A stretch of 64,000 bases of DNA from Dehalococcoidia bacterium (GTDB lineage Bacteria > Chloroflexota > Dehalococcoidia > Lucifugimonadales > UBA3495). This document shows positions 1 to 64,000 of this stretch, piece by piece. Made by a program: the position numbers and the translations under genes. Positions within the stretch are counted from its first letter, which is position 1, and every line of letters starts with the position of its first letter. The stretch is from assembly GCA_963664625.1 (NCBI GenBank), contig OY761541.1, forward strand, positions 3,019,606 to 3,083,605, in the 5' to 3' direction. The notes beneath the pieces were generated by a model, which was given only the letters and a program-made list of their open reading frames with translations, ran no database searches and was not told the origin of the DNA.

Positions 1-20
1 GCGTCGAATTTCGGCGCCAA

Positions 21-55
21 GCAAAAGGGGCGGTCCATTTCACGGACCGCCCCTT
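21..55 (-). terminator. Rho-independent terminator downstream of the ABC ATPase genes
   Basis: Perfect 12-bp stem AAGGGGCGGTCC / GGACCGCCCCTT (25-36 and 44-55) with a 7-nt loop. On the minus strand it runs into CCCCTTTTGC just after the stop of the 91..1134 gene. Confidence 0.6.
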
Positions 56-90
56 GTTGTACACTCGTGTCAACCGGCAGGGATTAAACC

Positions 91-1134
91 CTAATAGGTG
101 CCATAACCCTCGGCGCGTATGCAGGAGGCCCAGTGGTTCGGTGAAACCTCTCGCAACTCCGGCATGACCCGGGAGCAGTCGTCAATGGCGGCGGGGCACC
201 GCGGATGGAATACGCATCCGGAAGGGGGATTCAACGGGCTGGGAACCTCTCCTGTCAGCAGGATTCTTTCCCTTTGGGCGTCGATGACCGGGTCCGGGAT
301 GGGCACCGCAGACAGCAGCGCCCGCGTATATGGGTGGACCGGGTTCACGTAAATCTCGCCCCGGTCGGCCAACTCGACTATGTGCCCCAAGTACATCACC
401 CCTACCCGGTCGCTGATGTGGCGCACCACCGACAGGTCGTGGGCGATGAACAGGTAAGTCAGGTTGAACTGCTCCTGCAGGTCTTCCAGCAGGTTGATGA
501 TCTGGGCTTGAATCGACACGTCCAGCGCGGAAACCGGCTCGTCGGCTACGATGAACTTGGGACCCACCGACAATGCGCGGGCCACACCGATCCTCTGGCG
601 CTGACCGCCGCTGAACTCGTGGGGGAACCGGTCAGCCATATAGGGGTTCAAGCCCACGTTTTGCAACAGTTCGGCCACCCGTTCGCGGTACTCCGCTTTG
701 CCTTTGACCAAGCCGTGGACCACCAGCGGTTCCCCGATGATATTGCCGGCGGTCATGCGCGGGTTGAGCGAGCTGTAGGGGTCCTGGAATATGACCTGCA
801 TCTCGCGCCGCATCGTTCGCAGTTCGCGGCTGGCAAGGCCGGTCAGCTCCCGGCCGTCAAAAATAATCTGGCCTGCGGTGGGCCTGTATAACTGGAGTAT
901 GCAACGGCCGGTAGTGGTCTTGCCGCATCCGCTTTCACCCACCAGCCCCAGGGTCTCACCCCGCCGAACGTTGAAACTAACCCCGTCGACCGCTTTGATA
1001 TGGGCCACGGTCCGCTGGAAAATCAGCCCGGACGTCACCGGGAAGTACATCTGGAGATCCCGCACTTCAATGAGATTATCGTCAGCTGCCGGTTGTCCGT
1101 TGCCCTGGGTCTGAACGTCTGTGGAAGTGGTCAT
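91..1134 (-). CDS. Oligopeptide/dipeptide ABC transporter ATP-binding protein (OppF/DppF type)
   Basis: 347-aa ORF with Walker [10 protein letters not shown], signature FSGGQRQR and Walker B FIVADEP. It has the Cys-containing C-terminal extension typical of Opp/Dpp ATPases. ATG is preceded by AAGAGG. Confidence 0.9.
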
Positions 1135-1193
1135 GGCTTTTTGCCTCTTAATGTTGGGCTTGTGGGAAGAGAGCCAAAGTCTCGTCTGCGCTG

Positions 1194-2204
1194 CTAGGGT
1201 TGACCAGCGTAAGTTTCCTGCGCGAGCACATGCAACTCCTCAGCTCGCCAGCAGGCCGACCAGTGACCGTCGCCGGTGGGCATCAGAGGCGGGGCCTCGA
1301 TGGCGCATTTGTCGATGGCCCAGCGGCACCTTGCCCGGAATGCGCAACCCTGCGGCACGTTGATCAAGTCCGGCGGCTGTCCTTCGATGGGGTCCAGCTT
1401 CTCCCGCCGGGGTTGGTCCAACCGAGGCACCGAGTGCAATAGACCGACGGTGTAGGGATGTCGAGGGTTGGCATAGACCTCCATGGCCGTGCCCCGCTCG
1501 ATGATTTTGCCGGCGTACATGATGTTCATCCGGTCTGCATAGCGGGCCACAACGCCGAGGTTATGGGTGATGACAATCAGCGCCACCCCGAACTCGGTGG
1601 TCAGCGACTTCATCAGCTCCAGGATCTGCGCTTGAATGGTCACGTCCAACGCGGTTGTCGGTTCGTCGGCGATGATCAGCCTGGGGTTGCAACTCAGGGC
1701 CATGGCGATCATTACCCTTTGCCGCATTCCGCCGCTGAACTGGTGGGGGTATTGCTTGATGCGGCTTTCAGGATCGGGGATACCCACCCTTGTCAGCAGG
1801 TCCACCCCTTCCTGGCGGGCTTCCGCCTTGGTCATGCCCATGTGCAACTCGAGAGTCTCCGTGAGTTGCTTTTCCACAGTCAGCACCGGGTTGAGAGAGG
1901 TCATCGGCTCCTGGAAGACCATGGATATCTTGCCGCCCCGTATGCGGCGCATATCGTCCATGTCCACCTTCAGGATGTCCTCGTTCTCGAACTGTATTTC
2001 TCCGTCGACGATCTTGCCCGGCGGGTCGGGAATCAAGCGCATCACCGACAGGGCACTGACGCTCTTGCCGCAACCGCTCTCACCAACCAACCCCAAGGTT
2101 TCCCCTTCCTCAAGCTCGTATGAAACCCCGTCTACAGCTTTAACCACACCCTCATAGGTGTAGAAGTAAGTCCTCAAGTCTTTTACTTCAAGTAAAGTAG
2201 CCAC
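1194..2204 (-). CDS. Oligopeptide/dipeptide ABC transporter ATP-binding protein (OppD/DppD type)
   Basis: Walker A GESGCGKS, signature FSGGMRQR, Walker [13 protein letters not shown]. The ORF extends to 2222 (TTG). I prefer the GTG at 2204, directly after AGGAGG, which gives the N-terminus [10 protein letters not shown]. The start is uncertain by 18 nt. Confidence 0.88.
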
Positions 2205-2298
2205 CTGACCTCCTAAAACCAAAGACTTAAGATAGAGCAGCCTATTTGTGCAGGGACCGATTTATCGCTACAGCCAAAAGGGCCCACCGCCCGTATGG

Positions 2299-2383
2299 TG
2301 GTGGGGAAGGGGAGACTCGAACTCCCACGCCTTTCAGCACATGATCCTAAGTCATGCTCGTCTACCAGTTCCGACACTTCCCC
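2299..2383 (-). tRNA. tRNA-Leu (anticodon UAG)
   Basis: The reverse complement reads GGGGAAG-TG-TCGGAACTGGTAGACGAG-CATGA-CTTAGGA-TCATG-long variable arm-TGGGAGTTCGAGTCTCCC-CTTCCCC-ACCA. The cloverleaf has a 7-bp acceptor stem, a TAG anticodon in a 7-nt loop, a class II variable arm and an encoded CCA. Confidence 0.92.
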
Positions 2384-2481
2384 CAGCAGACTGTTCCCGA
2401 AAGTCTCCTTCCTCTTAGCGGCCTCTAAGTCAAAACGAAACCCTCTGACGCCAGAGTTATCCATTGACGTAGAGTCGCGGT

Positions 2482-2511
2482 ATTATATCTGACGGTATAT
2501 CTTCCTGTCCA
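2482..2511 (-). promoter_or_regulatory. Candidate sigma70-type promoter for tRNA-Leu
   Basis: On the minus strand: TGGACA, an 18-nt spacer, then TATAAT, about 95 nt upstream of the tRNA 5' end. This is a sequence match only. Confidence 0.3.
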
Positions 2512-2627
2512 GCCCAGTAAAAACGGTGGATTGTCAACATTCAATTTTTCCGTGCGTTGATTTCCGCCAACCTTACACTCCAACTTTCTCTCCCATGCTT
2601 CAGGGCCTGATGACCTCCAAGTAGTCA

Positions 2628-3056
2628 TCAGCGCGGGTCGTCGCTGGTGAGGAAATCCACCACCTCTTGTGTCATGGGCATCGATACTTGACCCTTTTCG
2701 TCTTTTACCCCGAACCGTTCCATGGCTTGCCGTAACCTTTCACCTTGTGCTGCCCGCCACTTCTCTCGGTCTTGCTCACGCAACCTTTTTATGATTCTGT
2801 CGGCTATCACTCGTATTACCTCCCATCCAGCTAATAAAGCAACAGTCAGCGGGACACTAATCTGGACCTTACTGACCGCCGCAAGCATGGCCTCAAACCA
2901 TGACCGGGGAATTTCTTTCTCCAGTTCATACCATGCTAACAGTGCGGTCAACGCCACTATCAAGATAAATCCCGCGACCAGATATTTGAATTCATTGTCC
3001 CTAATCATTGAACCCCAATCTCCGCCCGACGCGCTTGCGGATGCGCCGTGGGCCAT
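2628..3056 (-). CDS. Hypothetical two-TM membrane protein with a charged helical tail (third gene of the HNH operon)
   Basis: 142 aa. Hydrophobic segments YLVAGFILIVALTALLAWY and ISVPLTVALLAGWEVIRVI are followed by a Lys/Arg/Glu-rich helix. ATG is preceded by GGAGGAG and lies 6 nt after the upstream stop. Confidence 0.6.
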   Translation of the reverse strand: MAHGASASASGGDWGSMIRDNEFKYLVAGFILIVALTALLAWYELEKEIPRSWFEAMLAAVSKVQISVPLTVALLAGWEVIRVIADRIIKRLREQDREKWRAAQGERLRQAMERFGVKDEKGQVSMPMTQEVVDFLTSDDPR

Positions 3057-3062
3057 TATTGG

Positions 3063-3542
3063 TTACTCCTCCTTAGACGTGGGATCAATCACGGTTATGG
3101 ACCAACGAATTGGGTCGGGATTGCCTGCGTCAAGATAGCGCCTCATAACCGTTGACGGCTCCAACCATTCCACCCACATATCCATGGTCCTTGACAGTTC
3201 TGCCAAGGACAATTCAATCTGGCTCTGTGGATCGTCGTCCTTAAATCGCTCGTCGCTAATCGAAATGCTCCCGTCTTCGAATACTATGCAATGTCCATGG
3301 AGAAGCGCATTTCTGAAATCCCACATTTTCTTCAGTTGATCTTCTGGGATGGTATCTGCACTCCATTTAACCATGCCGCTAAATATGCGCCCCTCAGGGG
3401 TCCTCTTACAACTCTTTATTTTGTACATCAATTCTCGGCGGCCGGCTAACGACGCAATCACTCCCAAATGAAGATATGCTTGTTCCTCACTCTTGCTTAG
3501 ATGTAGCGTTCTGCTGCCGTCTGGGTTCCTTTGGACGTGCAT
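3063..3542 (-). CDS. Hypothetical protein with a HEPN-like Rx4H motif (FRNALLHGH)
   Basis: The track ORF 3063..3701 overlaps the HNH gene. I trimmed it to the ATG at 3542, which follows GGAAGGAGG, giving 159 aa. The motif R77-N-A-L-L-H82 (nt 3297-3314) matches the HEPN RNase signature R[NHD]xxxH. Local GC is clearly lower than in the flanks. Confidence 0.55.
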   Translation of the reverse strand: MHVQRNPDGSRTLHLSKSEEQAYLHLGVIASLAGRRELMYKIKSCKRTPEGRIFSGMVKWSADTIPEDQLKKMWDFRNALLHGHCIVFEDGSISISDERFKDDDPQSQIELSLAELSRTMDMWVEWLEPSTVMRRYLDAGNPDPIRWSITVIDPTSKEE

Positions 3543-3561
3543 GAAAATATGTCCTCCTTCC

Positions 3562-3840
3562 CTAAATCCCAATCTCCGCCAGCCTTGCCACCAGATACTC
3601 CTGGGGCCGGTTGCCCTTGATGCGGTTGCAGCTTGAGCGGAGTAGTTGCAGGTTTTCAAGGTGGTCAGTGCCGCCCCGGGATTGGGGGATGACGTGGTCA
3701 ACCTCGAACAGCTTGAAGGGGAAGTCTCCCTTGCAACTGTTGCATGGCCCCTCTTGCTCGCCGAAGAGGGTGTGTTTGTTCTGCCGGTAGCTGCGCACGC
3801 TCGTACAAAAAGTCATAAATTCAAGCTGCGACAATGCCAA
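3562..3840 (-). CDS. Small HNH endonuclease
   Basis: CNSC ... EVDHVIPQSRGGTDHLENLQLLRSSCNRIKG matches the classical HNH/His-Me finger (C-x2-C, DH, N, C-N-x2-K). The start is uncertain: TTG at 3840 or ATG at 3816. Confidence 0.75.
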   Translation of the reverse strand: MALSQLEFMTFCTSVRSYRQNKHTLFGEQEGPCNSCKGDFPFKLFEVDHVIPQSRGGTDHLENLQLLRSSCNRIKGNRPQEYLVARLAEIGI

Positions 3841-4059
3841 AAACGGAATAAGGATGCCGTCAATATATCATGCTTTCCAGTCTGACGACCCCGGAGAAGA
3901 CCTTCTTTGGATTCAACGACAGGCACGTTAGAGGTCATTTCAGACTCCGCGCCAAGTCCGCCGGCTCCGCAACAAAAGGGTCGCGCTTCGGGCGTTCGCA
4001 AAGCCCGTGTGCTGGTATACTTTCCCAAGGTGTCATATCAACCAAGAGGGTGAAATGCA

Positions 4060-4428
4060 ATGACTACTGAACGTCGAAGAGGGACTGTGTCACTGCGTCA
4101 AATCAACGGCTCTGCCCGGTCTAAAAAGGTCAGGGCTGACTTGGGGGAAGAGTCTTCGTTTACGGCGTTCCCCGCGCCGGTCAAGGTCGGCGACGCTTCC
4201 TACTTCCTGGTCCGGGGCCGGGACGGCTACAAGCTGTTGTCAACAGTGTGCCCGCACCAGGGGGGCGAGATTATGGACGAAGGCGATGACCTGTTCGTTT
4301 GCGACGGCCACGGCTGGCAGTACGACAAAGCCGCGGGTCTTTGCGCCAGCCGCCCCGACTTCCGGATGAAGACGTTCCTGGTTACCGTGCAAAACGGCCG
4401 CCTCGTCGCGTTGGTGCCTGACGAGTAG
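4060..4428 (+). CDS. Small stand-alone Rieske [2Fe-2S] domain protein
   Basis: 122 aa with CPHQGG ... CDGHGWQY (CxH...CxxH Rieske ligands). ATG is preceded by GAGGGTG. Confidence 0.8.
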   Translation: MTTERRRGTVSLRQINGSARSKKVRADLGEESSFTAFPAPVKVGDASYFLVRGRDGYKLLSTVCPHQGGEIMDEGDDLFVCDGHGWQYDKAAGLCASRPDFRMKTFLVTVQNGRLVALVPDE

Positions 4429-4484
4429 CGGGACTGCCGCCGCTGGTTGGAGAGTGATGGTTGGGACCACAGGAGGCAAGCAAC

Positions 4485-4754
4485 ATGAAACAGATTACAA
4501 TCAGGGGCTTGGACGAGAAGTTGTCCGAAAGCATCCGCCAATTGGCGGAGAAAAAGGGGATTTCATTAAACAAGGCCGCGTTATACATGCGCCACGTCGG
4601 CGCCGGCCTCCCGCCTCCCCCCACTCCCAAGAAAGGGCCCATCGGCAATTCGCTGGACGATTTCATCGGTTCGTGGACCCAGGAACAATTGGATGAGATG
4701 CTTGCCCTCATTGAAGAGGAGTTCGAGAAAATCGATGAGGAACTCTGGAAATGA
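4485..4754 (+). CDS. Type II antitoxin (VapB-like, RHH/AbrB-type N-terminus)
   Basis: MKQITIRGLDEKLSESIRQLAEKKGISLNKAALYM is a typical antitoxin DNA-binding N-terminus. ATG follows AGGAGG. The stop overlaps the vapC start (ATGA). Confidence 0.7.
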   Translation: MKQITIRGLDEKLSESIRQLAEKKGISLNKAALYMRHVGAGLPPPPTPKKGPIGNSLDDFIGSWTQEQLDEMLALIEEEFEKIDEELWK

Positions 4755-5149
4755 GAGCACTCTTGGATTCTAACGCATATTCATATTTGGGTAGAGGTAG
4801 TCGTGCGGTCGAGGAGATTGTCAGGACGGCTGATGAAATCTTCCTTTCAGTCATAGTTATGGGAGAGTTGTTGTTTGGGTATCGGACGTGGTCACTGTTC
4901 GAGAGTAACGCCACGGAGTTAAGCACATTCCTCGCCCGAGACAACGTTAAGTTGGTGCCCGTCACACCCACCACAGCAGACTACTACGCCAGAATCTCGG
5001 CCTCTCTAAGAGCCAAAGGCAGGCCAATCCCTACCAACGATATATGGATTGCGGCCCACGCGATGGAAACCGGCGCCGACTTGGTATCGGCGGACAGCCA
5101 TTTCGAGTACGTCGACGGGATTGCGTGGGTAAGAATCCCTGCCAGGTGA
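4751..5149 (+). CDS. vapC: PIN-domain toxin VapC
   Basis: 132 aa. The N-terminus ALLDSNA carries the conserved Asp. The acidic residues and the C-terminal SADSHF motif fit a PIN ribonuclease. There is a 4-nt overlap with the upstream antitoxin. Confidence 0.85.
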   Translation: MRALLDSNAYSYLGRGSRAVEEIVRTADEIFLSVIVMGELLFGYRTWSLFESNATELSTFLARDNVKLVPVTPTTADYYARISASLRAKGRPIPTNDIWIAAHAMETGADLVSADSHFEYVDGIAWVRIPAR

Positions 5150-5175
5150 TAACGGCAAACCCGGTTGTAAATTGT

Positions 5176-5210
5176 GAGGCCCCTCCTTTATAGGAAGGGG
5201 CCTCTTCTTT
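5176..5210. terminator. Hairpin terminator between convergent vapC and the amidohydrolase gene
   Basis: GAGGCCCCT...AGGGGCCTC stem (5176-5204) followed by TTCTTT. Confidence 0.55.
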
Positions 5211-5256
5211 CAACTGAAACCGGCCGGGTACCGGGCTACCGGGTCATCGCGTAGGT

Positions 5257-6933
5257 CTACCTAACCATTTCGTAGCTGCGCAGCAGCTTGCCCGGCAAGG
5301 CCCCGGTGCATTCGTTCTCCACGAAGGTCACCGTGCCGTTCACAAGGATGTAACGGATTCCGGTGGGCTTTTGCACCAACCGCTTCTCGCCGCCGGGGAA
5401 GTCGGTCTCGAACCTCGGCTTGTCGTAGAGCAGCCCCAGCTCTTCCATGTTGTAGACCATGATGTCGGCCCAGTCGCCCACGCGCAGAGTTCCCCGGTTC
5501 TTCATGTCCGAGAACTGCGCCGGCAGACCGCTCATCTTCTGGTGGGCCTGCTCCAGCGTCATCAGGCCATTGTCACGGACCCAGTGCCCCAGGAAGTAGA
5601 CCGGCCAGACGCTGTTGACCAGGAACCTGGTGTGGGCCCCGCCGTCCGACACCGAGATGTGCGCGTAGGGGTTTAGTAATCTCTCGGCCCGGACGTCCTC
5701 GCCCTGGGCTGCCGCCGGGTGGGCGAACTCGGTCTCCAGGTCCTCATCCAAGGCGATGTCCAGGAAAACATCCAACGGATGCTTGCCCTCGGCCTCGGCG
5801 ATGTCGGCTATCGACAACCCTTCATATTGCAGATTGCGCTCCAGCGCGACCTCGACTACCTGCACTTGGGTCCAGTCCGTCCTGGGGTGAGGCCGTTCAA
5901 GCACGTCCAGCTTCATACCGTCACGGATGCCATCCTCGGACAGCTTGGCGATGCGCTCCTCCTTGGTCCCCACCAGCGGCTGCACCCAGTTGGGCATGTA
6001 GTCGAACAGGTTGTATTCCGAAAGCTTGAACTCGGCGATGGTCGGCACCGACCCCTGTTGCGCCACGATCGGCAGGCCTTGTTCCCGCATCTCCGCCACC
6101 CAATCGTAGCCTTCGTCGTCGCCCAAGGCTACGTGGAGCGGGCGGCCGCTCATCCGTACCATCTCGGCCAGCATGTCCCGCTGCTCGGCGCGGTTGTCGG
6201 AGATGCCGATGGTCCACCCGAGGTGACCTACGCCGAACTCGCTCATAACCTGGGACAGGGCGTAGAACTCCTCCGGCGACGCCACGTGGCTGGGCAGCCA
6301 GCTTCCGTCCTCCGGTCGGTCTTCCAAGTTCTTGTCGGCTGAAATCCCGAACGCCCCGGCTTTCATCGCGTCGTAGAAAATCTGTTTCATCTGGTTGAGC
6401 TCGTCCTCGGTGACCGAGGTGCGTTCGCGGGCCGGTATCATGCCCAGCACGTAAGCCCTGAGAGGAGAGAAGGGCACCAGCGCGCCCACGTTCACTCCCA
6501 GTCCCTGCCGGTCCAGGCTGTCCATGTATTCAGGGAAGGTCTCCCAGTCCCAGCGCATTCCCTGGCGCATCGCCTCCAAGGGAATCGCTTCAATGCGGTT
6601 CATCATCCGCATGTTCAGGTCGCGGTCTTCCGGCCTGGTGGGCGCGAAGCCGAACCCGCACTGCCCCACCGTGAGTGACGTAACACCAAACCAACCCGAC
6701 AGCGAAGCGTAGGGGTCCCAGTTGAGCTGGGCGTCGTAGTGAGTGTGCAGGTCCACCGCGCCGGGGGCTACGATACAGCCGCTGGCGTCCAACTCCTTGG
6801 CCCCGCCGCTCATAATCCGCCCGCTGACCATTGCCACGCGGCCGTCCTTGATTCCAACGTCGGCGCGAATCCGAGGAAGGCCTGTGCCGTCGATTACTGT
6901 TCCGCCACGGATAACCAAGTCAAATTCAGGCAT
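5257..6933 (-). CDS. N-acyl-D-amino-acid deacylase (D-aminoacylase) family amidohydrolase
   Basis: N-terminus DLVIRGGTVIDGTG ... APGAVDLHTHYD (metal-binding HxH region). I chose the ATG at 6933 after GGAGG. The track ORF extends to 7038. Confidence 0.85.
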   Translation of the reverse strand: MPEFDLVIRGGTVIDGTGLPRIRADVGIKDGRVAMVSGRIMSGGAKELDASGCIVAPGAVDLHTHYDAQLNWDPYASLSGWFGVTSLTVGQCGFGFAPTRPEDRDLNMRMMNRIEAIPLEAMRQGMRWDWETFPEYMDSLDRQGLGVNVGALVPFSPLRAYVLGMIPARERTSVTEDELNQMKQIFYDAMKAGAFGISADKNLEDRPEDGSWLPSHVASPEEFYALSQVMSEFGVGHLGWTIGISDNRAEQRDMLAEMVRMSGRPLHVALGDDEGYDWVAEMREQGLPIVAQQGSVPTIAEFKLSEYNLFDYMPNWVQPLVGTKEERIAKLSEDGIRDGMKLDVLERPHPRTDWTQVQVVEVALERNLQYEGLSIADIAEAEGKHPLDVFLDIALDEDLETEFAHPAAAQGEDVRAERLLNPYAHISVSDGGAHTRFLVNSVWPVYFLGHWVRDNGLMTLEQAHQKMSGLPAQFSDMKNRGTLRVGDWADIMVYNMEELGLLYDKPRFETDFPGGEKRLVQKPTGIRYILVNGTVTFVENECTGALPGKLLRSYEMVR

Positions 6934-7121
6934 ACAGTCGCCTCCTGAGATAATTTGTGACGATTTCAAACCACCTTCAAGGCTAGGGTCTTGTGAAGTG
7001 TAAGTCTGCGATACATTCAAGTCAACGTTAACGAGCACTTATTCAGTGTCCTTTGTTAGAATAGACCACGCTTTCCAAGGGTCTTAACACGGCCCGATAC
7101 GTATGCAACGAGGTGAACTAC

Positions 7122-8738
7122 ATGGACTTGATCGTAATTAACGGCCGGGTAGAGACCATGGACGCCAACAACAGCGTGGTGCAGGCGGTAGGTATCCGGG
7201 ACGGCAGGATAGCGGTGTTGGGTACGAACGGCGATGTGATGGCGGAGCGACACGCCGGCACTACGATAATCGACGCCAAGGGCAAGGCGGTGCTGCCCGG
7301 TTTTATCGAGCCGCATAACCACATGGTCGGGTATAGTACCAATCTGCTGGAGGTGGACGTTCGAACTCCGCCCAACCGCAACATCGGCGACATCGTCAAC
7401 CGGTTGCGTGAGCGGGCGTCCACAACCACTCCGGGCGATTGGATACGCGGTCGGGGTTACGACGATACCGGTCTTCAGGACGTCCGGCACCCCACGCGCA
7501 ACGACCTGGATGCCGCGTCAACCAATCATCCCATCGCCATCGTCCACAACTCCGGGCACATGCTCGCCGCCAACTCCACCGCACTGGAGATGGCCGGGAT
7601 TCACGATGAAACGCCGGACCCGGCCGGTGGCCGCATCGGCAGGTTCCCAGCTACAGGCGAGCCCGACGGGATGCTGTACGAGACGGCCCAAGGACTGGTG
7701 CACCAGCTTCTGCCCACCTACACCGAGGTAGACGTCCGGACGGGTTTCGTTCAAGCCCAGGATGAGTACCTGCGCCGAGGCATAACCACCATCCACGACG
7801 CCAGCGTCAGCAACGCCCGCGGCGTGGATATTCTGCATACCTACCAGCAGGCCCAACGGCAGGGATTCCTGAAGTTCAGGGTCAACATGTTCATCCAATG
7901 GGAATACTTGAAGGACTCGAACTTCGCTTGGCAGACCGGGGGTGGCGACGAATGGGTCCGGGTTGCCGGATGCAAGATCGTTTCCGACGGTTCGATCCAG
8001 GGAATCACCGCCGCCTTGCGCGAGCCCTACCACTGCGATCCCAACGAACAGGGGTGGCTCATCTATGAACAGGACGAACTGAACGAAATCGTCATGACTT
8101 TGCACCAGAGGGGCTACCAGATCGCTACCCACGCCAACGGCGACGCGGCTATCGACGCCGTGCTGGCAGCTTACGAGAACGCCCTGCGGGCTATCCCGAA
8201 GGTCGACCATCGTTTCCGCATCGAGCACTGCCAGGTATGCGTCCCCGAGCACATTTCCAAGATGCGGGACCTTGGAGTAATTCCCAACTTCTTCCCGAAC
8301 CACGTTTACTACTTCGGCGACCGGCACCGGGACCGGTTCCTGGGGCCGGACCGGGTCACACACCTTGACCCCATCGGTTCGGCGATTCAAGCCGGCATAA
8401 AGCCGCTGCTTCACTCCGACTGCCCGGTAACCCCGGTGAACCCCCTCTTCTGCATCCAGAACGCCATCGACAGGGTCACCAGCTCCGGCAAGGTCTTGAC
8501 TGAGGCGGAGAGAGTCGCCGCCAGGGAGGCTATCTCCATGATGACCGTGAACGCCGCATACGGCGCCTTTGAGGAAAACGTGAAGGGCAGTCTCGAAGTC
8601 GGAAAGCTGGGCGACCTGGTGGTCCTGAACTACGATCCCTTCCTGGAGGCCCCTCACGAACTGGGTCAGATCGAGTCGGCCGCCACCGTGGTCGGCGGCC
8701 AGGTCATGTACCAGACCGACGACGTTTCCATAGGGTAG
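7122..8738 (+). CDS. Amidohydrolase-3 (YtcJ-like) metal-dependent hydrolase
   Basis: MDLIVINGRVETMD ... LPGFIEPHNHM ... HANGD ... HSD follow the amidohydrolase superfamily pattern. ATG at 7122 follows GAGGTG. The track start is GTG at 7113. Confidence 0.85.
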   Translation: MDLIVINGRVETMDANNSVVQAVGIRDGRIAVLGTNGDVMAERHAGTTIIDAKGKAVLPGFIEPHNHMVGYSTNLLEVDVRTPPNRNIGDIVNRLRERASTTTPGDWIRGRGYDDTGLQDVRHPTRNDLDAASTNHPIAIVHNSGHMLAANSTALEMAGIHDETPDPAGGRIGRFPATGEPDGMLYETAQGLVHQLLPTYTEVDVRTGFVQAQDEYLRRGITTIHDASVSNARGVDILHTYQQAQRQGFLKFRVNMFIQWEYLKDSNFAWQTGGGDEWVRVAGCKIVSDGSIQGITAALREPYHCDPNEQGWLIYEQDELNEIVMTLHQRGYQIATHANGDAAIDAVLAAYENALRAIPKVDHRFRIEHCQVCVPEHISKMRDLGVIPNFFPNHVYYFGDRHRDRFLGPDRVTHLDPIGSAIQAGIKPLLHSDCPVTPVNPLFCIQNAIDRVTSSGKVLTEAERVAAREAISMMTVNAAYGAFEENVKGSLEVGKLGDLVVLNYDPFLEAPHELGQIESAATVVGGQVMYQTDDVSIG

Positions 8739-8790
8739 CGATGTCGGGGGGCCGCGTGAAGTTGGCGGGCCAACCTCTGAGGTTGGCTGA

Positions 8791-9033
8791 CTACCTGTAC
8801 TTGTCGATCAGGTCTTGAAGGCCGGTCCTGCCAAGTCCAGTCTGCTTGACTCCCAGAATCAAACCCAGTGTACTCTGCGGCAAGGGAGTGGACTTGTCTG
8901 GAATTATAGTGGACCGGGGGCGTGCCTCTCCAGGGAAACGTCGGTAATATAACACTCCGTGGGTCCTGCGTCCCCCGTTGGTCCACCCGTCCTGGTCTAA
9001 GAGTCTCATTAGAAATCGGCCTGATACGTTCAA
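8791..9033 (-). CDS. hicA: HicA-like toxin (YcfA family)
   Basis: RLLDQDGWTNGGRRTHGVL...IIPDKSTPLPQSTLGLILGVKQTGL matches the HicA pattern (LLxxxGW...GSH...IP.H...L..GTL..IL). The start is uncertain: TTG at 9033, ATG at 9009 or TTG at 9078. Confidence 0.6.
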   Translation of the reverse strand: MNVSGRFLMRLLDQDGWTNGGRRTHGVLYYRRFPGEARPRSTIIPDKSTPLPQSTLGLILGVKQTGLGRTGLQDLIDKYR

Positions 9034-9038
9034 GTCTG

Positions 9039-9356
9039 CTACGCGCCGGTAGAGGCCACGGCAAATCCCGTTTTGCAAAGAAGCGCATCCGCCCCGATTG
9101 GCACGATGTGGACGCCGTTGTCCTTCAAATAGTCATGAATGTCGCAGAGTTGTGCCATCCCATCAAGTTGGAGTTCCACCGCTTCCCCCAACTCAACTTG
9201 CACTTGTTTCAGGGTGTCTGAGTGAGCCGCTGTCCCTAGTTCCAAGCAGGCGCCCACCCACTGGCCCTCCTCTTCTTGAAACTCAAAAGTCAGATGGAAT
9301 ACGTAGTCAGCAGAGCCTTGGGCGGCCCGGTGAATTACTGTAACTGTATCTCGCAC
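9039..9356 (-). CDS. hicB: HicB-like antitoxin
   Basis: 105 aa. YVFHLTFEFQEEEGQWVGACLELGTAAHSDTLKQVQVELGEAV fits the HicB/UPF0150 fold. GTG start follows GGAGGGG. It lies immediately upstream of hicA. Confidence 0.65.
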   Translation of the reverse strand: MRDTVTVIHRAAQGSADYVFHLTFEFQEEEGQWVGACLELGTAAHSDTLKQVQVELGEAVELQLDGMAQLCDIHDYLKDNGVHIVPIGADALLCKTGFAVASTGA

Positions 9357-9460
9357 GGCATCCCCTCCAGCATAGAGACGGGCGCCTCAATCCGGGAGAT
9401 TGCTGCCCATCAAAGGTTCCTTTCCAGCGGATTATAGCATTGGATATCGCTTCCGGTATC

Positions 9461-10357
9461 TCACCGCCCCAGTATGGGATACCCCTCCAGGTAGTCCATC
9501 TGGACCAGTTCTAATCGGGGCGCTTGCCGGGCCAGTTCATGCTCGATTGGCTCCATGTCGGTGGGACCGGTCACCGGAGGGTTCCAGTCGTCGTGATGTC
9601 CCAGCACGATGCTCCTCGGCCGCAGCAGGTCCGCTTCCCGGGCGACGAACTGGGCCAGGGTGCCTTGGATGGGTTCTCCGTCGATATTGCCACGCCCGGC
9701 GGCAGCAAGGAGCGCCACGTCAGGCCGCAGGTCGCGCAGGATTCCGGTCCAGTGGCCAGACGTGTCTTTCCACAATATGGTTCCGTAGGGAGTCTCGATG
9801 AAGTAGGCTAACGCGCCTCCCTCGCCGCGAGGTTGCTGGAGGCACTCGGAACGATGGGCCTCGGCCTGCGCCATTTGCGGGTCGGTCGATGTGGTGCGCT
9901 GGGTTGCCCGTTGGTCCAGGTTGGCCTGCCGTTCCTGCAGGGTAAGGCCCAGGTCTCCTACCAATGCTTCTCCCGAAGCCCCGGCGGTGCTCCAGATGCA
10001 CGAGTGCTGGCTGGGAAACACCCGCACGGAGACGGCATTCGATAGCTGAACGCGCTCCCCACCCGCGACGGCAACCAACTGTTCGTCCGGCACCTCTTCC
10101 ATTTCCATCAGCCGTACCGACTCATGGGAGCCGATTATGGTGGCTCCGGTCTGGTGGGCAATCCGCTCGGCCCCCCAGAGATGGTCGAAGTGTGAATGCC
10201 CCACCAGCACGTAATCGGCCCGTTGCACGTCTGCCACGCGCATCCCTACCTCAGGCGCCAGCGGATTACGGTCTATGTAGGCATCAAGGAAAATAACAAG
10301 GTCGTCCACGGTCAATCGGTAGGTGGATACGCCCAGCCAGTCCAGCGACACGCTCAT
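9461..10357 (-). CDS. MBL-fold metallo-hydrolase
   Basis: HSHFDH metal-binding motif, 298 aa, ATG after GGAGG. Confidence 0.85.
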   Translation of the reverse strand: MSVSLDWLGVSTYRLTVDDLVIFLDAYIDRNPLAPEVGMRVADVQRADYVLVGHSHFDHLWGAERIAHQTGATIIGSHESVRLMEMEEVPDEQLVAVAGGERVQLSNAVSVRVFPSQHSCIWSTAGASGEALVGDLGLTLQERQANLDQRATQRTTSTDPQMAQAEAHRSECLQQPRGEGGALAYFIETPYGTILWKDTSGHWTGILRDLRPDVALLAAAGRGNIDGEPIQGTLAQFVAREADLLRPRSIVLGHHDDWNPPVTGPTDMEPIEHELARQAPRLELVQMDYLEGYPILGR

Positions 10358-10499
10358 CGCATTCCTCCACGTTCATATTTGATTGCCAAGCGTTGGTCAA
10401 TTTGCGATAAACTTCTGAAACAAATATCGCTTATCATAATATACTTAAGGCCTGTACGACACCTCAGGAGCAGTCTGCCCAAATGAAGGTATTCCCGGC

Positions 10500-11858
10500 A
10501 TGACGGCCACCGGGCTAATGATCCTGGTTTCAGGACTCCTGCTCATTGGCATTGGCAGTATGCCCCAGGTTGCTATGGGGGCGCGTAAGACCAAGGGCGT
10601 CTACTTCGGTTGGTGGGTGCTGGTGTCCACCTTCCTGCTGGGCGTCATATCCGGCGGAATCTTCTCCCACAGTAACGGCATCTTTTTCGGCCCCATCAAG
10701 GAGGACCTGCGCCTCAGCAGCACCCAGACTTCCCTGATCTTCAGCTTGGCCCGCGCCGAGGGTAGCGTCGCCGGGCCGATAGTGGGGCCGTTGGTAGACC
10801 GTTTCGGCTCCCAACCCATGATCATCATCGGGGGTATCATCGCCGGTCTGGGGTTTATTGCGCTTCACTGGGTCCACGGCTACCTGTTGTTCGTCGTGAT
10901 TTTCATTGGCTTGGTCTCCACCGGAAAAAGCGCCGGGTTGGGCCAGGTATTGCTGAGCGCGGTAAACCGCTGGTTTATCCGCCGGCGTTCCTTGGCCATG
11001 TCGATCTGCATCACCGGCTTCTCCTCCGGCGGCGCGGTGCTTTTGCCATTGGTCACCATCGGCGTCCACACCATCGGCTGGCGCGACGTAATGCTCTACT
11101 CCGGGATATTCATGTGCCTGATAGTGCTGCCGTTGGCCGCTATCATTCGCCATTCCCCTGAGAGAATGGGTCTGGAACCCGACGGCATCAAGCCCGGCGC
11201 TTCCCCCGCGCCAACCCAGGGTACAACACAGCCGGCCCGGGATACCTCCGGGGACTTCACCGTCGCTCAAGCCCTCAGGACTCAAGCGTTCTGGATATTG
11301 TCCGCGGGAACCATCATGCGGATAACCCTCTGGGGCGCCATTTCCATCCACGCAGTGGAGATGATGGTATGGAAGGGTATGGGTCAGGAAACGGCCGGGC
11401 TGATGTTCTCCTTGATGTTCTTCCTGTCGATACCCATGCGCATCGGCGCCGGCGTCCTTGGAGACCGGATGCCCATCCAGCCGTTGATGTGCGGCGGGAT
11501 GCTGGCGGCCGGCCTGGCTACACTGGCATTGCTTGTCATTGAGGGAAATATAGGTATCTACCTCTTCGTCTTCCTGATGGCCGTGGAGCAGGGTGGAAGC
11601 ACCCTGAACTGGGTTGCGCTTGGCAACTTTTTCGGACGTTCCAGCTTCGGCACCCTGATGGGCATGATGAGCTTCTGCTTCAACATGGGAATGTTGGTCT
11701 CCCCCATCTACGCCGGCTGGATCGTCGACCAGACCCACAGCTACACCCTAGTGCTGCTCACTTTTATCCCGGTGTACATGGCCAGCGGCGGGCTGTTCCT
11801 GCTGGCTAGAAAGCCGTCACTCCCCCGCTCCGCAGTGCCCGCTCCCGCAGCCGTTTAG
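10500..11858 (+). CDS. MFS transporter (OFA-like)
   Basis: 452 aa with about 12 hydrophobic helices and the loop motif GPLVDRFG between TM2 and TM3. Confidence 0.85.
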   Translation: MTATGLMILVSGLLLIGIGSMPQVAMGARKTKGVYFGWWVLVSTFLLGVISGGIFSHSNGIFFGPIKEDLRLSSTQTSLIFSLARAEGSVAGPIVGPLVDRFGSQPMIIIGGIIAGLGFIALHWVHGYLLFVVIFIGLVSTGKSAGLGQVLLSAVNRWFIRRRSLAMSICITGFSSGGAVLLPLVTIGVHTIGWRDVMLYSGIFMCLIVLPLAAIIRHSPERMGLEPDGIKPGASPAPTQGTTQPARDTSGDFTVAQALRTQAFWILSAGTIMRITLWGAISIHAVEMMVWKGMGQETAGLMFSLMFFLSIPMRIGAGVLGDRMPIQPLMCGGMLAAGLATLALLVIEGNIGIYLFVFLMAVEQGGSTLNWVALGNFFGRSSFGTLMGMMSFCFNMGMLVSPIYAGWIVDQTHSYTLVLLTFIPVYMASGGLFLLARKPSLPRSAVPAPAAV

Positions 11859-11862
11859 CAGT

Positions 11863-12405
11863 CTACCTAAGCTTGTTGGAAAACTTCTGCCTGACCTTGG
11901 CGACTTTGGGGTCGATTACTATCCGGCAGTACATGCTTCCCGGGTTGTTCTGGTAGAAAAGTTGGTGCTCCCATTCCGCCGGATAGAATGCTTCGAACGG
12001 CGCAAGCTGGGTTACCACCGGCCCCCTTTCAGTCCCCGACTCATCCAATGCCTTGATGAATTTCGTTGCCTGGTCTCTCTGGGACTCGGTGGTGTAGAGA
12101 ATCACCGACCGGTATTGTGTGCCCCGGTCCGCCCCCTGGCGGTTGAGAGTGGTGGGGTCGTGGCTGGCGAAAAACACCTCGAGTATCTCCGGGAAGGTGA
12201 TTTGGCCGGAGTCGAATTCCACCTTCACCACTTCGGCATGACCGGTCCGCTCGCTGCACACCTCATAGTAGTTGGGATTGACCGTGTGACCGCCGGAATA
12301 TCCGGAAGTGACCGCCGTTACCCCCTGTATCTCGTTGAAAACGGCCTCAACGCACCAGAAGCATCCGCCGCCCAACACTGCAACCTCGATATTTTCGTCG
12401 GACAC
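11863..12405 (-). CDS. msrA: Peptide-methionine (S)-S-oxide reductase
   Basis: GGGCFWCVEAVF active-site motif. 180 aa. GTG start after GGGAGGGAG. Confidence 0.95.
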   Translation of the reverse strand: MSDENIEVAVLGGGCFWCVEAVFNEIQGVTAVTSGYSGGHTVNPNYYEVCSERTGHAEVVKVEFDSGQITFPEILEVFFASHDPTTLNRQGADRGTQYRSVILYTTESQRDQATKFIKALDESGTERGPVVTQLAPFEAFYPAEWEHQLFYQNNPGSMYCRIVIDPKVAKVRQKFSNKLR

Positions 12406-12406
12406 C

Positions 12407-13741
12407 TTATCTCCCTCCCTGTCCCAGTATCTTCATCAACTCCCCAACATCGGCCAGGTTTTCCAGATTCTCCAGCATATCCAGTACCCGCATAGTATCG
12501 CTTTCAGACAAGGCTCGGTGGAAGCAGTCGCGGACCTTTGCCAACCGTTCCTCGCGGGACATGGGGTTTTGGGCCGAGCCCCGGAAGGCGCTGCATTCGG
12601 CGCTTATCGTGGAGCCGTTCTTCAGCAGGGCGATGGCCAGGACAGCCCCGGATTCCGGGCCTTCAGGGTCCACCCGGATGCGGCTCAGCATATCTTCCAT
12701 GTCTGCGGCGAAACGGCGCGCGTCGGTAAAGGTGTCGATACCCACCTGACCGTCCAGAAGGGCGGCGGCGGCGCAGTACTCCACGCTGAACTTGCCGTCC
12801 AGTCCACTGAGAGGAATGGGACCGGAGTGGCCCCGGCCTTGCCTGTGAATGGTCACCTGTTCGATAGATTCTGTGGACAGGCCGTTCTCCTCCCGCAGCT
12901 TGAGCACCGCTTCGATTACGTTCTGCATGTAGACTTGCGCCGGGAATCTCTTGATGTCAAATCCGGGGTCCGTCAGCCTCCACGAGATGCCCAGCCCGCC
13001 CGTCGCAGCGTCCCAGTCGAAGTCGCCGCCGAACAGGGCGGCGGCATAACCCACCGGCGATTCCAGGGCCTCGTCGCTGGCGGTGTAACCCATGCTTGCC
13101 AGAATGGCCGCCTCGGCGCCCATGCGGGCGGCGTTGCCGGGATGGGTGGACTTGACCATGGTGCCGGTGTTGGCGGTCAGGCCTCCGGTGCGGGATGCGG
13201 CAATGCCCAGGGCCATCAGGGTTTGCCGATCGTCCAACCCAAGGGTCTTGGCAGCCGCTGCGGCGCCTCCCAACGGGCCCACCAGACCCGGCGGATGGTA
13301 TCCCGGAGCGGTGGCGGGAGCCGACGCCGTCCGCAGCCGCCCTTGGATTTCCCATCCCAGCGCGTAGGCGCTGATGATTTTCTTGCCGGATGCTTGATGC
13401 TGCTCCCCCAGCGCCAAGGCAGCCGGCAGGCAAGATGAGGTGCCGTGAGTGGGCGGAAACCCTTGGATCTCATAGTCCAGGCAGTGGCCGAAGACTCCGT
13501 TGGCGAATGCCGCCGACGGAGGATTGGTCTTGTAGCCCCAGCCTACCACCGAGGCTTGAGGGGATCCTCCGCTGTCCCGCACGTACCGGCCGATAATGTC
13601 GGCCAATTCCTGCACCGAGCCGGCCGCCATGTTGGCAACACCGTCCAGAATGGCGGTTTTGGCGGCTTCGACCACGGAGACTGGCAGAGAATCGTACTCG
13701 GTGTTGGCTATAAACCGGGCCAGGGTTCGAGTTGCACTCAT
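12407..13741 (-). CDS. MmgE/PrpD family protein (2-methylcitrate dehydratase-like)
   Basis: 444 aa. The N-terminus LARFIANTEYDSLPVSVVEAAKTAILDGVANMAAG is typical of the PrpD family. Confidence 0.88.
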   Translation of the reverse strand: MSATRTLARFIANTEYDSLPVSVVEAAKTAILDGVANMAAGSVQELADIIGRYVRDSGGSPQASVVGWGYKTNPPSAAFANGVFGHCLDYEIQGFPPTHGTSSCLPAALALGEQHQASGKKIISAYALGWEIQGRLRTASAPATAPGYHPPGLVGPLGGAAAAAKTLGLDDRQTLMALGIAASRTGGLTANTGTMVKSTHPGNAARMGAEAAILASMGYTASDEALESPVGYAAALFGGDFDWDAATGGLGISWRLTDPGFDIKRFPAQVYMQNVIEAVLKLREENGLSTESIEQVTIHRQGRGHSGPIPLSGLDGKFSVEYCAAAALLDGQVGIDTFTDARRFAADMEDMLSRIRVDPEGPESGAVLAIALLKNGSTISAECSAFRGSAQNPMSREERLAKVRDCFHRALSESDTMRVLDMLENLENLADVGELMKILGQGGR

Positions 13742-13992
13742 AAGGGTTCCCCGTCCTGTTCTATTGAAGCGGATTACAGCGTTGGTAAGTCTTATTCATT
13801 TGGATGTAGTCGGTCCCGGCGGCAGTGAGGCACAGCGGAGTGGCCATAACGGATGATTCGTACTTCCGTGTGCAACATCCAGTGCAATTGGAGGCCGTGT
13901 AGAGGCTTGGAGCGTCTAAGAATTCCAGGCTGCCGAATGAGGGCGCTGAAGAGGTTGACGATGCCCTATGGGCCTGACTGAGTATCTGGAAT

Positions 13993-14068
13993 TGGTGACC
14001 CGCCTCGGGGTCGAACCGAGAACCTACGGATTAAGAGTCCGTTGCTCTGCCAGTTGAGCTAGCGGGCC
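13993..14068 (-). tRNA. tRNA-Lys (anticodon CUU)
   Basis: The reverse complement reads GGCCCGCTAGCTCAACTGGCAGAGCAACGGACTCTTAATCCGTAGGTTCTCGGTTCGACCCCGAGGCGGGTCACCA. It is 76 nt, with anticodon loop CTCTTAA, a GTTCGA T-loop and an encoded CCA. Confidence 0.92.
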
Positions 14069-14163
14069 GTATCAATTTACAGTGTATCCTGTCAGGCTGT
14101 AGCGGGACAACATCCCGCCAATTCGCCATAATATGAATGTAACCGCCGTTAAGTCGGCTGTCA

Positions 14164-15330
14164 ATGAATTCCTGCGCATGTATTTGCCGCCGTCCTCAAC
14201 CAATCCCCATCGTTGGACTGAAAAGACGCAGGCTGTTCACGTCTTGGAAGTGGAATCCTCAACTCGGAGGTGCACTTGTACAATTGCAGACCGTTAGCGA
14301 AACTATCAGGAAACAGGTAACAAAACTGGCATTTGAACAGGATGATGTAGCATTGGAAGGGCCTTTGCCTCGTACAAGCGAGGCGGTTGACTGGTGGCTG
14401 GAGCAGTGGGGACGGAGCGGCGTGTTGGCTGGCGACGAACCCATGTCCCGTGAGGATGTTGAGCGGTTGATATGCGCCAATGGCGGGACTGCCGTCGGCT
14501 TGGACCTTACCTTTAGAAATCTCCACTCGGCCGACCTGTCCTGCATGGACCTCCGGGAAGTATGCTTCCATGCAGCCGACTTGGGGCGAGTCGATCTCAG
14601 GGACGCCGATCTGTTCCGGGTGGACCTTCAGGAGGCCGATCTTTTCCGGGCTGATCTCCGGGGCGCGTTTCTGGTGCAAGCCAATATAAAATCGGCATAC
14701 CTGTTGGCTGTGAGAATAGATGATCAGACCAACTTGGAGGACATTGACTGGGGGGACAAGTACATCAACGGATGGGAGCATATCAATTTTTACCGGAACG
14801 CCCGGGCAGTCTACCGGCAACTTAATACGTGGCACCAGAACCACGGGCACTATGACATCGCTGGGGAATTTCTATACCGGGAATGGGTCTGCAAACGATT
14901 GGAAGCCGGGGGCCAATTAAGCGACGGATTAAATTGGCGTCGCCCCCTGCATACGTTGCAAGCCCTGAATTTCCAGTGGTGGCGTACCGTGGTCTGGTTC
15001 CTGTGGCTCGTCGTCCACGAGTTGACCTTCGGCTATGGGGAACGTCCCATGCGGGTGGTCTTCGCCGCTGCGTCCGTCGTTCTGGGGTTTGCCTTGCTCT
15101 ACTTTCTCTACCCACTCTCGGAGGTCGTTGCCGCGGGTAGAGGCGAATTTCTGGCTAGATTGTGGTATTCCTTTTACTTTTCCTTGGTGTCCTTCACCAC
15201 CCTTGGCTATGGCGAATGGATCAAACATCCCGACAACTGGCTACGTTATCTGGGCGGGTTGGAGTCCTTCATCGGTCTGTTTCTGACCGCTACGTTTCTG
15301 GTGACATTCACCCGTAAATGGACCAAGTGA
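14164..15330 (+). CDS. Pentapeptide-repeat domain fused to a 2-TM potassium-channel pore
   Basis: Pentapeptide repeats occur in ADLSCMDLREVCFHAADLGRVDLRDADLFRVDLQEADLFRADLRGAFL. The C-terminus has two TM helices flanking the pore signature SFTTLGYGEW. The true start within the first ~40 codons is uncertain. Confidence 0.75.
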   Translation: MNSCACICRRPQPIPIVGLKRRRLFTSWKWNPQLGGALVQLQTVSETIRKQVTKLAFEQDDVALEGPLPRTSEAVDWWLEQWGRSGVLAGDEPMSREDVERLICANGGTAVGLDLTFRNLHSADLSCMDLREVCFHAADLGRVDLRDADLFRVDLQEADLFRADLRGAFLVQANIKSAYLLAVRIDDQTNLEDIDWGDKYINGWEHINFYRNARAVYRQLNTWHQNHGHYDIAGEFLYREWVCKRLEAGGQLSDGLNWRRPLHTLQALNFQWWRTVVWFLWLVVHELTFGYGERPMRVVFAAASVVLGFALLYFLYPLSEVVAAGRGEFLARLWYSFYFSLVSFTTLGYGEWIKHPDNWLRYLGGLESFIGLFLTATFLVTFTRKWTK

Positions 15331-15376
15331 TGCGCTCGTGATCCGTTCGTTGTGGGGCGCCGGACCTCAATTGTCT

Positions 15377-15895
15377 CTAAGCCGCCCCATACAAGTCCAA
15401 GCGCCCCTTGCTCTTCTTCTTCAACCGGCCTTGCTTCTCCAGTGACCTTACCGCCCGTAATACCTGCGGGTCGCCATGCCTGCGAAACTGGCCGAGAATT
15501 TTGCTGCGGCTTTTCGGACGTTCGCAGTAGTCCCAGACTGCCTCGGCCAACATGGCGTCCGCCCCCGGAAGTCTTTTCCGGGGTGTCACGACGGTATGGC
15601 CCGGATTGCCGTCGGCGCGTTCTCCGGGAGTGAATTCCAAGCAACTTTCCTGGGTCTCGAGGAATGTCCGTAACCGTTTGAGCAACACCCCTCCTTCTCC
15701 GCTGGAGCCATAGCCGTGCACCACGTCCAGCTTGACCGAGGTTAGATTGGCGGCATTGTCAAATACGTAATTGTAGAAGCTGATGAATTCCTCCAGCGCC
15801 TCTGTCCGCTTGTAACCGTGCAGGTCCAAATTGAACGAAGTCATCTTCCTGTAGTCCGGTCCTTTTCTGTTAGCGTCAGCATATGTTTTCAACAT
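15377..15895 (-). CDS. Smr (MutS2-related small nuclease) domain protein
   Basis: LDLHGYKRTEALEEF ... VVHGYGSSGEGGVLLKRL matches the Smr LDLHG / HG.G signature. Confidence 0.72.
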   Translation of the reverse strand: MLKTYADANRKGPDYRKMTSFNLDLHGYKRTEALEEFISFYNYVFDNAANLTSVKLDVVHGYGSSGEGGVLLKRLRTFLETQESCLEFTPGERADGNPGHTVVTPRKRLPGADAMLAEAVWDYCERPKSRSKILGQFRRHGDPQVLRAVRSLEKQGRLKKKSKGRLDLYGAA

Positions 15896-16023
15896 ATTGT
15901 ACAGCCCATCATATCAACCCGCCTGTTCGCCGGTAGCCCAAAGGTGTATACTGCCGGGAGTTTGCCCAAGGACCGTTCGGTTCCCTTGGTCGGTTATCAA
16001 GCGATAAAGGCAGGTTCAATTCC

Positions 16024-17277
16024 TTGATCAGGTCTACCAGCGCCGGCGCCGCGCCATTGCAAGAAAACCGTGGAGGCGCGAAAGCCAGGACCATCGCCTC
16101 CACCATCCTCAGCGCCCACGGACTGGAGCACCTTTACTCCCACAGTTTCCCCGTACTGGTGGCGGCGATTTACGCCGACCTGGGCTTGAACCCATTCCAA
16201 GCGGGCATCATGTCCGCCGTCAGGCAACTCACCGCCGGCGCAACCAGCATCGGCAGCGGCGTCCTGGTGGACCTTTTCCGCCACCGCAGCGAGCAGGTGC
16301 TGGCCGGCAGTATGGTGTTGATGGGCGTCGGGTTTTTCCTGGTGTCCATATCTCCCGTGTACGGCCTGATCCTGGCCGCCCTGTTCATTGCTTCCATAGG
16401 AAACGCCCTCTGGCATCCTCCCGCCTTGGCGCTGTTGTCCCAACACTTCCCCAAGCAACGCGGCCTCTATATCTCGCTCCACAGGGCTACCGGCAGCATT
16501 GGCGACTTGGTAGGGCCGCTGTTGGCCGGCGCATTGCTCGGGTTCGTGAGCTGGCGCTGGATCATGGGCGGGGGCACCCCGCTGGCCGTGCTGATGGGGC
16601 TGTTGGTGTTGGTGCTGCTGTGGAAGGTAGCCGGCGTCCAACCCGCTGCCGCCTCAGTGCGCAGCAACTTTGGAAACCAGATAACCAACCTGCGCCGGGC
16701 CTTTCATGGCGTCGGCATGTGGGCTATCTTTATCGTCTCCGCCGTCCGTGGAATGGGGGACAGGTCCTACATCTTCTTTCTGCCTCTATACCTCAGTGAG
16801 GGACTGGACAAAGGGTTCATGTTCGCGGCAATCCACGTAGCATTGGTGTCCGCACCGGGGATTGTCTCCGGCCCCCTGTTTGGCGCATTATCCGACCACG
16901 TTGGACGCCGCCCCATCATCGCCGGTCTCATGGCCGTCTCGGTCCTGCTCTCCGTGACCACCGTGATAAGCGGCGGCAGCGTCTGGATGACGGTCTCGGT
17001 TGTCCTGTTCGGCCTCTTCCACTCTTCGGTAAGTTCGCTGACGCAAGCAGCGGCCATCGATGAAGTGGCGGGGCGGGGTCTGGATGCCACCTTCATGGGG
17101 CTGATGTGGGGCAGCAACGCCTTTTTCGGGGCCGCCGCGGCCGCGGTGGTAGGCCTGCTGGTGGGGTTCTGGGGATGGGAAACGGCCTTTTATTGCGCCG
17201 CCGTGCTGTTCTTCCTGGGGCTGGTGGCCACCATGTTCATGCCGGGAAACAATTCCCTGCGCGCCCAAACGGCTTAG
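16024..17277 (+). CDS. MFS transporter
   Basis: 417 aa with 12 predicted hydrophobic helices. TTG start, with no in-frame ATG near the N-terminus. Confidence 0.8.
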   Translation: MIRSTSAGAAPLQENRGGAKARTIASTILSAHGLEHLYSHSFPVLVAAIYADLGLNPFQAGIMSAVRQLTAGATSIGSGVLVDLFRHRSEQVLAGSMVLMGVGFFLVSISPVYGLILAALFIASIGNALWHPPALALLSQHFPKQRGLYISLHRATGSIGDLVGPLLAGALLGFVSWRWIMGGGTPLAVLMGLLVLVLLWKVAGVQPAAASVRSNFGNQITNLRRAFHGVGMWAIFIVSAVRGMGDRSYIFFLPLYLSEGLDKGFMFAAIHVALVSAPGIVSGPLFGALSDHVGRRPIIAGLMAVSVLLSVTTVISGGSVWMTVSVVLFGLFHSSVSSLTQAAAIDEVAGRGLDATFMGLMWGSNAFFGAAAAAVVGLLVGFWGWETAFYCAAVLFFLGLVATMFMPGNNSLRAQTA

Positions 17278-17420
17278 TACTAGAGCCGCACATAAGCTGA
17301 CTAGATAATTTCGACCTTGGTGAATGGACAATGTCGTTACAGGAAGAGACGTTGCCCTTAGCCGGAGGCCGCGGCAATTGAGGTTGACCAATACCTCGGG
17401 AAACCAACTGCGTCTGTAGT

Positions 17421-18357
17421 ACTAAGAATCCCTAACAAAAAGAGGATAAGCGTCTGAAGCAAATGAGTGAACATCCTATGGACAGGAACGCCTCATGTAT
17501 CCCGTCTATTCGTTCGTAGCGCACCCGCAGTCTGCGGAACTGGTGCAACCATGCCAGGGTTCGCTCGATAACCCACCTGTACACGCCCAGCCCGCTTCCA
17601 TGCCCGACGCCCCGTTTGGCGATCACAGGCGTGATGTGGCGCGAACGCAACGATTTCCGATGCTCCCGGGAATCATAAGCCCGGTCCGCATACAGCCGCT
17701 CCGGTCTGCGGCGCGGACGGCCACGTTTGCCCCGCACCGGCGGTATCGCATCCACCAATGGCAGCAATTGAGTCACGTCATGACGGTTGGCTCCACTCAG
17801 TATTGCTGCCAGAGGAGTCCCATTGGCGTCGGTGATCACGTGATGCTTGCTCCCAGGCTTACGGCGGTCCGTAGGATTGGGGCCTGTTTTTTCCCCCGCC
17901 TCCGACTGCCCGGACCGACCCACTGTCCACACAAGCCCGGGACCAGTCCAGACCGTCAGCCCCTTGCAGTTTGGACAACAGGAGTTCATGGAGACTCGGC
18001 CACACTCCGGCTTCATGCCACTCTTTCAGACGGCGCCAGCAGGTCATCCCCGACCCACATTCCATCTCCTTGGGCAACATCTCCCAAGGGATCCCGCTCT
18101 TGAGCACGAAAAGGATGCCGGCCAGGGCCTTCCGGTCGTCTATCCGCTGGCGTCCGGGGTACCGGAACCGCCTGGGCTTCGCGGGTGGCAGCAGCGGTTG
18201 GAGCATCTCCCATAGTTCATCGCTCACCAGTGGCTTCGCCATCAATCTCTCCTTACCCTGTTGCCGATGCTGCACCTGTACGCTGCAAACCACGGCTTGG
18301 AGAGAATCTAGACCTCTTACACCTGCTCGTCAACTCTTTTTGTTAGGGGCTCTTAGT
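17421..18357 (-). mobile_element. IS5-family insertion sequence (IS427-like organisation)
   Basis: The terminal inverted repeats are 24 bp: ACTAAGAATCCCTAACAAAAAGAG at 17421-17444, and the reverse complement of 18334-18357, ACTAAGAGCCCCTAACAAAAAGAG (22/24 identical). They enclose two overlapping transposase frames. Total length is 937 bp. Confidence 0.85.
17432..18242 (-). CDS. IS5-family DDE transposase, made from two frames by a probable -1 frameshift
   Basis: OrfA (MAKPLVSDELWEMLQPLLPP...GIPWEMLPKEM...CWRRLKEW) starts at the ATG at 18242 after AAGGAG. OrfB (GPNPTDRRKPGSKHHVITDANG...ADRAYD...RWVIERTLAWL) ends at 17432. The frames overlap at the run GGGGGAAAAAAC (plus-strand T6 at 17887-17892). 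Confidence 0.8.
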
Positions 18358-18388
18358 CCAAAGAGTCGTTCCGTCTCCGCACCCACCT

Positions 18389-18413
18389 GTCATTCCCGCG
18401 AAAGCGGGAATCC
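18389..18413 (+). repeat. REP-like hairpin, copy 1 (GTCATTCCCGCGAAAGCGGGAATCC)
   Basis: 8-bp stem ATTCCCGC/GCGGGAAT with a 4-nt loop. It lies in an intergenic region, 31 bp from the IS end. Confidence 0.85.
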
Positions 18414-18473
18414 ATAGGTTTCACTCAGTGGGCGATGGGTCATAGGCAGAATTAGACGGTTCTGACGTATTTT

Positions 18474-19073
18474 CTACGTAGCCGCCTTCAACACCGCCTC
18501 GTACTGCTCCGGCGTGTTCATGTCCCAGAGAATCTCCGGGATACCCACCTCAACCCGCTGGACTGATTCTTGGTGGCGTTGCACCACTGCCTTGATGCCA
18601 AGGGTCTCCTCGTTTATATCAAGCAACTCGTCCAGCAGTGAACCGTCGAGGATAATGGGATGCCCCCCCTTGCCGTTGCAGGTGGGTATGGTGACCAAGG
18701 CATCGCCCGACCGGTGTTCCTTCAGCACCCGGCTTATAACCTCCGCGCTGCGCGGTTGGTCCACGTTCAACATCAACAGGCAGTCCGGCCGGTCTGCGAT
18801 AACCGCCCTGACGCCTGTCTTGATGGACGTGGTCTTGCCCTGGAGGTAGTCCCCGTTTACTACCCAGTCAACCCCGGTCAACCCCTGTAACTCGGGCAGC
18901 AGGTTTTCCGGCTGGTGCCCCAGCACCACCACTACCCGCTCCGCGCCTGCGGCGGTTAGAGCGGCAACCTGGTGCCTCAGTAATGAAGAGTCCCGCCACG
19001 GCAACAGGGCTTTGGGACGCCCCATCCGGCGGGACTCTCCGGCAGACAACAGTATGGCGGCAACGCCGGACAC
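18474..19073 (-). CDS. MobA/MocA-like molybdenum cofactor nucleotidyltransferase
   Basis: N-terminal AAILLSAGESRRMGRPKALLPW motif. GTG start overlaps the XdhC stop. Confidence 0.8.
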   Translation of the reverse strand: MSGVAAILLSAGESRRMGRPKALLPWRDSSLLRHQVAALTAAGAERVVVVLGHQPENLLPELQGLTGVDWVVNGDYLQGKTTSIKTGVRAVIADRPDCLLMLNVDQPRSAEVISRVLKEHRSGDALVTIPTCNGKGGHPIILDGSLLDELLDINEETLGIKAVVQRHQESVQRVEVGIPEILWDMNTPEQYEAVLKAAT

Positions 19074-19074
19074 G

Positions 19075-20217
19075 TCAGTCCCCGGGTGCCTGGACTTCGA
19101 CCTTACGTTGAACGATTTGCTCCGCGCGGTCTACGAACCATTCGGACATTTGGAGAGGAGAACCGGCCCCTCCTCGCCGCACCATGATGACCTCGGACAT
19201 GATGCTGACCGCCAGTTCTTCCGGCGTGAGCGCGCCTATATCCAAGCCAACGGGGGCGCGTACCTGCTTCAGCCTGTCCGCCGAAATGCCCTCACGCATC
19301 AGGCGTTGGTAAATCATCATGTTCTTGCGGCGGCTGCCCAGCAGGCCCAGGTACCGGGCACGGGTGGACATCGCGGACTCCAGGGCCATGTCGTCGTAGC
19401 GATGGCCCCGTGTAGCAACCACCACGAAGCTGTTGACGTTCACCTCAAGGTGGTTGGCCCATTCATCGTAGTTGCTAACTACTGTCTGCTCGGCGTAAGG
19501 GAACCGCTCGGTGTTGCAGAACTCGGGCCGGTCGTCGACCACGTACACCCGGTATCCCAGCGTGTGGGCCAGGTCCGCCGTGGCTTTGCCGACGTGGCCT
19601 CCCCCAACCATCACCAGGGTCGGGGGCGTGGTGAACCCTTCGATGAATACCTCGATGCCATCGTCGGTGGTGAAGGACTCTATGTTGCCGACTTCAGCTA
19701 CCCGGACGGCAATCTCGACCGCCCTGTCGTCCAACGCGGCGTCGCCCAGGGTGCCGACCGTCGTTCCGTCCATCCTGAGCAGCAGCTTAGCGCCCAGGCC
19801 GGGATGACCGGCAGGAACATTTACCACCGTGGCCAGTCCTACCGGCTCTCCGCCTTCATAGGCTTGAACGAGTTCCGCGCCAATGGGCACAAAGTCGTCC
19901 GGTTCCCACACTGGCTCCAAATAGAAGTACATCGTGCCGCCGCAGACCAGTCCGTCCCGTGCGGCGATGTCCTCGTTAAGGAAATAGTCCTTGAATTCCG
20001 GCCCGCTGTGCCGGCGTAGCATCTCTTTGGCGGCGAACCAGATGTCCCCTTCGACGCACCCGCCGCCCAGGGTCCCGACCCCGGTGCCGTCGGCGCGCAC
20101 CAGTAGCATGGCGCCCGACTTCTGCGGCGTAGATCCCTTGGTCCGTACCACCGTAGCCAACACTCCCGGTTGGCCGCCTTGCAGGAGTTTGATCGCTTCC
20201 TGTATGACTTCCTTCAT
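19075..20217 (-). CDS. XdhC/CoxI family molybdo-enzyme maturation protein
   Basis: 380 aa with an XdhC N-domain (ATVVRTKGSTPQKSGAMLLV) and a Rossmann-like C-domain (LVMVGGGHVGKA). Confidence 0.85.
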   Translation of the reverse strand: MKEVIQEAIKLLQGGQPGVLATVVRTKGSTPQKSGAMLLVRADGTGVGTLGGGCVEGDIWFAAKEMLRRHSGPEFKDYFLNEDIAARDGLVCGGTMYFYLEPVWEPDDFVPIGAELVQAYEGGEPVGLATVVNVPAGHPGLGAKLLLRMDGTTVGTLGDAALDDRAVEIAVRVAEVGNIESFTTDDGIEVFIEGFTTPPTLVMVGGGHVGKATADLAHTLGYRVYVVDDRPEFCNTERFPYAEQTVVSNYDEWANHLEVNVNSFVVVATRGHRYDDMALESAMSTRARYLGLLGSRRKNMMIYQRLMREGISADRLKQVRAPVGLDIGALTPEELAVSIMSEVIMVRRGGAGSPLQMSEWFVDRAEQIVQRKVEVQAPGD

Positions 20218-20357
20218 ATCGCTCTCACTCGCGAAGGTGTATACGGCCTAACTTTACCAAACAGGGCCTTCAGAGGCAATTGCGTCAAGGCCATACGAAG
20301 CATTACTTCTTGCCGTCGTTTACCGTCCTGCAGAGGCCGCATCACAGGGATTGGCCG

Positions 20358-20882
20358 TCAATCATCCTCCCGATGTGTTTGACTGAACCCAACCTTGGAG
20401 TGGCTGCCTATTGCCGGCCGCGCTCCCCGACGGAGTCCCAGCAGACTTCCCAGACGGTCCCTGTCCTCGTTGTCGGTGACCGTGAAGGGTCGGGGCGGCG
20501 ACACTCGGATCTCATCCAGCTTGGCGACGAAACTCTCAACGTCATCTATAGCCGACAGGATAGCGCCCGCTCTTCTGTTGTTCTCATAAAAGTTCTTGTG
20601 CATTGAGTCTGCCGTATTCATATGGGCGTCAAAATCATCCCGGACGAACTCCTTCGCCAGTTGTTCGCCAATGTCAATAATGTTTAAGTGAGAGCTATGG
20701 CGCCAACCTCGTTGGATCGCGATAGCTTTCAGGGCGTGGGCAGCCGCGCCCCAGATTTTTTCAGATGCTTGGAGCCTGTGGCCCCGGCGCAATTCAGACC
20801 TGGCATGGTCAATGAAACGGTGGCTCATTGCCACGTGGTCATCAATATCGTTGGCTCCTGCCGGTGGTAGTCCTGTTGTCAT
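20358..20882 (-). CDS. Hypothetical helical protein, PaREP1/HEPN-like
   Basis: 174 aa. ARSELRRGHRLQASEKIWGAAAHALKAIAIQRGWRHSSH resembles the PaREP1-type helical bundle. GC is lower than in neighbouring genes. The function call is weak. Confidence 0.45.
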   Translation of the reverse strand: MTTGLPPAGANDIDDHVAMSHRFIDHARSELRRGHRLQASEKIWGAAAHALKAIAIQRGWRHSSHLNIIDIGEQLAKEFVRDDFDAHMNTADSMHKNFYENNRRAGAILSAIDDVESFVAKLDEIRVSPPRPFTVTDNEDRDRLGSLLGLRRGARPAIGSHSKVGFSQTHREDD

Positions 20883-21016
20883 GTTCCTTTTGTTCCTTCA
20901 TCCGTTGGCCTGGCAAACCGTATGGCGGCCTGTCCTCAATTTCCCCAGCGTTATGCCCAATTGTAACGCAAAAAACTTTGCCTGGAGAAGGAAATCGGGG
21001 TATAATAATAAAGATT

Positions 21017-21721
21017 ATGCCTCTAATTGCTGTTACCTCTGACGGTCTTCGTAACGCCCGCCGCTACATTCAAGTCATAGAGTCCTTGGGCCTCGAAACC
21101 CGCCTCATAACCCCTGCAACCGGCGGTTCCTCTTCTGTACCGCAACTCATGGGCGATGCTGGCGCCCTCCTGCTGACTGGAGGACCGGACATTGACCCGT
21201 CCTACTACGGCGAGTCGCCGCATCCGGGCGCGGGGGTTGAAGTCAACCCCGGACTGGACGATCTGGAGTTTCGGGTCTTGGACTACGCGCTGGAACGGGA
21301 TATGCCCGTGCTGGCCATCTGCAGGGGTATGCAGTTACTGAACGTGGCTTTCGGCGGCAAGCTGATTCAAGACCTTCCGGACCACAAATCAGAGCGCAAG
21401 GACGGGCGTTGGGTCCCCAAGTCCCATCTCATATGTCTGGCCCCCGGGTCCAAGGCTGCGGCTGTGATCGGTTCGGCGGGTTTCTTCAAGGTCAACAGTC
21501 TCCATCATCAGGGCCTGAAGGAGGCCCAACGGGCGCCAAGGTTGATGGCCACGGCCTTTTCGGTGGATGACGGCTTGGTTGAGGGTCTGGAGAGTCCTGA
21601 GCATAGCTGGGTGATCGGAGTGCAGTGTCATCCTGAACGCCAGGACGAAGTGCCCCGCTCTTTCGCCAACCTCTTCAAGGGGTTGGCGCAACGCAGCGAG
21701 GCCTTTTCAGTGTGTCGCTGA
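21017..21721 (+). CDS. Class I glutamine amidotransferase / gamma-glutamyl-GABA hydrolase family (peptidase C26)
   Basis: ICRGMQLLNVAFGG (Cys nucleophile) and GVQCHPE (His/Glu). I chose the ATG at 21017 (MPLIAVTSD). The upstream part of the track ORF looks non-coding. Confidence 0.85.
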   Translation: MPLIAVTSDGLRNARRYIQVIESLGLETRLITPATGGSSSVPQLMGDAGALLLTGGPDIDPSYYGESPHPGAGVEVNPGLDDLEFRVLDYALERDMPVLAICRGMQLLNVAFGGKLIQDLPDHKSERKDGRWVPKSHLICLAPGSKAAAVIGSAGFFKVNSLHHQGLKEAQRAPRLMATAFSVDDGLVEGLESPEHSWVIGVQCHPERQDEVPRSFANLFKGLAQRSEAFSVCR

Positions 21722-21844
21722 CAACGTGCCGGAGAATCGCCGGGGTAAACGATGGCCGGAACAGGCTTGACCGCCTGCGTAGAAGGCCCATGACACATCG
21801 AAAACCAAGGGGCAAGTGAAGGACGGGTCGAGGAGGAGCGAATT

Positions 21845-24388
21845 ATGGTGACCACCACACCAACACCCCCATCGGAACATATCAGGCCGGTGCACATTGA
21901 AGAAGAGATGCGCACGTCGTACCTCAACTATGCGATGAGCGTCATCGTATCCCGTGCGTTGCCCGATGTGCGCGACGGGCTGAAGCCGGTCCAACGCCGG
22001 ATTCTGTACGCGATGCACGACATGGGCATACGCCCCGGCTCGGCCCACCGCAAAAGCGCCCGTATCGCCGGAGAGGTGCTGGGTAAATTCCATCCCCACG
22101 GGGAAGCCTCCGTTTACGACACGTTGGTCAGGTTGGCCCAGCCGTTCTCGCTTCGTTACCCGCTGATCGACGGGCAGGGGAATTTCGGCAGTGTTGACGG
22201 AGACCCGCCGGCGGCTATGCGCTACACCGAGGCCCGGCTGGCCCCGATAGCGGACGAAATGCTGGCGGACATCGACTACAACACCGTAGACTTCAACCCC
22301 AACTTCGATGACTCCATTCAGGAACCCAGGGTGCTGCCGGGCCGGCTTCCCAACATGCTGGTCAACGGCGCAACGGGAATTGCCGTCGGCATGGCTACCA
22401 ACATCCCGCCCCACAACCTCACTGAAGTCTGCGAGGCGATTGGCTACCTCATAGACCACCCCGACTGCGTCACTGCCGACCTGATGCAATTCGTCCGCGG
22501 TCCCGACTTCCCCACCGCCGGCAACATCCGCGGCAGTACCGGGATCGTCGATACCTACACCACAGGTCGGGGCCGCATCATCATGGAGGCGGCTACCTCC
22601 ATCGAAGAGATGAGGGGTGGGCGAGAGCAGATCATAGTCACCGAACTTCCCTACCAAGTCAACAAGGCTACGTTGGTCGAGAAGATCGCTCAACTGGTCC
22701 GGGACAAACGGGTTGAAGGGATCTCCGACATCCGGGACGAGTCCGACCGCCACGGAATGCGCATTGTCATCGAACTGCGGCGGGATGCCCAGTCGAACAT
22801 CGTTCTCAACAACCTGTTCCGCCACACCGCCCTGCGTAGCTCGTTTAACAGCATCATGCTGGCGTTGGTCGACGGTCAACCGCAAGTGCTGCCGTTGAAG
22901 CGGGCCCTTTCCCTTTTCATTCAACACCGGGAAGAGGTGATACGCCGCCGCTCCGAGTTCCTCCTGAAAAGGGCCCAGGACCGCGACCATGTAGTCCAGG
23001 GACTGTTGCTGGCCTTGGACCGCATCGACGAAATCATCGCCATCATCCGGGGCTCCGCCGACGTGGAGACCGCTCGCAACGAATTGATGGGACAGATGCA
23101 ACTCAGCCAGGTGCAGGCCCAAGCCATCCTTGACATGCAGTTGAGGCGCTTGGCTGCATTAGAGCGGGAACGGCTGGAAAAAGAACATCAGGACCTGTTG
23201 AAGACCATCGCCGAATTGGAAGCCTTGCTGGCAAGCGGAGAAAAGATACGCGCGGTGGTGAAAGAGGAAACCGAGAAGCTGAAGAAGGACTTTGGCGACG
23301 CCCGGCGCACCGTCATCCACAACGAAGAGGTGGCGGACCAGACGGCGGAGCAGTTCATTGCTCACCAGGACGTGGTCGTTACCCTGAGCCAAAAGGGGTA
23401 CATCAAACGGACTCCTTGCCAGACCTACCGTACCCAGCACCGGGGCGGCAAGGGAGTGCGGGGGATGACCACGCGGGACGATGACGCCCTGCTGGACCTG
23501 GTGGTGGTCGACACCCACGACACCATCTTCTTCTTCAGCAACCGGGGGCGTGTATATCCACTCCGGGCCTTCCAGATTGGCGGCGACTCTTCCCGCGCCA
23601 CCCGCGGTATCCCGCTCGGCAACCTGCTACCCCTGTCCCGGGGTGAGCAGATTCAAACAATGTTGTCCATCGAAAACCCCAAAGACGACTATCTCCTGGT
23701 GCTGGCCACCCGTAAGGGCCAGATAAAGGCCCTCAAGACCGGAGAACTCTCCAACATCCGCAACGCCGGCCTGATTGTAATGAACCTCGATCAAGAGGAT
23801 GAGCTTGTCGGGGTGAGCCAGGTCGGCGACGCCCCCGACATCATGATGGTGTCTGAGAACGGTCAGGCCATCAAGTTCCCGGTGGACAATCTGGTCCCCA
23901 GGTCAAGGTCGGCCGGCGGCGTCCGGGGAATGCGATTGCTGAACGGCGACCAAATCGTGTCTATGGCTCCGACGCCTCCCAATAGCCACTTGTTAATCGT
24001 CAGCCAAGGGGGATACGGTAAGTCCACGCTGGTTTCCCGTTACCCCAGCCATTCCCGGGGAGGCCAGGGCGTCCGCACATTCAGGGTATCGGAAAAAACA
24101 GGGCCGGTCGCCGCCGCCCGCGTCGTAACCGATACCCCCGGGCAGGAAATCCTGATAATTTCCGCCAAGGCCCAAGTGGTGCGGATTACGCTGGAAGACG
24201 TTCGAGTCACCGGGCGCGATGCCCAGGGCGTGATCGTGTGGCGGGACCGGGAGTCGGACGATTATGTGGTGTCAATCGCCTGTTTCCAGGAAGGCTTGCA
24301 CACAAGGGCCGAGGCATCGTCAAACGGGCGTCACTCTAGCAATGGTTCTTCAAACGGCGCCCAACTTCCATTGTTGGACGGCAAGTAA
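21845..24388 (+). CDS. gyrA: DNA gyrase subunit A
   Basis: [32 protein letters not shown], and [10 protein letters not shown] containing the catalytic Tyr. 847 aa with C-terminal beta-pinwheel repeats. Confidence 0.97.
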
Positions 24389-24491
24389 ATCGGGGACGCG
24401 CGACGCAGCGTGGCAAGCAAGTCTTCCACAAACCGCTCTATGGTTCTCCAAGGCAATTTGCTCTCTTGATTTAACCGTTGATTGCTTCTAG

Positions 24492-24522
24492 AATGTGGAG
24501 CGAATAATATTCGCTCTACATT
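24492..24522. promoter_or_regulatory. 31-bp near-perfect palindrome (candidate operator) upstream of the alpha/beta hydrolase gene
   Basis: AATGTGGAGCGAATA-A-TATTCGCTCTACATT: 15-bp arms with one mismatch and an AT-rich centre. It lies 48 nt upstream of the ATG at 24570. Confidence 0.4.
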
Positions 24523-24569
24523 ATCATGATTGGGCGGTATGCAGCGAAAAGCAACTTAGTGAGGAGTGT

Positions 24570-25259
24570 ATGAAACTGGTCTTCGTTCACGGCGCTGGCG
24601 GTTCGAGCTTATCGTTCTACTATCAATTGAGGCACTTCCGTAACTCCAAGGCCATCGACCTGCCGGGGCATCCCTTTGGAAAGCCCTGTACCTCTATCGA
24701 GGGATATGTGGAGTGGGTACGGGGGTTCAACACCGCGCGCCGGTACAAGGACATCGTACTTTGTGGTCACTCCATGGGCGGAGCCATCACCCAGCTTTAC
24801 GCCTTGCGCTACCCGGATGAATTGAAGGGCATCATATTGATAGGCACCGGCGCTAGGCTGCGCGTCCATCCCGATTACATGGACCTTTGCGCTAATCCGG
24901 GTGAGGACAACGCCGATTGGATGGAGTCCCAGAAAGGGTACTACAAGGGCGTAGGCCAGGACATTTATGACGTGCTGCTGAAGAGGGCCGGCGAGGTGGG
25001 GCCTGAAGTGGAACTGAACGACTTCAAGGCATGTGACCAGTTCGACATCATGCAGGAAGTCAACGGCATTTCATTGCCTACCCAGATACTCTGCGGCAGC
25101 GATGACGTGATGACCCCGGTGAAGTACTCGGACTATTTGACTGATAAGATCAAAGGGGCGAGGAAAGAGATCATACCGGGTGGCAGTCACTACGTGCAGT
25201 TGGAAAAATACCGGCAGGTCAACGAACAGATAGAGCGGTTCCTGTCTGCTTTGAAGTAA
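24570..25259 (+). CDS. Alpha/beta hydrolase
   Basis: MKLVFVHGAGGS ... GHSMGG nucleophile elbow. ATG after GAGGAG. The track ORF starts at GTG 24495, inside the palindrome. Confidence 0.85.
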   Translation: MKLVFVHGAGGSSLSFYYQLRHFRNSKAIDLPGHPFGKPCTSIEGYVEWVRGFNTARRYKDIVLCGHSMGGAITQLYALRYPDELKGIILIGTGARLRVHPDYMDLCANPGEDNADWMESQKGYYKGVGQDIYDVLLKRAGEVGPEVELNDFKACDQFDIMQEVNGISLPTQILCGSDDVMTPVKYSDYLTDKIKGARKEIIPGGSHYVQLEKYRQVNEQIERFLSALK

Positions 25260-25286
25260 GCGCCTGCGGATTGATGTGTTCTGGTA

Positions 25287-25772
25287 TCAGCCTGCGGATG
25301 GGTTGTACCACCGGCTCCGGTAGAACATGAGCGGGTCGCCCGGATCGTTCTGCTTGATCTCCTTCACTTCTCCCAAGTAGATCGTGTGGTCCCCATATAC
25401 GTGGGCCCCGATCACTTGGCAACCGAAGAAGACCATGCTCTCGTCCAGGGTGGCGGGCCCGACTTCGCCGGCGCCGTAGCTGTAGTCAACGTCGCCTTTC
25501 CTGTCTTCCGGGCGTTTTGCAAAGTAGGCGCCCAAGTCCTGCTGTTCCTGCCGCAGGATGTTCACCCCGAACCGGCGGTCCTTGTCCAGGAATTTGTAGG
25601 TGTTCGTCCCGTGGGCGACGCACACCAATACCACCGGCGGCTCCAAGCAGACCGACGTGAAGGAGTTGGCCGTCATGGCGTGGGGCTGGCCTTCATCGTC
25701 AATTGTGGTGATCACCGTGACTCCGGTGGCGAAATGGGACATGGCAAACCTGAAGTCGTCTTTGGAAACCAA
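25287..25772 (-). CDS. Flavin reductase family protein (FMN-binding split barrel)
   Basis: FRFAMSHFATGVTVITT ... ANSFTSV, 161 aa, TTG start. Confidence 0.85.
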   Translation of the reverse strand: MVSKDDFRFAMSHFATGVTVITTIDDEGQPHAMTANSFTSVCLEPPVVLVCVAHGTNTYKFLDKDRRFGVNILRQEQQDLGAYFAKRPEDRKGDVDYSYGAGEVGPATLDESMVFFGCQVIGAHVYGDHTIYLGEVKEIKQNDPGDPLMFYRSRWYNPSAG

Positions 25773-25887
25773 CTCTCTACTCTTCCCTGGAAGTTTTCCC
25801 TATTATAAGCATTCTGTTAAAGCCGCGCCAATGGCAGCCGTCGTCGGGGCAGCGTCTCATTTTAGGTGGTTTGTTTCCCAATCATCC

Positions 25888-25912
25888 GTCATTCCCGCGA
25901 AGGCGGGAATCC
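25888..25912 (+). repeat. REP-like hairpin, copy 2 (GTCATTCCCGCGAAGGCGGGAATCC)
   Basis: Same 25-mer as the other copies. Intergenic. Confidence 0.85.
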
Positions 25913-26006
25913 AGATAGCATGACCGGGCGGCTCGACCACCTGATTCGGAACTCTATTCGCCATCTGGAGGGATTTCCGTCGTCCGTCGCTTATTCCACC
26001 TGTATA

Positions 26007-26990
26007 TCACGCCCCCGGCGTTGGAAAAGGCTTGAAGCACTGGGATATGTCGCCGGGAGGTAAGCTTTCGCCCGTCGTTGGATTGAATTTGAGGACTGTA
26101 TCCGCGGGTATGTGCCCTTCGAAACGGTCGGGATTGATCAACTGGGCCAGTATCTCCAGCCCCTGTATCACCCTCGGCCCCGGGTTGCTGAAATATACGT
26201 GGTCCATCAGGTACACTTCGCCGGCTTGCACTGCCGGGATTTCCCACCAGCCTTCAAGTCCCGCAAGCCAGGAGACCTCCCGCAAACCCCGTCCCAAGTC
26301 CGAAGAGCACAGGTCTATAAACAATTTTTCCGGCGCGTAGTCCCTGATAGTCTCCCAATCGGGACGGCACGCCGGAGAGCCGGGCGGGAACGGTCCCGGG
26401 CTTCCTCCCGCCAGTTCTAGCAGGTCGGGTATCCAGTGTCCCCCGACCGCGATGGGATTGACTCCTTCCAATGAGAAGACCCTTGGCCTGTCCTTCAGCC
26501 CCGCCGTAACGCGCCGGACTTCGTCCATGCGGCCTCTCAACTTGGCCGTCAACGCCGCCGCATTTTCCTCCGCTTCGCACACCTTCCCTATCTCCAGGAT
26601 GGTGTCAAGTATCTCGTCCAGCGTCCGCGGGCGCAGCACTACGACCTGCGGTTGGGCGGGCAACAGGTGGACCGCTTCATTGACCGTGGAAGCGTCTATT
26701 TCGCAAAAGTAGCACAGGTCCTGCGTCAGCATCACGTCCGGAGACTCGCGCCATATCCACTCCAGGTCCAGCTCGTAGGGGCTTTCCCCGGCTTCGAGAA
26801 TCCGGCGCATCTGCTCCTCTACCTCTTCACTGGACGACGACGCAACATCGATCCGGCTGCGGGACACAACAGGTTTTTCCCGCGCCGCCGGAGGGTAATC
26901 GCACAGGTCGCTGACCCCTATCAGTTGGTCGTCCAAGTCAAGGGCGTAAAGGATTTCGGTGCCGCTGGGCAAGAGCGAGCAGATTTTCAA
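26007..26990 (-). CDS. BtuF/FhuD-type (cluster A-II) binding-protein homologue without a signal peptide
   Basis: KICSLLPSGTEILYALDLDDQLIGVSDLCDYP is the canonical start of the mature domain in cobalamin/siderophore binding proteins. An in-frame stop lies immediately upstream, so no leader peptide is possible. TTG start. Confidence 0.72.
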   Translation of the reverse strand: MKICSLLPSGTEILYALDLDDQLIGVSDLCDYPPAAREKPVVSRSRIDVASSSSEEVEEQMRRILEAGESPYELDLEWIWRESPDVMLTQDLCYFCEIDASTVNEAVHLLPAQPQVVVLRPRTLDEILDTILEIGKVCEAEENAAALTAKLRGRMDEVRRVTAGLKDRPRVFSLEGVNPIAVGGHWIPDLLELAGGSPGPFPPGSPACRPDWETIRDYAPEKLFIDLCSSDLGRGLREVSWLAGLEGWWEIPAVQAGEVYLMDHVYFSNPGPRVIQGLEILAQLINPDRFEGHIPADTVLKFNPTTGESLPPGDISQCFKPFPTPGA

Positions 26991-27096
26991 AACGGGCGTA
27001 ACTCCACTTGATTCAACGACCGTTGCTATCCGGTTTCCGTATTATCATATATAAGGGCCAGCCCAACAGGTTGTGTTGTATCATAGCTGACTAAAT

Positions 27097-28395
27097 ATGT
27101 CATTAGCAGCGGAGCGCGACTGGACCAGCCTGACGCTGTTGAGGCTCAACGCCCTCGGCGTTGGAATGAGCGGGTTCTACTTGGCCATCGACACGGTGGT
27201 CTTACCCGTTTTGGTCTTGGTGCTTGCTCCGGAAGCCCTCAAGAACACCTTTCTGGCAGCCTTGGGCCTCTCCGGCTTGATGGTGGGCGGGTGCGTACAA
27301 GTCCTTGTGGGGCGGTTGAGCGACCGCACCAGGACTTTTCTTGGCCGGCGCGTCCCGTACCTGATTGCGGGGTGCGGCTTGGTCAGCGTCGGAATGGTCG
27401 GCATCGGCTTGGCGCCCGTTTACTGGGTCCTCTTCGCTGTTTGGCTTTTCGTTCAAGCCGCCGTTAACGTCGCTTACGGCCCCTACCAAGCGTTGATCCA
27501 GGACTTGGTGCCCCCCTCGCGTACCGGCGTCGCGTCGGCTTTCAAAATCCTTGCCGATGCCATCGGCGGCTTGGCCTTCATCAAGATTGCCTCCATGTTC
27601 ATGGGTTGGTACGACTTCGGCAATGCCATAGAGTGGCTGTGGATTACGCTGGCGGTGCTGGGGATAAACCTGATTGTAGCGACCGGCATCACCTCCTGGA
27701 CCGTGTTGACCTTCCAGTCCCGGCCCCAGCGACGACGGCAGGCCTCCCCGGGGGCCGGGTTGCATCCCCAGCTCAAGCTGTTCGTCACGTCCCGGCTGTT
27801 GATGGTCACCGCTATCGCCGTCTTTCAGACCTACGGCCTGTTCTTCCTTCGTGACAAGGTTGGCTTGGAGTCACCTGTCCACGACTTTGGCAACATGATA
27901 CTGGTCGTGGGTGGAGCGGTGGCCGTCGGTGCGTACTTGGCGGGCCGGTTCTCCGACCGGATCGGATACAAACCGGCTATCATTGCCGGGGCGGTCGGCG
28001 CGGCGGCCGGCACACTGTTGATGCTCTACGCCGACACCACTACCGAAGTGCTGGCAATCGCCACCGTCATCGGCTTTTCCGTGGGTGCTTTGCTCAGTTC
28101 CAACTGGGCCTTGGCCAACGAGATGGGAACATCGGGGAAAGAGGCCCTCCACATGGGGTTGGTTAACCTGTCGACCATCGGCGGCACAGCCTTGGCCAAG
28201 CTCCTGGGGCCCGGGGTGGACCTTCTCAATCGCGCCCAGGACGCATCGGGCTACTCCGCGCTATTGATGGCCTGCACCGCCTTGTTCGTGTTGGGAGGGC
28301 TGCTCTTGCTGCCCCTTAAACCCGACGCCGAGGGCTCGCCTCCTTCAGATGCCTCCCCTGGAGTCCCCTCTCCCCCCGGGAGAGGGTTGGGGTGA
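27097..28395 (+). CDS. MFS transporter
   Basis: 432 aa, 12 hydrophobic helices, loop motif GRLSDRT. Confidence 0.85.
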   Translation: MSLAAERDWTSLTLLRLNALGVGMSGFYLAIDTVVLPVLVLVLAPEALKNTFLAALGLSGLMVGGCVQVLVGRLSDRTRTFLGRRVPYLIAGCGLVSVGMVGIGLAPVYWVLFAVWLFVQAAVNVAYGPYQALIQDLVPPSRTGVASAFKILADAIGGLAFIKIASMFMGWYDFGNAIEWLWITLAVLGINLIVATGITSWTVLTFQSRPQRRRQASPGAGLHPQLKLFVTSRLLMVTAIAVFQTYGLFFLRDKVGLESPVHDFGNMILVVGGAVAVGAYLAGRFSDRIGYKPAIIAGAVGAAAGTLLMLYADTTTEVLAIATVIGFSVGALLSSNWALANEMGTSGKEALHMGLVNLSTIGGTALAKLLGPGVDLLNRAQDASGYSALLMACTALFVLGGLLLLPLKPDAEGSPPSDASPGVPSPPGRGLG

Positions 28396-28406
28396 GGGCC
28401 TGCTCC

Positions 28407-29156
28407 CTAACCCCGGGCCTTGCCCAGGAACTGGCTGGCCCCCCGCGCCATCCAAGCGTTCCAGGACGTCATCACGAACCTGACCCCCTTCGCCGCGTAG
28501 GATGCCACGTTGTCGTCGTTGACCAGCGTCCCTGCCGTCCTGCCTGCGGCAAGAATGCGGCTGATGGCGTCGTCGATGGCTGATTGCACCTCAGGGTGGC
28601 CTGTGTCGCCGATGTGGCCCATGGTCTGGGCCAGGTCCGACGGAGCCACGAAGAACACGTCGATGTTGTCCACTTGTAGTATCTCGTCCAGGTTCTCCAG
28701 GGCCTCGGCCTCCTCAAGCAGCACAATCAGCATGGTCTGGTCGTTGGCCCGGTGAAAGTAATCACCCACGCCGAACGACTGGCGGCCCCCGAACATCCCC
28801 CGCTCTCCCAGCGGAGCGTACTTGGTGCAACGCGCTGCGTGTTCAGCGGCGTCCCTGGTGTTTACGTGGGGCACCACAATGCCCATTGAACCCCGGTCCA
28901 GCGTGCGTGTAATCAGCGACGCTTCGTTGGCCGCCACCCTGGTAATGGGTGTCATGCCCCACAGGTCTGCCGCCCTGGTCATATCCCCCAACTGTTCCCA
29001 GGTCACGCCCCCGTGCTCCCCCTCTATCCACGCGGCGTCAAACCCGATGGGCCCTAGAAAGTCGATAATGTCGCTCGATTGCAGCCCGGATATAGTGATA
29101 ACCAACTCATTGCGTTGCAGCTTTTCCTTGGCCCGGTTCGGCCTGATTTCAACCAT
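28407..29156 (-). CDS. HpcH/HpaI family aldolase
   Basis: About 249 aa with the family pattern ...DAAWIEGEHG... and ...APSDLAQTMG.... ATG at 29156 follows GGAGAAG. The track start is TTG at 29171. Confidence 0.85.
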   Translation of the reverse strand: MVEIRPNRAKEKLQRNELVITISGLQSSDIIDFLGPIGFDAAWIEGEHGGVTWEQLGDMTRAADLWGMTPITRVAANEASLITRTLDRGSMGIVVPHVNTRDAAEHAARCTKYAPLGERGMFGGRQSFGVGDYFHRANDQTMLIVLLEEAEALENLDEILQVDNIDVFFVAPSDLAQTMGHIGDTGHPEVQSAIDDAISRILAAGRTAGTLVNDDNVASYAAKGVRFVMTSWNAWMARGASQFLGKARG

Positions 29157-29226
29157 TTGACTCTTCTCCAAGTACCAGTCTCAAAACTTGGCGCACTACC
29201 CAACCCGTCATCCCCGCTCCCATCCC

Positions 29227-29251
29227 GTCATTCCCGCGAAGGCGGGAATCC
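29227..29251 (+). repeat. REP-like hairpin, copy 3, with an extended 5' arm from 29178
   Basis: GTCATTCCCGCGAAGGCGGGAATCC is preceded by GTCTCAAAACTTGGCGCACTACCCAACCC and by a duplicated half-site, CGTCATCCCCGC. Confidence 0.85.
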
Positions 29252-29441
29252 GTAACCCTCGGTCTGCGCCGGCCACCAGTGTAGCAGAGTGTCGCCGCCC
29301 GCGTAGTGATTAGGAATCTACCCCCTGACATCTCCCCGTTGACACGCCGGATTATCCCCCGGTAGCCTGTAACTGTCGGGAAGCGGACACGGATTGAGCA
29401 ACCTGACCACTCAACCGCGGCGACTCTTCCGAGCACGGCAA

Positions 29442-29519
29442 AATGTCCGTGAATGTCCGCAAATGTCCGGCGACTACAAAATCCACCCCACGGCTACAAA
29501 ATCCACCTCATGGCTACAG
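29442..29519 (+). repeat. Helically phased short direct repeats (3 x AATGTCCG at 10-bp spacing, then 2.4 x a 20-mer)
   Basis: AATGTCCG occurs at 29442, 29452 and 29462. G[A/G]CTACAAAATCCACC[C/T]CA[C/T] occurs at 29472 and 29492, with a partial copy at 29512. Confidence 0.7.
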
Positions 29520-29733
29520 CGCCGTCCTGAACATCCTGGTCCGGTGGGACAACGGCCAACTCAGGTGGTTCGACCCGGAAACCAACGAGGAAGTCCCCAC
29601 ATTCGACCAGGAACGGGAAGGTCGTCTCGCCGAGCAGGAGGCAAGAATACGGGCAGAGGCCCGTGCCGAAATAGCCGAGGCCAGGGTTCGTAAACTGGAG
29701 GAGGAACTGGAACGCAGGGACAGAGGCGGTTAA
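29443..29733 (+). pseudogene. Possible C-terminal remnant of a Uma2-family (DUF820) endonuclease, with a coiled-coil tail
   Basis: VRWDNGQLRWFDPETNEEVPTFDQEREGRLAEQEARIRAEARAEIAEARVRKLEEELERR resembles the C-terminal tail I associate with Uma2 proteins. No nuclease domain lies upstream, and the 5' part of the ORF runs through the tandem repeats. Confidence 0.3.
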
Positions 29734-29816
29734 AGAGAAGCCGGCCAGATCGTCCCGGTTGACAGTCGTAAAGGCCCCGCCGATAATTTGACCCACCTGT
29801 TTCTCGAGGTCATTGG

Positions 29817-31010
29817 ATGGCTGATACCCCCGACGTGATAGTGGTGGGCGGCGGCATTATTGGCTGCTCGACGGCCTACTACCTGTCGCGCAGCGGCGCC
29901 CGTGTTCGGCTTTTCGACAAGGAGTCCATCGGAAGCGGCGCATCGGCCCACGCTACCGGCTCTCTCAGCCTGCTGGGAGCCGAGTTCACCGAAGGACCTT
30001 CCTTTCAGTTCGCGTTGAATGCCTACCGGGAGTTTCCTCCCTTGGTGAAAGACTTGGAGGCGGCCACTGGCGCCGACCTGCTTTTCCAGCAGCGTCCCTC
30101 TTTGAGACTGGCGTTGGACGACGAGGAAGAGAAGCTCATCAGGGATCTCATGGCTTGGCAGCAGCCCCACGTTTCCATGCGCTGGATCGACCGGGAGGAA
30201 GTCAACGCCATCGAGCCCCGCCTCACCGACCGGATTCAGGGCGCGGTCTACGAGGACGAGTCCGCCCAGTTGGACAGCTACCGCCTCACCTTGGCGCTGG
30301 CGCAAGCCGCCGAGCGGCTGGGAGCGGAAATTCACTTGCGCGAAGTGACCGGCTTGCTGGTCGAGGGGTCCAAGGTGACTGGCGTCCGCACTGCCTCCGG
30401 CGAAACGCATTGTGACGTGGTGGTCCTGGCGGCCGGAGCTTGGGCGGCGGCCTTCAGCGAGGACCTCCGTTTCCCCGTCCCGGTCCGACCATTGAAGGGC
30501 GAGCGCCTGATGCTTCGTTACGACGGCCCGCCCCTGCCGGTGCTCATCAGTTCGCCCAAGCGCGGCCATATGATAAGCCGCTTGGACGGGTTGTTGAGCG
30601 TGGGCAGCACCGGCGGGCGAGACTACGATCAGGAACAACTTTTCTGGGGCGAGGAGTTCGACCGTGTTCCCACCGAAGGGGCCAGGCTTGAACTGTTGCA
30701 AAGGGCCATTGACGTTTTCCCGGCATTGGAGTCGGCCGAGTTGGTGCACCAGTTGGCCGGGTCGCGCCCATTGAGCCCAGACCGGATGCCTATCATCGGG
30801 CCGGTCCCCGGAATGGACGGCGTGGTCCTTGCCACCGGACACACCACCAAGGGTATCCACTTGGGTCCCATCACCGGGCGGGTTATCGCCGATTACGTTA
30901 TGGGTGGCTGCGTTAAGGTGCCGGAGGACATCGAGGCGTTCCTTCCCGGCCGGTTTGCCGATCTGGCTGCGGCGGACTTCCATGCAAGCGGCCGGTTAGT
31001 GGACGAGTAG
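29817..31010 (+). CDS. FAD-dependent oxidoreductase (DAO/glycine oxidase-like)
   Basis: DVIVVGGGIIGCSTAYYL dinucleotide-binding motif, 397 aa. Confidence 0.9.
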   Translation: MADTPDVIVVGGGIIGCSTAYYLSRSGARVRLFDKESIGSGASAHATGSLSLLGAEFTEGPSFQFALNAYREFPPLVKDLEAATGADLLFQQRPSLRLALDDEEEKLIRDLMAWQQPHVSMRWIDREEVNAIEPRLTDRIQGAVYEDESAQLDSYRLTLALAQAAERLGAEIHLREVTGLLVEGSKVTGVRTASGETHCDVVVLAAGAWAAAFSEDLRFPVPVRPLKGERLMLRYDGPPLPVLISSPKRGHMISRLDGLLSVGSTGGRDYDQEQLFWGEEFDRVPTEGARLELLQRAIDVFPALESAELVHQLAGSRPLSPDRMPIIGPVPGMDGVVLATGHTTKGIHLGPITGRVIADYVMGGCVKVPEDIEAFLPGRFADLAAADFHASGRLVDE

Positions 31011-31047
31011 CATCCCGCGCAACACTTCATTCGTAAGGAAGGCGACA

Positions 31048-31428
31048 ATGACAATAACCGCCCCGGCCCGGGAAATATTCGATGATGCCCGGCAGCTTTA
31101 CCAGTCCGCCATCGAGCGGCTGGAAGCAGGCGATGTTCGGGATGCAGCGGAAAAGGCTTGGTGCGCCACGTTGAGGGCCACAAACGCATTGATTCTCACC
31201 AGGACCGGGGAAGAGCCTCTGAAAACACCTGAAACCAGCCGGTTGTTGGATGCCATCGTAAGTGAAGACCGTAGGGTGGCGGAGTTGGTTGGGCGATACT
31301 ATTCCAGGCAGACCCGGCTGCATGGCGATTGTTTCTACCTTGGATTGCCGCCGACTCCAGATATGGAGCGGCGCATTCGAGAGACAGACCTCTACATAAG
31401 GGATGCTGAAATTTTGGCCGATTCTTGA
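31048..31428 (+). CDS. PaREP1/HEPN-like helical protein
   Basis: 126 aa. ARQLYQSAIERLEAGDVRDAAEKAWCATLRATNALI shares a pattern with the 20358..20882 product. Confidence 0.5.
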   Translation: MTITAPAREIFDDARQLYQSAIERLEAGDVRDAAEKAWCATLRATNALILTRTGEEPLKTPETSRLLDAIVSEDRRVAELVGRYYSRQTRLHGDCFYLGLPPTPDMERRIRETDLYIRDAEILADS

Positions 31429-31489
31429 CGTACACGCTTGAAATTCGCTTTGCGGTCCAGTTTTCATTATAAAAGGGAGGTAAGGCAGT

Positions 31490-31996
31490 ATGGGCATTCA
31501 AATCAACGGCGTTGGGCATTTGGGCATACTGGTGTCGGACTTTGACAGGTCGTTTAAGTTCTATACCGAGGTAATGGGTTGCTTGGTGACCAATCTGCGC
31601 AGGGCTGAGGACGGGCGGCAGACGGCGTTCCTCCGGTTCGGTGAAAACCACCACGACATTGTCATCTCGGAAGCCCCGTCCACCGTGGACGTTACCGCCA
31701 ACCAGGGCGGCGAGCGGCTGATCCAGCAGATCGCCTTCATGGTCGAGGACCGGGAAGCGTACTTGAACGCCTTGGCGCACCTCCACTCCCACGGCATCGA
31801 AATGGTCAGCGGCCCCCTGATTCACGGGCCGGAAGGCGGCGGCGGCGTGCTCGGCAGCGGCAGCAGGTCCTTCTACTTCAACGACCCCGACGGCAACCGG
31901 CTGGAAATCTACACCGACTCCGTCAAGGTCCGCAACGGCGAGCAGTTCCCCAGCCCTGAAATAGCCGCCGCACTCAAGCACTACACCAACGTATAA
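31490..31996 (+). CDS. VOC family protein (glyoxalase/extradiol dioxygenase fold)
   Basis: INGVGHLGILVSDFDRSFKFYTEVMG ... FYFNDPDGNRLEIY. Confidence 0.85.
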   Translation: MGIQINGVGHLGILVSDFDRSFKFYTEVMGCLVTNLRRAEDGRQTAFLRFGENHHDIVISEAPSTVDVTANQGGERLIQQIAFMVEDREAYLNALAHLHSHGIEMVSGPLIHGPEGGGGVLGSGSRSFYFNDPDGNRLEIYTDSVKVRNGEQFPSPEIAAALKHYTNV

Positions 31997-32008
31997 CCGA
32001 CTCCAGGA

Positions 32009-32104
32009 GTGTCATTCCGCTCCCCCGACAACGTTATCCCGGCCCTTCCAACAACGTTGTCCCGGCTCTCCCCCAAACGTCATTCCGGCCTTGAGCCGGA
32101 ATCC
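32009..32104 (+). repeat. Four degenerate ~23-bp tandem units ending in a variant REP hairpin (GTCATTCCGGCCTTGAGCCGGAATCC, 32079-32104)
   Basis: The units begin GTGTCATTCCGC, ACGTTATCCCGGC, ACGTTGTCCCGGC and ACGTCATTCCGGC. The last one forms the stem ATTCCGGC/GCCGGAAT. Confidence 0.7.
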
Positions 32105-32115
32105 AGGAGAAAGTC

Positions 32116-32526
32116 ATGGCAAAGATTCGTCACATCGCATTGACCACCGAGAACCCGGAGCAGGTCGCGGCCTTCTACAAAGAGGCCTTCGAGATGGAAG
32201 AGGTGCGCCGCAGCGACAACGGTGCGGTTTTCCTTTCCGACGGTTACATCAACCTGGCCATACTCAACTGGAAACATTCCGACAAGGATGCCGATGTCGG
32301 CCCCAACGGCAACAACTACAACGGCATCCACCACATAGGGTTCCTGGTCGACGACCTGGACGAAGCTTGCGAGAAGCTGGAGCAGGTCAACGGAACGGCC
32401 ATCACCACCAGGGAGGGGCTGGACATGATTGCCCCCGGCGCGCCGCGCAACTTCGAAATGAAGTGGTCCGGACCCGACGGCGTGGTGCTCGACATATCCC
32501 AGACAGGCTGGGTAACCGGCAAATAA
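32116..32526 (+). CDS. VOC family protein (glyoxalase/bleomycin-resistance fold)
   Basis: IRHIALTTENPEQVAAFYKEAF ... GIHHIGFLVDD. Confidence 0.85.
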   Translation: MAKIRHIALTTENPEQVAAFYKEAFEMEEVRRSDNGAVFLSDGYINLAILNWKHSDKDADVGPNGNNYNGIHHIGFLVDDLDEACEKLEQVNGTAITTREGLDMIAPGAPRNFEMKWSGPDGVVLDISQTGWVTGK

Positions 32527-32663
32527 CCTGCTTCGCATCCTGCCATCCGCATCATGTGGGGCCGCCTGTTGTCCATCCCAAGGTTGGGCCAATAGAGCGG
32601 CCCTATCATTCGCATCTCGCATCGTTCGCATCCCCCGTCACTTTGAGTAAATGGAGGCCGGCC

Positions 32664-34409
32664 ATGCCTGAATCAACCGCCATCACAGTGCAGTCCAACG
32701 TCGCTGTTCCTATGCGGGACGGAATCACCCTGTACGCCGACATTTACCGTCCCGAGGGCCCGGGACCCTTCCCGGTATTGCTCCAACGGACTCCCTACGA
32801 CAAGGGCGCTCCCCTGTCCATGACGGCCCTCGACCCGTTGAAGGCCGCTCGTAACGGCTACGTCGCCATGATACAGGACGTGCGTGGCCGCTACGCATCG
32901 GACGGCGAGTTTTACTGCTTTGTCAACGAAATCAACGACGGCTACGATACGGTCGAATGGGCCGCCGCCCAGTCCTGGTCAACCGGCAAGGTGGGCATGT
33001 ACGGCGCGTCCTACGTCGGCGCGACCCAATGGCTGGCGGCCCTGTCCAAGCCGCCTCACCTGTCGGCCATCATTCCCACCGTCACCGCCTCCAACTATCA
33101 CGAAGGCTGGACGTATCAGGGCGGCGCATTCGAGCTTGGCTTCAACGTATCCTGGACTTTGCTCCAACTTACCCTCGCCAACCTGGCCAACATCGCCGCC
33201 GCCAAGACCGTCGCGCCGGATACGCGGAACAAGCTGGTCAAGGCCGTGGACGGCATGGAAGAGTCGTTCAAGGTCTATCCCCTCAACGACTTCCCCTACC
33301 TCAAGGACGGCTTGGCCGACTACTTCTACGACTGGCTGGTCCATCCCGAATACGACGACTATTGGAAGGCGTTGTGCATCGAGGCCCATCACGCCCAAAT
33401 CGACGTTCCCGCATTGAACATCGGCGGGTGGTACGACATCTTCCTGGGCGGCACCATCCGCAACTACCTTGGGATGCGGGAAAACGGGGCCGGCGACGAC
33501 GCCCGGCGCGGCCAGAAGCTGATCATCGGCCCTTGGCAGCACGGCTCCCGCGGCACCAGCATGGCCGGCGAACACTACTTCGGCCTTGCCGCCGACGCCC
33601 TGGCCATCGACATGGACAAGATATACTTCCGCTGGTTCGACCACTGGTTGAAGGGCGCGGACGACGGCGTGCTGGACGATGCCCCCGTCAAGATTTTCGT
33701 AATGGGCGACAACGCTTGGCGCGATGAGCAGGAATGGCCGCTGGCCCGCGCCGTCAACACCAGCTACTATCTCCACAGCCAAGGCAAGGCCAACTCGCTC
33801 CACGGCAACGGCGTCCTCAGCGTGGACGCCCCCGGCGACGAGCCGCCGGACGTGTTCCTTTACAATCCGTCGGACCCCGTTCCCACCAAGGGCGGCCAAC
33901 TGTGCTGCAACCCCTACTTCGCGGCCAACGGCGCGTTCGACCAGAACGAGGTGGAGAAGCGCGAGGACGTGCTGGTCTATTCGACGCCGCCGTTGCAGAG
34001 GGACACCGAGGTCACGGGGCCGGTTACTGTTACCCTGTGGGCAGCTACCTCGGCGACGGACACTGACTTCACCGCCAAGCTGGTTGACGTGTGCGAGGAT
34101 GGGTGCGCTCGCAACCTGACCGACGGCATCATCCGGGCCAGGTACCGCGACTCAGCCGTTTCCTCGACGCTGGTTGAGCCGGGCCGGGCCTACTGCTACA
34201 CCATAGACTTGTGGGCCACCAGCAATGTCTTCAAGGCGGGGCACCGCATCCGGGTGGAAATCTCCAGCAGCAACTTCCCCCGATTCGACCGCAACCCCAA
34301 CACCGGCACGGTCATCGCCGGAGAGCCCCAACTCAAACCCGCCCTCCAGACGGTGCTCCACGACGCCCGGCACCCGTCCCACATCACCCTGCCAATAGTC
34401 CCGCGGTAA
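32664..34409 (+). CDS. CocE/NonD family hydrolase (X-Pro dipeptidyl-peptidase S15 fold)
   Basis: VPMRDGITLYADIYRPEGPGPFPVLLQRTPY, GMYGASYVG nucleophile, and a C-terminal jelly-roll (GHRIRVEISSSNFPRFDRNPNTG). ATG at 32664 follows GGAGG. The upstream part of the track ORF is an Arg/Pro-rich artefact. Confidence 0.9.
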   Translation: MPESTAITVQSNVAVPMRDGITLYADIYRPEGPGPFPVLLQRTPYDKGAPLSMTALDPLKAARNGYVAMIQDVRGRYASDGEFYCFVNEINDGYDTVEWAAAQSWSTGKVGMYGASYVGATQWLAALSKPPHLSAIIPTVTASNYHEGWTYQGGAFELGFNVSWTLLQLTLANLANIAAAKTVAPDTRNKLVKAVDGMEESFKVYPLNDFPYLKDGLADYFYDWLVHPEYDDYWKALCIEAHHAQIDVPALNIGGWYDIFLGGTIRNYLGMRENGAGDDARRGQKLIIGPWQHGSRGTSMAGEHYFGLAADALAIDMDKIYFRWFDHWLKGADDGVLDDAPVKIFVMGDNAWRDEQEWPLARAVNTSYYLHSQGKANSLHGNGVLSVDAPGDEPPDVFLYNPSDPVPTKGGQLCCNPYFAANGAFDQNEVEKREDVLVYSTPPLQRDTEVTGPVTVTLWAATSATDTDFTAKLVDVCEDGCARNLTDGIIRARYRDSAVSSTLVEPGRAYCYTIDLWATSNVFKAGHRIRVEISSSNFPRFDRNPNTGTVIAGEPQLKPALQTVLHDARHPSHITLPIVPR

Positions 34410-34451
34410 CGGCCGAGATGGGGTGTTATTGATGACGGGCCAATACGAGCG

Positions 34452-34484
34452 AGGCCCGACACGCGACCTGCGGTCGGGCCTTTA
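34452..34484 (+). terminator. Hairpin terminator after the CocE/NonD gene
   Basis: AGGCCCGAC ... GTCGGGCCT stem followed by TTT. Confidence 0.5.
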
Positions 34485-34494
34485 GTCCTGTGCT

Positions 34495-34519
34495 GTCATT
34501 CCCGCGAAGGCGGGAATCC
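34495..34519 (+). repeat. REP-like hairpin, copy 4
   Basis: GTCATTCCCGCGAAGGCGGGAATCC in a convergent intergenic region. Confidence 0.85.
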
Positions 34520-34558
34520 AGAATGTGTCAGAGAGGGGCGCTTCTATTCCTGTTGACC

Positions 34559-35086
34559 CTACGGCACGTTCTTTCTAGCCTCGCAGGAACGGGTAGCCAC
34601 GTCATCGTCTCCGCCTTGGCCGTCGCACAGGTCCATTCCGTGCCCGCCTACTAGCAGGTCTTTGTCGTCGCCGCCGTAGAGCACATCGTCACCGGTCCCG
34701 CCGAACACCCAGTCGTCGCCGCCTTCTCCTCTCAATATGTCATTGCCGTAGCCGCCGGTCACCAGGTCGGTGCCGTTGCCGCCCTTCAGGAAGTCGTTGC
34801 CGGCCCGGCCCAGGACTATATCGTCGCCGTCGCCTCCGTACATCACGTCCGACCCGGCGCCGCCAATCAACCAGTCGTTGCCCCCCAGCCCGATAATGAT
34901 CAGGTCTTCGGTCGATTTTTCGCAGTTGATGGTGTCGTTCATCGGTGTGCCAATGATGATGCGCCCCGTTTTCACCCCGTCGCCGGTACACACAGGCCGG
35001 GTTTGGGCGTGGGCTACGTCGCCGACGTTGAATGAGACCAGGGCCACCGCTGCAACCAGCAAGGCGAGGCTGATATGTCTTTTCAT
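34559..35086 (-). CDS. Secreted calcium-binding protein with RTX (GGxGxD) nonapeptide repeats
   Basis: Signal peptide MKRHISLALLVAAVALVSFNVGDVAHA, then repeats such as GGNDWLIGGAGSDVMYGGDGDDIVLG. Confidence 0.8.
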   Translation of the reverse strand: MKRHISLALLVAAVALVSFNVGDVAHAQTRPVCTGDGVKTGRIIIGTPMNDTINCEKSTEDLIIIGLGGNDWLIGGAGSDVMYGGDGDDIVLGRAGNDFLKGGNGTDLVTGGYGNDILRGEGGDDWVFGGTGDDVLYGGDDKDLLVGGHGMDLCDGQGGDDDVATRSCEARKNVP

Positions 35087-35284
35087 GTCTGTTATTCTCC
35101 CGATGCCTTCCGGTAAAACGATTACACATTACTACAAGAACCGGCAGACAGCCACCGCACAACCGCCCGCCGTTGACAGTGGAAGTAGCCTTATTTACAC
35201 TCGCTTACGCTTCACCCCCACGGACCACCGCACCGAACCGGCGGCGACGGTGTGCCGTAATCAACCGGTCTACGGAGGCATGAT

Positions 35285-36706
35285 ATGGCGGACGCCAGAG
35301 TGGACACCATAATCCACGGCGGGCAGGTGGTTACATCGACTCAGACCATTGATGCTGCCGTCGCTATTTCCGGAGAAAAAATCGTCGCGCTGGGGCCGGA
35401 GGGACTGCTGCCCCCGGCGGACAATTACATCGACGCTACCGGCAAGTTTGTCCTCCCCGGCCTGATTGACGCCCACGTGCACCTGGACGGCCACGACGAC
35501 TACGAGCTTGGCTCGCTGGCCGCCGCTCGGGCGGGCTTGACCACCCTGATCCCCTTCGGGTCCTACGACGTGGAGAAAGAGGAAACCCTCCCGCAGGCCA
35601 TCAACCGCACCAAGGAAGAGATAGCAACGTCGGCGTTGGTGGACTTCGGCTTTCACTTCATCCTGCAAAACCGCCCCTACATCCTCAAAGACCTGCCCCA
35701 GGCGCTTGAAATGGGTGTCAAGTCGTACAAGATGTTCATGACCTACAAGAAGCGCCCCAACCGCATGTGCGACGACGACTTCATTTGCAGCGCCATGGAG
35801 CATGTCTCCGCCGGCAACGGTGTGCTGCAACTCCACTGCGAAAGCGGCAACATTATTGAATACCTTGAGAACAAGCTTCTGGGTGAAGGGCACGTCCACC
35901 CCACCCACTTCCCGGAAGCTTGTCCCGACTGGGCCGAAGAAGAGGCCATCAACCGCGCCATTCGCATGGGCGCCGCCACCAACTGCCCCACCTACGTGGT
36001 GCATCTCAGCACCCAACTGGGGCTGGAGCGCATCAAGCAGGCCCAAGCCACAGGCCAACTGGTGTGGACCGAGACCTGTCCCCAATACCTGCTGCTCTCC
36101 GACGCTGAAATGGCCAAGGTGGGACCCTTGGCCAAGATCGGCCCGCCGTTGCGGGCAGAGGACGGCCCTGACCGGGACGCTCTGTGGCGGGGGCTTGAGC
36201 AGGGCTACACTTCCATCGTCGCCAGTGACCACTCGCCCCACCCCTGGGAACTGAAGCAAATCGGGTGGGACAACATCTTTGTAACCCCGGAAGGCGCTTC
36301 GGTGCCCTTCGGCTCTCCGGGTGTGGAGACGATAGTCTCTTTGATGTACAGCGAGGGCGTGGTGAAGCGGGGGTTGCCCATCTGGTGGCTGGCCAGGGTA
36401 ATGTCCGAGAACCCGGCCAGGATCTTCGGCCTCTATCCCCGGAAGGGTGTGATACAGGTGGGATCTGACGCCGACATCCTGATAATCGACCCGCAGGGAG
36501 ACCGCATCATCACCGCCAAGGACCACCAGAGCAACGCTGGATATAGCCTGTTCGAAGGCTGGGAGGTGAAGGGCAGGCCTTGGATGACCTTGCTGCGGGG
36601 CAAGGTGTTGCTGAACCCCGACGGAGAACTGGACCAGAAGCCCGGCTATGGCCAGTTCCTTTCCTGCACCGGCCCCAGGTCTCCCATGGGCGGCCCCGTG
36701 CAGTAA
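35285..36706 (+). CDS. Dihydropyrimidinase/hydantoinase family amidohydrolase
   Basis: LPGLIDAHVHL ... KSYKMFMTYK (carboxylated-Lys region) ... ASDHSP. 473 aa. Confidence 0.9.
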   Translation: MADARVDTIIHGGQVVTSTQTIDAAVAISGEKIVALGPEGLLPPADNYIDATGKFVLPGLIDAHVHLDGHDDYELGSLAAARAGLTTLIPFGSYDVEKEETLPQAINRTKEEIATSALVDFGFHFILQNRPYILKDLPQALEMGVKSYKMFMTYKKRPNRMCDDDFICSAMEHVSAGNGVLQLHCESGNIIEYLENKLLGEGHVHPTHFPEACPDWAEEEAINRAIRMGAATNCPTYVVHLSTQLGLERIKQAQATGQLVWTETCPQYLLLSDAEMAKVGPLAKIGPPLRAEDGPDRDALWRGLEQGYTSIVASDHSPHPWELKQIGWDNIFVTPEGASVPFGSPGVETIVSLMYSEGVVKRGLPIWWLARVMSENPARIFGLYPRKGVIQVGSDADILIIDPQGDRIITAKDHQSNAGYSLFEGWEVKGRPWMTLLRGKVLLNPDGELDQKPGYGQFLSCTGPRSPMGGPVQ

Positions 36707-36758
36707 GGCCCATACGTCCGGCGCCGCGGGCGCAGCGGCGCCGAGACGGGTGTGGTGT

Positions 36759-37787
36759 CTACTTGAAGTTGGGGATGACCTTCTCGGTCAACAACCGCAC
36801 CGAGTTCATAACCCGGTCGTCGGGCACTTGGCCGCCATAGTTCATCTCCAGCACCACCCCGGAAATATCCAGTTCGTCCCGGTACTCTCGCAGCCTTTCG
36901 GTCACTTCCTCCGGGGTGCCGTACATGACGCGCTGCCGTAGTACGTCTTCATAGGGCGTCTGGGCCATTTGTCTCAGCCGTTCGGCGCCCTCTTCGCTGG
37001 CCGCTGTCTTGATCAACTCCGTCGCGGCGTAGGTTATGGCGTGCATCGTGCTGGACTGGGGTTCCGACCGGGCCGCCTCGGTGGTTTCCGCAACGTAGGC
37101 GGGTATCCGTAACACCACCTCTCCCGGCCCTTCGTGGCCGGCTTCCTGGCGGCACGCCCGGTAGTCGGCCAACCGTTCCTGCAGCTGAGGGATAGGCGTG
37201 TTGGCGCTGATGAAGATAGGATGTCCCAGCTTGCCGATCTGCGTGTAGGTGTCGGCGGATGCCGCGGCGACGCGGGTGGGCGGATAGGGTTGCTGCAATG
37301 GTTGAGGCACCACCTGCACGTCCTGGTAAGAGTAGAAATCTCCCTCGTATGAGAATGGCCCGCCCTGCCAAGCCCGCATGATCACTTCCAGCGACTCCAG
37401 GAAGCGGCTGCGGCTTTCGGAGTAGGGCACGTTGTAGCCCTCGTAGTACTTGGTGAGTCCGCTCCGTCCAATGCCGAACTCGAACCGGCCCTTGCTGATA
37501 TGGTCCACTGTGGCGGCTTCCTCGGCGACTCGAAGAGGGTTGGTCAATGGCAGCACTTGCACCGCCAGCCCGATTCGGATTCTGCTGGTACGGGCGGCGA
37601 TGGCGCTGGCGATTACCAGCGGCGAGGCCAATACCGACCTCTCCGGGCTGAAGTGGTGCTCCGCCAGCCACACCGAGTCCATGCCCATCTGCTCGGCCCG
37701 GTCAATCTGGCTGAAGGACTCTTCGAAGGCCTCCGCTTGGGTCATGCCTTGGCGAACGTGGAAGTCGGTAAACATGCCGAAATCCAT
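36759..37787 (-). CDS. LLM-class (luciferase-like) flavin-dependent oxidoreductase
   Basis: MDFGMFTDF...AEQMGMDSVWLAEHHF... pattern, 342 aa. Confidence 0.9.
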   Translation of the reverse strand: MDFGMFTDFHVRQGMTQAEAFEESFSQIDRAEQMGMDSVWLAEHHFSPERSVLASPLVIASAIAARTSRIRIGLAVQVLPLTNPLRVAEEAATVDHISKGRFEFGIGRSGLTKYYEGYNVPYSESRSRFLESLEVIMRAWQGGPFSYEGDFYSYQDVQVVPQPLQQPYPPTRVAAASADTYTQIGKLGHPIFISANTPIPQLQERLADYRACRQEAGHEGPGEVVLRIPAYVAETTEAARSEPQSSTMHAITYAATELIKTAASEEGAERLRQMAQTPYEDVLRQRVMYGTPEEVTERLREYRDELDISGVVLEMNYGGQVPDDRVMNSVRLLTEKVIPNFK

Positions 37788-37875
37788 ATTCCTCTCCTTT
37801 TCACGGTAAGACTTGGGAATCTTTCGTTGATTCCGAGTCTAGGCGTCCCCTCTGACGGCGTCAATCCCGTCGCCG

Positions 37876-39447
37876 CTATTCCCGGCTGACGCCGATTTCA
37901 ATGAAGCTGGTCTTCAAAGGCGTGTCGCCGCCGAAAACCAGGTTGGGGACTACTTTCCTTCCTGGCGGCTGCACCGTGCCCATGACGATGGAGACTTCCA
38001 GCAAATCGTCTGCGTCCACCACCAAGGGAGCAGGCAGCCAGGCCGCAACTTCGTAGCCGCCCGTCACCAATGTATGGCTGTCGAAAGCCTCCCCGCAGGA
38101 GCGGCCGGCCTCCTCGCCGTTGATTCGAAAGGCCACGCACCGGTAATAGACGGCGTCGTCCAGCGGGCCATTCAGTTGCATCACCAACCGCGCCCACTCG
38201 GTGAACGGCCAGGACCCCGATATTCCGGTGCCGGAGAAGACTAAAGAGAACTCGGTCCAGAGGAACTTGCGTAAATGCCCCCGGTCCTTCACCGGAACGT
38301 CGAACAACAAGGGTACTGATACGATGGCCAGCCCTCCCGGGCTGTTTGGTGACAGCGACAGATTATGCTCTCCTTCCTCCGATTGCACCAAGTACAGGGT
38401 GACTTTCCCCGGCGTGGGCACCGGCGACCATGCTGGAGCGTAGCCTCCCCCGGTTGTGACTTGCTGCAAGGCCGTGCCGTCGGGCCGGATGATGTACACC
38501 TCCCTTTCGCCGCCGCGGTCCGATTCGAAGGCTATCATCGAGCCGTCCCTCGACCAGGACGGCCACATATCCTCCCCCGGGTTGTTGGTCACCCGCGTTT
38601 GGCTGGTGCCGTCGGCGTCCATCACGTAAATCTCCGCGTTGCCGTCCCGCCGGGAGTGGAACGCGATCTTCGTTCCGTCCGGCGACCATGCCGGCCCCGC
38701 ATCTTCCGCCGGGTCTGTGGTCAGCATAGTCTGATTGGCGCCGTCGGCGTCCATAATCGCTACGTTCAGACCGTCTTGGTGGGACGTGAACGCGATTTTG
38801 GTCCCATCAGGCGACCAAGCGGGCGTAGTGGCTTCCCCGCCCTGTTGGTCGTCAAGGCCTCGCTGGTCCAAGCCGCTGGAGTGCATCAGGAACACGCCAG
38901 GGCCTCCACTCCGCTCCGAGGTAAAGGCAATGGTCTCGCCGTCCGGCGACCAAGCCGGGTCTGTGTCCTCGCCCGGATCCCGTGACAGATTGATTGCGTC
39001 GGTGCCATCCGCGTCAATCACGAATACTTCCTGGTTGCCTTGGCGGTCCGACGTGAACAGCAACCGTTTGCCGTCCGGAGACCAAGCCGGACCCCAATCG
39101 CTGGCCTCGTTATTGGTGAGCCGGGTCAATCCGTCCCCGTTGGCGTCCACCGTGTAGATGTCCGGGTTGCCGTCGCGGTCAGAGGTGAAGGCAATCAGTC
39201 CCAAGGCCGTTACGTCCAAGGTTGACCGTGTGTCGTTGGGCGGACTCGTATCGGTTGGAGAAAGGGCGGCTGTGGGTGTTACGGCAACGGACGGGACCGT
39301 CGGTGGAGCCGCGTTCGGATCGCACCCGGTGAGAGTTATGGCGGCAAAAATAAAGAGAACCAAGAGAGCAGGGAGCCGTCGCAAGACTTCTCGGCGATGC
39401 AGGCTCCCGACGTGTTCATTTGCCATGTGTTTATGCAAGGCCTCCAA
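37876..39447 (-). CDS. Membrane-anchored TolB-like PD40 beta-propeller protein with an extra C-terminal domain
   Basis: N-terminal TM helix, then repeated units of the form PAWSPDG..IAF.S.R.G..E(I/V)(Y/F). Confidence 0.8.
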   Translation of the reverse strand: MEALHKHMANEHVGSLHRREVLRRLPALLVLFIFAAITLTGCDPNAAPPTVPSVAVTPTAALSPTDTSPPNDTRSTLDVTALGLIAFTSDRDGNPDIYTVDANGDGLTRLTNNEASDWGPAWSPDGKRLLFTSDRQGNQEVFVIDADGTDAINLSRDPGEDTDPAWSPDGETIAFTSERSGGPGVFLMHSSGLDQRGLDDQQGGEATTPAWSPDGTKIAFTSHQDGLNVAIMDADGANQTMLTTDPAEDAGPAWSPDGTKIAFHSRRDGNAEIYVMDADGTSQTRVTNNPGEDMWPSWSRDGSMIAFESDRGGEREVYIIRPDGTALQQVTTGGGYAPAWSPVPTPGKVTLYLVQSEEGEHNLSLSPNSPGGLAIVSVPLLFDVPVKDRGHLRKFLWTEFSLVFSGTGISGSWPFTEWARLVMQLNGPLDDAVYYRCVAFRINGEEAGRSCGEAFDSHTLVTGGYEVAAWLPAPLVVDADDLLEVSIVMGTVQPPGRKVVPNLVFGGDTPLKTSFIEIGVSRE

Positions 39448-39496
39448 CTTTCGCCTATGTTTCGGTATGGGATGCCCCGGGCCGGAAATAGCCGGG

Positions 39497-40423
39497 TTAC
39501 CGCGGGTAATGGCGGCGCAACTCCGAAGTGTAATTGCGCCCTATCAAGTCCCCGTTCTCGTTAATCCATGCGCGAAACGATGTCTTGCCCAGCGGCGGAG
39601 ATGATGACACCAGCAGCCCGGCCATCAACCCTTCTATCTCTTCCTTGGTCAGCACCACGTCGCCAATCACCTTCCCCACCACGCGGGACAGCAACAAGGC
39701 CAGCATCGGGGGGGCGTGGACTATCCCGGTCCTGCTCCCGACTGCGTGGGTAATTATCCGCACCAATTCATCGAATGTGTAGTTCTCCGGCCCTGCGGCG
39801 TCCAGTACTTGGTCTTCCCTGCTCTCGCCCGCTTGTACGGCCAGTTCGGCCAAGTCTTCCACGAAGATTGGCTGAAGCCGGTAGCCACCGTCTCCAGGCA
39901 CAATAAAAAAAGGAAACTTCCGCACCAGCCAGCCGATGTTGTTCAACAGGACATCTTCCAAGCCGAACACCACCGTCGGCCTTACAATGGCGTAGGACAG
40001 TCCCGAAGCCATGATCGCCTCTTCCACCATCCCCTTTCCCCGGAAGTAAGGCAACGGAGACTTTGAGGACGGATTGGTTATGCTTACGTGAACAAGCCTT
40101 TTGACACCCGCCTCTTGCGCGGCGCGAACGAGGGTCTTGATGTTCTCAACCGCCGAATCAAAGGTCACTTGGCCCCGGTCGAACCTGATCCAGTAGGTGT
40201 TGTACAGCGTCGAAACACCCGAAAGCTGTTTGGTCAGTTCCGAGGGGTTGTCGAAGTTGAAAGGCTCCGCCTTGACCTTTCCTTCAAAGGGGTCAGGCCG
40301 ATTGGGATGGCCTGTAAGCGTCTTTACCTCAACCCCCATGTTCAGAAGACGCCGTGTAATGTACCTGCCGGTATACCCGAAAGCACCCGTTACTACATCC
40401 ATTGGAGTAAACCCCGGTGGCAT
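39497..40423 (-). CDS. NAD(P)H-binding SDR-family protein (NmrA/NDUFA9-like)
   Basis: VTGAFGYTGRYI Rossmann motif. The start could instead be the ATG at 40402. Confidence 0.85.
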   Translation of the reverse strand: MPPGFTPMDVVTGAFGYTGRYITRRLLNMGVEVKTLTGHPNRPDPFEGKVKAEPFNFDNPSELTKQLSGVSTLYNTYWIRFDRGQVTFDSAVENIKTLVRAAQEAGVKRLVHVSITNPSSKSPLPYFRGKGMVEEAIMASGLSYAIVRPTVVFGLEDVLLNNIGWLVRKFPFFIVPGDGGYRLQPIFVEDLAELAVQAGESREDQVLDAAGPENYTFDELVRIITHAVGSRTGIVHAPPMLALLLSRVVGKVIGDVVLTKEEIEGLMAGLLVSSSPPLGKTSFRAWINENGDLIGRNYTSELRRHYPR

Positions 40424-40552
40424 CTTGATGGTTCATATCCCATATTACACCCGCTCGGTTGGACACGCGAAGACAAAACGCGGTGGTCTCTGTCGTATTG
40501 AGCGCCGGTGCCATTGGGCGTACAATGGGCCGGCTGCCATAGGGAGAAATGA

Positions 40553-41887
40553 ATGCTCAAGGTCGATCTCAGGCCGGCTCACATGAGCGTCGGCACCCGA
40601 CGCATCCACTACGGTTGGATTATTGTAGTCCTGGCCGGTTTGATGTGGATGACCAGTGGCTCCATCCGTTTCTCTGCCTCCGTTCTGGTGCCCCACTTGC
40701 ACGATCCCGACGGCATGGGGTGGAGCTACGCTGCCGTAGGATTTGCCTTCAGCCTTCAATGGTTCCTGTCAGGATTCGCGGGCCCGGCGGTTGGCTGGGC
40801 TTGCGATCGCTACGGTGTCCGCCGCACCATGTTCGTGGGAGCGTTGCTCTTCATCGCCGGCATGATGCTTACTGGCACCATGACCCAACTCTGGCAATTC
40901 TACCTCTACTTCGGCATTGTCCTGGGCATCGTAATGTCCATCTTCCAAGTCCCGCTCGTATCCGGGACGAGCGGCTGGTTCAGGACCCACCTGGGTCTGG
41001 CGATGGGCGGCCTCCAGTTCATCCAGAGCTTTGGCATCGTGATGTTCATTCCGTTGATGGCGTTCCTTTTCGCCAACTACGGGTTGCTTGGCACCTTCTG
41101 GGTCCCCGGCATCATCGGCGGCGTGGTGCTGCTCCTTTTGATACGCCCCTTTTACAACGAGCCCGCCGCGGTAGGGATGCGGCCCTTTGGCGCTCCCGAA
41201 ACCGAACCCATAAGCCGTCCGCAGACTGATGCAACAGCGAAACAGCGGTCCAGCGTCTTCTTCCGCCAAGCGCAACGCACCGGCGCCTTCTGGAACCTCA
41301 TAGGCATCCACTTCTGGGGATGCATGGGTCACAACGTATTCATAGTTTTCCTCATCGCCATGATCGAGGATCAAGGCATATCCAAGGCTTTGGCCATTGG
41401 CGCCTTTATCACGATGCACGCCGTCAGCACTTCGGCGCGGTTCCTGGTGCCGGTGGCAGCGGACATATTGGGGGCCAAGCCCATCATGGTGGCGTGTTTC
41501 GCCCTTCACGTTTTCCCGCCGCTCCTTCTGGTCTTCTCCCAAGACCCGTGGTCCTTCTACCTGTTTGCCGTCCTGTTTGGCTTGGGCTTGGGCGGCGAGG
41601 TCCCGTTGTTCCCCATCATCAACCGACAATATTACGGCAGCGCGCCCATCGGCACCGTCTACGGTTGGCAGATGTTTGGCAACGGGGTCGGCATGGGTCT
41701 CGGCCCGTTGGTGGGCGGGTTCCTGTGGGACATCACCGGCAACTTCCTCAGCATAGTGTACGCATCTATCGGGTTCAGCTTGGTAGGTCTTCTCTCGGCG
41801 CTTGTTTTGCCGCGCACGTCCCACGTATTGACTCCCCACTGGGAAGACGCCCTGCCCCCGGAGGCCCGGTCCGCCCCCCAAGCCTGA
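40553..41887 (+). CDS. MFS transporter
   Basis: 444 aa, 12 hydrophobic helices, loop GWACDRYGVRR. Confidence 0.85.
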   Translation: MLKVDLRPAHMSVGTRRIHYGWIIVVLAGLMWMTSGSIRFSASVLVPHLHDPDGMGWSYAAVGFAFSLQWFLSGFAGPAVGWACDRYGVRRTMFVGALLFIAGMMLTGTMTQLWQFYLYFGIVLGIVMSIFQVPLVSGTSGWFRTHLGLAMGGLQFIQSFGIVMFIPLMAFLFANYGLLGTFWVPGIIGGVVLLLLIRPFYNEPAAVGMRPFGAPETEPISRPQTDATAKQRSSVFFRQAQRTGAFWNLIGIHFWGCMGHNVFIVFLIAMIEDQGISKALAIGAFITMHAVSTSARFLVPVAADILGAKPIMVACFALHVFPPLLLVFSQDPWSFYLFAVLFGLGLGGEVPLFPIINRQYYGSAPIGTVYGWQMFGNGVGMGLGPLVGGFLWDITGNFLSIVYASIGFSLVGLLSALVLPRTSHVLTPHWEDALPPEARSAPQA

Positions 41888-41982
41888 AGCTCAACCCACC
41901 CCAGCCACGGCCTGCGTGTTAAAATATGGCCGCTTGGCGCGTACCTGCGCCGCATCACCATGACGAAATAAGGAGGTAGTTC

Positions 41983-42711
41983 ATGCCAGGAAGTTGGGTA
42001 GACATAGACGTTTCGGGCGAGACTATGGAGGGTTACCTCACCAGGCCGGAGGGGTCCGATGAGCCGCGGCCGGCGGTGATAGTGATCCAGGAAATCTGGG
42101 GGGTGAACTCCCACATCCAGTACATGACCGACCGGCTCCCCGCTATGGGTTACGTGGGTCTTGCCCCGGCCATGTTCCACCGGCAGGGCAAAATGCTGAT
42201 GGGCTTGCATGAAGAAATGGAGACCGCAGTCTCCAGGATGAGCAACTGCACCGACGCTCAGATCGTCGCCGACGTTCAAGCGGCGGCCAACTACCTGAAG
42301 TCCCAGCCTTTCGTCCAAGGCGACCGCATCGGCATCGTCGGCTTCTGCTTCGGCGGCAGGGTGTCCTACCTGGCCGCCTGCAATGTGGCCGACATCAAGG
42401 CTACGGTGGTCTACTACGGCGGCCGTATCATGAATTCCTTGGGCGACGGCCCGTCCCCCTTCGACCAGACCTCCAAGATAAGCTCCCCCATCCTTGGCTT
42501 GTTCGGGGAGGATGACGCCAACCCGACGGTCGCCGACGTGGACCAGATATCCGCCGAGTTGACCAAGCACAACAAGGTACACGAGTTTCACCAGTACCCG
42601 GGATGCGGGCACGGCTTCAACTGCAACGCCCGCTCCAGCTACCGGCCCGAGGCGGCCAGGGACGCTTGGGCCAAGGCCACGGCCTGGTTCGACCAGCACC
42701 TCAAAGGGTAA
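41983..42711 (+). CDS. Dienelactone hydrolase family protein
   Basis: IGIVGFCFGG nucleophile elbow and the C-terminal HGF motif. ATG after AAGGAGG. Confidence 0.88.
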   Translation: MPGSWVDIDVSGETMEGYLTRPEGSDEPRPAVIVIQEIWGVNSHIQYMTDRLPAMGYVGLAPAMFHRQGKMLMGLHEEMETAVSRMSNCTDAQIVADVQAAANYLKSQPFVQGDRIGIVGFCFGGRVSYLAACNVADIKATVVYYGGRIMNSLGDGPSPFDQTSKISSPILGLFGEDDANPTVADVDQISAELTKHNKVHEFHQYPGCGHGFNCNARSSYRPEAARDAWAKATAWFDQHLKG

Positions 42712-42810
42712 GCGTTCCGGCTGCCAAAACAATTCGGACCACCGCAATAGCGGGGAGAGCTTCTTTGAGAGGGCCCTCCCCGCTACTACTTATGTGACAC
42801 GCCATAACTC

Positions 42811-44103
42811 ATGCACCAACCGCCGCTCCCGGCAACGTCCGACGCGGATCATGCTCAACAGTCCCTGACCAGCCTTCAGGTGATCAGGGGCTACCGGGAC
42901 TTTCGGCTCATCTGGGCCGGGAATTTCGCCGCCCAAAGCGTCCAATGGCTGCAAATGCTCACCGTCGGCTGGCTGGTGCTGCACCTCACCGAGGGCAACG
43001 CCCTGCTGACCGGCACAGTTGTCGGCATCCGCACCCTCCCCGTATTGCTCATCGGCCCTTGGGCCGGCGTGTTGGCAGACCGGATGGACCGGCGAAAACT
43101 GGTGATGGTCTCCCAATCGGTGATGGCCGTCATCGCCGCGCTGTTTGCCGTGATGGTGCTGTCCACCGACTTGGACTCCGACCCGATGTCCGGCCCGCTC
43201 CGCTGGTGGCACCCGTTCATCTACATGGCGTTGGCCGGGATAGCCCACGCGATCATCCAACCCGTGCGTCAAGCCATGGTGGTCAACACCGTGCCCAGGC
43301 ACGGCCTCACCAGCGCCCTTGCCTTGAACGGGATGGTCTATCCCACTACCCGCATCCTGGCCCCGGCCGTCGGCGGAGTGCTTATAGCTACCTTGGGGTT
43401 CAAGTGGAATTTCTTCCTGGAAGCTATGGCCTATCTTGGAATTGTCCTGTCCCTGCTCCCGGCGCGGCTCCCATACCGGGGCGGCAACTCCGGGCGTCAC
43501 GCATCGGCGCTGACCAGCTTGGTGGACGGTGTCCGGTACGTGTGGCGGGACAAGACGATAGTCCAGTTGATAGCGCTAGCGTTCATCCCCAACTTCATCT
43601 TCCAGCCGGTGACTTTCCTGTTGCCGGTGTTCACCTCCGACGTGCTGGGGCGGCAGGCGGACGCGGGCGGCATGTTGGCCGCCGGCATCGGCGTTGGGGG
43701 TGTTTGCGCCGCCGTCATCATCGCCGTCTTGGGGTTCGTGCTGCGAAAGGGAGCAATCAGCTTCGCCGGCCTCATCGGGGGCTGCGTTTTTGTGGTGCTG
43801 TTCTCCCAGTCCCAGTGGTTGATGATTTCCTTTGCCCTGTTGGCTGGGATGGGTTTTTGCCAGTATGTCTTCAGGGTCTCGAACGGTATCCTGGTCCAGT
43901 CCATTGTCACCGACGATATGCGGGGCAGGGTCACCAGCCTGTACCAATTGGAACATGGCTTGGCGCCTCTGGGGACGCTGATTATCAGTTCGATGGTCCA
44001 CCTGTGGAACCCGGCGGACGCCGTCACCGCAGTCGGCGCCGTCGCATTGGGCGGCGCCGTGTTGATGGCCCTTGCCTTCCGCTCGGCGCGGCGGTTGGAG
44101 TGA
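42811..44103 (+). CDS. MFS transporter (EntS/DUF894-like)
   Basis: FRLIWAGNFAAQSVQWL ... GVLADRMDRRK, 430 aa. Confidence 0.85.
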   Translation: MHQPPLPATSDADHAQQSLTSLQVIRGYRDFRLIWAGNFAAQSVQWLQMLTVGWLVLHLTEGNALLTGTVVGIRTLPVLLIGPWAGVLADRMDRRKLVMVSQSVMAVIAALFAVMVLSTDLDSDPMSGPLRWWHPFIYMALAGIAHAIIQPVRQAMVVNTVPRHGLTSALALNGMVYPTTRILAPAVGGVLIATLGFKWNFFLEAMAYLGIVLSLLPARLPYRGGNSGRHASALTSLVDGVRYVWRDKTIVQLIALAFIPNFIFQPVTFLLPVFTSDVLGRQADAGGMLAAGIGVGGVCAAVIIAVLGFVLRKGAISFAGLIGGCVFVVLFSQSQWLMISFALLAGMGFCQYVFRVSNGILVQSIVTDDMRGRVTSLYQLEHGLAPLGTLIISSMVHLWNPADAVTAVGAVALGGAVLMALAFRSARRLE

Positions 44104-44167
44104 CTTTGACGATGGCGAGCCTCGGCCCATATCATTGCTGAAGTAACCCTTTTATCAGGAGTGCGGT

Positions 44168-46414
44168 ATGACTACAACCTACTCGGTAGTTGGCACATCG
44201 GTGGCGCGGGGTGAAGGCCCTGACAAGGTCTCGGGCCGGGCCGTCTACCCGGCCGACGTCGTCCTGCCCGGAATGCTCTGGGGCAAAGTGTTGCGCAGCC
44301 CCTTCCCCCATGCCCGCATCATAAGCATCGACACCTCCAAGGCGAAGGCCGTGCCGGGCGTACACGCCGTCATTACGGGCATGGACCTTCTCGACAGCAA
44401 CGTCGGCAGGCTGTTGCGGGACTGTCCCGTCATGGCTAGGGACCGCGTGCGTTTCGTCGGCGAAAAGGTAGCGGCGGTGGCCGCCGAGACCCAGGAGGTG
44501 GCGGACGAGGCCCTGCTGCTGATAGACGTCGAATACGAGGAACTCCCGGCGGTCTTTGACCCGCAGGACGCCATGCAACCGGGTGCGCCCGCTCTGCACC
44601 CAGATATGGCAACCTACGCCGGGCTGCCCTACCCCGTCTCCCAAGTCAACAACGTTTTCGCGGAGAACCACTGGACCAAGGGCGACGTTGAACAGGGTTT
44701 CCGTGATTCTGACCTGATTTTCGAACACACCTTCAACGCCCAATTGATGCACCAAGCCTACATCGAGCCCCATGCCTGCGTGGTGCGGGTCGACGGTTCA
44801 GGCCGAGCGGAAATTTGGGCCAACAACAAGGGGCCCTTCATGCTGCGGGAACAGGTTGCCGAGGCCTGCGGCATCTCCAAGAATGCCATTACCGTCTACC
44901 CCTGCAACATCGGCGGCGACTTCGGCGGCAAAGGCTCCTTCATGGATGTGCCCCTCTGCTACTACTTAGCCCTCCACGCTGGCCGTCCCGTCAAGATGGT
45001 AATGAACTACATCCAGGAACTGATGGCCGCCAATCCGCGCCATCCCGCAACGATTAGGTTGAAGACCGGCGTCACCAGGGACGGACGGCTCCAAGCCAGG
45101 CAGGCGACCGTGGTGTTCAACAGTGGCGCTTACGGAGCCTTCAAGCCCCGCGTCTACATACGTGGCGCAGACCACGCCGGGGGCGCCTACAACATCCCCA
45201 ATGTAGACATCACCAGCTACATGGTCTACACCAACAACGTCCCCTGCGGCCACATGCGCGCCCCCGGCAAGCCCCAGGTCATGTTTGCCGTCGAGTCCCA
45301 CATGGACATGATCGCTCAAGAGTTGGGGTTGGACCCCTTGGAGTTCAGGATGCGGAACGTGCTTCGGGACGGCGACGAGACCCCGGTCGGAGAGCATCTG
45401 CAAGACATCCGCGCCGAGGAAACGTTGCGTGAAGCGGCCTCAGTTGCCGGTTGGGACAGCCCCAAAAACAAGCCCTTTACCGGGCGCGGCATCGCCATAT
45501 CCGACCAGCCTACCGGCACAGGGGAATCCGCAGCCAGGGTGGTCATGGACGGCGAGGGCAAGGTTGACCTCTTCATGTCGCTGTTCGATACGGGCACCGG
45601 CGCCCACACTATCCTGCGCCAGTTGGTGGCCGAAGAGTTGACCATCCCGGTGGAAGACGTCCGCATGGTGGTCGAGGACACCGACGCCGTGCCCTACGAC
45701 TCCGGCTCCGGCGGCACCAGGGTCACTTACACCAACGGCCAAGCTGCCTTGGGAGCGGCCACCGCGCTCCGCCGGACGCTGATCAGCCGCACCGCCGAGA
45801 TGTACGAGACCACCGAGGACCGGGTCACGCTGGAGAAAGGCAGTTTCATCATCAACTCGGCCACCGGAGAAACAGTTTCCGTGCGCGACGTTGCCGCCAG
45901 GGTTGTATCCGCTTCATCGGAACCGTTGGCCGGAGAAATGACCCACACCTCGTCCTCTCCGGAGATCACGTCCTACTGCGCCCAGGTCGCCGAGGTGGAA
46001 GTGGACCCGGAGACCGGCCAAGTCAACGTCATCCGCATCGTCACCGCTCACGACGTTGGCACGGTGCTCAACCCGTTGACCCACCAAGGCCAGATCGACG
46101 GCGGCGTAATCCAGGCATTGGGCTATGCCCTTATGGAAGAACTGGAGACCGAAGACGGCCACATCTCCACCCTCAGCCTCGGCGACTACAAGATCCCCAC
46201 CATGCCCGACATACCCCAACTTGACACCGTCCTTCTGGAGTCCTCCCCCGGCCCGGCCCCCTTCCAGAGCAAGGGCATAGGCGAAAGCAGCAACGTCCCC
46301 CTCGCCGGCGCCATCGCCAACGCCGTCTACGACGCCATAGGCGTAAGAATCACCGACCTGCCCATTACCGCGGAGAAGGTCCTGCGGGCTTTGCGGGAGA
46401 AGGAGCAGGGATAG
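44168..46414 (+). CDS. Xanthine dehydrogenase/aldehyde oxidase family molybdopterin-binding (large) subunit
   Basis: 748 aa with an a/b-hammerhead N-terminus (VGTSVARGEGPDKVSGRAVY) and the GGDFGGKG motif. Confidence 0.9.
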   Translation: MTTTYSVVGTSVARGEGPDKVSGRAVYPADVVLPGMLWGKVLRSPFPHARIISIDTSKAKAVPGVHAVITGMDLLDSNVGRLLRDCPVMARDRVRFVGEKVAAVAAETQEVADEALLLIDVEYEELPAVFDPQDAMQPGAPALHPDMATYAGLPYPVSQVNNVFAENHWTKGDVEQGFRDSDLIFEHTFNAQLMHQAYIEPHACVVRVDGSGRAEIWANNKGPFMLREQVAEACGISKNAITVYPCNIGGDFGGKGSFMDVPLCYYLALHAGRPVKMVMNYIQELMAANPRHPATIRLKTGVTRDGRLQARQATVVFNSGAYGAFKPRVYIRGADHAGGAYNIPNVDITSYMVYTNNVPCGHMRAPGKPQVMFAVESHMDMIAQELGLDPLEFRMRNVLRDGDETPVGEHLQDIRAEETLREAASVAGWDSPKNKPFTGRGIAISDQPTGTGESAARVVMDGEGKVDLFMSLFDTGTGAHTILRQLVAEELTIPVEDVRMVVEDTDAVPYDSGSGGTRVTYTNGQAALGAATALRRTLISRTAEMYETTEDRVTLEKGSFIINSATGETVSVRDVAARVVSASSEPLAGEMTHTSSSPEITSYCAQVAEVEVDPETGQVNVIRIVTAHDVGTVLNPLTHQGQIDGGVIQALGYALMEELETEDGHISTLSLGDYKIPTMPDIPQLDTVLLESSPGPAPFQSKGIGESSNVPLAGAIANAVYDAIGVRITDLPITAEKVLRALREKEQG

Positions 46415-46490
46415 TTATATAGGATCAGGGCATGTGCAAAGTAATTGTCTGAATCAGGATATTCCCAATCCTGAGCATCCTTTAATCTTG

Positions 46491-47609
46491 ATGATCCTGA
46501 TGAAGGGAGCAATCCTGACTGTCCTTTTTGTAGTGGTTGCCGGCATACTGGCCTGCGATAAGACCCCGCCTGGTGCGCCGCTCCCGCCGCTTCCTACACC
46601 CTTGTCATCATCCGACGTTGGGCGAGTAGAATTGAGCACCGACGGCCTGTTGACCGATATGTACGGAGACAATGCCGTCGGCATAACCGACGACGAAGAA
46701 CTGTTGCTGGTGAACGTCCGCACCGGTGAAGCCCGACAACTAACTGACGATGGTCACTACAAGAGGGATGCGGTATTGTCCGCCACCCACGTCGCTTGGA
46801 TTGACGGACGCCGGAATATCTTACTGCCCAGAGATACCGGCAGGGTCATGCCCGCGGACGACGTGTTCGTGATGGACCTCCGCACGGGCGAGCAACGCCG
46901 CATCACCGACACGCCGGCGAACCGGTGTAGCCTACGCATATCCGGCTCTCGCTTGGTTTGGGAGGACAATCGCAACGAACTGGAAGAAAACTCGGATAAC
47001 CACGACATCTACGCCTACGACCTGCGAAACAACCAGGAAATCCCTGTAGTGGTTGCCCCGGGCAAGCAGCGGCACCCCGCAATTCACGGCGATATCGTGG
47101 TCTGGTCCGATAATCGCAACAGCCCGGACATTGGGACCAGCGCCGCCGGTTGCCACAACCTGCCTGACCGGCGTTGCGACATCTACTCCTACAACTTAGC
47201 CACTGGCGAGGAGAAACTCCTGGTGCAGACGGGCAATAACAACGGTTCACCCTCCATACACGGTGAGTTGTTGGCTTGGCAGAAGTATCTTGAAGGAGGC
47301 CGGTCACTTGTCGTCCTGCTGGACTTGGACACCATGGAACAACGCAACATCGGCTTCGGCGGGCGTTCCGAAACCCGGCCTTTGGTATCCGGGAGTCATG
47401 TAGTCTGGCCAGTGAGACAATCCTGTGACGTAAGAGGCGTCGATGGCGATAAGTCCGCGACGGGCGCCTTTGCCTACCGGCTGGAAACCGGCGAGGTGCG
47501 CCGGTTGTCCAGCTACGTCGAGGCGACGACGCTCCTGCATGACAACGTAGCAGTGGTTACCGAGGGTTGCCAAATCGCATTTCGAAGCTACGCCGTCTTC
47601 CTCGACTGA
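46491..47609 (+). CDS. Lipoprotein with beta-propeller-type repeats
   Basis: Lipobox VVAGILAC. Repeated units have the form G..(V/L)(V/A)W.D.R....DIY.Y(D/N)L..(G/N).E. The start could be the ATG at 46491 or at 46500. Confidence 0.7.
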   Translation: MILMKGAILTVLFVVVAGILACDKTPPGAPLPPLPTPLSSSDVGRVELSTDGLLTDMYGDNAVGITDDEELLLVNVRTGEARQLTDDGHYKRDAVLSATHVAWIDGRRNILLPRDTGRVMPADDVFVMDLRTGEQRRITDTPANRCSLRISGSRLVWEDNRNELEENSDNHDIYAYDLRNNQEIPVVVAPGKQRHPAIHGDIVVWSDNRNSPDIGTSAAGCHNLPDRRCDIYSYNLATGEEKLLVQTGNNNGSPSIHGELLAWQKYLEGGRSLVVLLDLDTMEQRNIGFGGRSETRPLVSGSHVVWPVRQSCDVRGVDGDKSATGAFAYRLETGEVRRLSSYVEATTLLHDNVAVVTEGCQIAFRSYAVFLD

Positions 47610-47775
47610 CCATGTGGACCATCCAACTCGTCCAAGGTTCATAACGGCGTTTCCGCGGCTATCGCCACGGTCTTGGCGTGGCAGGCTCGCCCTGTGACCG
47701 AGGCTGACCTCACTCACGCTCGATAGATGGAAACGGAACCCGCGGCAGTTTGCGGTTGACAATCCAATTACAAAG

Positions 47776-47790
47776 TGATACGGTGTCTCA
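47776..47790. promoter_or_regulatory. Degenerate Fur-family box upstream of the regulator gene
   Basis: TGATACG-G-TGTCTCA has 5/7 symmetric positions and shares the TGATAC half-site with the perfect box at 48328. It overlaps a TTGACA-17-TACGGT promoter-like element. Confidence 0.25.
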
Positions 47791-47834
47791 CCGACCAAAA
47801 ACAGGCGGGAGCTTTCAGCGCAGATAATTGAGAC

Positions 47835-48281
47835 ATGCTATCAATAAAAGGCCTTGTGATTTCAGACGCAAACCTGATGCCGGTGTTAGAGGAGATGGGC
47901 TACAGGGCCACTGCTCCCAGGAAAGCGATAGCCAAGCTCCTGGAGCAGAAGCATGACAGCTTTACGGTGGAGTCACTCAGTGAAGAACTGCCTTCGGTGG
48001 GCAGGGCGACGGTATACCGCACCATCAAGCTGCTTCTCGAGGTGGGGGCGGTCTGCAAGCTTGCCACGATAGACGGGTCTCAGATGTACAGCCTTTGCCG
48101 GGTTGGTCATCACCATCACCACTCAGTGTGCATACAATGCGGCGCGGTGGAAGAATTCAGGGCCGCCGCGGTCGAACGGTTGATCAGCGCACTCAGCGCC
48201 GAAATTCCTGGAGAGGTCATCGACCACCGTATCGAGTTGTACGTGGTCTGTGGCTTTTGCCCATCCGACGGGGGTAAGTAA
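47835..48281 (+). CDS. Fur-family metalloregulator (probable Zur, judged from context)
   Basis: Winged-helix ...GRATVYRTIKLL..., a HHHHH run, and the CxxC pairs CIQC and CGFC. It is adjacent to zinc-uptake-type genes. Confidence 0.85.
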   Translation: MLSIKGLVISDANLMPVLEEMGYRATAPRKAIAKLLEQKHDSFTVESLSEELPSVGRATVYRTIKLLLEVGAVCKLATIDGSQMYSLCRVGHHHHHSVCIQCGAVEEFRAAAVERLISALSAEIPGEVIDHRIELYVVCGFCPSDGGK

Positions 48282-48327
48282 GGGTTTGCTCCAACCAACC
48301 GGGACCCCGGCGCCGCTTGTTAGGTAC

Positions 48328-48342
48328 TGATACTAAGTATCA
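48328..48342. promoter_or_regulatory. Perfect 7-1-7 palindrome, candidate Zur/Fur box
   Basis: TGATACT-A-AGTATCA lies 54-69 nt upstream of the binding-protein start. Compare the Fur-type consensus TGATAATnATTATCA. Confidence 0.6.
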
Positions 48343-48395
48343 TTAGATACCTGGCCCACAGTAAGGTCCACATCAAGTTCAAATCACAATCAGGA

Positions 48396-50762
48396 ATGGA
48401 GGACTCGAGGATGCTATTGATACAAGGTCGCAATATAAATTTTGGCCGTCTGGCCCAGGCGTTTGCTGTGGGTCTTGTCGTATTAAGTGTGGTTTTCTTG
48501 GTTGCCTGCTCAGGTGGTCAGGACCCGCCGGCGACAGAAGGGCCGGAGCCCACTGCTGCCGTCGCCGTTGTGGCCGCCGATTCCCAGCCAACCCAGGAGT
48601 TGGCGCGCCAGGGAACCACATCTACCGGCGCGGGCGTTGTTGAGGCCTCACTCTCCAACCCGCCCGTCAAGGTGGTCACTTCCGCCAACTTTGTGGGTGA
48701 CTGGGCCAGAATCGTGGGTGGAGACCGGGCGGAGGTCTTTGCCATGCTGCCGCCCGGTCAAGATCCACACTCCTACTCGCCGGGAGGTCGGGATGTGGCC
48801 AAGGTCGCGGATGCGGACGTAGTGTTTACCGTTGGCCTGAACCTGGAGGACCAATGGCTGTATGACCTGTTGCGCAATGCCAGTACGGATGAGACCGGGT
48901 TAATCGCCCTTGGCGAATCCGTTGACCCCATTGAGTTTTCCGGGCCGGACCCGCATGGCCACCACGGGGATGACCATGGCGAGATGATGACAGACGACGA
49001 CCACGGCGAAGCGACGATCATGGGGCGTTTGCTGATCGGCGACGGGGAGGACGGCAAAGTTTCCCTGATAGACTTGGAAACGGGACACGTGGACCAGGAC
49101 CGTTTCGATCTGGGATCCCGGGCCGGCCGGATTTACCCCACCCGAAATGGCCGCTATGCAATCGCCGTTTCCTCTGACGCCAACACCGCCCACCTGTTTG
49201 ACGGCGGCATATTTATGGAACCCCACGGCGACCACTTCGACTTGGTGGAAACACCGACGCAGCAACTTGAAATCGACTTGGCGGGGGACCGCCCGGTGCA
49301 TCTGTATGTGGGCGAAGAGTGGGCGACCATTTTCTACGACGGCTCGGGGGATGTAGTGCTCATCAATGAGCATGAATTGGGAGAGCAGGAGGACAACTAT
49401 GTTCCTGTACGGATGAACGCAGGTCCTCAACACGGAGCGGCGGTGCCTCTGGAAGGCGATCTGTTCGCCGTGTCTATTCAGCACCCGGACTATTCCCAGA
49501 ACCCCGAAGAATACCGATCGCCCATTGGCGCGGAGATCAGGGATCTGGACGGCAACGTGCTGTACGGAGTGGAGGGTTGCGACTCGCTGCACGGAGATGC
49601 AGGCAACGGTCACATGGCTGTCTTCGGCTGCGTGGGTGGCGCATTGGCCATAGAAGCCCACGACGGTGAATATGACCATGTGTTCGTCCCCGCTCCAGAT
49701 GGCGCACCTGACGACTTCCGGCTCACAACAGTTTGGGGCTACCACGGCTTGGACCACTTCTTCGCCTTGGGATCGGAGGTGGGGCTGTACATGGTGGAGC
49801 CGGAAGAGGAAGAGATGGAACTGCTAATCCCCGCCACGGAGAATCTCCGTCCAATCCAGGCCCAGCTTGGCCATGGAGGTGAAACCCTGTTAGTGGTCAT
49901 GAGCGACGGCGAGTTGCGGATGTACGACGCTCACGACCTGGACCTGTTGGCTTCCTCGGACGGCCTTTTGACCACGCCGGTGGAAACCGGTTTCTGGGCT
50001 CGGCCCCACCTTGCCACGGCGCCGGGCGCGATTTTCGTCACTGACTCGGTGGGGGGACGGGTGCTGCAACTGGATGCCCACGACCTGACGGAAGTCGGGC
50101 ACTGGGATGTCTCCGGGTCCCCCACCAAGATCGCTTTCGTCGGAATCATGGGTGGCGAGGCCGGCCACCAGGACGAACACAGCCAGGACGGCCACAGCCA
50201 GGATGAACATGGCCATGAGGGGCACGACCACGGCCTTCTGGACCCCCACTTCTGGTTCGATCCAGTCAGGGTGAAGATCGCCGTCAACGAAATAGCCGCT
50301 CAGCTTTCGACGCTGGACCCCGATAGCGCGAGCGTCTACTACCGGAACGCCATCGATTATGGAAAGCAGCTTGACGAGTTGCACGCCTGGATCCAGGAGC
50401 AGGTTGATATGGTTCCGCCGGAGCGAAGACTGCTGGTTACATCCCATGACACCTTCGCCTACTTTGCAAAGGCTTACGGATTTGAGGTCGTCGGCTTTGT
50501 CATACCGTCTCTGGCCCCGGACTTGGAACCTTCGGCGGACCACATAGCGGGACTGATTGAGGTGGTCCGGGAGCACAATGTCCCCGCTGTGTTTGGCGAG
50601 ACTACCGTCAACGAAAGGCTGGCACGAACCGTAGCAAGGGAGACCGGGGTGGAACTGGTCCAGCTCTATACCGGCTCCATGGGAGTAGAGGGCAGTGGCG
50701 CGGACACATACCTTGGCATGGTGCGGACCAACGTGGAACGGATAGTGGATGCCTTGAAATAA
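48396..50762 (+). CDS. ZnuA/AztC-type (cluster A-I) metal-binding lipoprotein with a nested ~380-aa propeller-like insertion
   Basis: Lipobox FLVACSG. The N-lobe contains ...LPPGQDPHSYSP.... His/Asp-rich linkers lie at aa 185-205 and 588-613. The C-lobe contains DPHFWFDP...TSHDTFAYFAKAYGF...VFGETTVN. The insertion is aa ~206-588 (nt 49011-50159). The ATG at 48411, after GGAGG, is an alternative start. Confidence 0.85.
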   Translation: MEDSRMLLIQGRNINFGRLAQAFAVGLVVLSVVFLVACSGGQDPPATEGPEPTAAVAVVAADSQPTQELARQGTTSTGAGVVEASLSNPPVKVVTSANFVGDWARIVGGDRAEVFAMLPPGQDPHSYSPGGRDVAKVADADVVFTVGLNLEDQWLYDLLRNASTDETGLIALGESVDPIEFSGPDPHGHHGDDHGEMMTDDDHGEATIMGRLLIGDGEDGKVSLIDLETGHVDQDRFDLGSRAGRIYPTRNGRYAIAVSSDANTAHLFDGGIFMEPHGDHFDLVETPTQQLEIDLAGDRPVHLYVGEEWATIFYDGSGDVVLINEHELGEQEDNYVPVRMNAGPQHGAAVPLEGDLFAVSIQHPDYSQNPEEYRSPIGAEIRDLDGNVLYGVEGCDSLHGDAGNGHMAVFGCVGGALAIEAHDGEYDHVFVPAPDGAPDDFRLTTVWGYHGLDHFFALGSEVGLYMVEPEEEEMELLIPATENLRPIQAQLGHGGETLLVVMSDGELRMYDAHDLDLLASSDGLLTTPVETGFWARPHLATAPGAIFVTDSVGGRVLQLDAHDLTEVGHWDVSGSPTKIAFVGIMGGEAGHQDEHSQDGHSQDEHGHEGHDHGLLDPHFWFDPVRVKIAVNEIAAQLSTLDPDSASVYYRNAIDYGKQLDELHAWIQEQVDMVPPERRLLVTSHDTFAYFAKAYGFEVVGFVIPSLAPDLEPSADHIAGLIEVVREHNVPAVFGETTVNERLARTVARETGVELVQLYTGSMGVEGSGADTYLGMVRTNVERIVDALK

Positions 50763-50935
50763 ACCCAGACCCTCAGCAAGGTGGACCGGCGAAGGGGGGC
50801 GTTGGCCTACGTCCCCCTAATGCGACAGCGGCGGCAGTGCATATTTCCTAGTTGATACATCGTGGCAATGGCGACATCGCTGGCTGCAATCTTCAATCGA
50901 TACATCATCTCAATAAAATGTAAAGAGGATTCTAT

Positions 50936-51146
50936 ATGAACACGCCGCGCAAAGTACCTGCCACCATCCTCACCGGCTTCCTCGGCTCTGGCAAGACGAC
51001 CCTACCCAGCCGGATCTTGACTGAGCAGCGTGGAACTGGGCGGGTACATGGCCCTGAGCAAGGTTACATTCGATGCAAGCGCAGGTACCCTGTTGGGCGT
51101 CGTCGGACCCAACGGAGCCGGTAAGAGCACCCTGTTCTATACCTAA
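50936..51146 (+). pseudogene. Chimeric remnant: a duplicate of the cobW 5' end joined out of frame to a ZnuC-like ABC ATPase fragment
   Basis: 50907-51029 is about 90% identical to 51146-51269 (RBS plus the first 31 codons of the COG0523 gene). 51030-51146 encodes [38 protein letters not shown] (Walker A) in another frame. Confidence 0.6.
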
Positions 51147-51175
51147 TCTCAATCAAACCTGAAGGAGGATTCTAT

Positions 51176-52603
51176 ATGAACACGCAGCACAAAGTACCTG
51201 TCACCATCCTCACCGGCTTCCTCGGCTCTGGCAAGACGACCCTGCTCAACCGGATCTTGACTGAGGAGCACGGCAAGCGTATTGCCGTGATCGAGAACGA
51301 GTATGGGGAGGTCGGCATCGATCAGGCGCTCGTCATCAACGCTGACGAGGAGGTCTTCGAGATGTCGAACGGTTGCATCTGCTGCACGGTGCGCGGAGAT
51401 CTGATTCGGGTGCTCAACAATCTCAATAAGCGCCGCGACAAGTTCGACTATGTGTTGGTGGAAACCACAGGGCTCGCCGATCCCGGTCCGGTCGCGCAGA
51501 CATTCTTCATGGATGACGAGCTTCGCGCTGAATACGCGCTTGACGGGATCGTCACGCTCGTTGATGCAGCCCACATTGATCAGCAGCTCGGCCGAAGCGA
51601 CGAAAGCACGGAGCAAATCGCGTTCGCAGACGTCCTCTTGCTCAACAAGACGGACCTCGTCAACGACGAGACCCTTGATAATCTGGAGTCTCGGCTCCGG
51701 GGCATGAACCGAATGGCCCGAGTCCTGCGCAGCGAGATGGCGAACGTACCGATAGACACCGTGCTCGACTTGGCCGCCTTCGACCTGGACCAGGTGCTCG
51801 AGCGTCGTCCCACCTTCCTCGAGCCGGAGTATCCCTTCGAATGGACGGGCGTCTATTCCCTCGGTGCCGGCCGCTACGAACTCAGCCTCGCCGAAGGGCC
51901 TGACCCGTCAATGTCCCTGGTCGTCGTACCCGATCAGGCCACGGATGACGCTGCCCTCCGGGAGGGCGCGGAGTGGTGTGTGCGGCAGTACGCCGAACCC
52001 GCGGAGACCATTCAACCGGGGGAAGAGATTCCGGTCGGAAAGCATGTGGACCTCCGGCTCGATTCCCCAGGGCGCAAGTCGTTCTTCTTTGAGGTCGCTG
52101 CGCCGGGTCGGTTTGGCCTCTTCACCCAGCACCTCCCGGAGGAGTTCGATCTCCAACTGAGGAATGCGGATGGAGAGGCTTTCAAACTGGGGGGCAACTT
52201 TTGCTCCGAGCCTGCCTGCATAGAGGAAGAGACAGACACGAAACGCATCAAGGGAGCGGCGGTTCCCGCCGAAGCCGAGCGGACCTGGGTCGCCCAGCAC
52301 GAGCACGACGACGAGGTGGGGTCAATCTCCATCGAGATAGACGGCGACGCCGACCCCGAAAAGCTCAACGCCTGGCTTGGCCAACTGCTCCGGGAACGCG
52401 GGGTGGACATCTTCCGAATGAAGGGCTTCATCAGCGTCGCGGGGGAGTCGCGTCGCTTCGTCTTCCAGGGGGTTCACATGCTCTTTGACGGCCAGCCGGA
52501 CCGCGAATGGGGGGACGCCCCCCGCCGCAATCAACTCGTCTTCATCGGCCGCAACCTCGATGGACAGAGTATGCGTGAGGGGTTCGAAGCATGTCTGATT
52601 TAA
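51176..52603 (+). CDS. COG0523-family (CobW/ZigA-like) metallochaperone GTPase with an internal ~155-aa insertion
   Basis: [12 protein letters not shown] (P-loop), GCICC (CxCC metal motif), ETTGLADP, NKTDL, and the C-terminal CobW_C pattern HEHDDEVGSISIE...IFRMKGF. aa ~219-374 have no counterpart in the canonical architecture. Confidence 0.9.
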   Translation: MNTQHKVPVTILTGFLGSGKTTLLNRILTEEHGKRIAVIENEYGEVGIDQALVINADEEVFEMSNGCICCTVRGDLIRVLNNLNKRRDKFDYVLVETTGLADPGPVAQTFFMDDELRAEYALDGIVTLVDAAHIDQQLGRSDESTEQIAFADVLLLNKTDLVNDETLDNLESRLRGMNRMARVLRSEMANVPIDTVLDLAAFDLDQVLERRPTFLEPEYPFEWTGVYSLGAGRYELSLAEGPDPSMSLVVVPDQATDDAALREGAEWCVRQYAEPAETIQPGEEIPVGKHVDLRLDSPGRKSFFFEVAAPGRFGLFTQHLPEEFDLQLRNADGEAFKLGGNFCSEPACIEEETDTKRIKGAAVPAEAERTWVAQHEHDDEVGSISIEIDGDADPEKLNAWLGQLLRERGVDIFRMKGFISVAGESRRFVFQGVHMLFDGQPDREWGDAPRRNQLVFIGRNLDGQSMREGFEACLI

Positions 52604-53691
52604 ATGCCGACGGCCCGAAGAGTGTTCTTACCCAAGGCTGGTTTGCGTCGGTCGGCGACTACGCCATCGCTGGGGGATGGATCCTGCGTGGCGAGGCGCT
52701 GGTGGCCGGCGATGCCGAGGGCAGCGTCTACGGATTCGACGGCGAGTCCGGCGCGACCGCCTGGGAGCGGCCCGGGGTTCATGAGGGTGGAGTGCTCGCG
52801 GTGGCAATCCACCCCAGCGGGGCCGCGTTCGCCACGGCCGGCAAGGACGGCCGGGTCTTAATCTGGAACGCCGCCGAAGGTCAGGTAAGCCGGGCTATAG
52901 ACGTCGGAAGCGGTTGGGTGGAAAACTTAGCGTGGTCTCCGGACGGCCAACGGTTGGCGGCCTCCTGCTCCCGGCAGGTTTACATGTATGACGCGGACGG
53001 CGCGGAGGTTTGGCGCTCTGATGATCATCCCAGCACCGTCAGCGCCATCGCCTGGTCGAGCGCAAGGGAACTGGCGACGGCCTGTTATGGTCGGGCGAGC
53101 TTCTTTAACGCAGCCACCGGCAATCTCCGCCAGAAGCTGGAGTGGCAGGGATCCCTGGTGTCGATGGTGCTGAGCCCGGGCGGGGGCATCGTGGCCTGCG
53201 GCAGCCAGGACAACTCGGTGCATTTCTGGCGCCGCTCCACGGGGCAGGATTCCGAGATGTTCGGATATCCTGGCAAGCCCTCGGCTCTGGCTTTCGATGA
53301 CACCGGCACCCTTTTGGCCACCAGCGGCGGAGAGGCGGTGACGGTCTGGAGCTTCCGGAAAAAGGGCCCCGAAGGTACGCAGCCCGGCGTCCTGGAGTTT
53401 CATACTGAATCTGTAACGACCCTTGCCTTCGCTCCCGGCGCGATGCGCTTGGCATCGGGGGGGCGAGATGGCGCCGTGGTTGTGTGGTCGCTGCGGAGAA
53501 GTGGAAAAGGCGACCCGATAGGGGCCGAGGATGTAGGAGCCGCAGTGTCCAAATTATACTGGCAACCTGACGGGGGCGGCCTTGCCGCCCTCGACGCGCG
53601 GGGTGGCGTGATGGTTTGGCGGATAGACCCGACAAAGGGCCGGGGTAGCCGCGCCCGCGCAGCGCGGCGCCCCGGTTCGGGCGGCGGCTGA
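52591..53691 (+). CDS. WD40-repeat beta-propeller protein (cytoplasmic)
   Basis: Seven or so units of the form H...V..(L/I)A(F/W)SPDG..LA(S/T).G.D..V..W. No signal peptide. The ATG overlaps the COG0523 stop by 13 nt. Confidence 0.85.
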   Translation: MSDLNADGPKSVLTQGWFASVGDYAIAGGWILRGEALVAGDAEGSVYGFDGESGATAWERPGVHEGGVLAVAIHPSGAAFATAGKDGRVLIWNAAEGQVSRAIDVGSGWVENLAWSPDGQRLAASCSRQVYMYDADGAEVWRSDDHPSTVSAIAWSSARELATACYGRASFFNAATGNLRQKLEWQGSLVSMVLSPGGGIVACGSQDNSVHFWRRSTGQDSEMFGYPGKPSALAFDDTGTLLATSGGEAVTVWSFRKKGPEGTQPGVLEFHTESVTTLAFAPGAMRLASGGRDGAVVVWSLRRSGKGDPIGAEDVGAAVSKLYWQPDGGGLAALDARGGVMVWRIDPTKGRGSRARAARRPGSGGG

Positions 53692-53823
53692 TCCTCCGCC
53701 CACCCATCGAGCAGTCACACCTGTTACACCTGAAGCCAGACATCGGTATTTGTCCATCGAAGTCGAGTTGAAGGATCGTCATGTCCAAACTATTGATGCA
53801 AAGTGTCAGATTTATCATCCTGG

Positions 53824-53953
53824 TGCGCTGGGTGTCCTGTTATCCCTGGCGGTAGCCTGCGGGGCGTCATCCGCGGCCAGACCACCGTCAGCGAAAGCTG
53901 GCGCAGACCGTGGCAAGAGAAACCGGAGTGGAACTGGTCCAGCTCTATACCGG
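53824..53953 (+). pseudogene. Collapsed binding-protein gene: lipoprotein signal peptide abutting a copy of the znuA 3' end
   Basis: GALGVLLSLAVACGASS (lipobox LAVAC) is followed directly by 53881-53953, which is about 85% identical to 50601-50674 (ETTVNERLARTVARETGVELVQLYTG), with one indel breaking the frame. Confidence 0.5.
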
Positions 53954-54002
53954 CCCTATCCTTTCAACCCCAAAGGCAAAACGGTATCCGGTTTCCAAAA
54001 TA

Positions 54003-54033
54003 AATCCCCGGACTCTGTCAAAGTCCGGGGATT
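54003..54033 (-). terminator. Rho-independent terminator of the SelA-like gene
   Basis: Perfect 11-bp stem AATCCCCGGAC/GTCCGGGGATT with a 9-nt loop, followed on the minus strand by TTATTTTGG. Confidence 0.6.
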
Positions 54034-54060
54034 CTAACATTTCAGCCTGTTTGACTCCCG

Positions 54061-55224
54061 CTACTTCTTGAACAACGCCGCTATGCTTTGACCCACAATC
54101 TCAGCCTCTCCGTCATACAACCCGAATGCGTGAAGCTCGATGCCGGTCTCTCCGTCGCGGACACGGGTCCAGATGGGCGGGTCGCCCTCCTTCAGCCGGG
54201 CCACAACGTCGTGGTCAGTGAAACCGGCGACATCCGCGTCAATTTCCAGTTTCACGCCGTAGGGCATGTGGCCGATGACGTTGTCGATCAGTTTCGCGTC
54301 CAAGCCTGGAATGCCTACCAGCGGCGCGAGCATGGTGCGGGACTTCTGCTCCGCGTCGGCCAGCCGGTCCTCGTGGTTGATGGTCATCCACCGGCGAGTC
54401 GCCGCCACCGCGCCGATTATCTCTTGTCGGTCCACCTTCTGCGGGCGGCCCACTCCCCGCACTCGCCGTCCCTCGTAGCTGGCGAAGGCCTGTAGGCCGA
54501 CCTTCCGAATCATCTCCCTGGATCCCAGCGCCAACCCAACCGACTGGGGCGCTCCCATGTACTTGGCGGCGATGCACTGGAAGTCGGCACCCATGCGGAT
54601 GTACTTGCCGAAATTCTCCAGCGGGTAAATCTGCCCAGCAGCGTCTACGGTCACCAGGACGTCGTGGGCGTGGGCAATCTCGATAGTCTTTTCCAGTGAC
54701 AGAGCGTGCGGGTCGTGTTCCTGCTCCACCGCGTAGTAGTGGACGGCGGCAGTATTCGGCCCGATGGCCTTCTCCAGGTCCTCCTCGGTCGTCTGCTCCT
54801 CTGAGCCGAAGTTCACCAGCTTGGCCCCTGCCAACTCCAAACAGCGGTCGTACCAATAACGTTGCCGGGTCTGGATGAGAATCTCGTTCTTCATCCCGGC
54901 CGTGTCCGGCAGTTGCTGTATTTTGTCGTCATCGTCTCCGGCCATCGCGGCCGCTGTCGCCAGTGTCAACGCCGACCCGGCGCCCGACGTTATATACGCC
55001 GCCGGAACGTCCGCCATCCTGGCTATGACGTCCCCGGCTTTTTCCTGCAAGTCCATCAGGGGTATGTAGGCGCTGTTGGCTTGCGCCATCGCCTCCAGGA
55101 CTTCAGGCCAGGGAGTCGACCCTCCCAGCATGGTTACGCTTCCCGTGGCGTTGATTACCGGCATGGCTCCCAGTTCTTTGTAAATATTTCCCCAGTCTGT
55201 CCCTGGCACGATGTCCTCCTTCAT
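54061..55224 (-). CDS. SelA-like PLP-dependent enzyme (DgaE / L-seryl-tRNA(Sec) selenium transferase-related family)
   Basis: IYKELGAMPVINATGSVTMLGGSTPWPEVLEAM ... ITSGAGSALTLA ... AAKYMGAPQSVG (PLP-Lys region). Only the last 387 codons of the 733-codon track ORF look coding. Confidence 0.75.
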   Translation of the reverse strand: MKEDIVPGTDWGNIYKELGAMPVINATGSVTMLGGSTPWPEVLEAMAQANSAYIPLMDLQEKAGDVIARMADVPAAYITSGAGSALTLATAAAMAGDDDDKIQQLPDTAGMKNEILIQTRQRYWYDRCLELAGAKLVNFGSEEQTTEEDLEKAIGPNTAAVHYYAVEQEHDPHALSLEKTIEIAHAHDVLVTVDAAGQIYPLENFGKYIRMGADFQCIAAKYMGAPQSVGLALGSREMIRKVGLQAFASYEGRRVRGVGRPQKVDRQEIIGAVAATRRWMTINHEDRLADAEQKSRTMLAPLVGIPGLDAKLIDNVIGHMPYGVKLEIDADVAGFTDHDVVARLKEGDPPIWTRVRDGETGIELHAFGLYDGEAEIVGQSIAALFKK

Positions 55225-55500
55225 GTCCGGTCTCGGCCCTTTGCCGGACGGTGCAGGCTGTTTCCGTTGAGTATCATATCCACCACTGCCCGCCGTGTCT
55301 AGGGAGCGATTGCCGAAGGTCCGTTTCGTGTAGTTCAGACCGTTGTATTGGTAGGGGCAACCCGCGAATGCGTATAACCCTCCTCGTGGTTGCCCTAGCT
55401 TCCCTCGCCAGAGCAGCCTTCGCCTAGCCACTGCCCACGTTACCAAGAGTGGGCTATAATGCCTCTGCCCATCGTATTCTCCCCAACGAAGGAGTATGAC

Positions 55501-56607
55501 GTGAAAAGCATCGAGCTGGACTATTCGAAACGTTGCGCCGACGAACCTGAAAAAGGCCATAACCGTTGGCACCCCGACGTACCTCCCGCAGTGGAGGCCG
55601 AGCCGGGCGAAGAAGTTGTTATGCAGACCAGGAACGCCCTCGACGGGGAGGTCACTCCCAATTCCAAGGCCGAAGACCTTCGGAACGTCAACCTTAACCT
55701 GGTACATCCCCTTACTGGCCCCGTCTATGTCCAAGGCGCCGAGCCCGGCGACTTGCTGGAGGTAAACATCCTGGGCATCGACCCGGCAAGCTGGGGCTTC
55801 ACCACTATCATCCCCGGCTTCGGGTTCCTGCGGGACGTCTACCTTGACCCCTACGTGGTCCACTGGGACATCCAAGGCGATTACGCCGAGGCAGCCGACC
55901 TTCCGGGTGTGCGTGTCCCCGGTGCGTCGTTCATGGGGACAATTGGCGTAGCCCCGTCCCGCGCTCTGAGGCAGGAAATACTGCTGCGGGAGGACGAGTT
56001 GCTCCGCAGGGGCGGTGCGGTTTTGGGTCCGGAACCCAGCGGGGCAGTGCCAGCCTATGAACCATTGGCCTCTGAAGGTCTGCGCACCGTGCCGCCCCGT
56101 GAACACGGCGGCAACGTAGACATCAAGCAACTCACCGCTGGGACGCGCCTGCTCCTCCCCGTCTATACCGAAGGCGCCCTTTTCTCCGCCGGCGACGCCC
56201 ACTTCGCCCAGGGCGACTCCGAGTGCTGCGGCACCGCCATCGAAATGGATTGCACCCTCCACGTCAGTTTCCAGGTCCGCAAGGGAGAGGCCGCAAGGCG
56301 GAACATCGGCGGGCCTATGTTCGAGCGTGACGACTACTTTACGACCCCCGAAATGGCCGCCCCACGTCGCTTCCTCGCCACCACCGGCATGTGCATCGTC
56401 GATGGCGTCAACGAGTCCGAAAACGCCACGCTGGCCGCCCGCAACGCCCTCCTGAACATGATCGATCTGCTCATGGAGCGAGGATGGTCCAGGGAGCAGG
56501 CGTACTGCATTTGCAGCGTAGCGGTGGACCTGAAGCTGAGCCAGATAGTCGACGTGCCGAACTTCCTGGTATCGGCGTTCTTGCCCCTTGACATCTTCAC
56601 ATCTTAG
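55501..56607 (+). CDS. Acetamidase/formamidase family protein
   Basis: EKGHNRWHPDVPP ... GPVYVQGAEPGD ... the family pattern. GTG at 55501 follows GAAGGAG. The track ATG at 55459 sits inside a TATAAT hexamer. Confidence 0.85.
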   Translation: MKSIELDYSKRCADEPEKGHNRWHPDVPPAVEAEPGEEVVMQTRNALDGEVTPNSKAEDLRNVNLNLVHPLTGPVYVQGAEPGDLLEVNILGIDPASWGFTTIIPGFGFLRDVYLDPYVVHWDIQGDYAEAADLPGVRVPGASFMGTIGVAPSRALRQEILLREDELLRRGGAVLGPEPSGAVPAYEPLASEGLRTVPPREHGGNVDIKQLTAGTRLLLPVYTEGALFSAGDAHFAQGDSECCGTAIEMDCTLHVSFQVRKGEAARRNIGGPMFERDDYFTTPEMAAPRRFLATTGMCIVDGVNESENATLAARNALLNMIDLLMERGWSREQAYCICSVAVDLKLSQIVDVPNFLVSAFLPLDIFTS

Positions 56608-56662
56608 ACGTTGGGACGTTCAACGAAGAGACTGTCTCAAAACGTCGCGCACTACCCAATTC

Positions 56663-56687
56663 GTCATTCCCGCGAAGGCGGGAATCC
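56663..56687 (+). repeat. REP-like hairpin, copy 5, with an extended 5' arm from 56634
   Basis: GTCTCAAAACGTCGCGCACTACCCAATTC followed by GTCATTCCCGCGAAGGCGGGAATCC. Confidence 0.85.
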
Positions 56688-56767
56688 ATATCCTTCAGTT
56701 TGGCCGCCTAACCGGGGCTTGGTCATGTTGTCATGCCCCGGTCCTTTTCCTGAAGTTTCGAGACCCT

Positions 56768-57004
56768 CTAAACCCCGCTGCTCTTGGGCAGGCCGTTCAA
56801 AACGTTCTGGTAATTCTTCCGGCACAGCCAGCACAACCCACCCATTGGCGTGATGTCTTCTTCGCACAATTCCGGGTACGTCTGGAAAGCGCCACTACCG
56901 AGGCCCTGGATCTGTTGTCCGAACTGGCAAATGTACTGCGGGTCCAGGTAATGGACTTTGCTGGACGTCTTACCGGGACTGGTTCCTACTATATACACAT
57001 CCAT
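56768..57004 (-). CDS. Hypothetical small Cys-containing protein (78 aa)
   Basis: MDVYIVGTSPGKTSSKVHYLDPQYICQFGQ...LCEEDITPMGGLCWLCRKNY. ATG is preceded by GAGGTG at about 10 nt. Third-position GC looks coding-like. No family recognised. Confidence 0.3.
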   Translation of the reverse strand: MDVYIVGTSPGKTSSKVHYLDPQYICQFGQQIQGLGSGAFQTYPELCEEDITPMGGLCWLCRKNYQNVLNGLPKSSGV

Positions 57005-57176
57005 AGAAATGGCGCACCTCATACGGCCTGTTGTCGCCGTGGAATGAAGGTATTGTATCCAATGACGTAAGACTCTCGCCACGTAAGCTATAATGTCCAC
57101 ATTCAGCGCAACTCTGGTCGGATGATTTTGCATCCCAGTAAAAGTCCTGGTCTGAGCCGGTGAAAAGGAGAGTGCC

Positions 57177-58166
57177 ATGCTGGAAGACAAGACGTTATTG
57201 ATGGAAATGCTCCGGCGCATGATACGCATCCGCTTGTTCGAGGAGCGGGTCATCCAACTTGTTGAGCGGGGAGAAATAGTCGGCGCGGCCCACTCCTACA
57301 TCGGTGAGGAAGCCGTCGCCGTCGGCGCGTGTCTCGCCCTGCGCGACGACGACTGGATGACCGGCAACCACCGCTCCCACGGGCATCCCATCGCCAAGGG
57401 TGGCGACGTGAAAAAGGCAATGGCCGAGTTGCTTGGCAAGAGCACCGGATTCTGCAAGGGCAAGGGCGGCTCCATGCACTTGGCCGACTTCAGTGTCGGC
57501 ATCCTGGGGGAGTCGGGGATCCTGGGTTCCTCCATCCCCACCGCCGTCGGCGCAGCCCTTGGCAGCGTGTTGCAGGGCAACGACCGGGTGGCCGTGCCCT
57601 TCTTCGGCGACGGCGCCAGCAACGAGGGTGCGTTCCACGAGTCGGTGAACCTTGCCGCCATCTGGAAACTCCCCGTGGTCTTCCTCTGCGAAAACAACCA
57701 GTACGCTGTATCCAGCAGCTTCAAGAAGATGGTCGCCTCGGAAAACATCTCCGACCGCTCCGCCGCCTACAACATCCCCGGCGTGCTGGTCGATGGCCAG
57801 GATGTCATCGCCATGTACGAGGCGGTCTCCGAGGCCGTCGCCCGTGCGAGAGCAGGTCAGGGCCCGTCCCTCATCGAAGGCCGCACCTACCGCTACTACG
57901 ACCACTCCCTGGGCCTGGGCCGCATCGTCCGCGCGCCCTACCGCGACGATGAAGAAGTGGAGCAGTGGAAGCAGCGCGACCCCATCAGCATCCACAAGGA
58001 ACGCCTGCTGGCACAAGGCATAGCCACCCAGGAAGAGATCGACTCCATGGAGGCGGAAGTCCTGGCCGAAATCGACGATGCCGTCGAGTTCGCCCGGCAA
58101 AGCCCCTACCCGGAGCCTGAAGCCCTCTTCGAGGACATGTTCGCCAACCCCATTCCGCTGGAGTGA
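57177..58166 (+). CDS. TPP-dependent 2-oxoacid dehydrogenase E1 component, alpha subunit
   Basis: FFGDGASNEGAFHES TPP-binding motif. 329 aa. ATG after AAAGGAG. Confidence 0.9.
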   Translation: MLEDKTLLMEMLRRMIRIRLFEERVIQLVERGEIVGAAHSYIGEEAVAVGACLALRDDDWMTGNHRSHGHPIAKGGDVKKAMAELLGKSTGFCKGKGGSMHLADFSVGILGESGILGSSIPTAVGAALGSVLQGNDRVAVPFFGDGASNEGAFHESVNLAAIWKLPVVFLCENNQYAVSSSFKKMVASENISDRSAAYNIPGVLVDGQDVIAMYEAVSEAVARARAGQGPSLIEGRTYRYYDHSLGLGRIVRAPYRDDEEVEQWKQRDPISIHKERLLAQGIATQEEIDSMEAEVLAEIDDAVEFARQSPYPEPEALFEDMFANPIPLE

Positions 58167-58217
58167 GCGGTGGTTACGCTATCCGGTCAACAGTCGCCAA
58201 CTCCGAGGAGGTAAACC

Positions 58218-59198
58218 ATGACTCAAACGCTGACCCGTGAAATAACGCTGACCCAGGCCCTCAACGAGGCCATGCGCGAGGAAATGCGGCGGGACGAACG
58301 GGTGTTCATCATGGGAGAGGACATCCAGTCCGGCGTCTACGGCGCGTCTGCTGGCTTGGCCGCCGAGTTCGGTATGGAGCGGGTGAGGGACTGCCCCCTT
58401 TCCGAGAACGCTTTCATGGGCGCCGCCGTAGGCGCGGCTGCGGTGGGTATGAGGCCCATCGTCGAGAGCGCATTCTGCTTCATGTGGGTGGCTATGGACT
58501 CGCTGGTGAGCCAAGCCTCCAAGATGCGTTACATGTTCGGCGGGCAGGTCAACCTGCCGATAGTGTACCGGTCGTCCATGTACTACGGCGGTAGCATGGC
58601 CGCCCACCACTCGGACCGATCCTACCCCATCTTCATGCACATTCCCGGATTCAAGGTCGTGTTCGCCAGCAACGCCTATGACGGCAAGGGGCTGATGAAG
58701 ACCGCCATCCGGGAGGACGACCCGGTCATTTTCTGCGAGGACCGCACCATCCTCGGCTCCCGCGGCTACGTGCCCGAAGAGGATTACACCATTCCCTTCG
58801 GCGTTGCCGACGTGAAGCGTGAGGGCAGCGACGTCACCATCGTAGCCATCGGCGGCATGGTGGGCTTGGCATTGCAAGCCGCCGAAGCCCTTTCCCAGGA
58901 GGGTATCTCCGCCGAGGTGATCGATCCCCGCAGCTTGGTGCCGCTGGACTTGGAAACGATCCTGGGGTCGGTGTCCAAGACGGGCCGGTTGGTGACCGTG
59001 GACATGGCCCACAAGACCTGTAGCGCGGCCAGCGAGATCGCCGCCTTGGTGGCTATGGAGGGCTTCTGGTCTCTGCAAGCCCCGGTACAGCGTCTGGGCG
59101 CGGCCAATGTTCACATCCCATTCAGCACGGCGCTGGAACCCCTCTGTTACCCCACCGCCGCAACCATTGCCGAAGCTGCCAAGGCTACACTGGAGTAG
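58218..59198 (+). CDS. 2-oxoacid dehydrogenase E1 component, beta subunit
   Basis: ALNEAMREEMRRDERVFIMGEDI... transketolase-like pyrimidine-binding and C-terminal domains. 326 aa. Confidence 0.9.
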   Translation: MTQTLTREITLTQALNEAMREEMRRDERVFIMGEDIQSGVYGASAGLAAEFGMERVRDCPLSENAFMGAAVGAAAVGMRPIVESAFCFMWVAMDSLVSQASKMRYMFGGQVNLPIVYRSSMYYGGSMAAHHSDRSYPIFMHIPGFKVVFASNAYDGKGLMKTAIREDDPVIFCEDRTILGSRGYVPEEDYTIPFGVADVKREGSDVTIVAIGGMVGLALQAAEALSQEGISAEVIDPRSLVPLDLETILGSVSKTGRLVTVDMAHKTCSAASEIAALVAMEGFWSLQAPVQRLGAANVHIPFSTALEPLCYPTAATIAEAAKATLE

Positions 59199-59236
59199 AC
59201 CACTGAGACTATCTCAAAGTTTGCCGCACTCAACCC

Positions 59237-59261
59237 GTCATTCCCGCGCAGGCGGGAATCC
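59237..59261 (+). repeat. REP-like hairpin, copy 6 (loop variant GCAG), with an extended 5' arm from 59211
   Basis: ATCTCAAAGTTTGCCGCACTCAACCC followed by GTCATTCCCGCGCAGGCGGGAATCC, inside the E1beta-E2 spacer. Confidence 0.85.
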
Positions 59262-59382
59262 ATAAGCTCCAATCAGCGACGATGGGTTGTCGGCAGAATA
59301 GGTCGGTTGTGAGATGGTTTCTAAAGGAACAGGGATTAGCTCGAAGCCACTCAAGCCCTAGCCCGATGTCAGGAGGGACCGC

Positions 59383-60582
59383 ATGGCCACCAACGTATTG
59401 CTGCCCCAGTGGGGCATGGAGATGGCCGAAGGCACCATCGTCAAGTGGTTGAAGCAGGAGGGAGATACAGTACAGGAAGGCGAGTTGCTGGTGGCCGTCG
59501 AGACCGCCAAGCTGGAAACCGAGATGGAGTCCATCGCCTCCGGCATCCTGGCCCACATCCTCGTCCCTGAAGGGGCAACGGTGCCCATAAGGACGGTGCT
59601 CGCCGTGATAGCCGATCCAGGGGAGGATGTGCCCCGCCCGGAGACCGCGCCCTTCTCGTCCTCCCTTGGCGCGGCAGTCGCCGCCCCGCCCCCTCAACCC
59701 TCCGCAACACCCGCTCCGGCGCCCCGCTCAGGTAGCGCAGGTGAAGGCCGTCTCAATGTCCAAGTAGTCCCCGCTGCCCGCCGCTTGGCCCAGCAGAACG
59801 GCATCGACTTGGCCGATGTACAAGGCACCGGTCCAAACGGGAGGATACTCATCGCCGACGTGGAGCTGGCTATCGAAGCCCAAGCGCAGCCTGCGTCTCA
59901 GGCCGTACCGTTGCAGGGAATGCGCCGCACCATAGCGACCCGCATGATGCAAAGCCTGCAAACCATGGCCCAAGTAACCCTCACCACCGAGGCCGACGTA
60001 ACCGACGCCATGACTCTGAGGGAGGGCCTGAACCGCCAGACCGACGGCTCGAATCTTAGCCCTCTGCACTTGGCGGTAAAGGCCGCGGCCAAGGCCTTGA
60101 AGGAGCATCCAAGACTGAACGCCGTACAGGAAGCGGACGGCTACCGATTGATGGACCAAGTCAACATCGGCGTCGCCGTGTCCCTCACCGAGGGCCTGCT
60201 AACCGCAGTCATAAGGGACGCCGACGCCAAGAGCCTTGATCAGATCGCTGTCGAGTCCCGGGAACTGGCCCGCAGGACCCGCGAAGGCTTGGCCACCCCC
60301 GACGAGGTCTCGGGCGGCACCTTCACCATCACCAACCTGGGCGCCTACAACGTAGACGGATTCACGCCCATCATCAACCCGCCGCAGGTGGCGATCCTGG
60401 GCCTGGGGCGCGTGGCGGAGAAACCCGTGGTACGCAACGGGCAACTCGCCGTCGGCAGAACAATGTTCCTCAGTCTGACTTTCGACCACCGGATAGTGGA
60501 CGGAGCTCCTGCGGCCGATTTCCTGAAAGCAATAAAGGGCGCCCTTGAAGACCCTTGGTGGATGGTGACCTCAGCCAAGTAA
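59383..60582 (+). CDS. Dihydrolipoamide acyltransferase (E2 component)
   Basis: Lipoyl domain (VETAKLETEMES), peripheral subunit-binding domain (PAARRLAQQNGIDL) and catalytic DHRIVDGA motif. Confidence 0.9.
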   Translation: MATNVLLPQWGMEMAEGTIVKWLKQEGDTVQEGELLVAVETAKLETEMESIASGILAHILVPEGATVPIRTVLAVIADPGEDVPRPETAPFSSSLGAAVAAPPPQPSATPAPAPRSGSAGEGRLNVQVVPAARRLAQQNGIDLADVQGTGPNGRILIADVELAIEAQAQPASQAVPLQGMRRTIATRMMQSLQTMAQVTLTTEADVTDAMTLREGLNRQTDGSNLSPLHLAVKAAAKALKEHPRLNAVQEADGYRLMDQVNIGVAVSLTEGLLTAVIRDADAKSLDQIAVESRELARRTREGLATPDEVSGGTFTITNLGAYNVDGFTPIINPPQVAILGLGRVAEKPVVRNGQLAVGRTMFLSLTFDHRIVDGAPAADFLKAIKGALEDPWWMVTSAK

Positions 60583-61362
60583 GTGATACGTGGCCCCGTT
60601 AGCCTCGGCGGCGGCCACAAAAAACTCCCGCCGGTCCCCGTCCGGGAACCCCTGCACCTCGACGGAGACCATTCCCGGGCTGGCCAGTCCGGCCCTCACT
60701 ATCCACTTGTTGAACTCGCTGACCGTCTCTTCCTCCAGGAATTCCCCCACGGGCATCCACATGCATTCCTGGATTTCCTCGGTCTGCATGGTTATCTCGG
60801 TGCTCAATGGCCTCAACCGGCAGACGAAGTAGATGTCCGACTTGCCGTAGCGATAGCCGTGCCAATGCCGGAAGCAGACCAGCGACTCGAACCGGGAGTG
60901 AACGCCGGTCTCTTCCAGCACCTCCCGCTCTACTGCCTCGATAAGGTGCTCCCCTTGCCGCAGCGCGCCTCCCGGTAGCTTCAGCGTTGGCGGCCTGCCT
61001 CTGAAGCCGTACTTCTCCCGCACCACCAGCAGTTCGTTGCTGTCGTTCAACACCACGCCGCCGGCCCCGATGTAATGAGTAGCGTAAGGCGGGATGTAAG
61101 AATGCTCGACCAGCATCAAGGTCAACATGACGTAGTCGTCGTGTGCGTGGTGGTAACTGAACCCGGCGTCCACGGCCACCGGCACCAAGGCCGACTTGCC
61201 GATGGGCACCTCCAGCCAGACCGTCAATATCCCCTCGTCCCGCCAGGTTTCCAAGGAATGGCGCAACCTCTCTTGGAACGCCGTGGGGTCATAAGGCAGG
61301 TTCTCCGGGTTGACGACCATCCCGCCGAATGGGTTCTTCCTTGCGTCTAACATTTCAGACAT
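60571..61362 (-). CDS. NUDIX hydrolase with an N-terminal accessory domain
   Basis: Nudix box GGALRQGEHLIEAVEREVLEETGV. I prefer the ATG at 61362 (the track start is 61437). The 3' end overlaps the E2 stop by 12 nt. Confidence 0.8.
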   Translation of the reverse strand: MSEMLDARKNPFGGMVVNPENLPYDPTAFQERLRHSLETWRDEGILTVWLEVPIGKSALVPVAVDAGFSYHHAHDDYVMLTLMLVEHSYIPPYATHYIGAGGVVLNDSNELLVVREKYGFRGRPPTLKLPGGALRQGEHLIEAVEREVLEETGVHSRFESLVCFRHWHGYRYGKSDIYFVCRLRPLSTEITMQTEEIQECMWMPVGEFLEEETVSEFNKWIVRAGLASPGMVSVEVQGFPDGDRREFFVAAAEANGATYHLLG

Positions 61363-61495
61363 AAGCGCCTCTGGTGAAAAACGGCCGGACGGGTTAGCCG
61401 TTGGCCCATTGTTCAGCTTGTTGAATATAGGCCCCAACTTCGTTGATGTGCGATTCGATGACTTGTGGCCGGTCCATCAGTACCCAGTAGTAACC

Positions 61496-61807
61496 CTACC
61501 GGCCAGGCGCCACGAACACCACCCTGCCGGTGTCCTGATCGTGCTCGTGCTCCTGGATAGTCGTGATTACGTCTGATTTGGACGTGCGCACTTCATCGCC
61601 CAGTTCCTTGAGGCTTTCGCGTAGCTCCTTGAAACCTTCACGCATTTCCTGACGCATCTCAATCTGTTCTTCGGCGACATTATCGACGCGATTTTGCAAG
61701 CCTCCATACCCCGAAACCCACTCTCCCGCAACAAGCAACAAAATGATAATGGTGGCAACCGCAGACACTATTGCTAGCACCGAAGCTGCGGTGCTCATCT
61801 TCTCCAT
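61496..61807 (-). CDS. Hypothetical single-TM protein with a coiled-coil tail
   Basis: TM segment VLAIVSAVATIIILLLVAG, then EEQIEMRQEMREGFKELRESLKELGDEV. ATG after GGAG. Confidence 0.5.
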   Translation of the reverse strand: MEKMSTAASVLAIVSAVATIIILLLVAGEWVSGYGGLQNRVDNVAEEQIEMRQEMREGFKELRESLKELGDEVRTSKSDVITTIQEHEHDQDTGRVVFVAPGR

Positions 61808-61999
61808 CCCGTTAGCTCCATTGACCTACAAATGCCGTTGATATACCAAGCGGTTTCCATGATAGTCATTCCAATAGTCGTTCCCTGCCGAATAGTTGTC
61901 AACCACCCGCGTGACGTCTCTAGGCAGAGGGGTTCCAACTCCGTACCACGCGAAGACTAAAGCGACGACGTGCCCCATTGAAGGCTGGAGGCCACCCTG

Positions 62000-62434
62000 C
62001 TACACAGGCTCCGCAACGAACACCGGTATCTTCCGCGTCGTTCGGCCCTGGTACTCCTCATAGGGCTGGAACGCCGCTACCGACAACTCCCACAACCGGG
62101 CCCTTTCCGCATCGTCCGTTACCTCACGGACCCGCATCGTGTAAACCTCGGTCTCATCCTGAATCGTCACGTTGCCGTCGGCCCGCAGGTTATACACCCA
62201 CACCGGGTTCTTTGGCGCGCCGCCCCGTGAACCCACCAGCACGTAGTTGTTGCCGTCCTTTACCCGCATCAGCGGCGTCTTGCGGATTGCCCCCGTCTGG
62301 TTCCCCCGGTTTGTCACGACTATAACGGGCAGCCCCGTATCGCGCAGCGTCGTTCCCTCTGTGCCCCCGCTGCCCTCATAAAGCTCCACCTGCTCGCGCA
62401 CCCAATCCGAGGTCGACGGTATGTACTCGGCCAT
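62000..62434 (-). CDS. Deazaflavin (F420)-dependent nitroreductase-family oxidoreductase (Ddn/DUF385-like)
   Basis: VIVVTNRGNQTGAIRKTPLM...GGAPKNPVWVYNLRADGNVTIQ matches the Ddn-family split-barrel pattern. Confidence 0.8.
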   Translation of the reverse strand: MAEYIPSTSDWVREQVELYEGSGGTEGTTLRDTGLPVIVVTNRGNQTGAIRKTPLMRVKDGNNYVLVGSRGGAPKNPVWVYNLRADGNVTIQDETEVYTMRVREVTDDAERARLWELSVAAFQPYEEYQGRTTRKIPVFVAEPV

Positions 62435-62663
62435 AACTTGCTCCTGTATTTTGATCGTCGGTTAACTGTTGCCTCATAATATCTTGAATCGCCGCTTTTC
62501 TCCACCGATGTTATCTTATCCCCAAGGGAATCTCACGGTCCAATGGCTGCGGTACCTACCCAGCCATAGCCAAGGATTTGCATTTGACGCGGATTCGGCG
62601 GGGGGCTACACTCGAAATGACTCATCTGCGGCGTCTATGAATCATAAACAACAACGACAAGCT

Positions 62664-62945
62664 ATGGAAATATCGATCAGCGAACAGCAATTTCATCACA
62701 TCAGGAAAAAGATTGATGCAGGCCAATACCCTTCAACTGAGGCTGTGATCGCCAAGGCTTTGGATCTGCTGGACCAATATGACGAAACGATGTCCGAGGA
62801 ATTGGATGAGGTCGACGCCAAGGTCCGAGAAGGTGTAAACGCCTTGCGGGGCGGAGATTACACCGACTATACCGACGAAACGCTGGATGAGTTGTTCGAA
62901 GATGTAAAGCGGCGCGGTCGAGCCAGGCGGTCAGAATCTCGCTGA
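62664..62945 (+). CDS. parD: ParD-family antitoxin (ribbon-helix-helix)
   Basis: MEISISEQQFHHIRKKIDAGQYPSTEAVIAKALDLL. It ends 3 nt before parE. The start could instead be at 62637. Confidence 0.7.
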   Translation: MEISISEQQFHHIRKKIDAGQYPSTEAVIAKALDLLDQYDETMSEELDEVDAKVREGVNALRGGDYTDYTDETLDELFEDVKRRGRARRSESR

Positions 62946-62948
62946 CGC

Positions 62949-63248
62949 ATGGCATCATACCGGCTTTCCCATCCTGCACGACGAGACCTTGACGATATTT
63001 GGGACTTCTACGAGCGCCAGTCCGGAGAAACGGTCGCCGATCAACAGCTCACCAGGCTTCAAGAAAGGTTCCAATTATTGGCCAATCAACCGTATGCAGG
63101 CGTCCCTCGTCCGGAGTACGAAAGTCATCTTCGCAGCCACGTCGTACCGCGTTCGCGGTATGTCATCTTCTACTTCCCGCGGGAATACGGCATCGAAATT
63201 GCCCGAGTGATACATGGAAGCCGGGACATTATCAGCCAGTTCTCGTGA
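62949..63248 (+). CDS. parE: ParE/RelE-family toxin
   Basis: YRLSHPARRDLDDIWDFY ... YVIFYFPREYGIEIARVIHGSRD, the typical ParE pattern. 99 aa. Confidence 0.8.
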   Translation: MASYRLSHPARRDLDDIWDFYERQSGETVADQQLTRLQERFQLLANQPYAGVPRPEYESHLRSHVVPRSRYVIFYFPREYGIEIARVIHGSRDIISQFS

Positions 63249-63406
63249 ATCGTGAAAACCGGACAAACTCCCGGCATAAGTGAGCAATTATCAACAGCTA
63301 CTGACCAGCGGTGGCTTTCCTAGAGACACCGCTCCATGAAATCTCACCCACACCCGCATGACAGCATCATGGGGACTGTCCCGGCCCCCTGTGCTACACT
63401 TCAGCC

Positions 63407-64000
63407 ATGTCAATCCCCTACTTCCATCCAATAATCCAGGAATGGTTCCAAGGACGGTTCGAAGGGCCCACCGAAGCCCAAAGCGCCGGATGGCCTGCAA
63501 TTGCCCAAGGGCGGCACACCCTCATATCCGCCCCTACCGGCTCCGGCAAGACCCTTGCCGCCTTCTTGACCTGCATCGACCAGTTGGTGCGGCAGGGCAT
63601 CAGCGGTGAATTGCCGGAGACCACCCAGGTGGTCTACGTTTCGCCCCTCAAGGCATTGTCTAACGACATTCAGAAAAACCTGGCCGAGCCCCTGGAGCAG
63701 ATAACGGCCTTGGCCGACGAACGGGGAACGCCCCTTCCCCAAATCCGCACCGCGGTGCGGACGGGCGACACCAAGCAGTCGGAACGCGCCCGCATGGCCA
63801 AGCAGCCTCCCCACATTCTCATCACCACACCCGAGTCTCTGTACATCCTGCTCACCTCCGAAAGCGGTAGGCAGGGACTGAAGGATGTACATACTGTCAT
63901 ACTCGACGAAATCCACGCCGTCGCCGACGACAAGCGCGGCTCCCACCTGTCGCTGTCGGTGGAACGGTTGTGCGCCCTGTCCAATAGCCCCGTCGTCCGC
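63407..64000 (+). CDS. lhr: Lhr-type DEAD/DEAH-box ATP-dependent helicase (5' part, truncated by the window end)
   Basis: [35 protein letters not shown] (motif I), [13 protein letters not shown] (motif II). The frame is open to the last base. Confidence 0.85.

Follow-up and report, generated by a model that had tools for sequence, protein, structure and literature searches.

Can a substrate-binding protein of a bacterial zinc importer carry its own metallochaperone within one polypeptide? The question is raised by a single open reading frame (ORF) in a 64,000-nucleotide stretch of a Dehalococcoidia bacterium genome (hereafter the window), which an initial annotation had tentatively read as a cluster A-I binding protein with an AztD-like chaperone inserted in it. 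The matches to the ZnuA family are indeed split, and they flank a match to AztD. We consider it quite probable that the gene encodes a cell-surface zinc-binding lipoprotein of an ABC importer, in which a complete AztD-type chaperone has been inserted in the His-rich loop.

Domain architecture of the ORF

The predicted features of the ORF are as follows:

48396..50762, + strand: whole ORF, proposed nested AztD-in-ZnuA/AztC-type zinc substrate-binding lipoprotein, 788 aa
48411..48509, + strand: lipoprotein signal peptide, ending in lipobox L-V-A-C38
48510..48650, + strand: Pro/Thr/Ala-rich disordered tether, aa 39-85, pLDDT <50
48651..48941, + strand: binding-protein N-lobe, aa 86-182
48942..49010, + strand: Linker 1, aa 183-205, His/Asp/Glu-rich, disordered, pLDDT <50
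49011..50153, + strand: AztD-type beta-propeller, aa 206-586
50154..50240, + strand: Linker 2, aa 587-615, His-rich, pLDDT <50
50241..50759, + strand: binding-protein C-lobe, aa 616-788

The true start is probably the ATG at 48411, which has a GGAGGA 8 nt 5' of it, and the database gene call for the ORF is 783 aa long. AlphaFold2 (AF2) predicts a helix (aa 4-37) in the region of the signal peptide; A37 and C38 are nearly invariant among 101 homologues, and the lipobox Cys is present in 72 of 82 homologues. The tether that follows averages only 26% identity among homologues. The initial annotation had also described a linker, an insert of about 380 aa and a second linker at the position of the ZnuA loop, and this holds, with both linkers reading as quoted there and the insert covering nt 49011-50153. 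Linker 1 (GPDPHGHHGDDHGEMMTDDDHGE) has medians of 23 aa, 5 His and 8 Asp+Glu across homologues, while Linker 2 (GEAGHQDEHSQDGHSQDEHGHEGHDHGLL) has a median of 7 His and contains two residues, H610 and H612, which are invariant (82/82 homologues) and both precede H618. Mean identity among homologues is 61% for the propeller versus 61% and 68% for the lobes, and the GC content (0.59-0.63) displays no compositional break at either propeller join. The AF2 model of the whole protein has a pLDDT of 80 and a pTM of 0.54, with the propeller (aa 210-583) mostly above a pLDDT of 90 and both linkers below 50; given this pTM and the disordered linkers, the position of the propeller relative to the cleft is not predicted.

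The binding-protein lobes and their metal site

Colinearity of the N- and C-terminal parts with the lobes of cluster A-I proteins, as first proposed from the letters, is upheld by a split Pfam match and by alignment to PsaA. The Pfam ZnuA model (PF01297; 268 bits against a cutoff of 29) matches in two collinear stretches, the best of which pairs aa 600-786 with profile positions 83-263, and a phmmer search of PDB sequences pairs aa 86-188 with PsaA 28-134 and aa 610-787 with PsaA 131-307. The single split point, between PsaA residues ~130 and ~134, places the insertion exactly at the position of the flexible loop of ZnuA/AztC, immediately N-terminal of the second ligand His. AF2 predicts β-α repeats at aa 91-175 (pLDDT 70-97) and 679-757, as well as long helices at aa 623-640 and 642-670 with high pLDDT. 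In Foldseek searches the C-lobe superposes on YfeA, TroA, AztC and PsaA, and the cluster A-I proteins rank after the AztD structures.

The lobes retain three residues predicted to form a zinc-type site of three His: 1) H125, the first ligand, in the motif GQDPHSY (PsaA H67; 80/82 homologues); 2) H618 in DPHFW (PsaA H139; 82/82); 3) H684 in TSHDTF (PsaA E205; 82/82). The position of the fourth ligand, an Asp, is occupied by G760 (PsaA D/N280), with Gly in 76 and Asp in 6 of the 82 homologues. We take Asp279 of AztC from Paracoccus denitrificans (PdAztC), the Asp of its His3-Asp zinc site, to be the equivalent of PsaA D280; with G760 at this position, the His3-Asp site of AztC was not found in the window protein. 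ZnuA has a ligand pattern of three His with no Asp ligand, and the replacement of the fourth ligand by Gly thus makes the predicted metal site ZnuA-like and the acceptor site unlike that of the studied AztD-AztC system. The AztC model (NF040870), which matches in two stretches, is the top-scoring binding-protein model in NCBIfam, with a score below its cutoff (251 bits versus 350), and the NCBIfam ZnuA model likewise falls below cutoff (89 bits versus 268). The sub-cutoff AztC score and the Gly in place of Asp together indicate that this is not a strict AztC.

The insert is an AztD-type propeller

The insert matches the NCBIfam AztD model (NF038015) from profile position 2 to 354 of 356 with E 1.3e-32, at a score (113 bits) below the curated cutoff of 400, and also matches the sequences of AztD crystal structures (6ck1, E 3e-30; 6cmk, E 3e-29). 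AF2 predicts approximately 34 strands in aa 210-583, and the top Foldseek matches of the model are all AztD crystal structures (E 1e-26 to 1e-28), with target-normalised TM-scores of 0.84-0.86, rmsd ~3 Å and 375-388 aligned columns for 6CMK, 6N01 and 6CK1. The expectation of a propeller on the loop between the lobes is therefore borne out by the predicted model and its structural matches. In contrast to the free-standing secreted AztD, this propeller domain is nested inside a binding protein.

In AztD of P. denitrificans (PdAztD), site 1 is made up of His124, His167 and His218, and site 2 of His99, His102, Asp104 and the C-terminal His408; we use these ligand identities throughout (PMC6689063). 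Site 1 residues H124/H167/H218 correspond to H302/H346/H399 of the window protein, which are kept in 82, 79 and 77 of the 82 homologues, and site 2 residues H99/G100/H102/D104 correspond to H277/G278/H280/D282, of which H277, H280 and D282 are each kept in 81/82 and G278 in 69/82. The His clusters noted in the insert at the outset accordingly map to these sites, EPHGDHFD being AztD zinc site 2 and SLHGD (of SLHGDAGNGH) part of site 1. The disulfide pair C214/C231 corresponds to C395/C412, invariant in all 82 homologues. Just past the last strand, in Linker 2, lies H591 (kept in 70/81), a position at which the C-terminal ...KGH of a free-standing relative (P0122) falls; H591 is a candidate equivalent of the C-terminal site-2 His. 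As judged from its sequence, the insert is a full AztD propeller retaining both predicted zinc sites and the disulfide pair.

Since β-propellers are mostly interaction scaffolds, the domain could also be viewed as a generic protein-protein or cell-surface scaffold with no role in metal transfer, a reading to which the low identity to characterised AztD (24-27%) and the altered site-2 residues of a few distant nested relatives (e.g. P0223 and P0185) would lend themselves. We regard it as highly improbable: seven zinc ligands and the disulfide pair occur at the exact PdAztD positions and are conserved across the 82 homologues, and AztD structures lie ahead of other propellers by twelve orders of magnitude in Foldseek E-value.

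Distribution of the nested order and variants of the loop

Nested domain orders can in principle come from misjoins, and one may ask whether assembly has produced a chimera here or whether a frame error has fused aztC and aztD, two genes that are really separate. We found no support for either, and the chance of both is negligible. A misjoin could not leave one gene divided around another with the reading frame kept at each junction, the GC content is continuous across both joins, and the same N-lobe/propeller/C-lobe order recurs in all 80 of the 80 best species-level genome loci, which include complete, long chromosomes from different projects. Misassembly was rejected on the strength of this recurrence in at least 80 species-level genomes, which also meets the expectation that homologues sharing the nested order would be found. 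More than 100 database proteins (59-90% identity) display the same order, as do distant clusters, with many clusters at 50% identity.

The architecture is not rare but widespread in Chloroflexota, its carriers being Dehalococcoidia/SAR202, Caldilineaceae and Aggregatilineales, along with sponge Acidimicrobiia. Database entries give the nested proteins no name more specific than 'metal/zinc ABC transporter substrate-binding protein', 'ZnuA' or 'hypothetical', and no description of a nested AztD fusion was found in the literature searched. Of the possibility that this was already a common and named family, the first half thus stands and the second does not.

Other Chloroflexota cluster A-I proteins bear different modules in the same loop, namely ZinT, ZinT with AztD, AztD, or two tandem AztD domains. 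They fall in a separate, second clade from Anaerolineae (Caldilinea and Aggregatilineales) in which the Asp ligand is kept (LYTDALG); these proteins are uncharacterised, and we found no published description of them. ZinT (PF09223) is present in some distant nested relatives, and the Pfam search gave no ZinT match in the window protein. The loop of cluster A-I proteins may have captured domains more than once. We lean modestly toward the view that it is an insertion hot spot in Chloroflexota for whole zinc-recruitment domains (AztD, ZinT, ZinT + AztD and tandem AztD), which would form an undescribed self-loading class with single-chain hand-off.

Gene neighborhood, regulation and the lost transporter genes

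The ORF is embedded in the following neighborhood:

47776..47790, no strand: candidate Fur/Zur-type operator TGATACGGTGTCTCA, ~45 nt 5' of the fur-family gene
47835..48281, + strand: metal-responsive regulator of the Fur family (candidate Zur), 148 aa, containing CxxC...CxxC and a His run (HHHHH)
48328..48342, no strand: TGATACT-A-AGTATCA, a perfect 7-1-7 palindrome that lies in the binding-protein gene's promoter and is a candidate Zur box
50922..51029, + strand: 108-nt duplication covering the ribosome-binding site of cobW and the ~30 codons that open the gene
51027..51137, + strand: znuC (ABC ATPase) remnant, N-terminus through Walker A, then stop, 37 aa
51176..52603, + strand: COG0523-family (CobW/ZigA-like) metallochaperone GTPase, 475 aa
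52591..53691, + strand: WD40 β-propeller protein, 366 aa, matching Pfam WD40 and related propeller families

The regulator matches Pfam FUR (PF01475) with E 1.5e-24, and a Fur gene lies upstream in 55/81 related loci. The palindrome at 48328..48342 is the sole perfect match in the 64-kb window, and the operator upstream of the regulator gene has one mismatch to TGATAC-N3-GTATCA. Among 80 related loci, this motif (at most one mismatch, -250 to +150 of the gene start) has 31 matches where 1.3 are expected, with a second cluster 570-680 nt 5' of the binding-protein gene, upstream of fur. The COG0523 GTPase matches Pfam cobW (E 1.8e-61) and CobW_C (E 3.8e-26), with the NCBIfam ZigA and YjiA models below cutoff. 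Its gene is kept downstream in 19 related loci, and the WD40 gene co-occurs with cobW in 19 loci; the WD40 ORF overlaps the cobW stop by 13 nt and is likely co-translated with it.

The metal handled by this system might be Mn, Fe, Co or Ni instead of zinc. The top PDB sequence matches of the lobes are the Mn/Fe proteins PsaA, MtsA and YfeA, the NCBIfam MntC model of Deinococcus scores almost equal to AztC, the best subfamily matches of the regulator in NCBIfam are to Fur and not Zur (every one below cutoff), and COG0523 proteins are not all zinc-related. Nevertheless, a metal other than zinc appears improbable. At the third ligand position the protein has His (H684) in place of the Glu of Mn/Fe proteins (PsaA E205), and it lacks the fourth ligand, Asp, which amounts to the three-His pattern of ZnuA; both AztD zinc sites are conserved in the insert; His-rich linkers are a typical feature of cluster A-I proteins of the zinc type; ZinT, another zinc module, occupies the same loop in related Chloroflexota proteins; and Fur-family and COG0523 genes flank the ORF.

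The 108-nt repeat (50922..51029) is a direct repeat, 93% identical to 51162-51269, and contains a 62-aa ORF matching the N-terminus of Pfam cobW. By tblastn the adjacent znuC remnant is 62% identical over its 37 aa to the ATPase whose gene follows related binding-protein genes, and a 78%-identical relative has a 54-aa ABC_tran fragment at the same place. The window contains no match to an ABC-3 permease across its 64 kb, and apart from the znuC remnant there are two unrelated ABC ATPases at 406-2192. The initial remark that the vicinity lacks an intact permease or ATPase gene is therefore correct. In related loci an ABC ATPase (PF00005) is found directly downstream in 59/81, with an ABC-3 permease (PF00950) also in 48. 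As znuC-znuB immediately follows the binding-protein gene in most relatives and a znuC scar persists in the window, the absence is real but secondary: the subclade of the window has lost the ATPase and permease, leaving the remnant.

The loss of znuC-znuB behind a 37-aa scar could mean that the window copy is an orphan with no transporter role, which would instead store, buffer or sense zinc at the cell surface by means of its three-His site, two propeller sites and His-rich linkers. This is also what might be expected from the stability of the permease-less layout Fur/binding protein/CobW/WD40 in about 19 related loci, and PMC6689063 cites knockout work suggesting that AztD aids periplasmic zinc accumulation and is not essential. 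We consider such an orphan role unlikely. Within the orphan subclade the three binding-site His and both lobes are highly conserved (mean identity is 61-68% family-wide, and the closest relatives are at 77-90%). Moreover, genomes with an orphan copy also contain another nested copy accompanied by an intact ATPase and permease, which the orphan could use; at least five genomes combine a window-type orphan with a znuC-znuB copy (L001/L029, L002/L034, L004/L035, L024/L039 and L005/L048). In ABC systems it is common for an orphan binding protein to share a transporter. A role in zinc import remains our preferred reading.

A proposed intramolecular hand-off

In the Paracoccus system only site 2 of AztD transfers zinc to AztC, this site is located on the strands at the N- and C-termini of the chaperone, and the AztC loop with its His residues is needed for transfer (PMC6689063, PMC7463823). 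The transfer-competent site 2 of free AztD is made by these terminal strands and a hairpin of blade 2. In the window protein both propeller termini would be tied to the mouth of the binding cleft by linkers of ~25 residues, and with the termini tethered there, zinc scavenged by the propeller and linkers would be kept beside the three-His site and could be handed over within one polypeptide. By analogy, then, we infer that zinc may pass from the propeller to the three-His site within the chain, with intramolecular transfer standing in for the slow bimolecular encounter of AztD and AztC. In the published docking model the intact AztC loop threads into the AztD pore, a mode of docking that would be impossible in the same way here because the propeller breaks up the loop. 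Once loaded with zinc, the protein would engage an ABC-3 permease/ATPase, presumably the transporter of the second nested paralogue elsewhere in the genome; with no permease gene in the window, this delivery step is proposed by analogy to the paralogues that related genomes carry. The Fur-family (Zur-like) protein encoded next to the ORF probably represses its expression via the TGATAC-N3-GTATCA box, and the binding-protein gene would be co-regulated with that of the cytoplasmic COG0523 zinc-chaperone GTPase.

The closest known system is AztABCD of P. denitrificans (5W56/5W57, 6CK1, 6CMK), which has the same two folds, zinc sites 1 and 2, and the disulfide pair, and in which the flexible loop of AztC required for transfer corresponds to the insertion point of the propeller here. 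The AztD gene neighborhood likewise includes the Fur family, COG0523 and ABC components (PMC6689063); Fur-family and COG0523 neighbors are shared by the window locus, from which permease genes are absent. The differences are: 1) two separate proteins versus one polypeptide, so that transfer would be intramolecular; 2) identity of only ~25% to AztD and sub-cutoff AztD and AztC scores; 3) the acceptor site without the Asp ligand of AztC (G760); 4) a Chloroflexota lipoprotein versus a periplasmic protein of Proteobacteria. AdcA of streptococci (PDB 7JJ9; PMC6689063, see also PMC7858048) consists of a ZnuA-like domain and a C-terminal ZinT. Like the window protein, it is a cluster A-I zinc lipoprotein covalently joined to a zinc-capturing module feeding the primary site; however, its ZinT is lipocalin-like and stands at the C-terminus, whereas here an AztD propeller would be nested in the loop. 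ZnuA of E. coli, Salmonella and Synechocystis have in common with it a His-rich acidic loop, a three-His site and a Fur-family repressor, though their loop, unlike that of the window protein, spans a few tens of residues without a folded domain.

Implications

Extracytoplasmic protein-to-protein metal transfer is poorly understood, and the AztD-AztC complex is transient, with its geometry coming from a docking model (PMC6689063, PMC7463823). The hand-off from AztD to a binding protein is known only as a transient bimolecular event, of which the protein described here, if our reading is true, would be a single-chain version, and members of the self-loading class, as stable complexes occurring in nature, would allow it to be viewed structurally. 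A donor site tethered by two short linkers at the mouth of the acceptor cleft is an independent evolutionary argument that the two surfaces cooperate, and the nested protein is a tractable object for study of the transfer state by crystallography, cryo-EM, SAXS or NMR. In hundreds of Chloroflexota entries the bare name 'metal ABC transporter substrate-binding protein' conceals another functional domain, an AztD domain that is missed by the NCBIfam AztD cutoff and matched by no Pfam model. Members of the family cluster in marine SAR202/Dehalococcoidia and in metagenome-assembled genomes whose names point to sponges, for which we assume a sponge source from the bin names. This distribution is a hint that zinc scavenging has been selected for in these settings.

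Domain architecture of the nested protein

The protein under study is encoded by the following ORF:

48396..50762, + strand: nested binding-protein ORF, 788 aa

Given that GGAGGA at 48398-48403 lies 8 nt 5' of a second ATG at 48411, and that the database gene call for the product has 783 aa, translation probably starts at 48411; residues are nonetheless numbered throughout on the 788-aa ORF from 48396. Pfam ZnuA (PF01297) matches two stretches of the protein (268 bits), and the top NCBIfam binding-protein model, AztC, also matches it in two stretches (E 1.5e-74). Between the AztC stretches lies one full-length match to NCBIfam AztD (aa 215-582, profile positions 2-354 of 356, E 1.3e-32). The initial annotation had tentatively read the ORF as a zinc substrate-binding protein carrying an AztD-like insert; the split ZnuA/AztC matches flanking a full-length AztD match bear out that reading, and every sequence element it quoted was found in place. 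A phmmer comparison with PDB sequences aligned aa 86-188 with residues 28-134 of the binding protein PsaA and aa 610-787 with PsaA 131-307, indicating that the binding protein is cut at one point, directly before the second ligand histidine. This insertion point is the position of the ZnuA/AztC flexible loop. The insert alone matched only AztD crystal entries among the PDB sequences (6CK1, E 2.7e-30; 6CMK, E 3.4e-29).

Examination of an AlphaFold2 model built from 101 aligned nested homologues (mean pLDDT 80) reveals the following predicted order:

aa 4-37: signal helix
aa 38-85: disordered tether
aa 91-175: alpha/beta N-lobe
aa 180-205: disordered linker 1
aa 210-583: all-beta domain of ~34 strands, pLDDT >90 for most
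aa 587-615: disordered linker 2
aa 616-787: long helices and alpha/beta C-lobe

The low pTM of 0.54 means that the model does not predict the relative orientation of propeller and lobes. In a Foldseek search of the PDB the top nine matches were all AztD chains (target-normalised TM 0.84-0.86, rmsd ~3 Å, E 1e-26 to 1e-28), followed by cluster A-I binding proteins that match the C-lobe. Generic propellers of the YVTN type reached E ~1e-12 at best, with TM ~0.5, and were rejected as the identity of the insert, the AztD chains being far ahead. The protein misses the NCBIfam equivalog cut-offs of both AztC (251 vs 350 bits) and AztD (113 vs 400 bits); it is a member of the Pfam ZnuA family, and of the AztD superfamily by fold and ligands.

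Conservation of the metal ligands

AztD has two zinc sites: site 1 is formed by His124, His167 and His218, and site 2 by His99, His102 and Asp104 together with the C-terminal His408; Gly100 is conserved and Cys214-Cys231 form a disulfide (PMC6689063). We aligned 82 nested proteins (81 loci) with the Paracoccus denitrificans protein, PdAztD. Its site 1 ligands correspond to H302, H346 and H399 of the nested protein, site 2 residues H99, G100, H102 and D104 to H277, G278, H280 and D282, and the disulfide cysteines to C395 and C412. All of the mapped His, Asp and Cys positions are kept in 77-82 of the 82 nested proteins, and G278 in 69. Five residues past the last propeller strand is H591, conserved in 70/81, which matches the C-terminal His of P0122, a free-standing AztD with 61% identity to the insert and a terminal ...KGH.

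In the lobes, the phmmer alignment equates H125 with PsaA H67, H618 with PsaA H139 and H684 with PsaA E205, while the position of PsaA D280 (numbering confirmed by the D280N mutant entry 4UTO) is occupied by G760, a glycine in 76/82 nested proteins. Whereas AztC, TroA and PsaA have a His3-Asp site, the nested protein thus presents three His with glycine at the Asp position, lacking the Asp ligand of AztC, and the acceptor appears to be a three-His, ZnuA-like zinc site. The histidine at the third ligand position argues for zinc over manganese or iron, and a Mn/Fe-binding protein was rejected as a reading because H684 stands where PsaA has Glu. The linkers are also distinctive: H610 and H612 are invariant in the 82 nested proteins, and the median His counts of linkers 1 and 2 are 5 and 7, those of Asp+Glu 8 and 11. 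Mean identity among homologues is 61% for the propeller and 61% and 68% for the lobes; these similar levels of conservation point to comparable constraint on the propeller.

Phyletic distribution and authenticity

Homologues sharing the nested order are plentiful: the protein database holds more than 120 full-length proteins of equal length and 59-90% identity, and a one-genome-per-species scan recovered 545 related stretches, the best 80 of which all show the nested order contiguously. Complete chromosomes are among these 80, whose carriers include MAGs of Dehalococcoidia/SAR202 as well as Caldilineaceae and Acidimicrobiia (Candidatus Spongiisociaceae); many carrier MAGs are, judging by their bin names, presumably of sponge origin. 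Misassembly was rejected on the strength of this contiguous order in all of the best 80 species-level loci, complete chromosomes among them. The nested architecture is neither an artefact nor rare. Database names for these proteins are 'metal/zinc ABC transporter substrate-binding protein', 'ZnuA' or 'hypothetical'.

Against 1.84 billion cluster representatives, the insert recovered 584 AztD-family clusters, most of which are stand-alone proteins ~400-470 aa long. The order N-lobe, propeller, C-lobe is seen in at least 13 full-length representatives, with propeller identity to the window protein falling to 26-35%. In a profile search the distant nested representatives were also from Chloroflexota, namely Caldilinea, Aggregatilineales (including record SYSU G02658), Anaerolineae and further members of the phylum, and these retain the Asp ligand within an LYTDALG motif. 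Two loci from Actinomycetota MAGs, L058 and L063 (Candidatus Spongiisociaceae; Acidimicrobiia bin), encode nested proteins of ~45% identity, and their bin names hint at a sponge source shared with the Chloroflexota carriers. Their occurrence suggests horizontal transfer of the nested gene within that community.

Other loop modules and AztD fusions

In other Chloroflexota binding proteins the flexible loop houses a lone ZinT, ZinT together with AztD, or a tandem pair of AztD propellers. Neighbour-joining analysis of the lobes (60 replicates) scatters these variants among proteins with short loops. Support is high at some nodes, for instance 100% for a ZinT+AztD protein lying inside a ZinT-only clade. 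The scatter suggests that loop modules have been gained or lost repeatedly, but the deep nodes are weak. Nested forms fall into at least two groups in both this tree and a propeller tree, the latter without support values and both with weak deep nodes.

ZinT-only relatives (~515-555 aa) carry ZinT nested in the loop, in contrast to AdcA, in which ZinT is C-terminal. Nine proteins of ~890-910 aa (P0185, P0283, P0285, P0291, P0299, P0303, P0304, P0307 and P0348) combine ZinT (PF09223) and AztD in one loop, arranged N-lobe, ZinT, AztD, C-lobe, and four of ~720-740 aa (P0373, P0382, P0385 and P0390) have a ~430-aa loop with ZinT and a segment undetected by the propeller query. P0126/P0271 (1216 aa) is a binding protein with two near-identical tandem AztD propellers in its loop; it is represented by two cluster members, on contigs of up to 2.26 Mb, and the tandem may reflect either a genuine recent duplication or a repeat artefact of assembly. 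AztD also occurs in proteins lacking a binding protein: 1) P0154 (2432 aa), with at least four tandem propellers; 2) P0121, in which three ~190-aa N-terminal repeats precede an AztD 67% identical to the window insert; 3) the ZinT-AztD fusions P0168 and P0218; 4) P0204 and P0239, in which AztD is joined to FG-GAP repeats or to a Por secretion tail. The free-standing P0122 (417 aa) carries a signal peptide of its own and falls within the nested clade of the propeller tree (no support values); it either arose by secondary fission or represents the lineage that donated the insert.

Gene neighborhoods and loss of the transporter

Neighborhoods were compared by clustering ORFs from 81 related loci and the window, with counts given for the related loci. 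A Fur-family gene lies 5' of the binding-protein gene in 55/81, an ABC ATPase (PF00005) directly 3' in 59/81, and an ABC-3 permease (PF00950) is present in 48/81. The ATPase and permease counts indicate that members of the nested family usually serve as the binding protein of a full importer operon. In the subclade of the window (~19 loci), the binding-protein gene is instead followed by a COG0523 GTPase gene (cobW) and a WD40 gene, and no ABC-3 permease is encoded within the 64-kb window. The interval between the binding-protein gene and cobW contains a znuC fragment bracketed by a direct repeat:

50922-51029 and 51162-51269: 108-nt direct repeat, 93% identical, duplicating the ribosome-binding site of cobW together with its first ~30 codons
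51027-51137: znuC fragment encoding the ATPase from its N-terminus to just past Walker A, 62% identical across 37 aa

Fragment and repeat mark the recombination scar of this transporter-gene replacement. Given that the ATPase and cobW genes both encode P-loop NTPases, the recombination junction may have formed at P-loop-coding sequence. An exact look-up found no record of the window protein, and its database context was read from a 78%-identical relative, in which an ABC_tran fragment of 54 aa occupies the corresponding position. A window-type orphan and a second nested paralogue with znuC-znuB coexist in at least five related genomes (locus pairs L001/L029, L002/L034, L004/L035, L024/L039 and L005/L048), and the orphan could plausibly use its paralogue's transporter.

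The genes for the COG0523 GTPase and the cytoplasmic WD40 propeller (51176-53691) overlap by 13 nt and occur together in 19 related loci; a ~170-aa stretch separates the cobW and CobW_C domains of the GTPase. For COG0523 proteins, we found no description of a functional link to a WD40 partner. Just 5' of the fur-family gene, 46434-47609 encodes a 391-aa beta-propeller-repeat protein (NCBIfam TIGR04275 beta_prop_Msarc, E 1.3e-24) with an N-terminal hydrophobic segment; the 78%-identical relative has DUF4926 there instead.

Two palindromic elements flank the fur-family gene:

47776-47790: TGATAC-N3-GTATCA copy with one mismatch, upstream of the fur-family gene
48328-48342: perfect palindrome TGATACT-A-AGTATCA, between the fur-family and binding-protein genes

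Screened as a strict 7-1-7 palindrome, the motif was present in only 18/81 loci. With the motif relaxed from the 7-1-7 to a 6-3-6 form, TGATAC-N3-GTATCA with at most one mismatch, 31 matches fell at -250..+150 of the binding-protein start in 80 related loci, vs 1.3 expected under a uniform spread; a second cluster lies 5' of fur in the same loci. Sites 5' of cobW (50852, 50897) match the motif poorly and are not claimed as operators. The motif positions fit a candidate Fur-family operator with autoregulation. NCBIfam gives no subfamily assignment for this regulator; the neighbouring genes suggest that it would sense zinc.

A proposed intramolecular zinc hand-off

[quoted passage not shown] In the nested protein, linkers of ~23 and ~29 residues join the propeller termini to both loop stumps at the rim of the binding cleft, and site 2 would thereby be tied there too. 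The simplest reading is that the AztD-to-AztC hand-off has been made intramolecular. The analysis establishes the architecture and the conservation of the ligands; the direction and rate at which zinc moves, what site 1 does and how a permease is docked are inferred. Zinc would pass from propeller site 2 to the three-His site within one chain, with the His/Asp/Glu-rich linkers acting as low-affinity antennae and H610, H612 or water completing the three-His site. The published picture for AztD/AztC, in which the loop threads the propeller pore, cannot hold unchanged for the nested protein.

No account of this nested architecture turned up in the literature open to searching, which takes in subscription papers only in part; in the AztD structure paper, 'fused' and 'inserted' refer only to ZinT-AdcA and His-rich tracts (PMC6689063). 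The protein would work like AztC and AztD together, following the logic of AdcA, in which ZnuA is fused to ZinT. Its interest to the metal-homeostasis field, moderate to good, lies chiefly in the natural covalent pairing of donor and acceptor and in the size of a family that has been mis-described.
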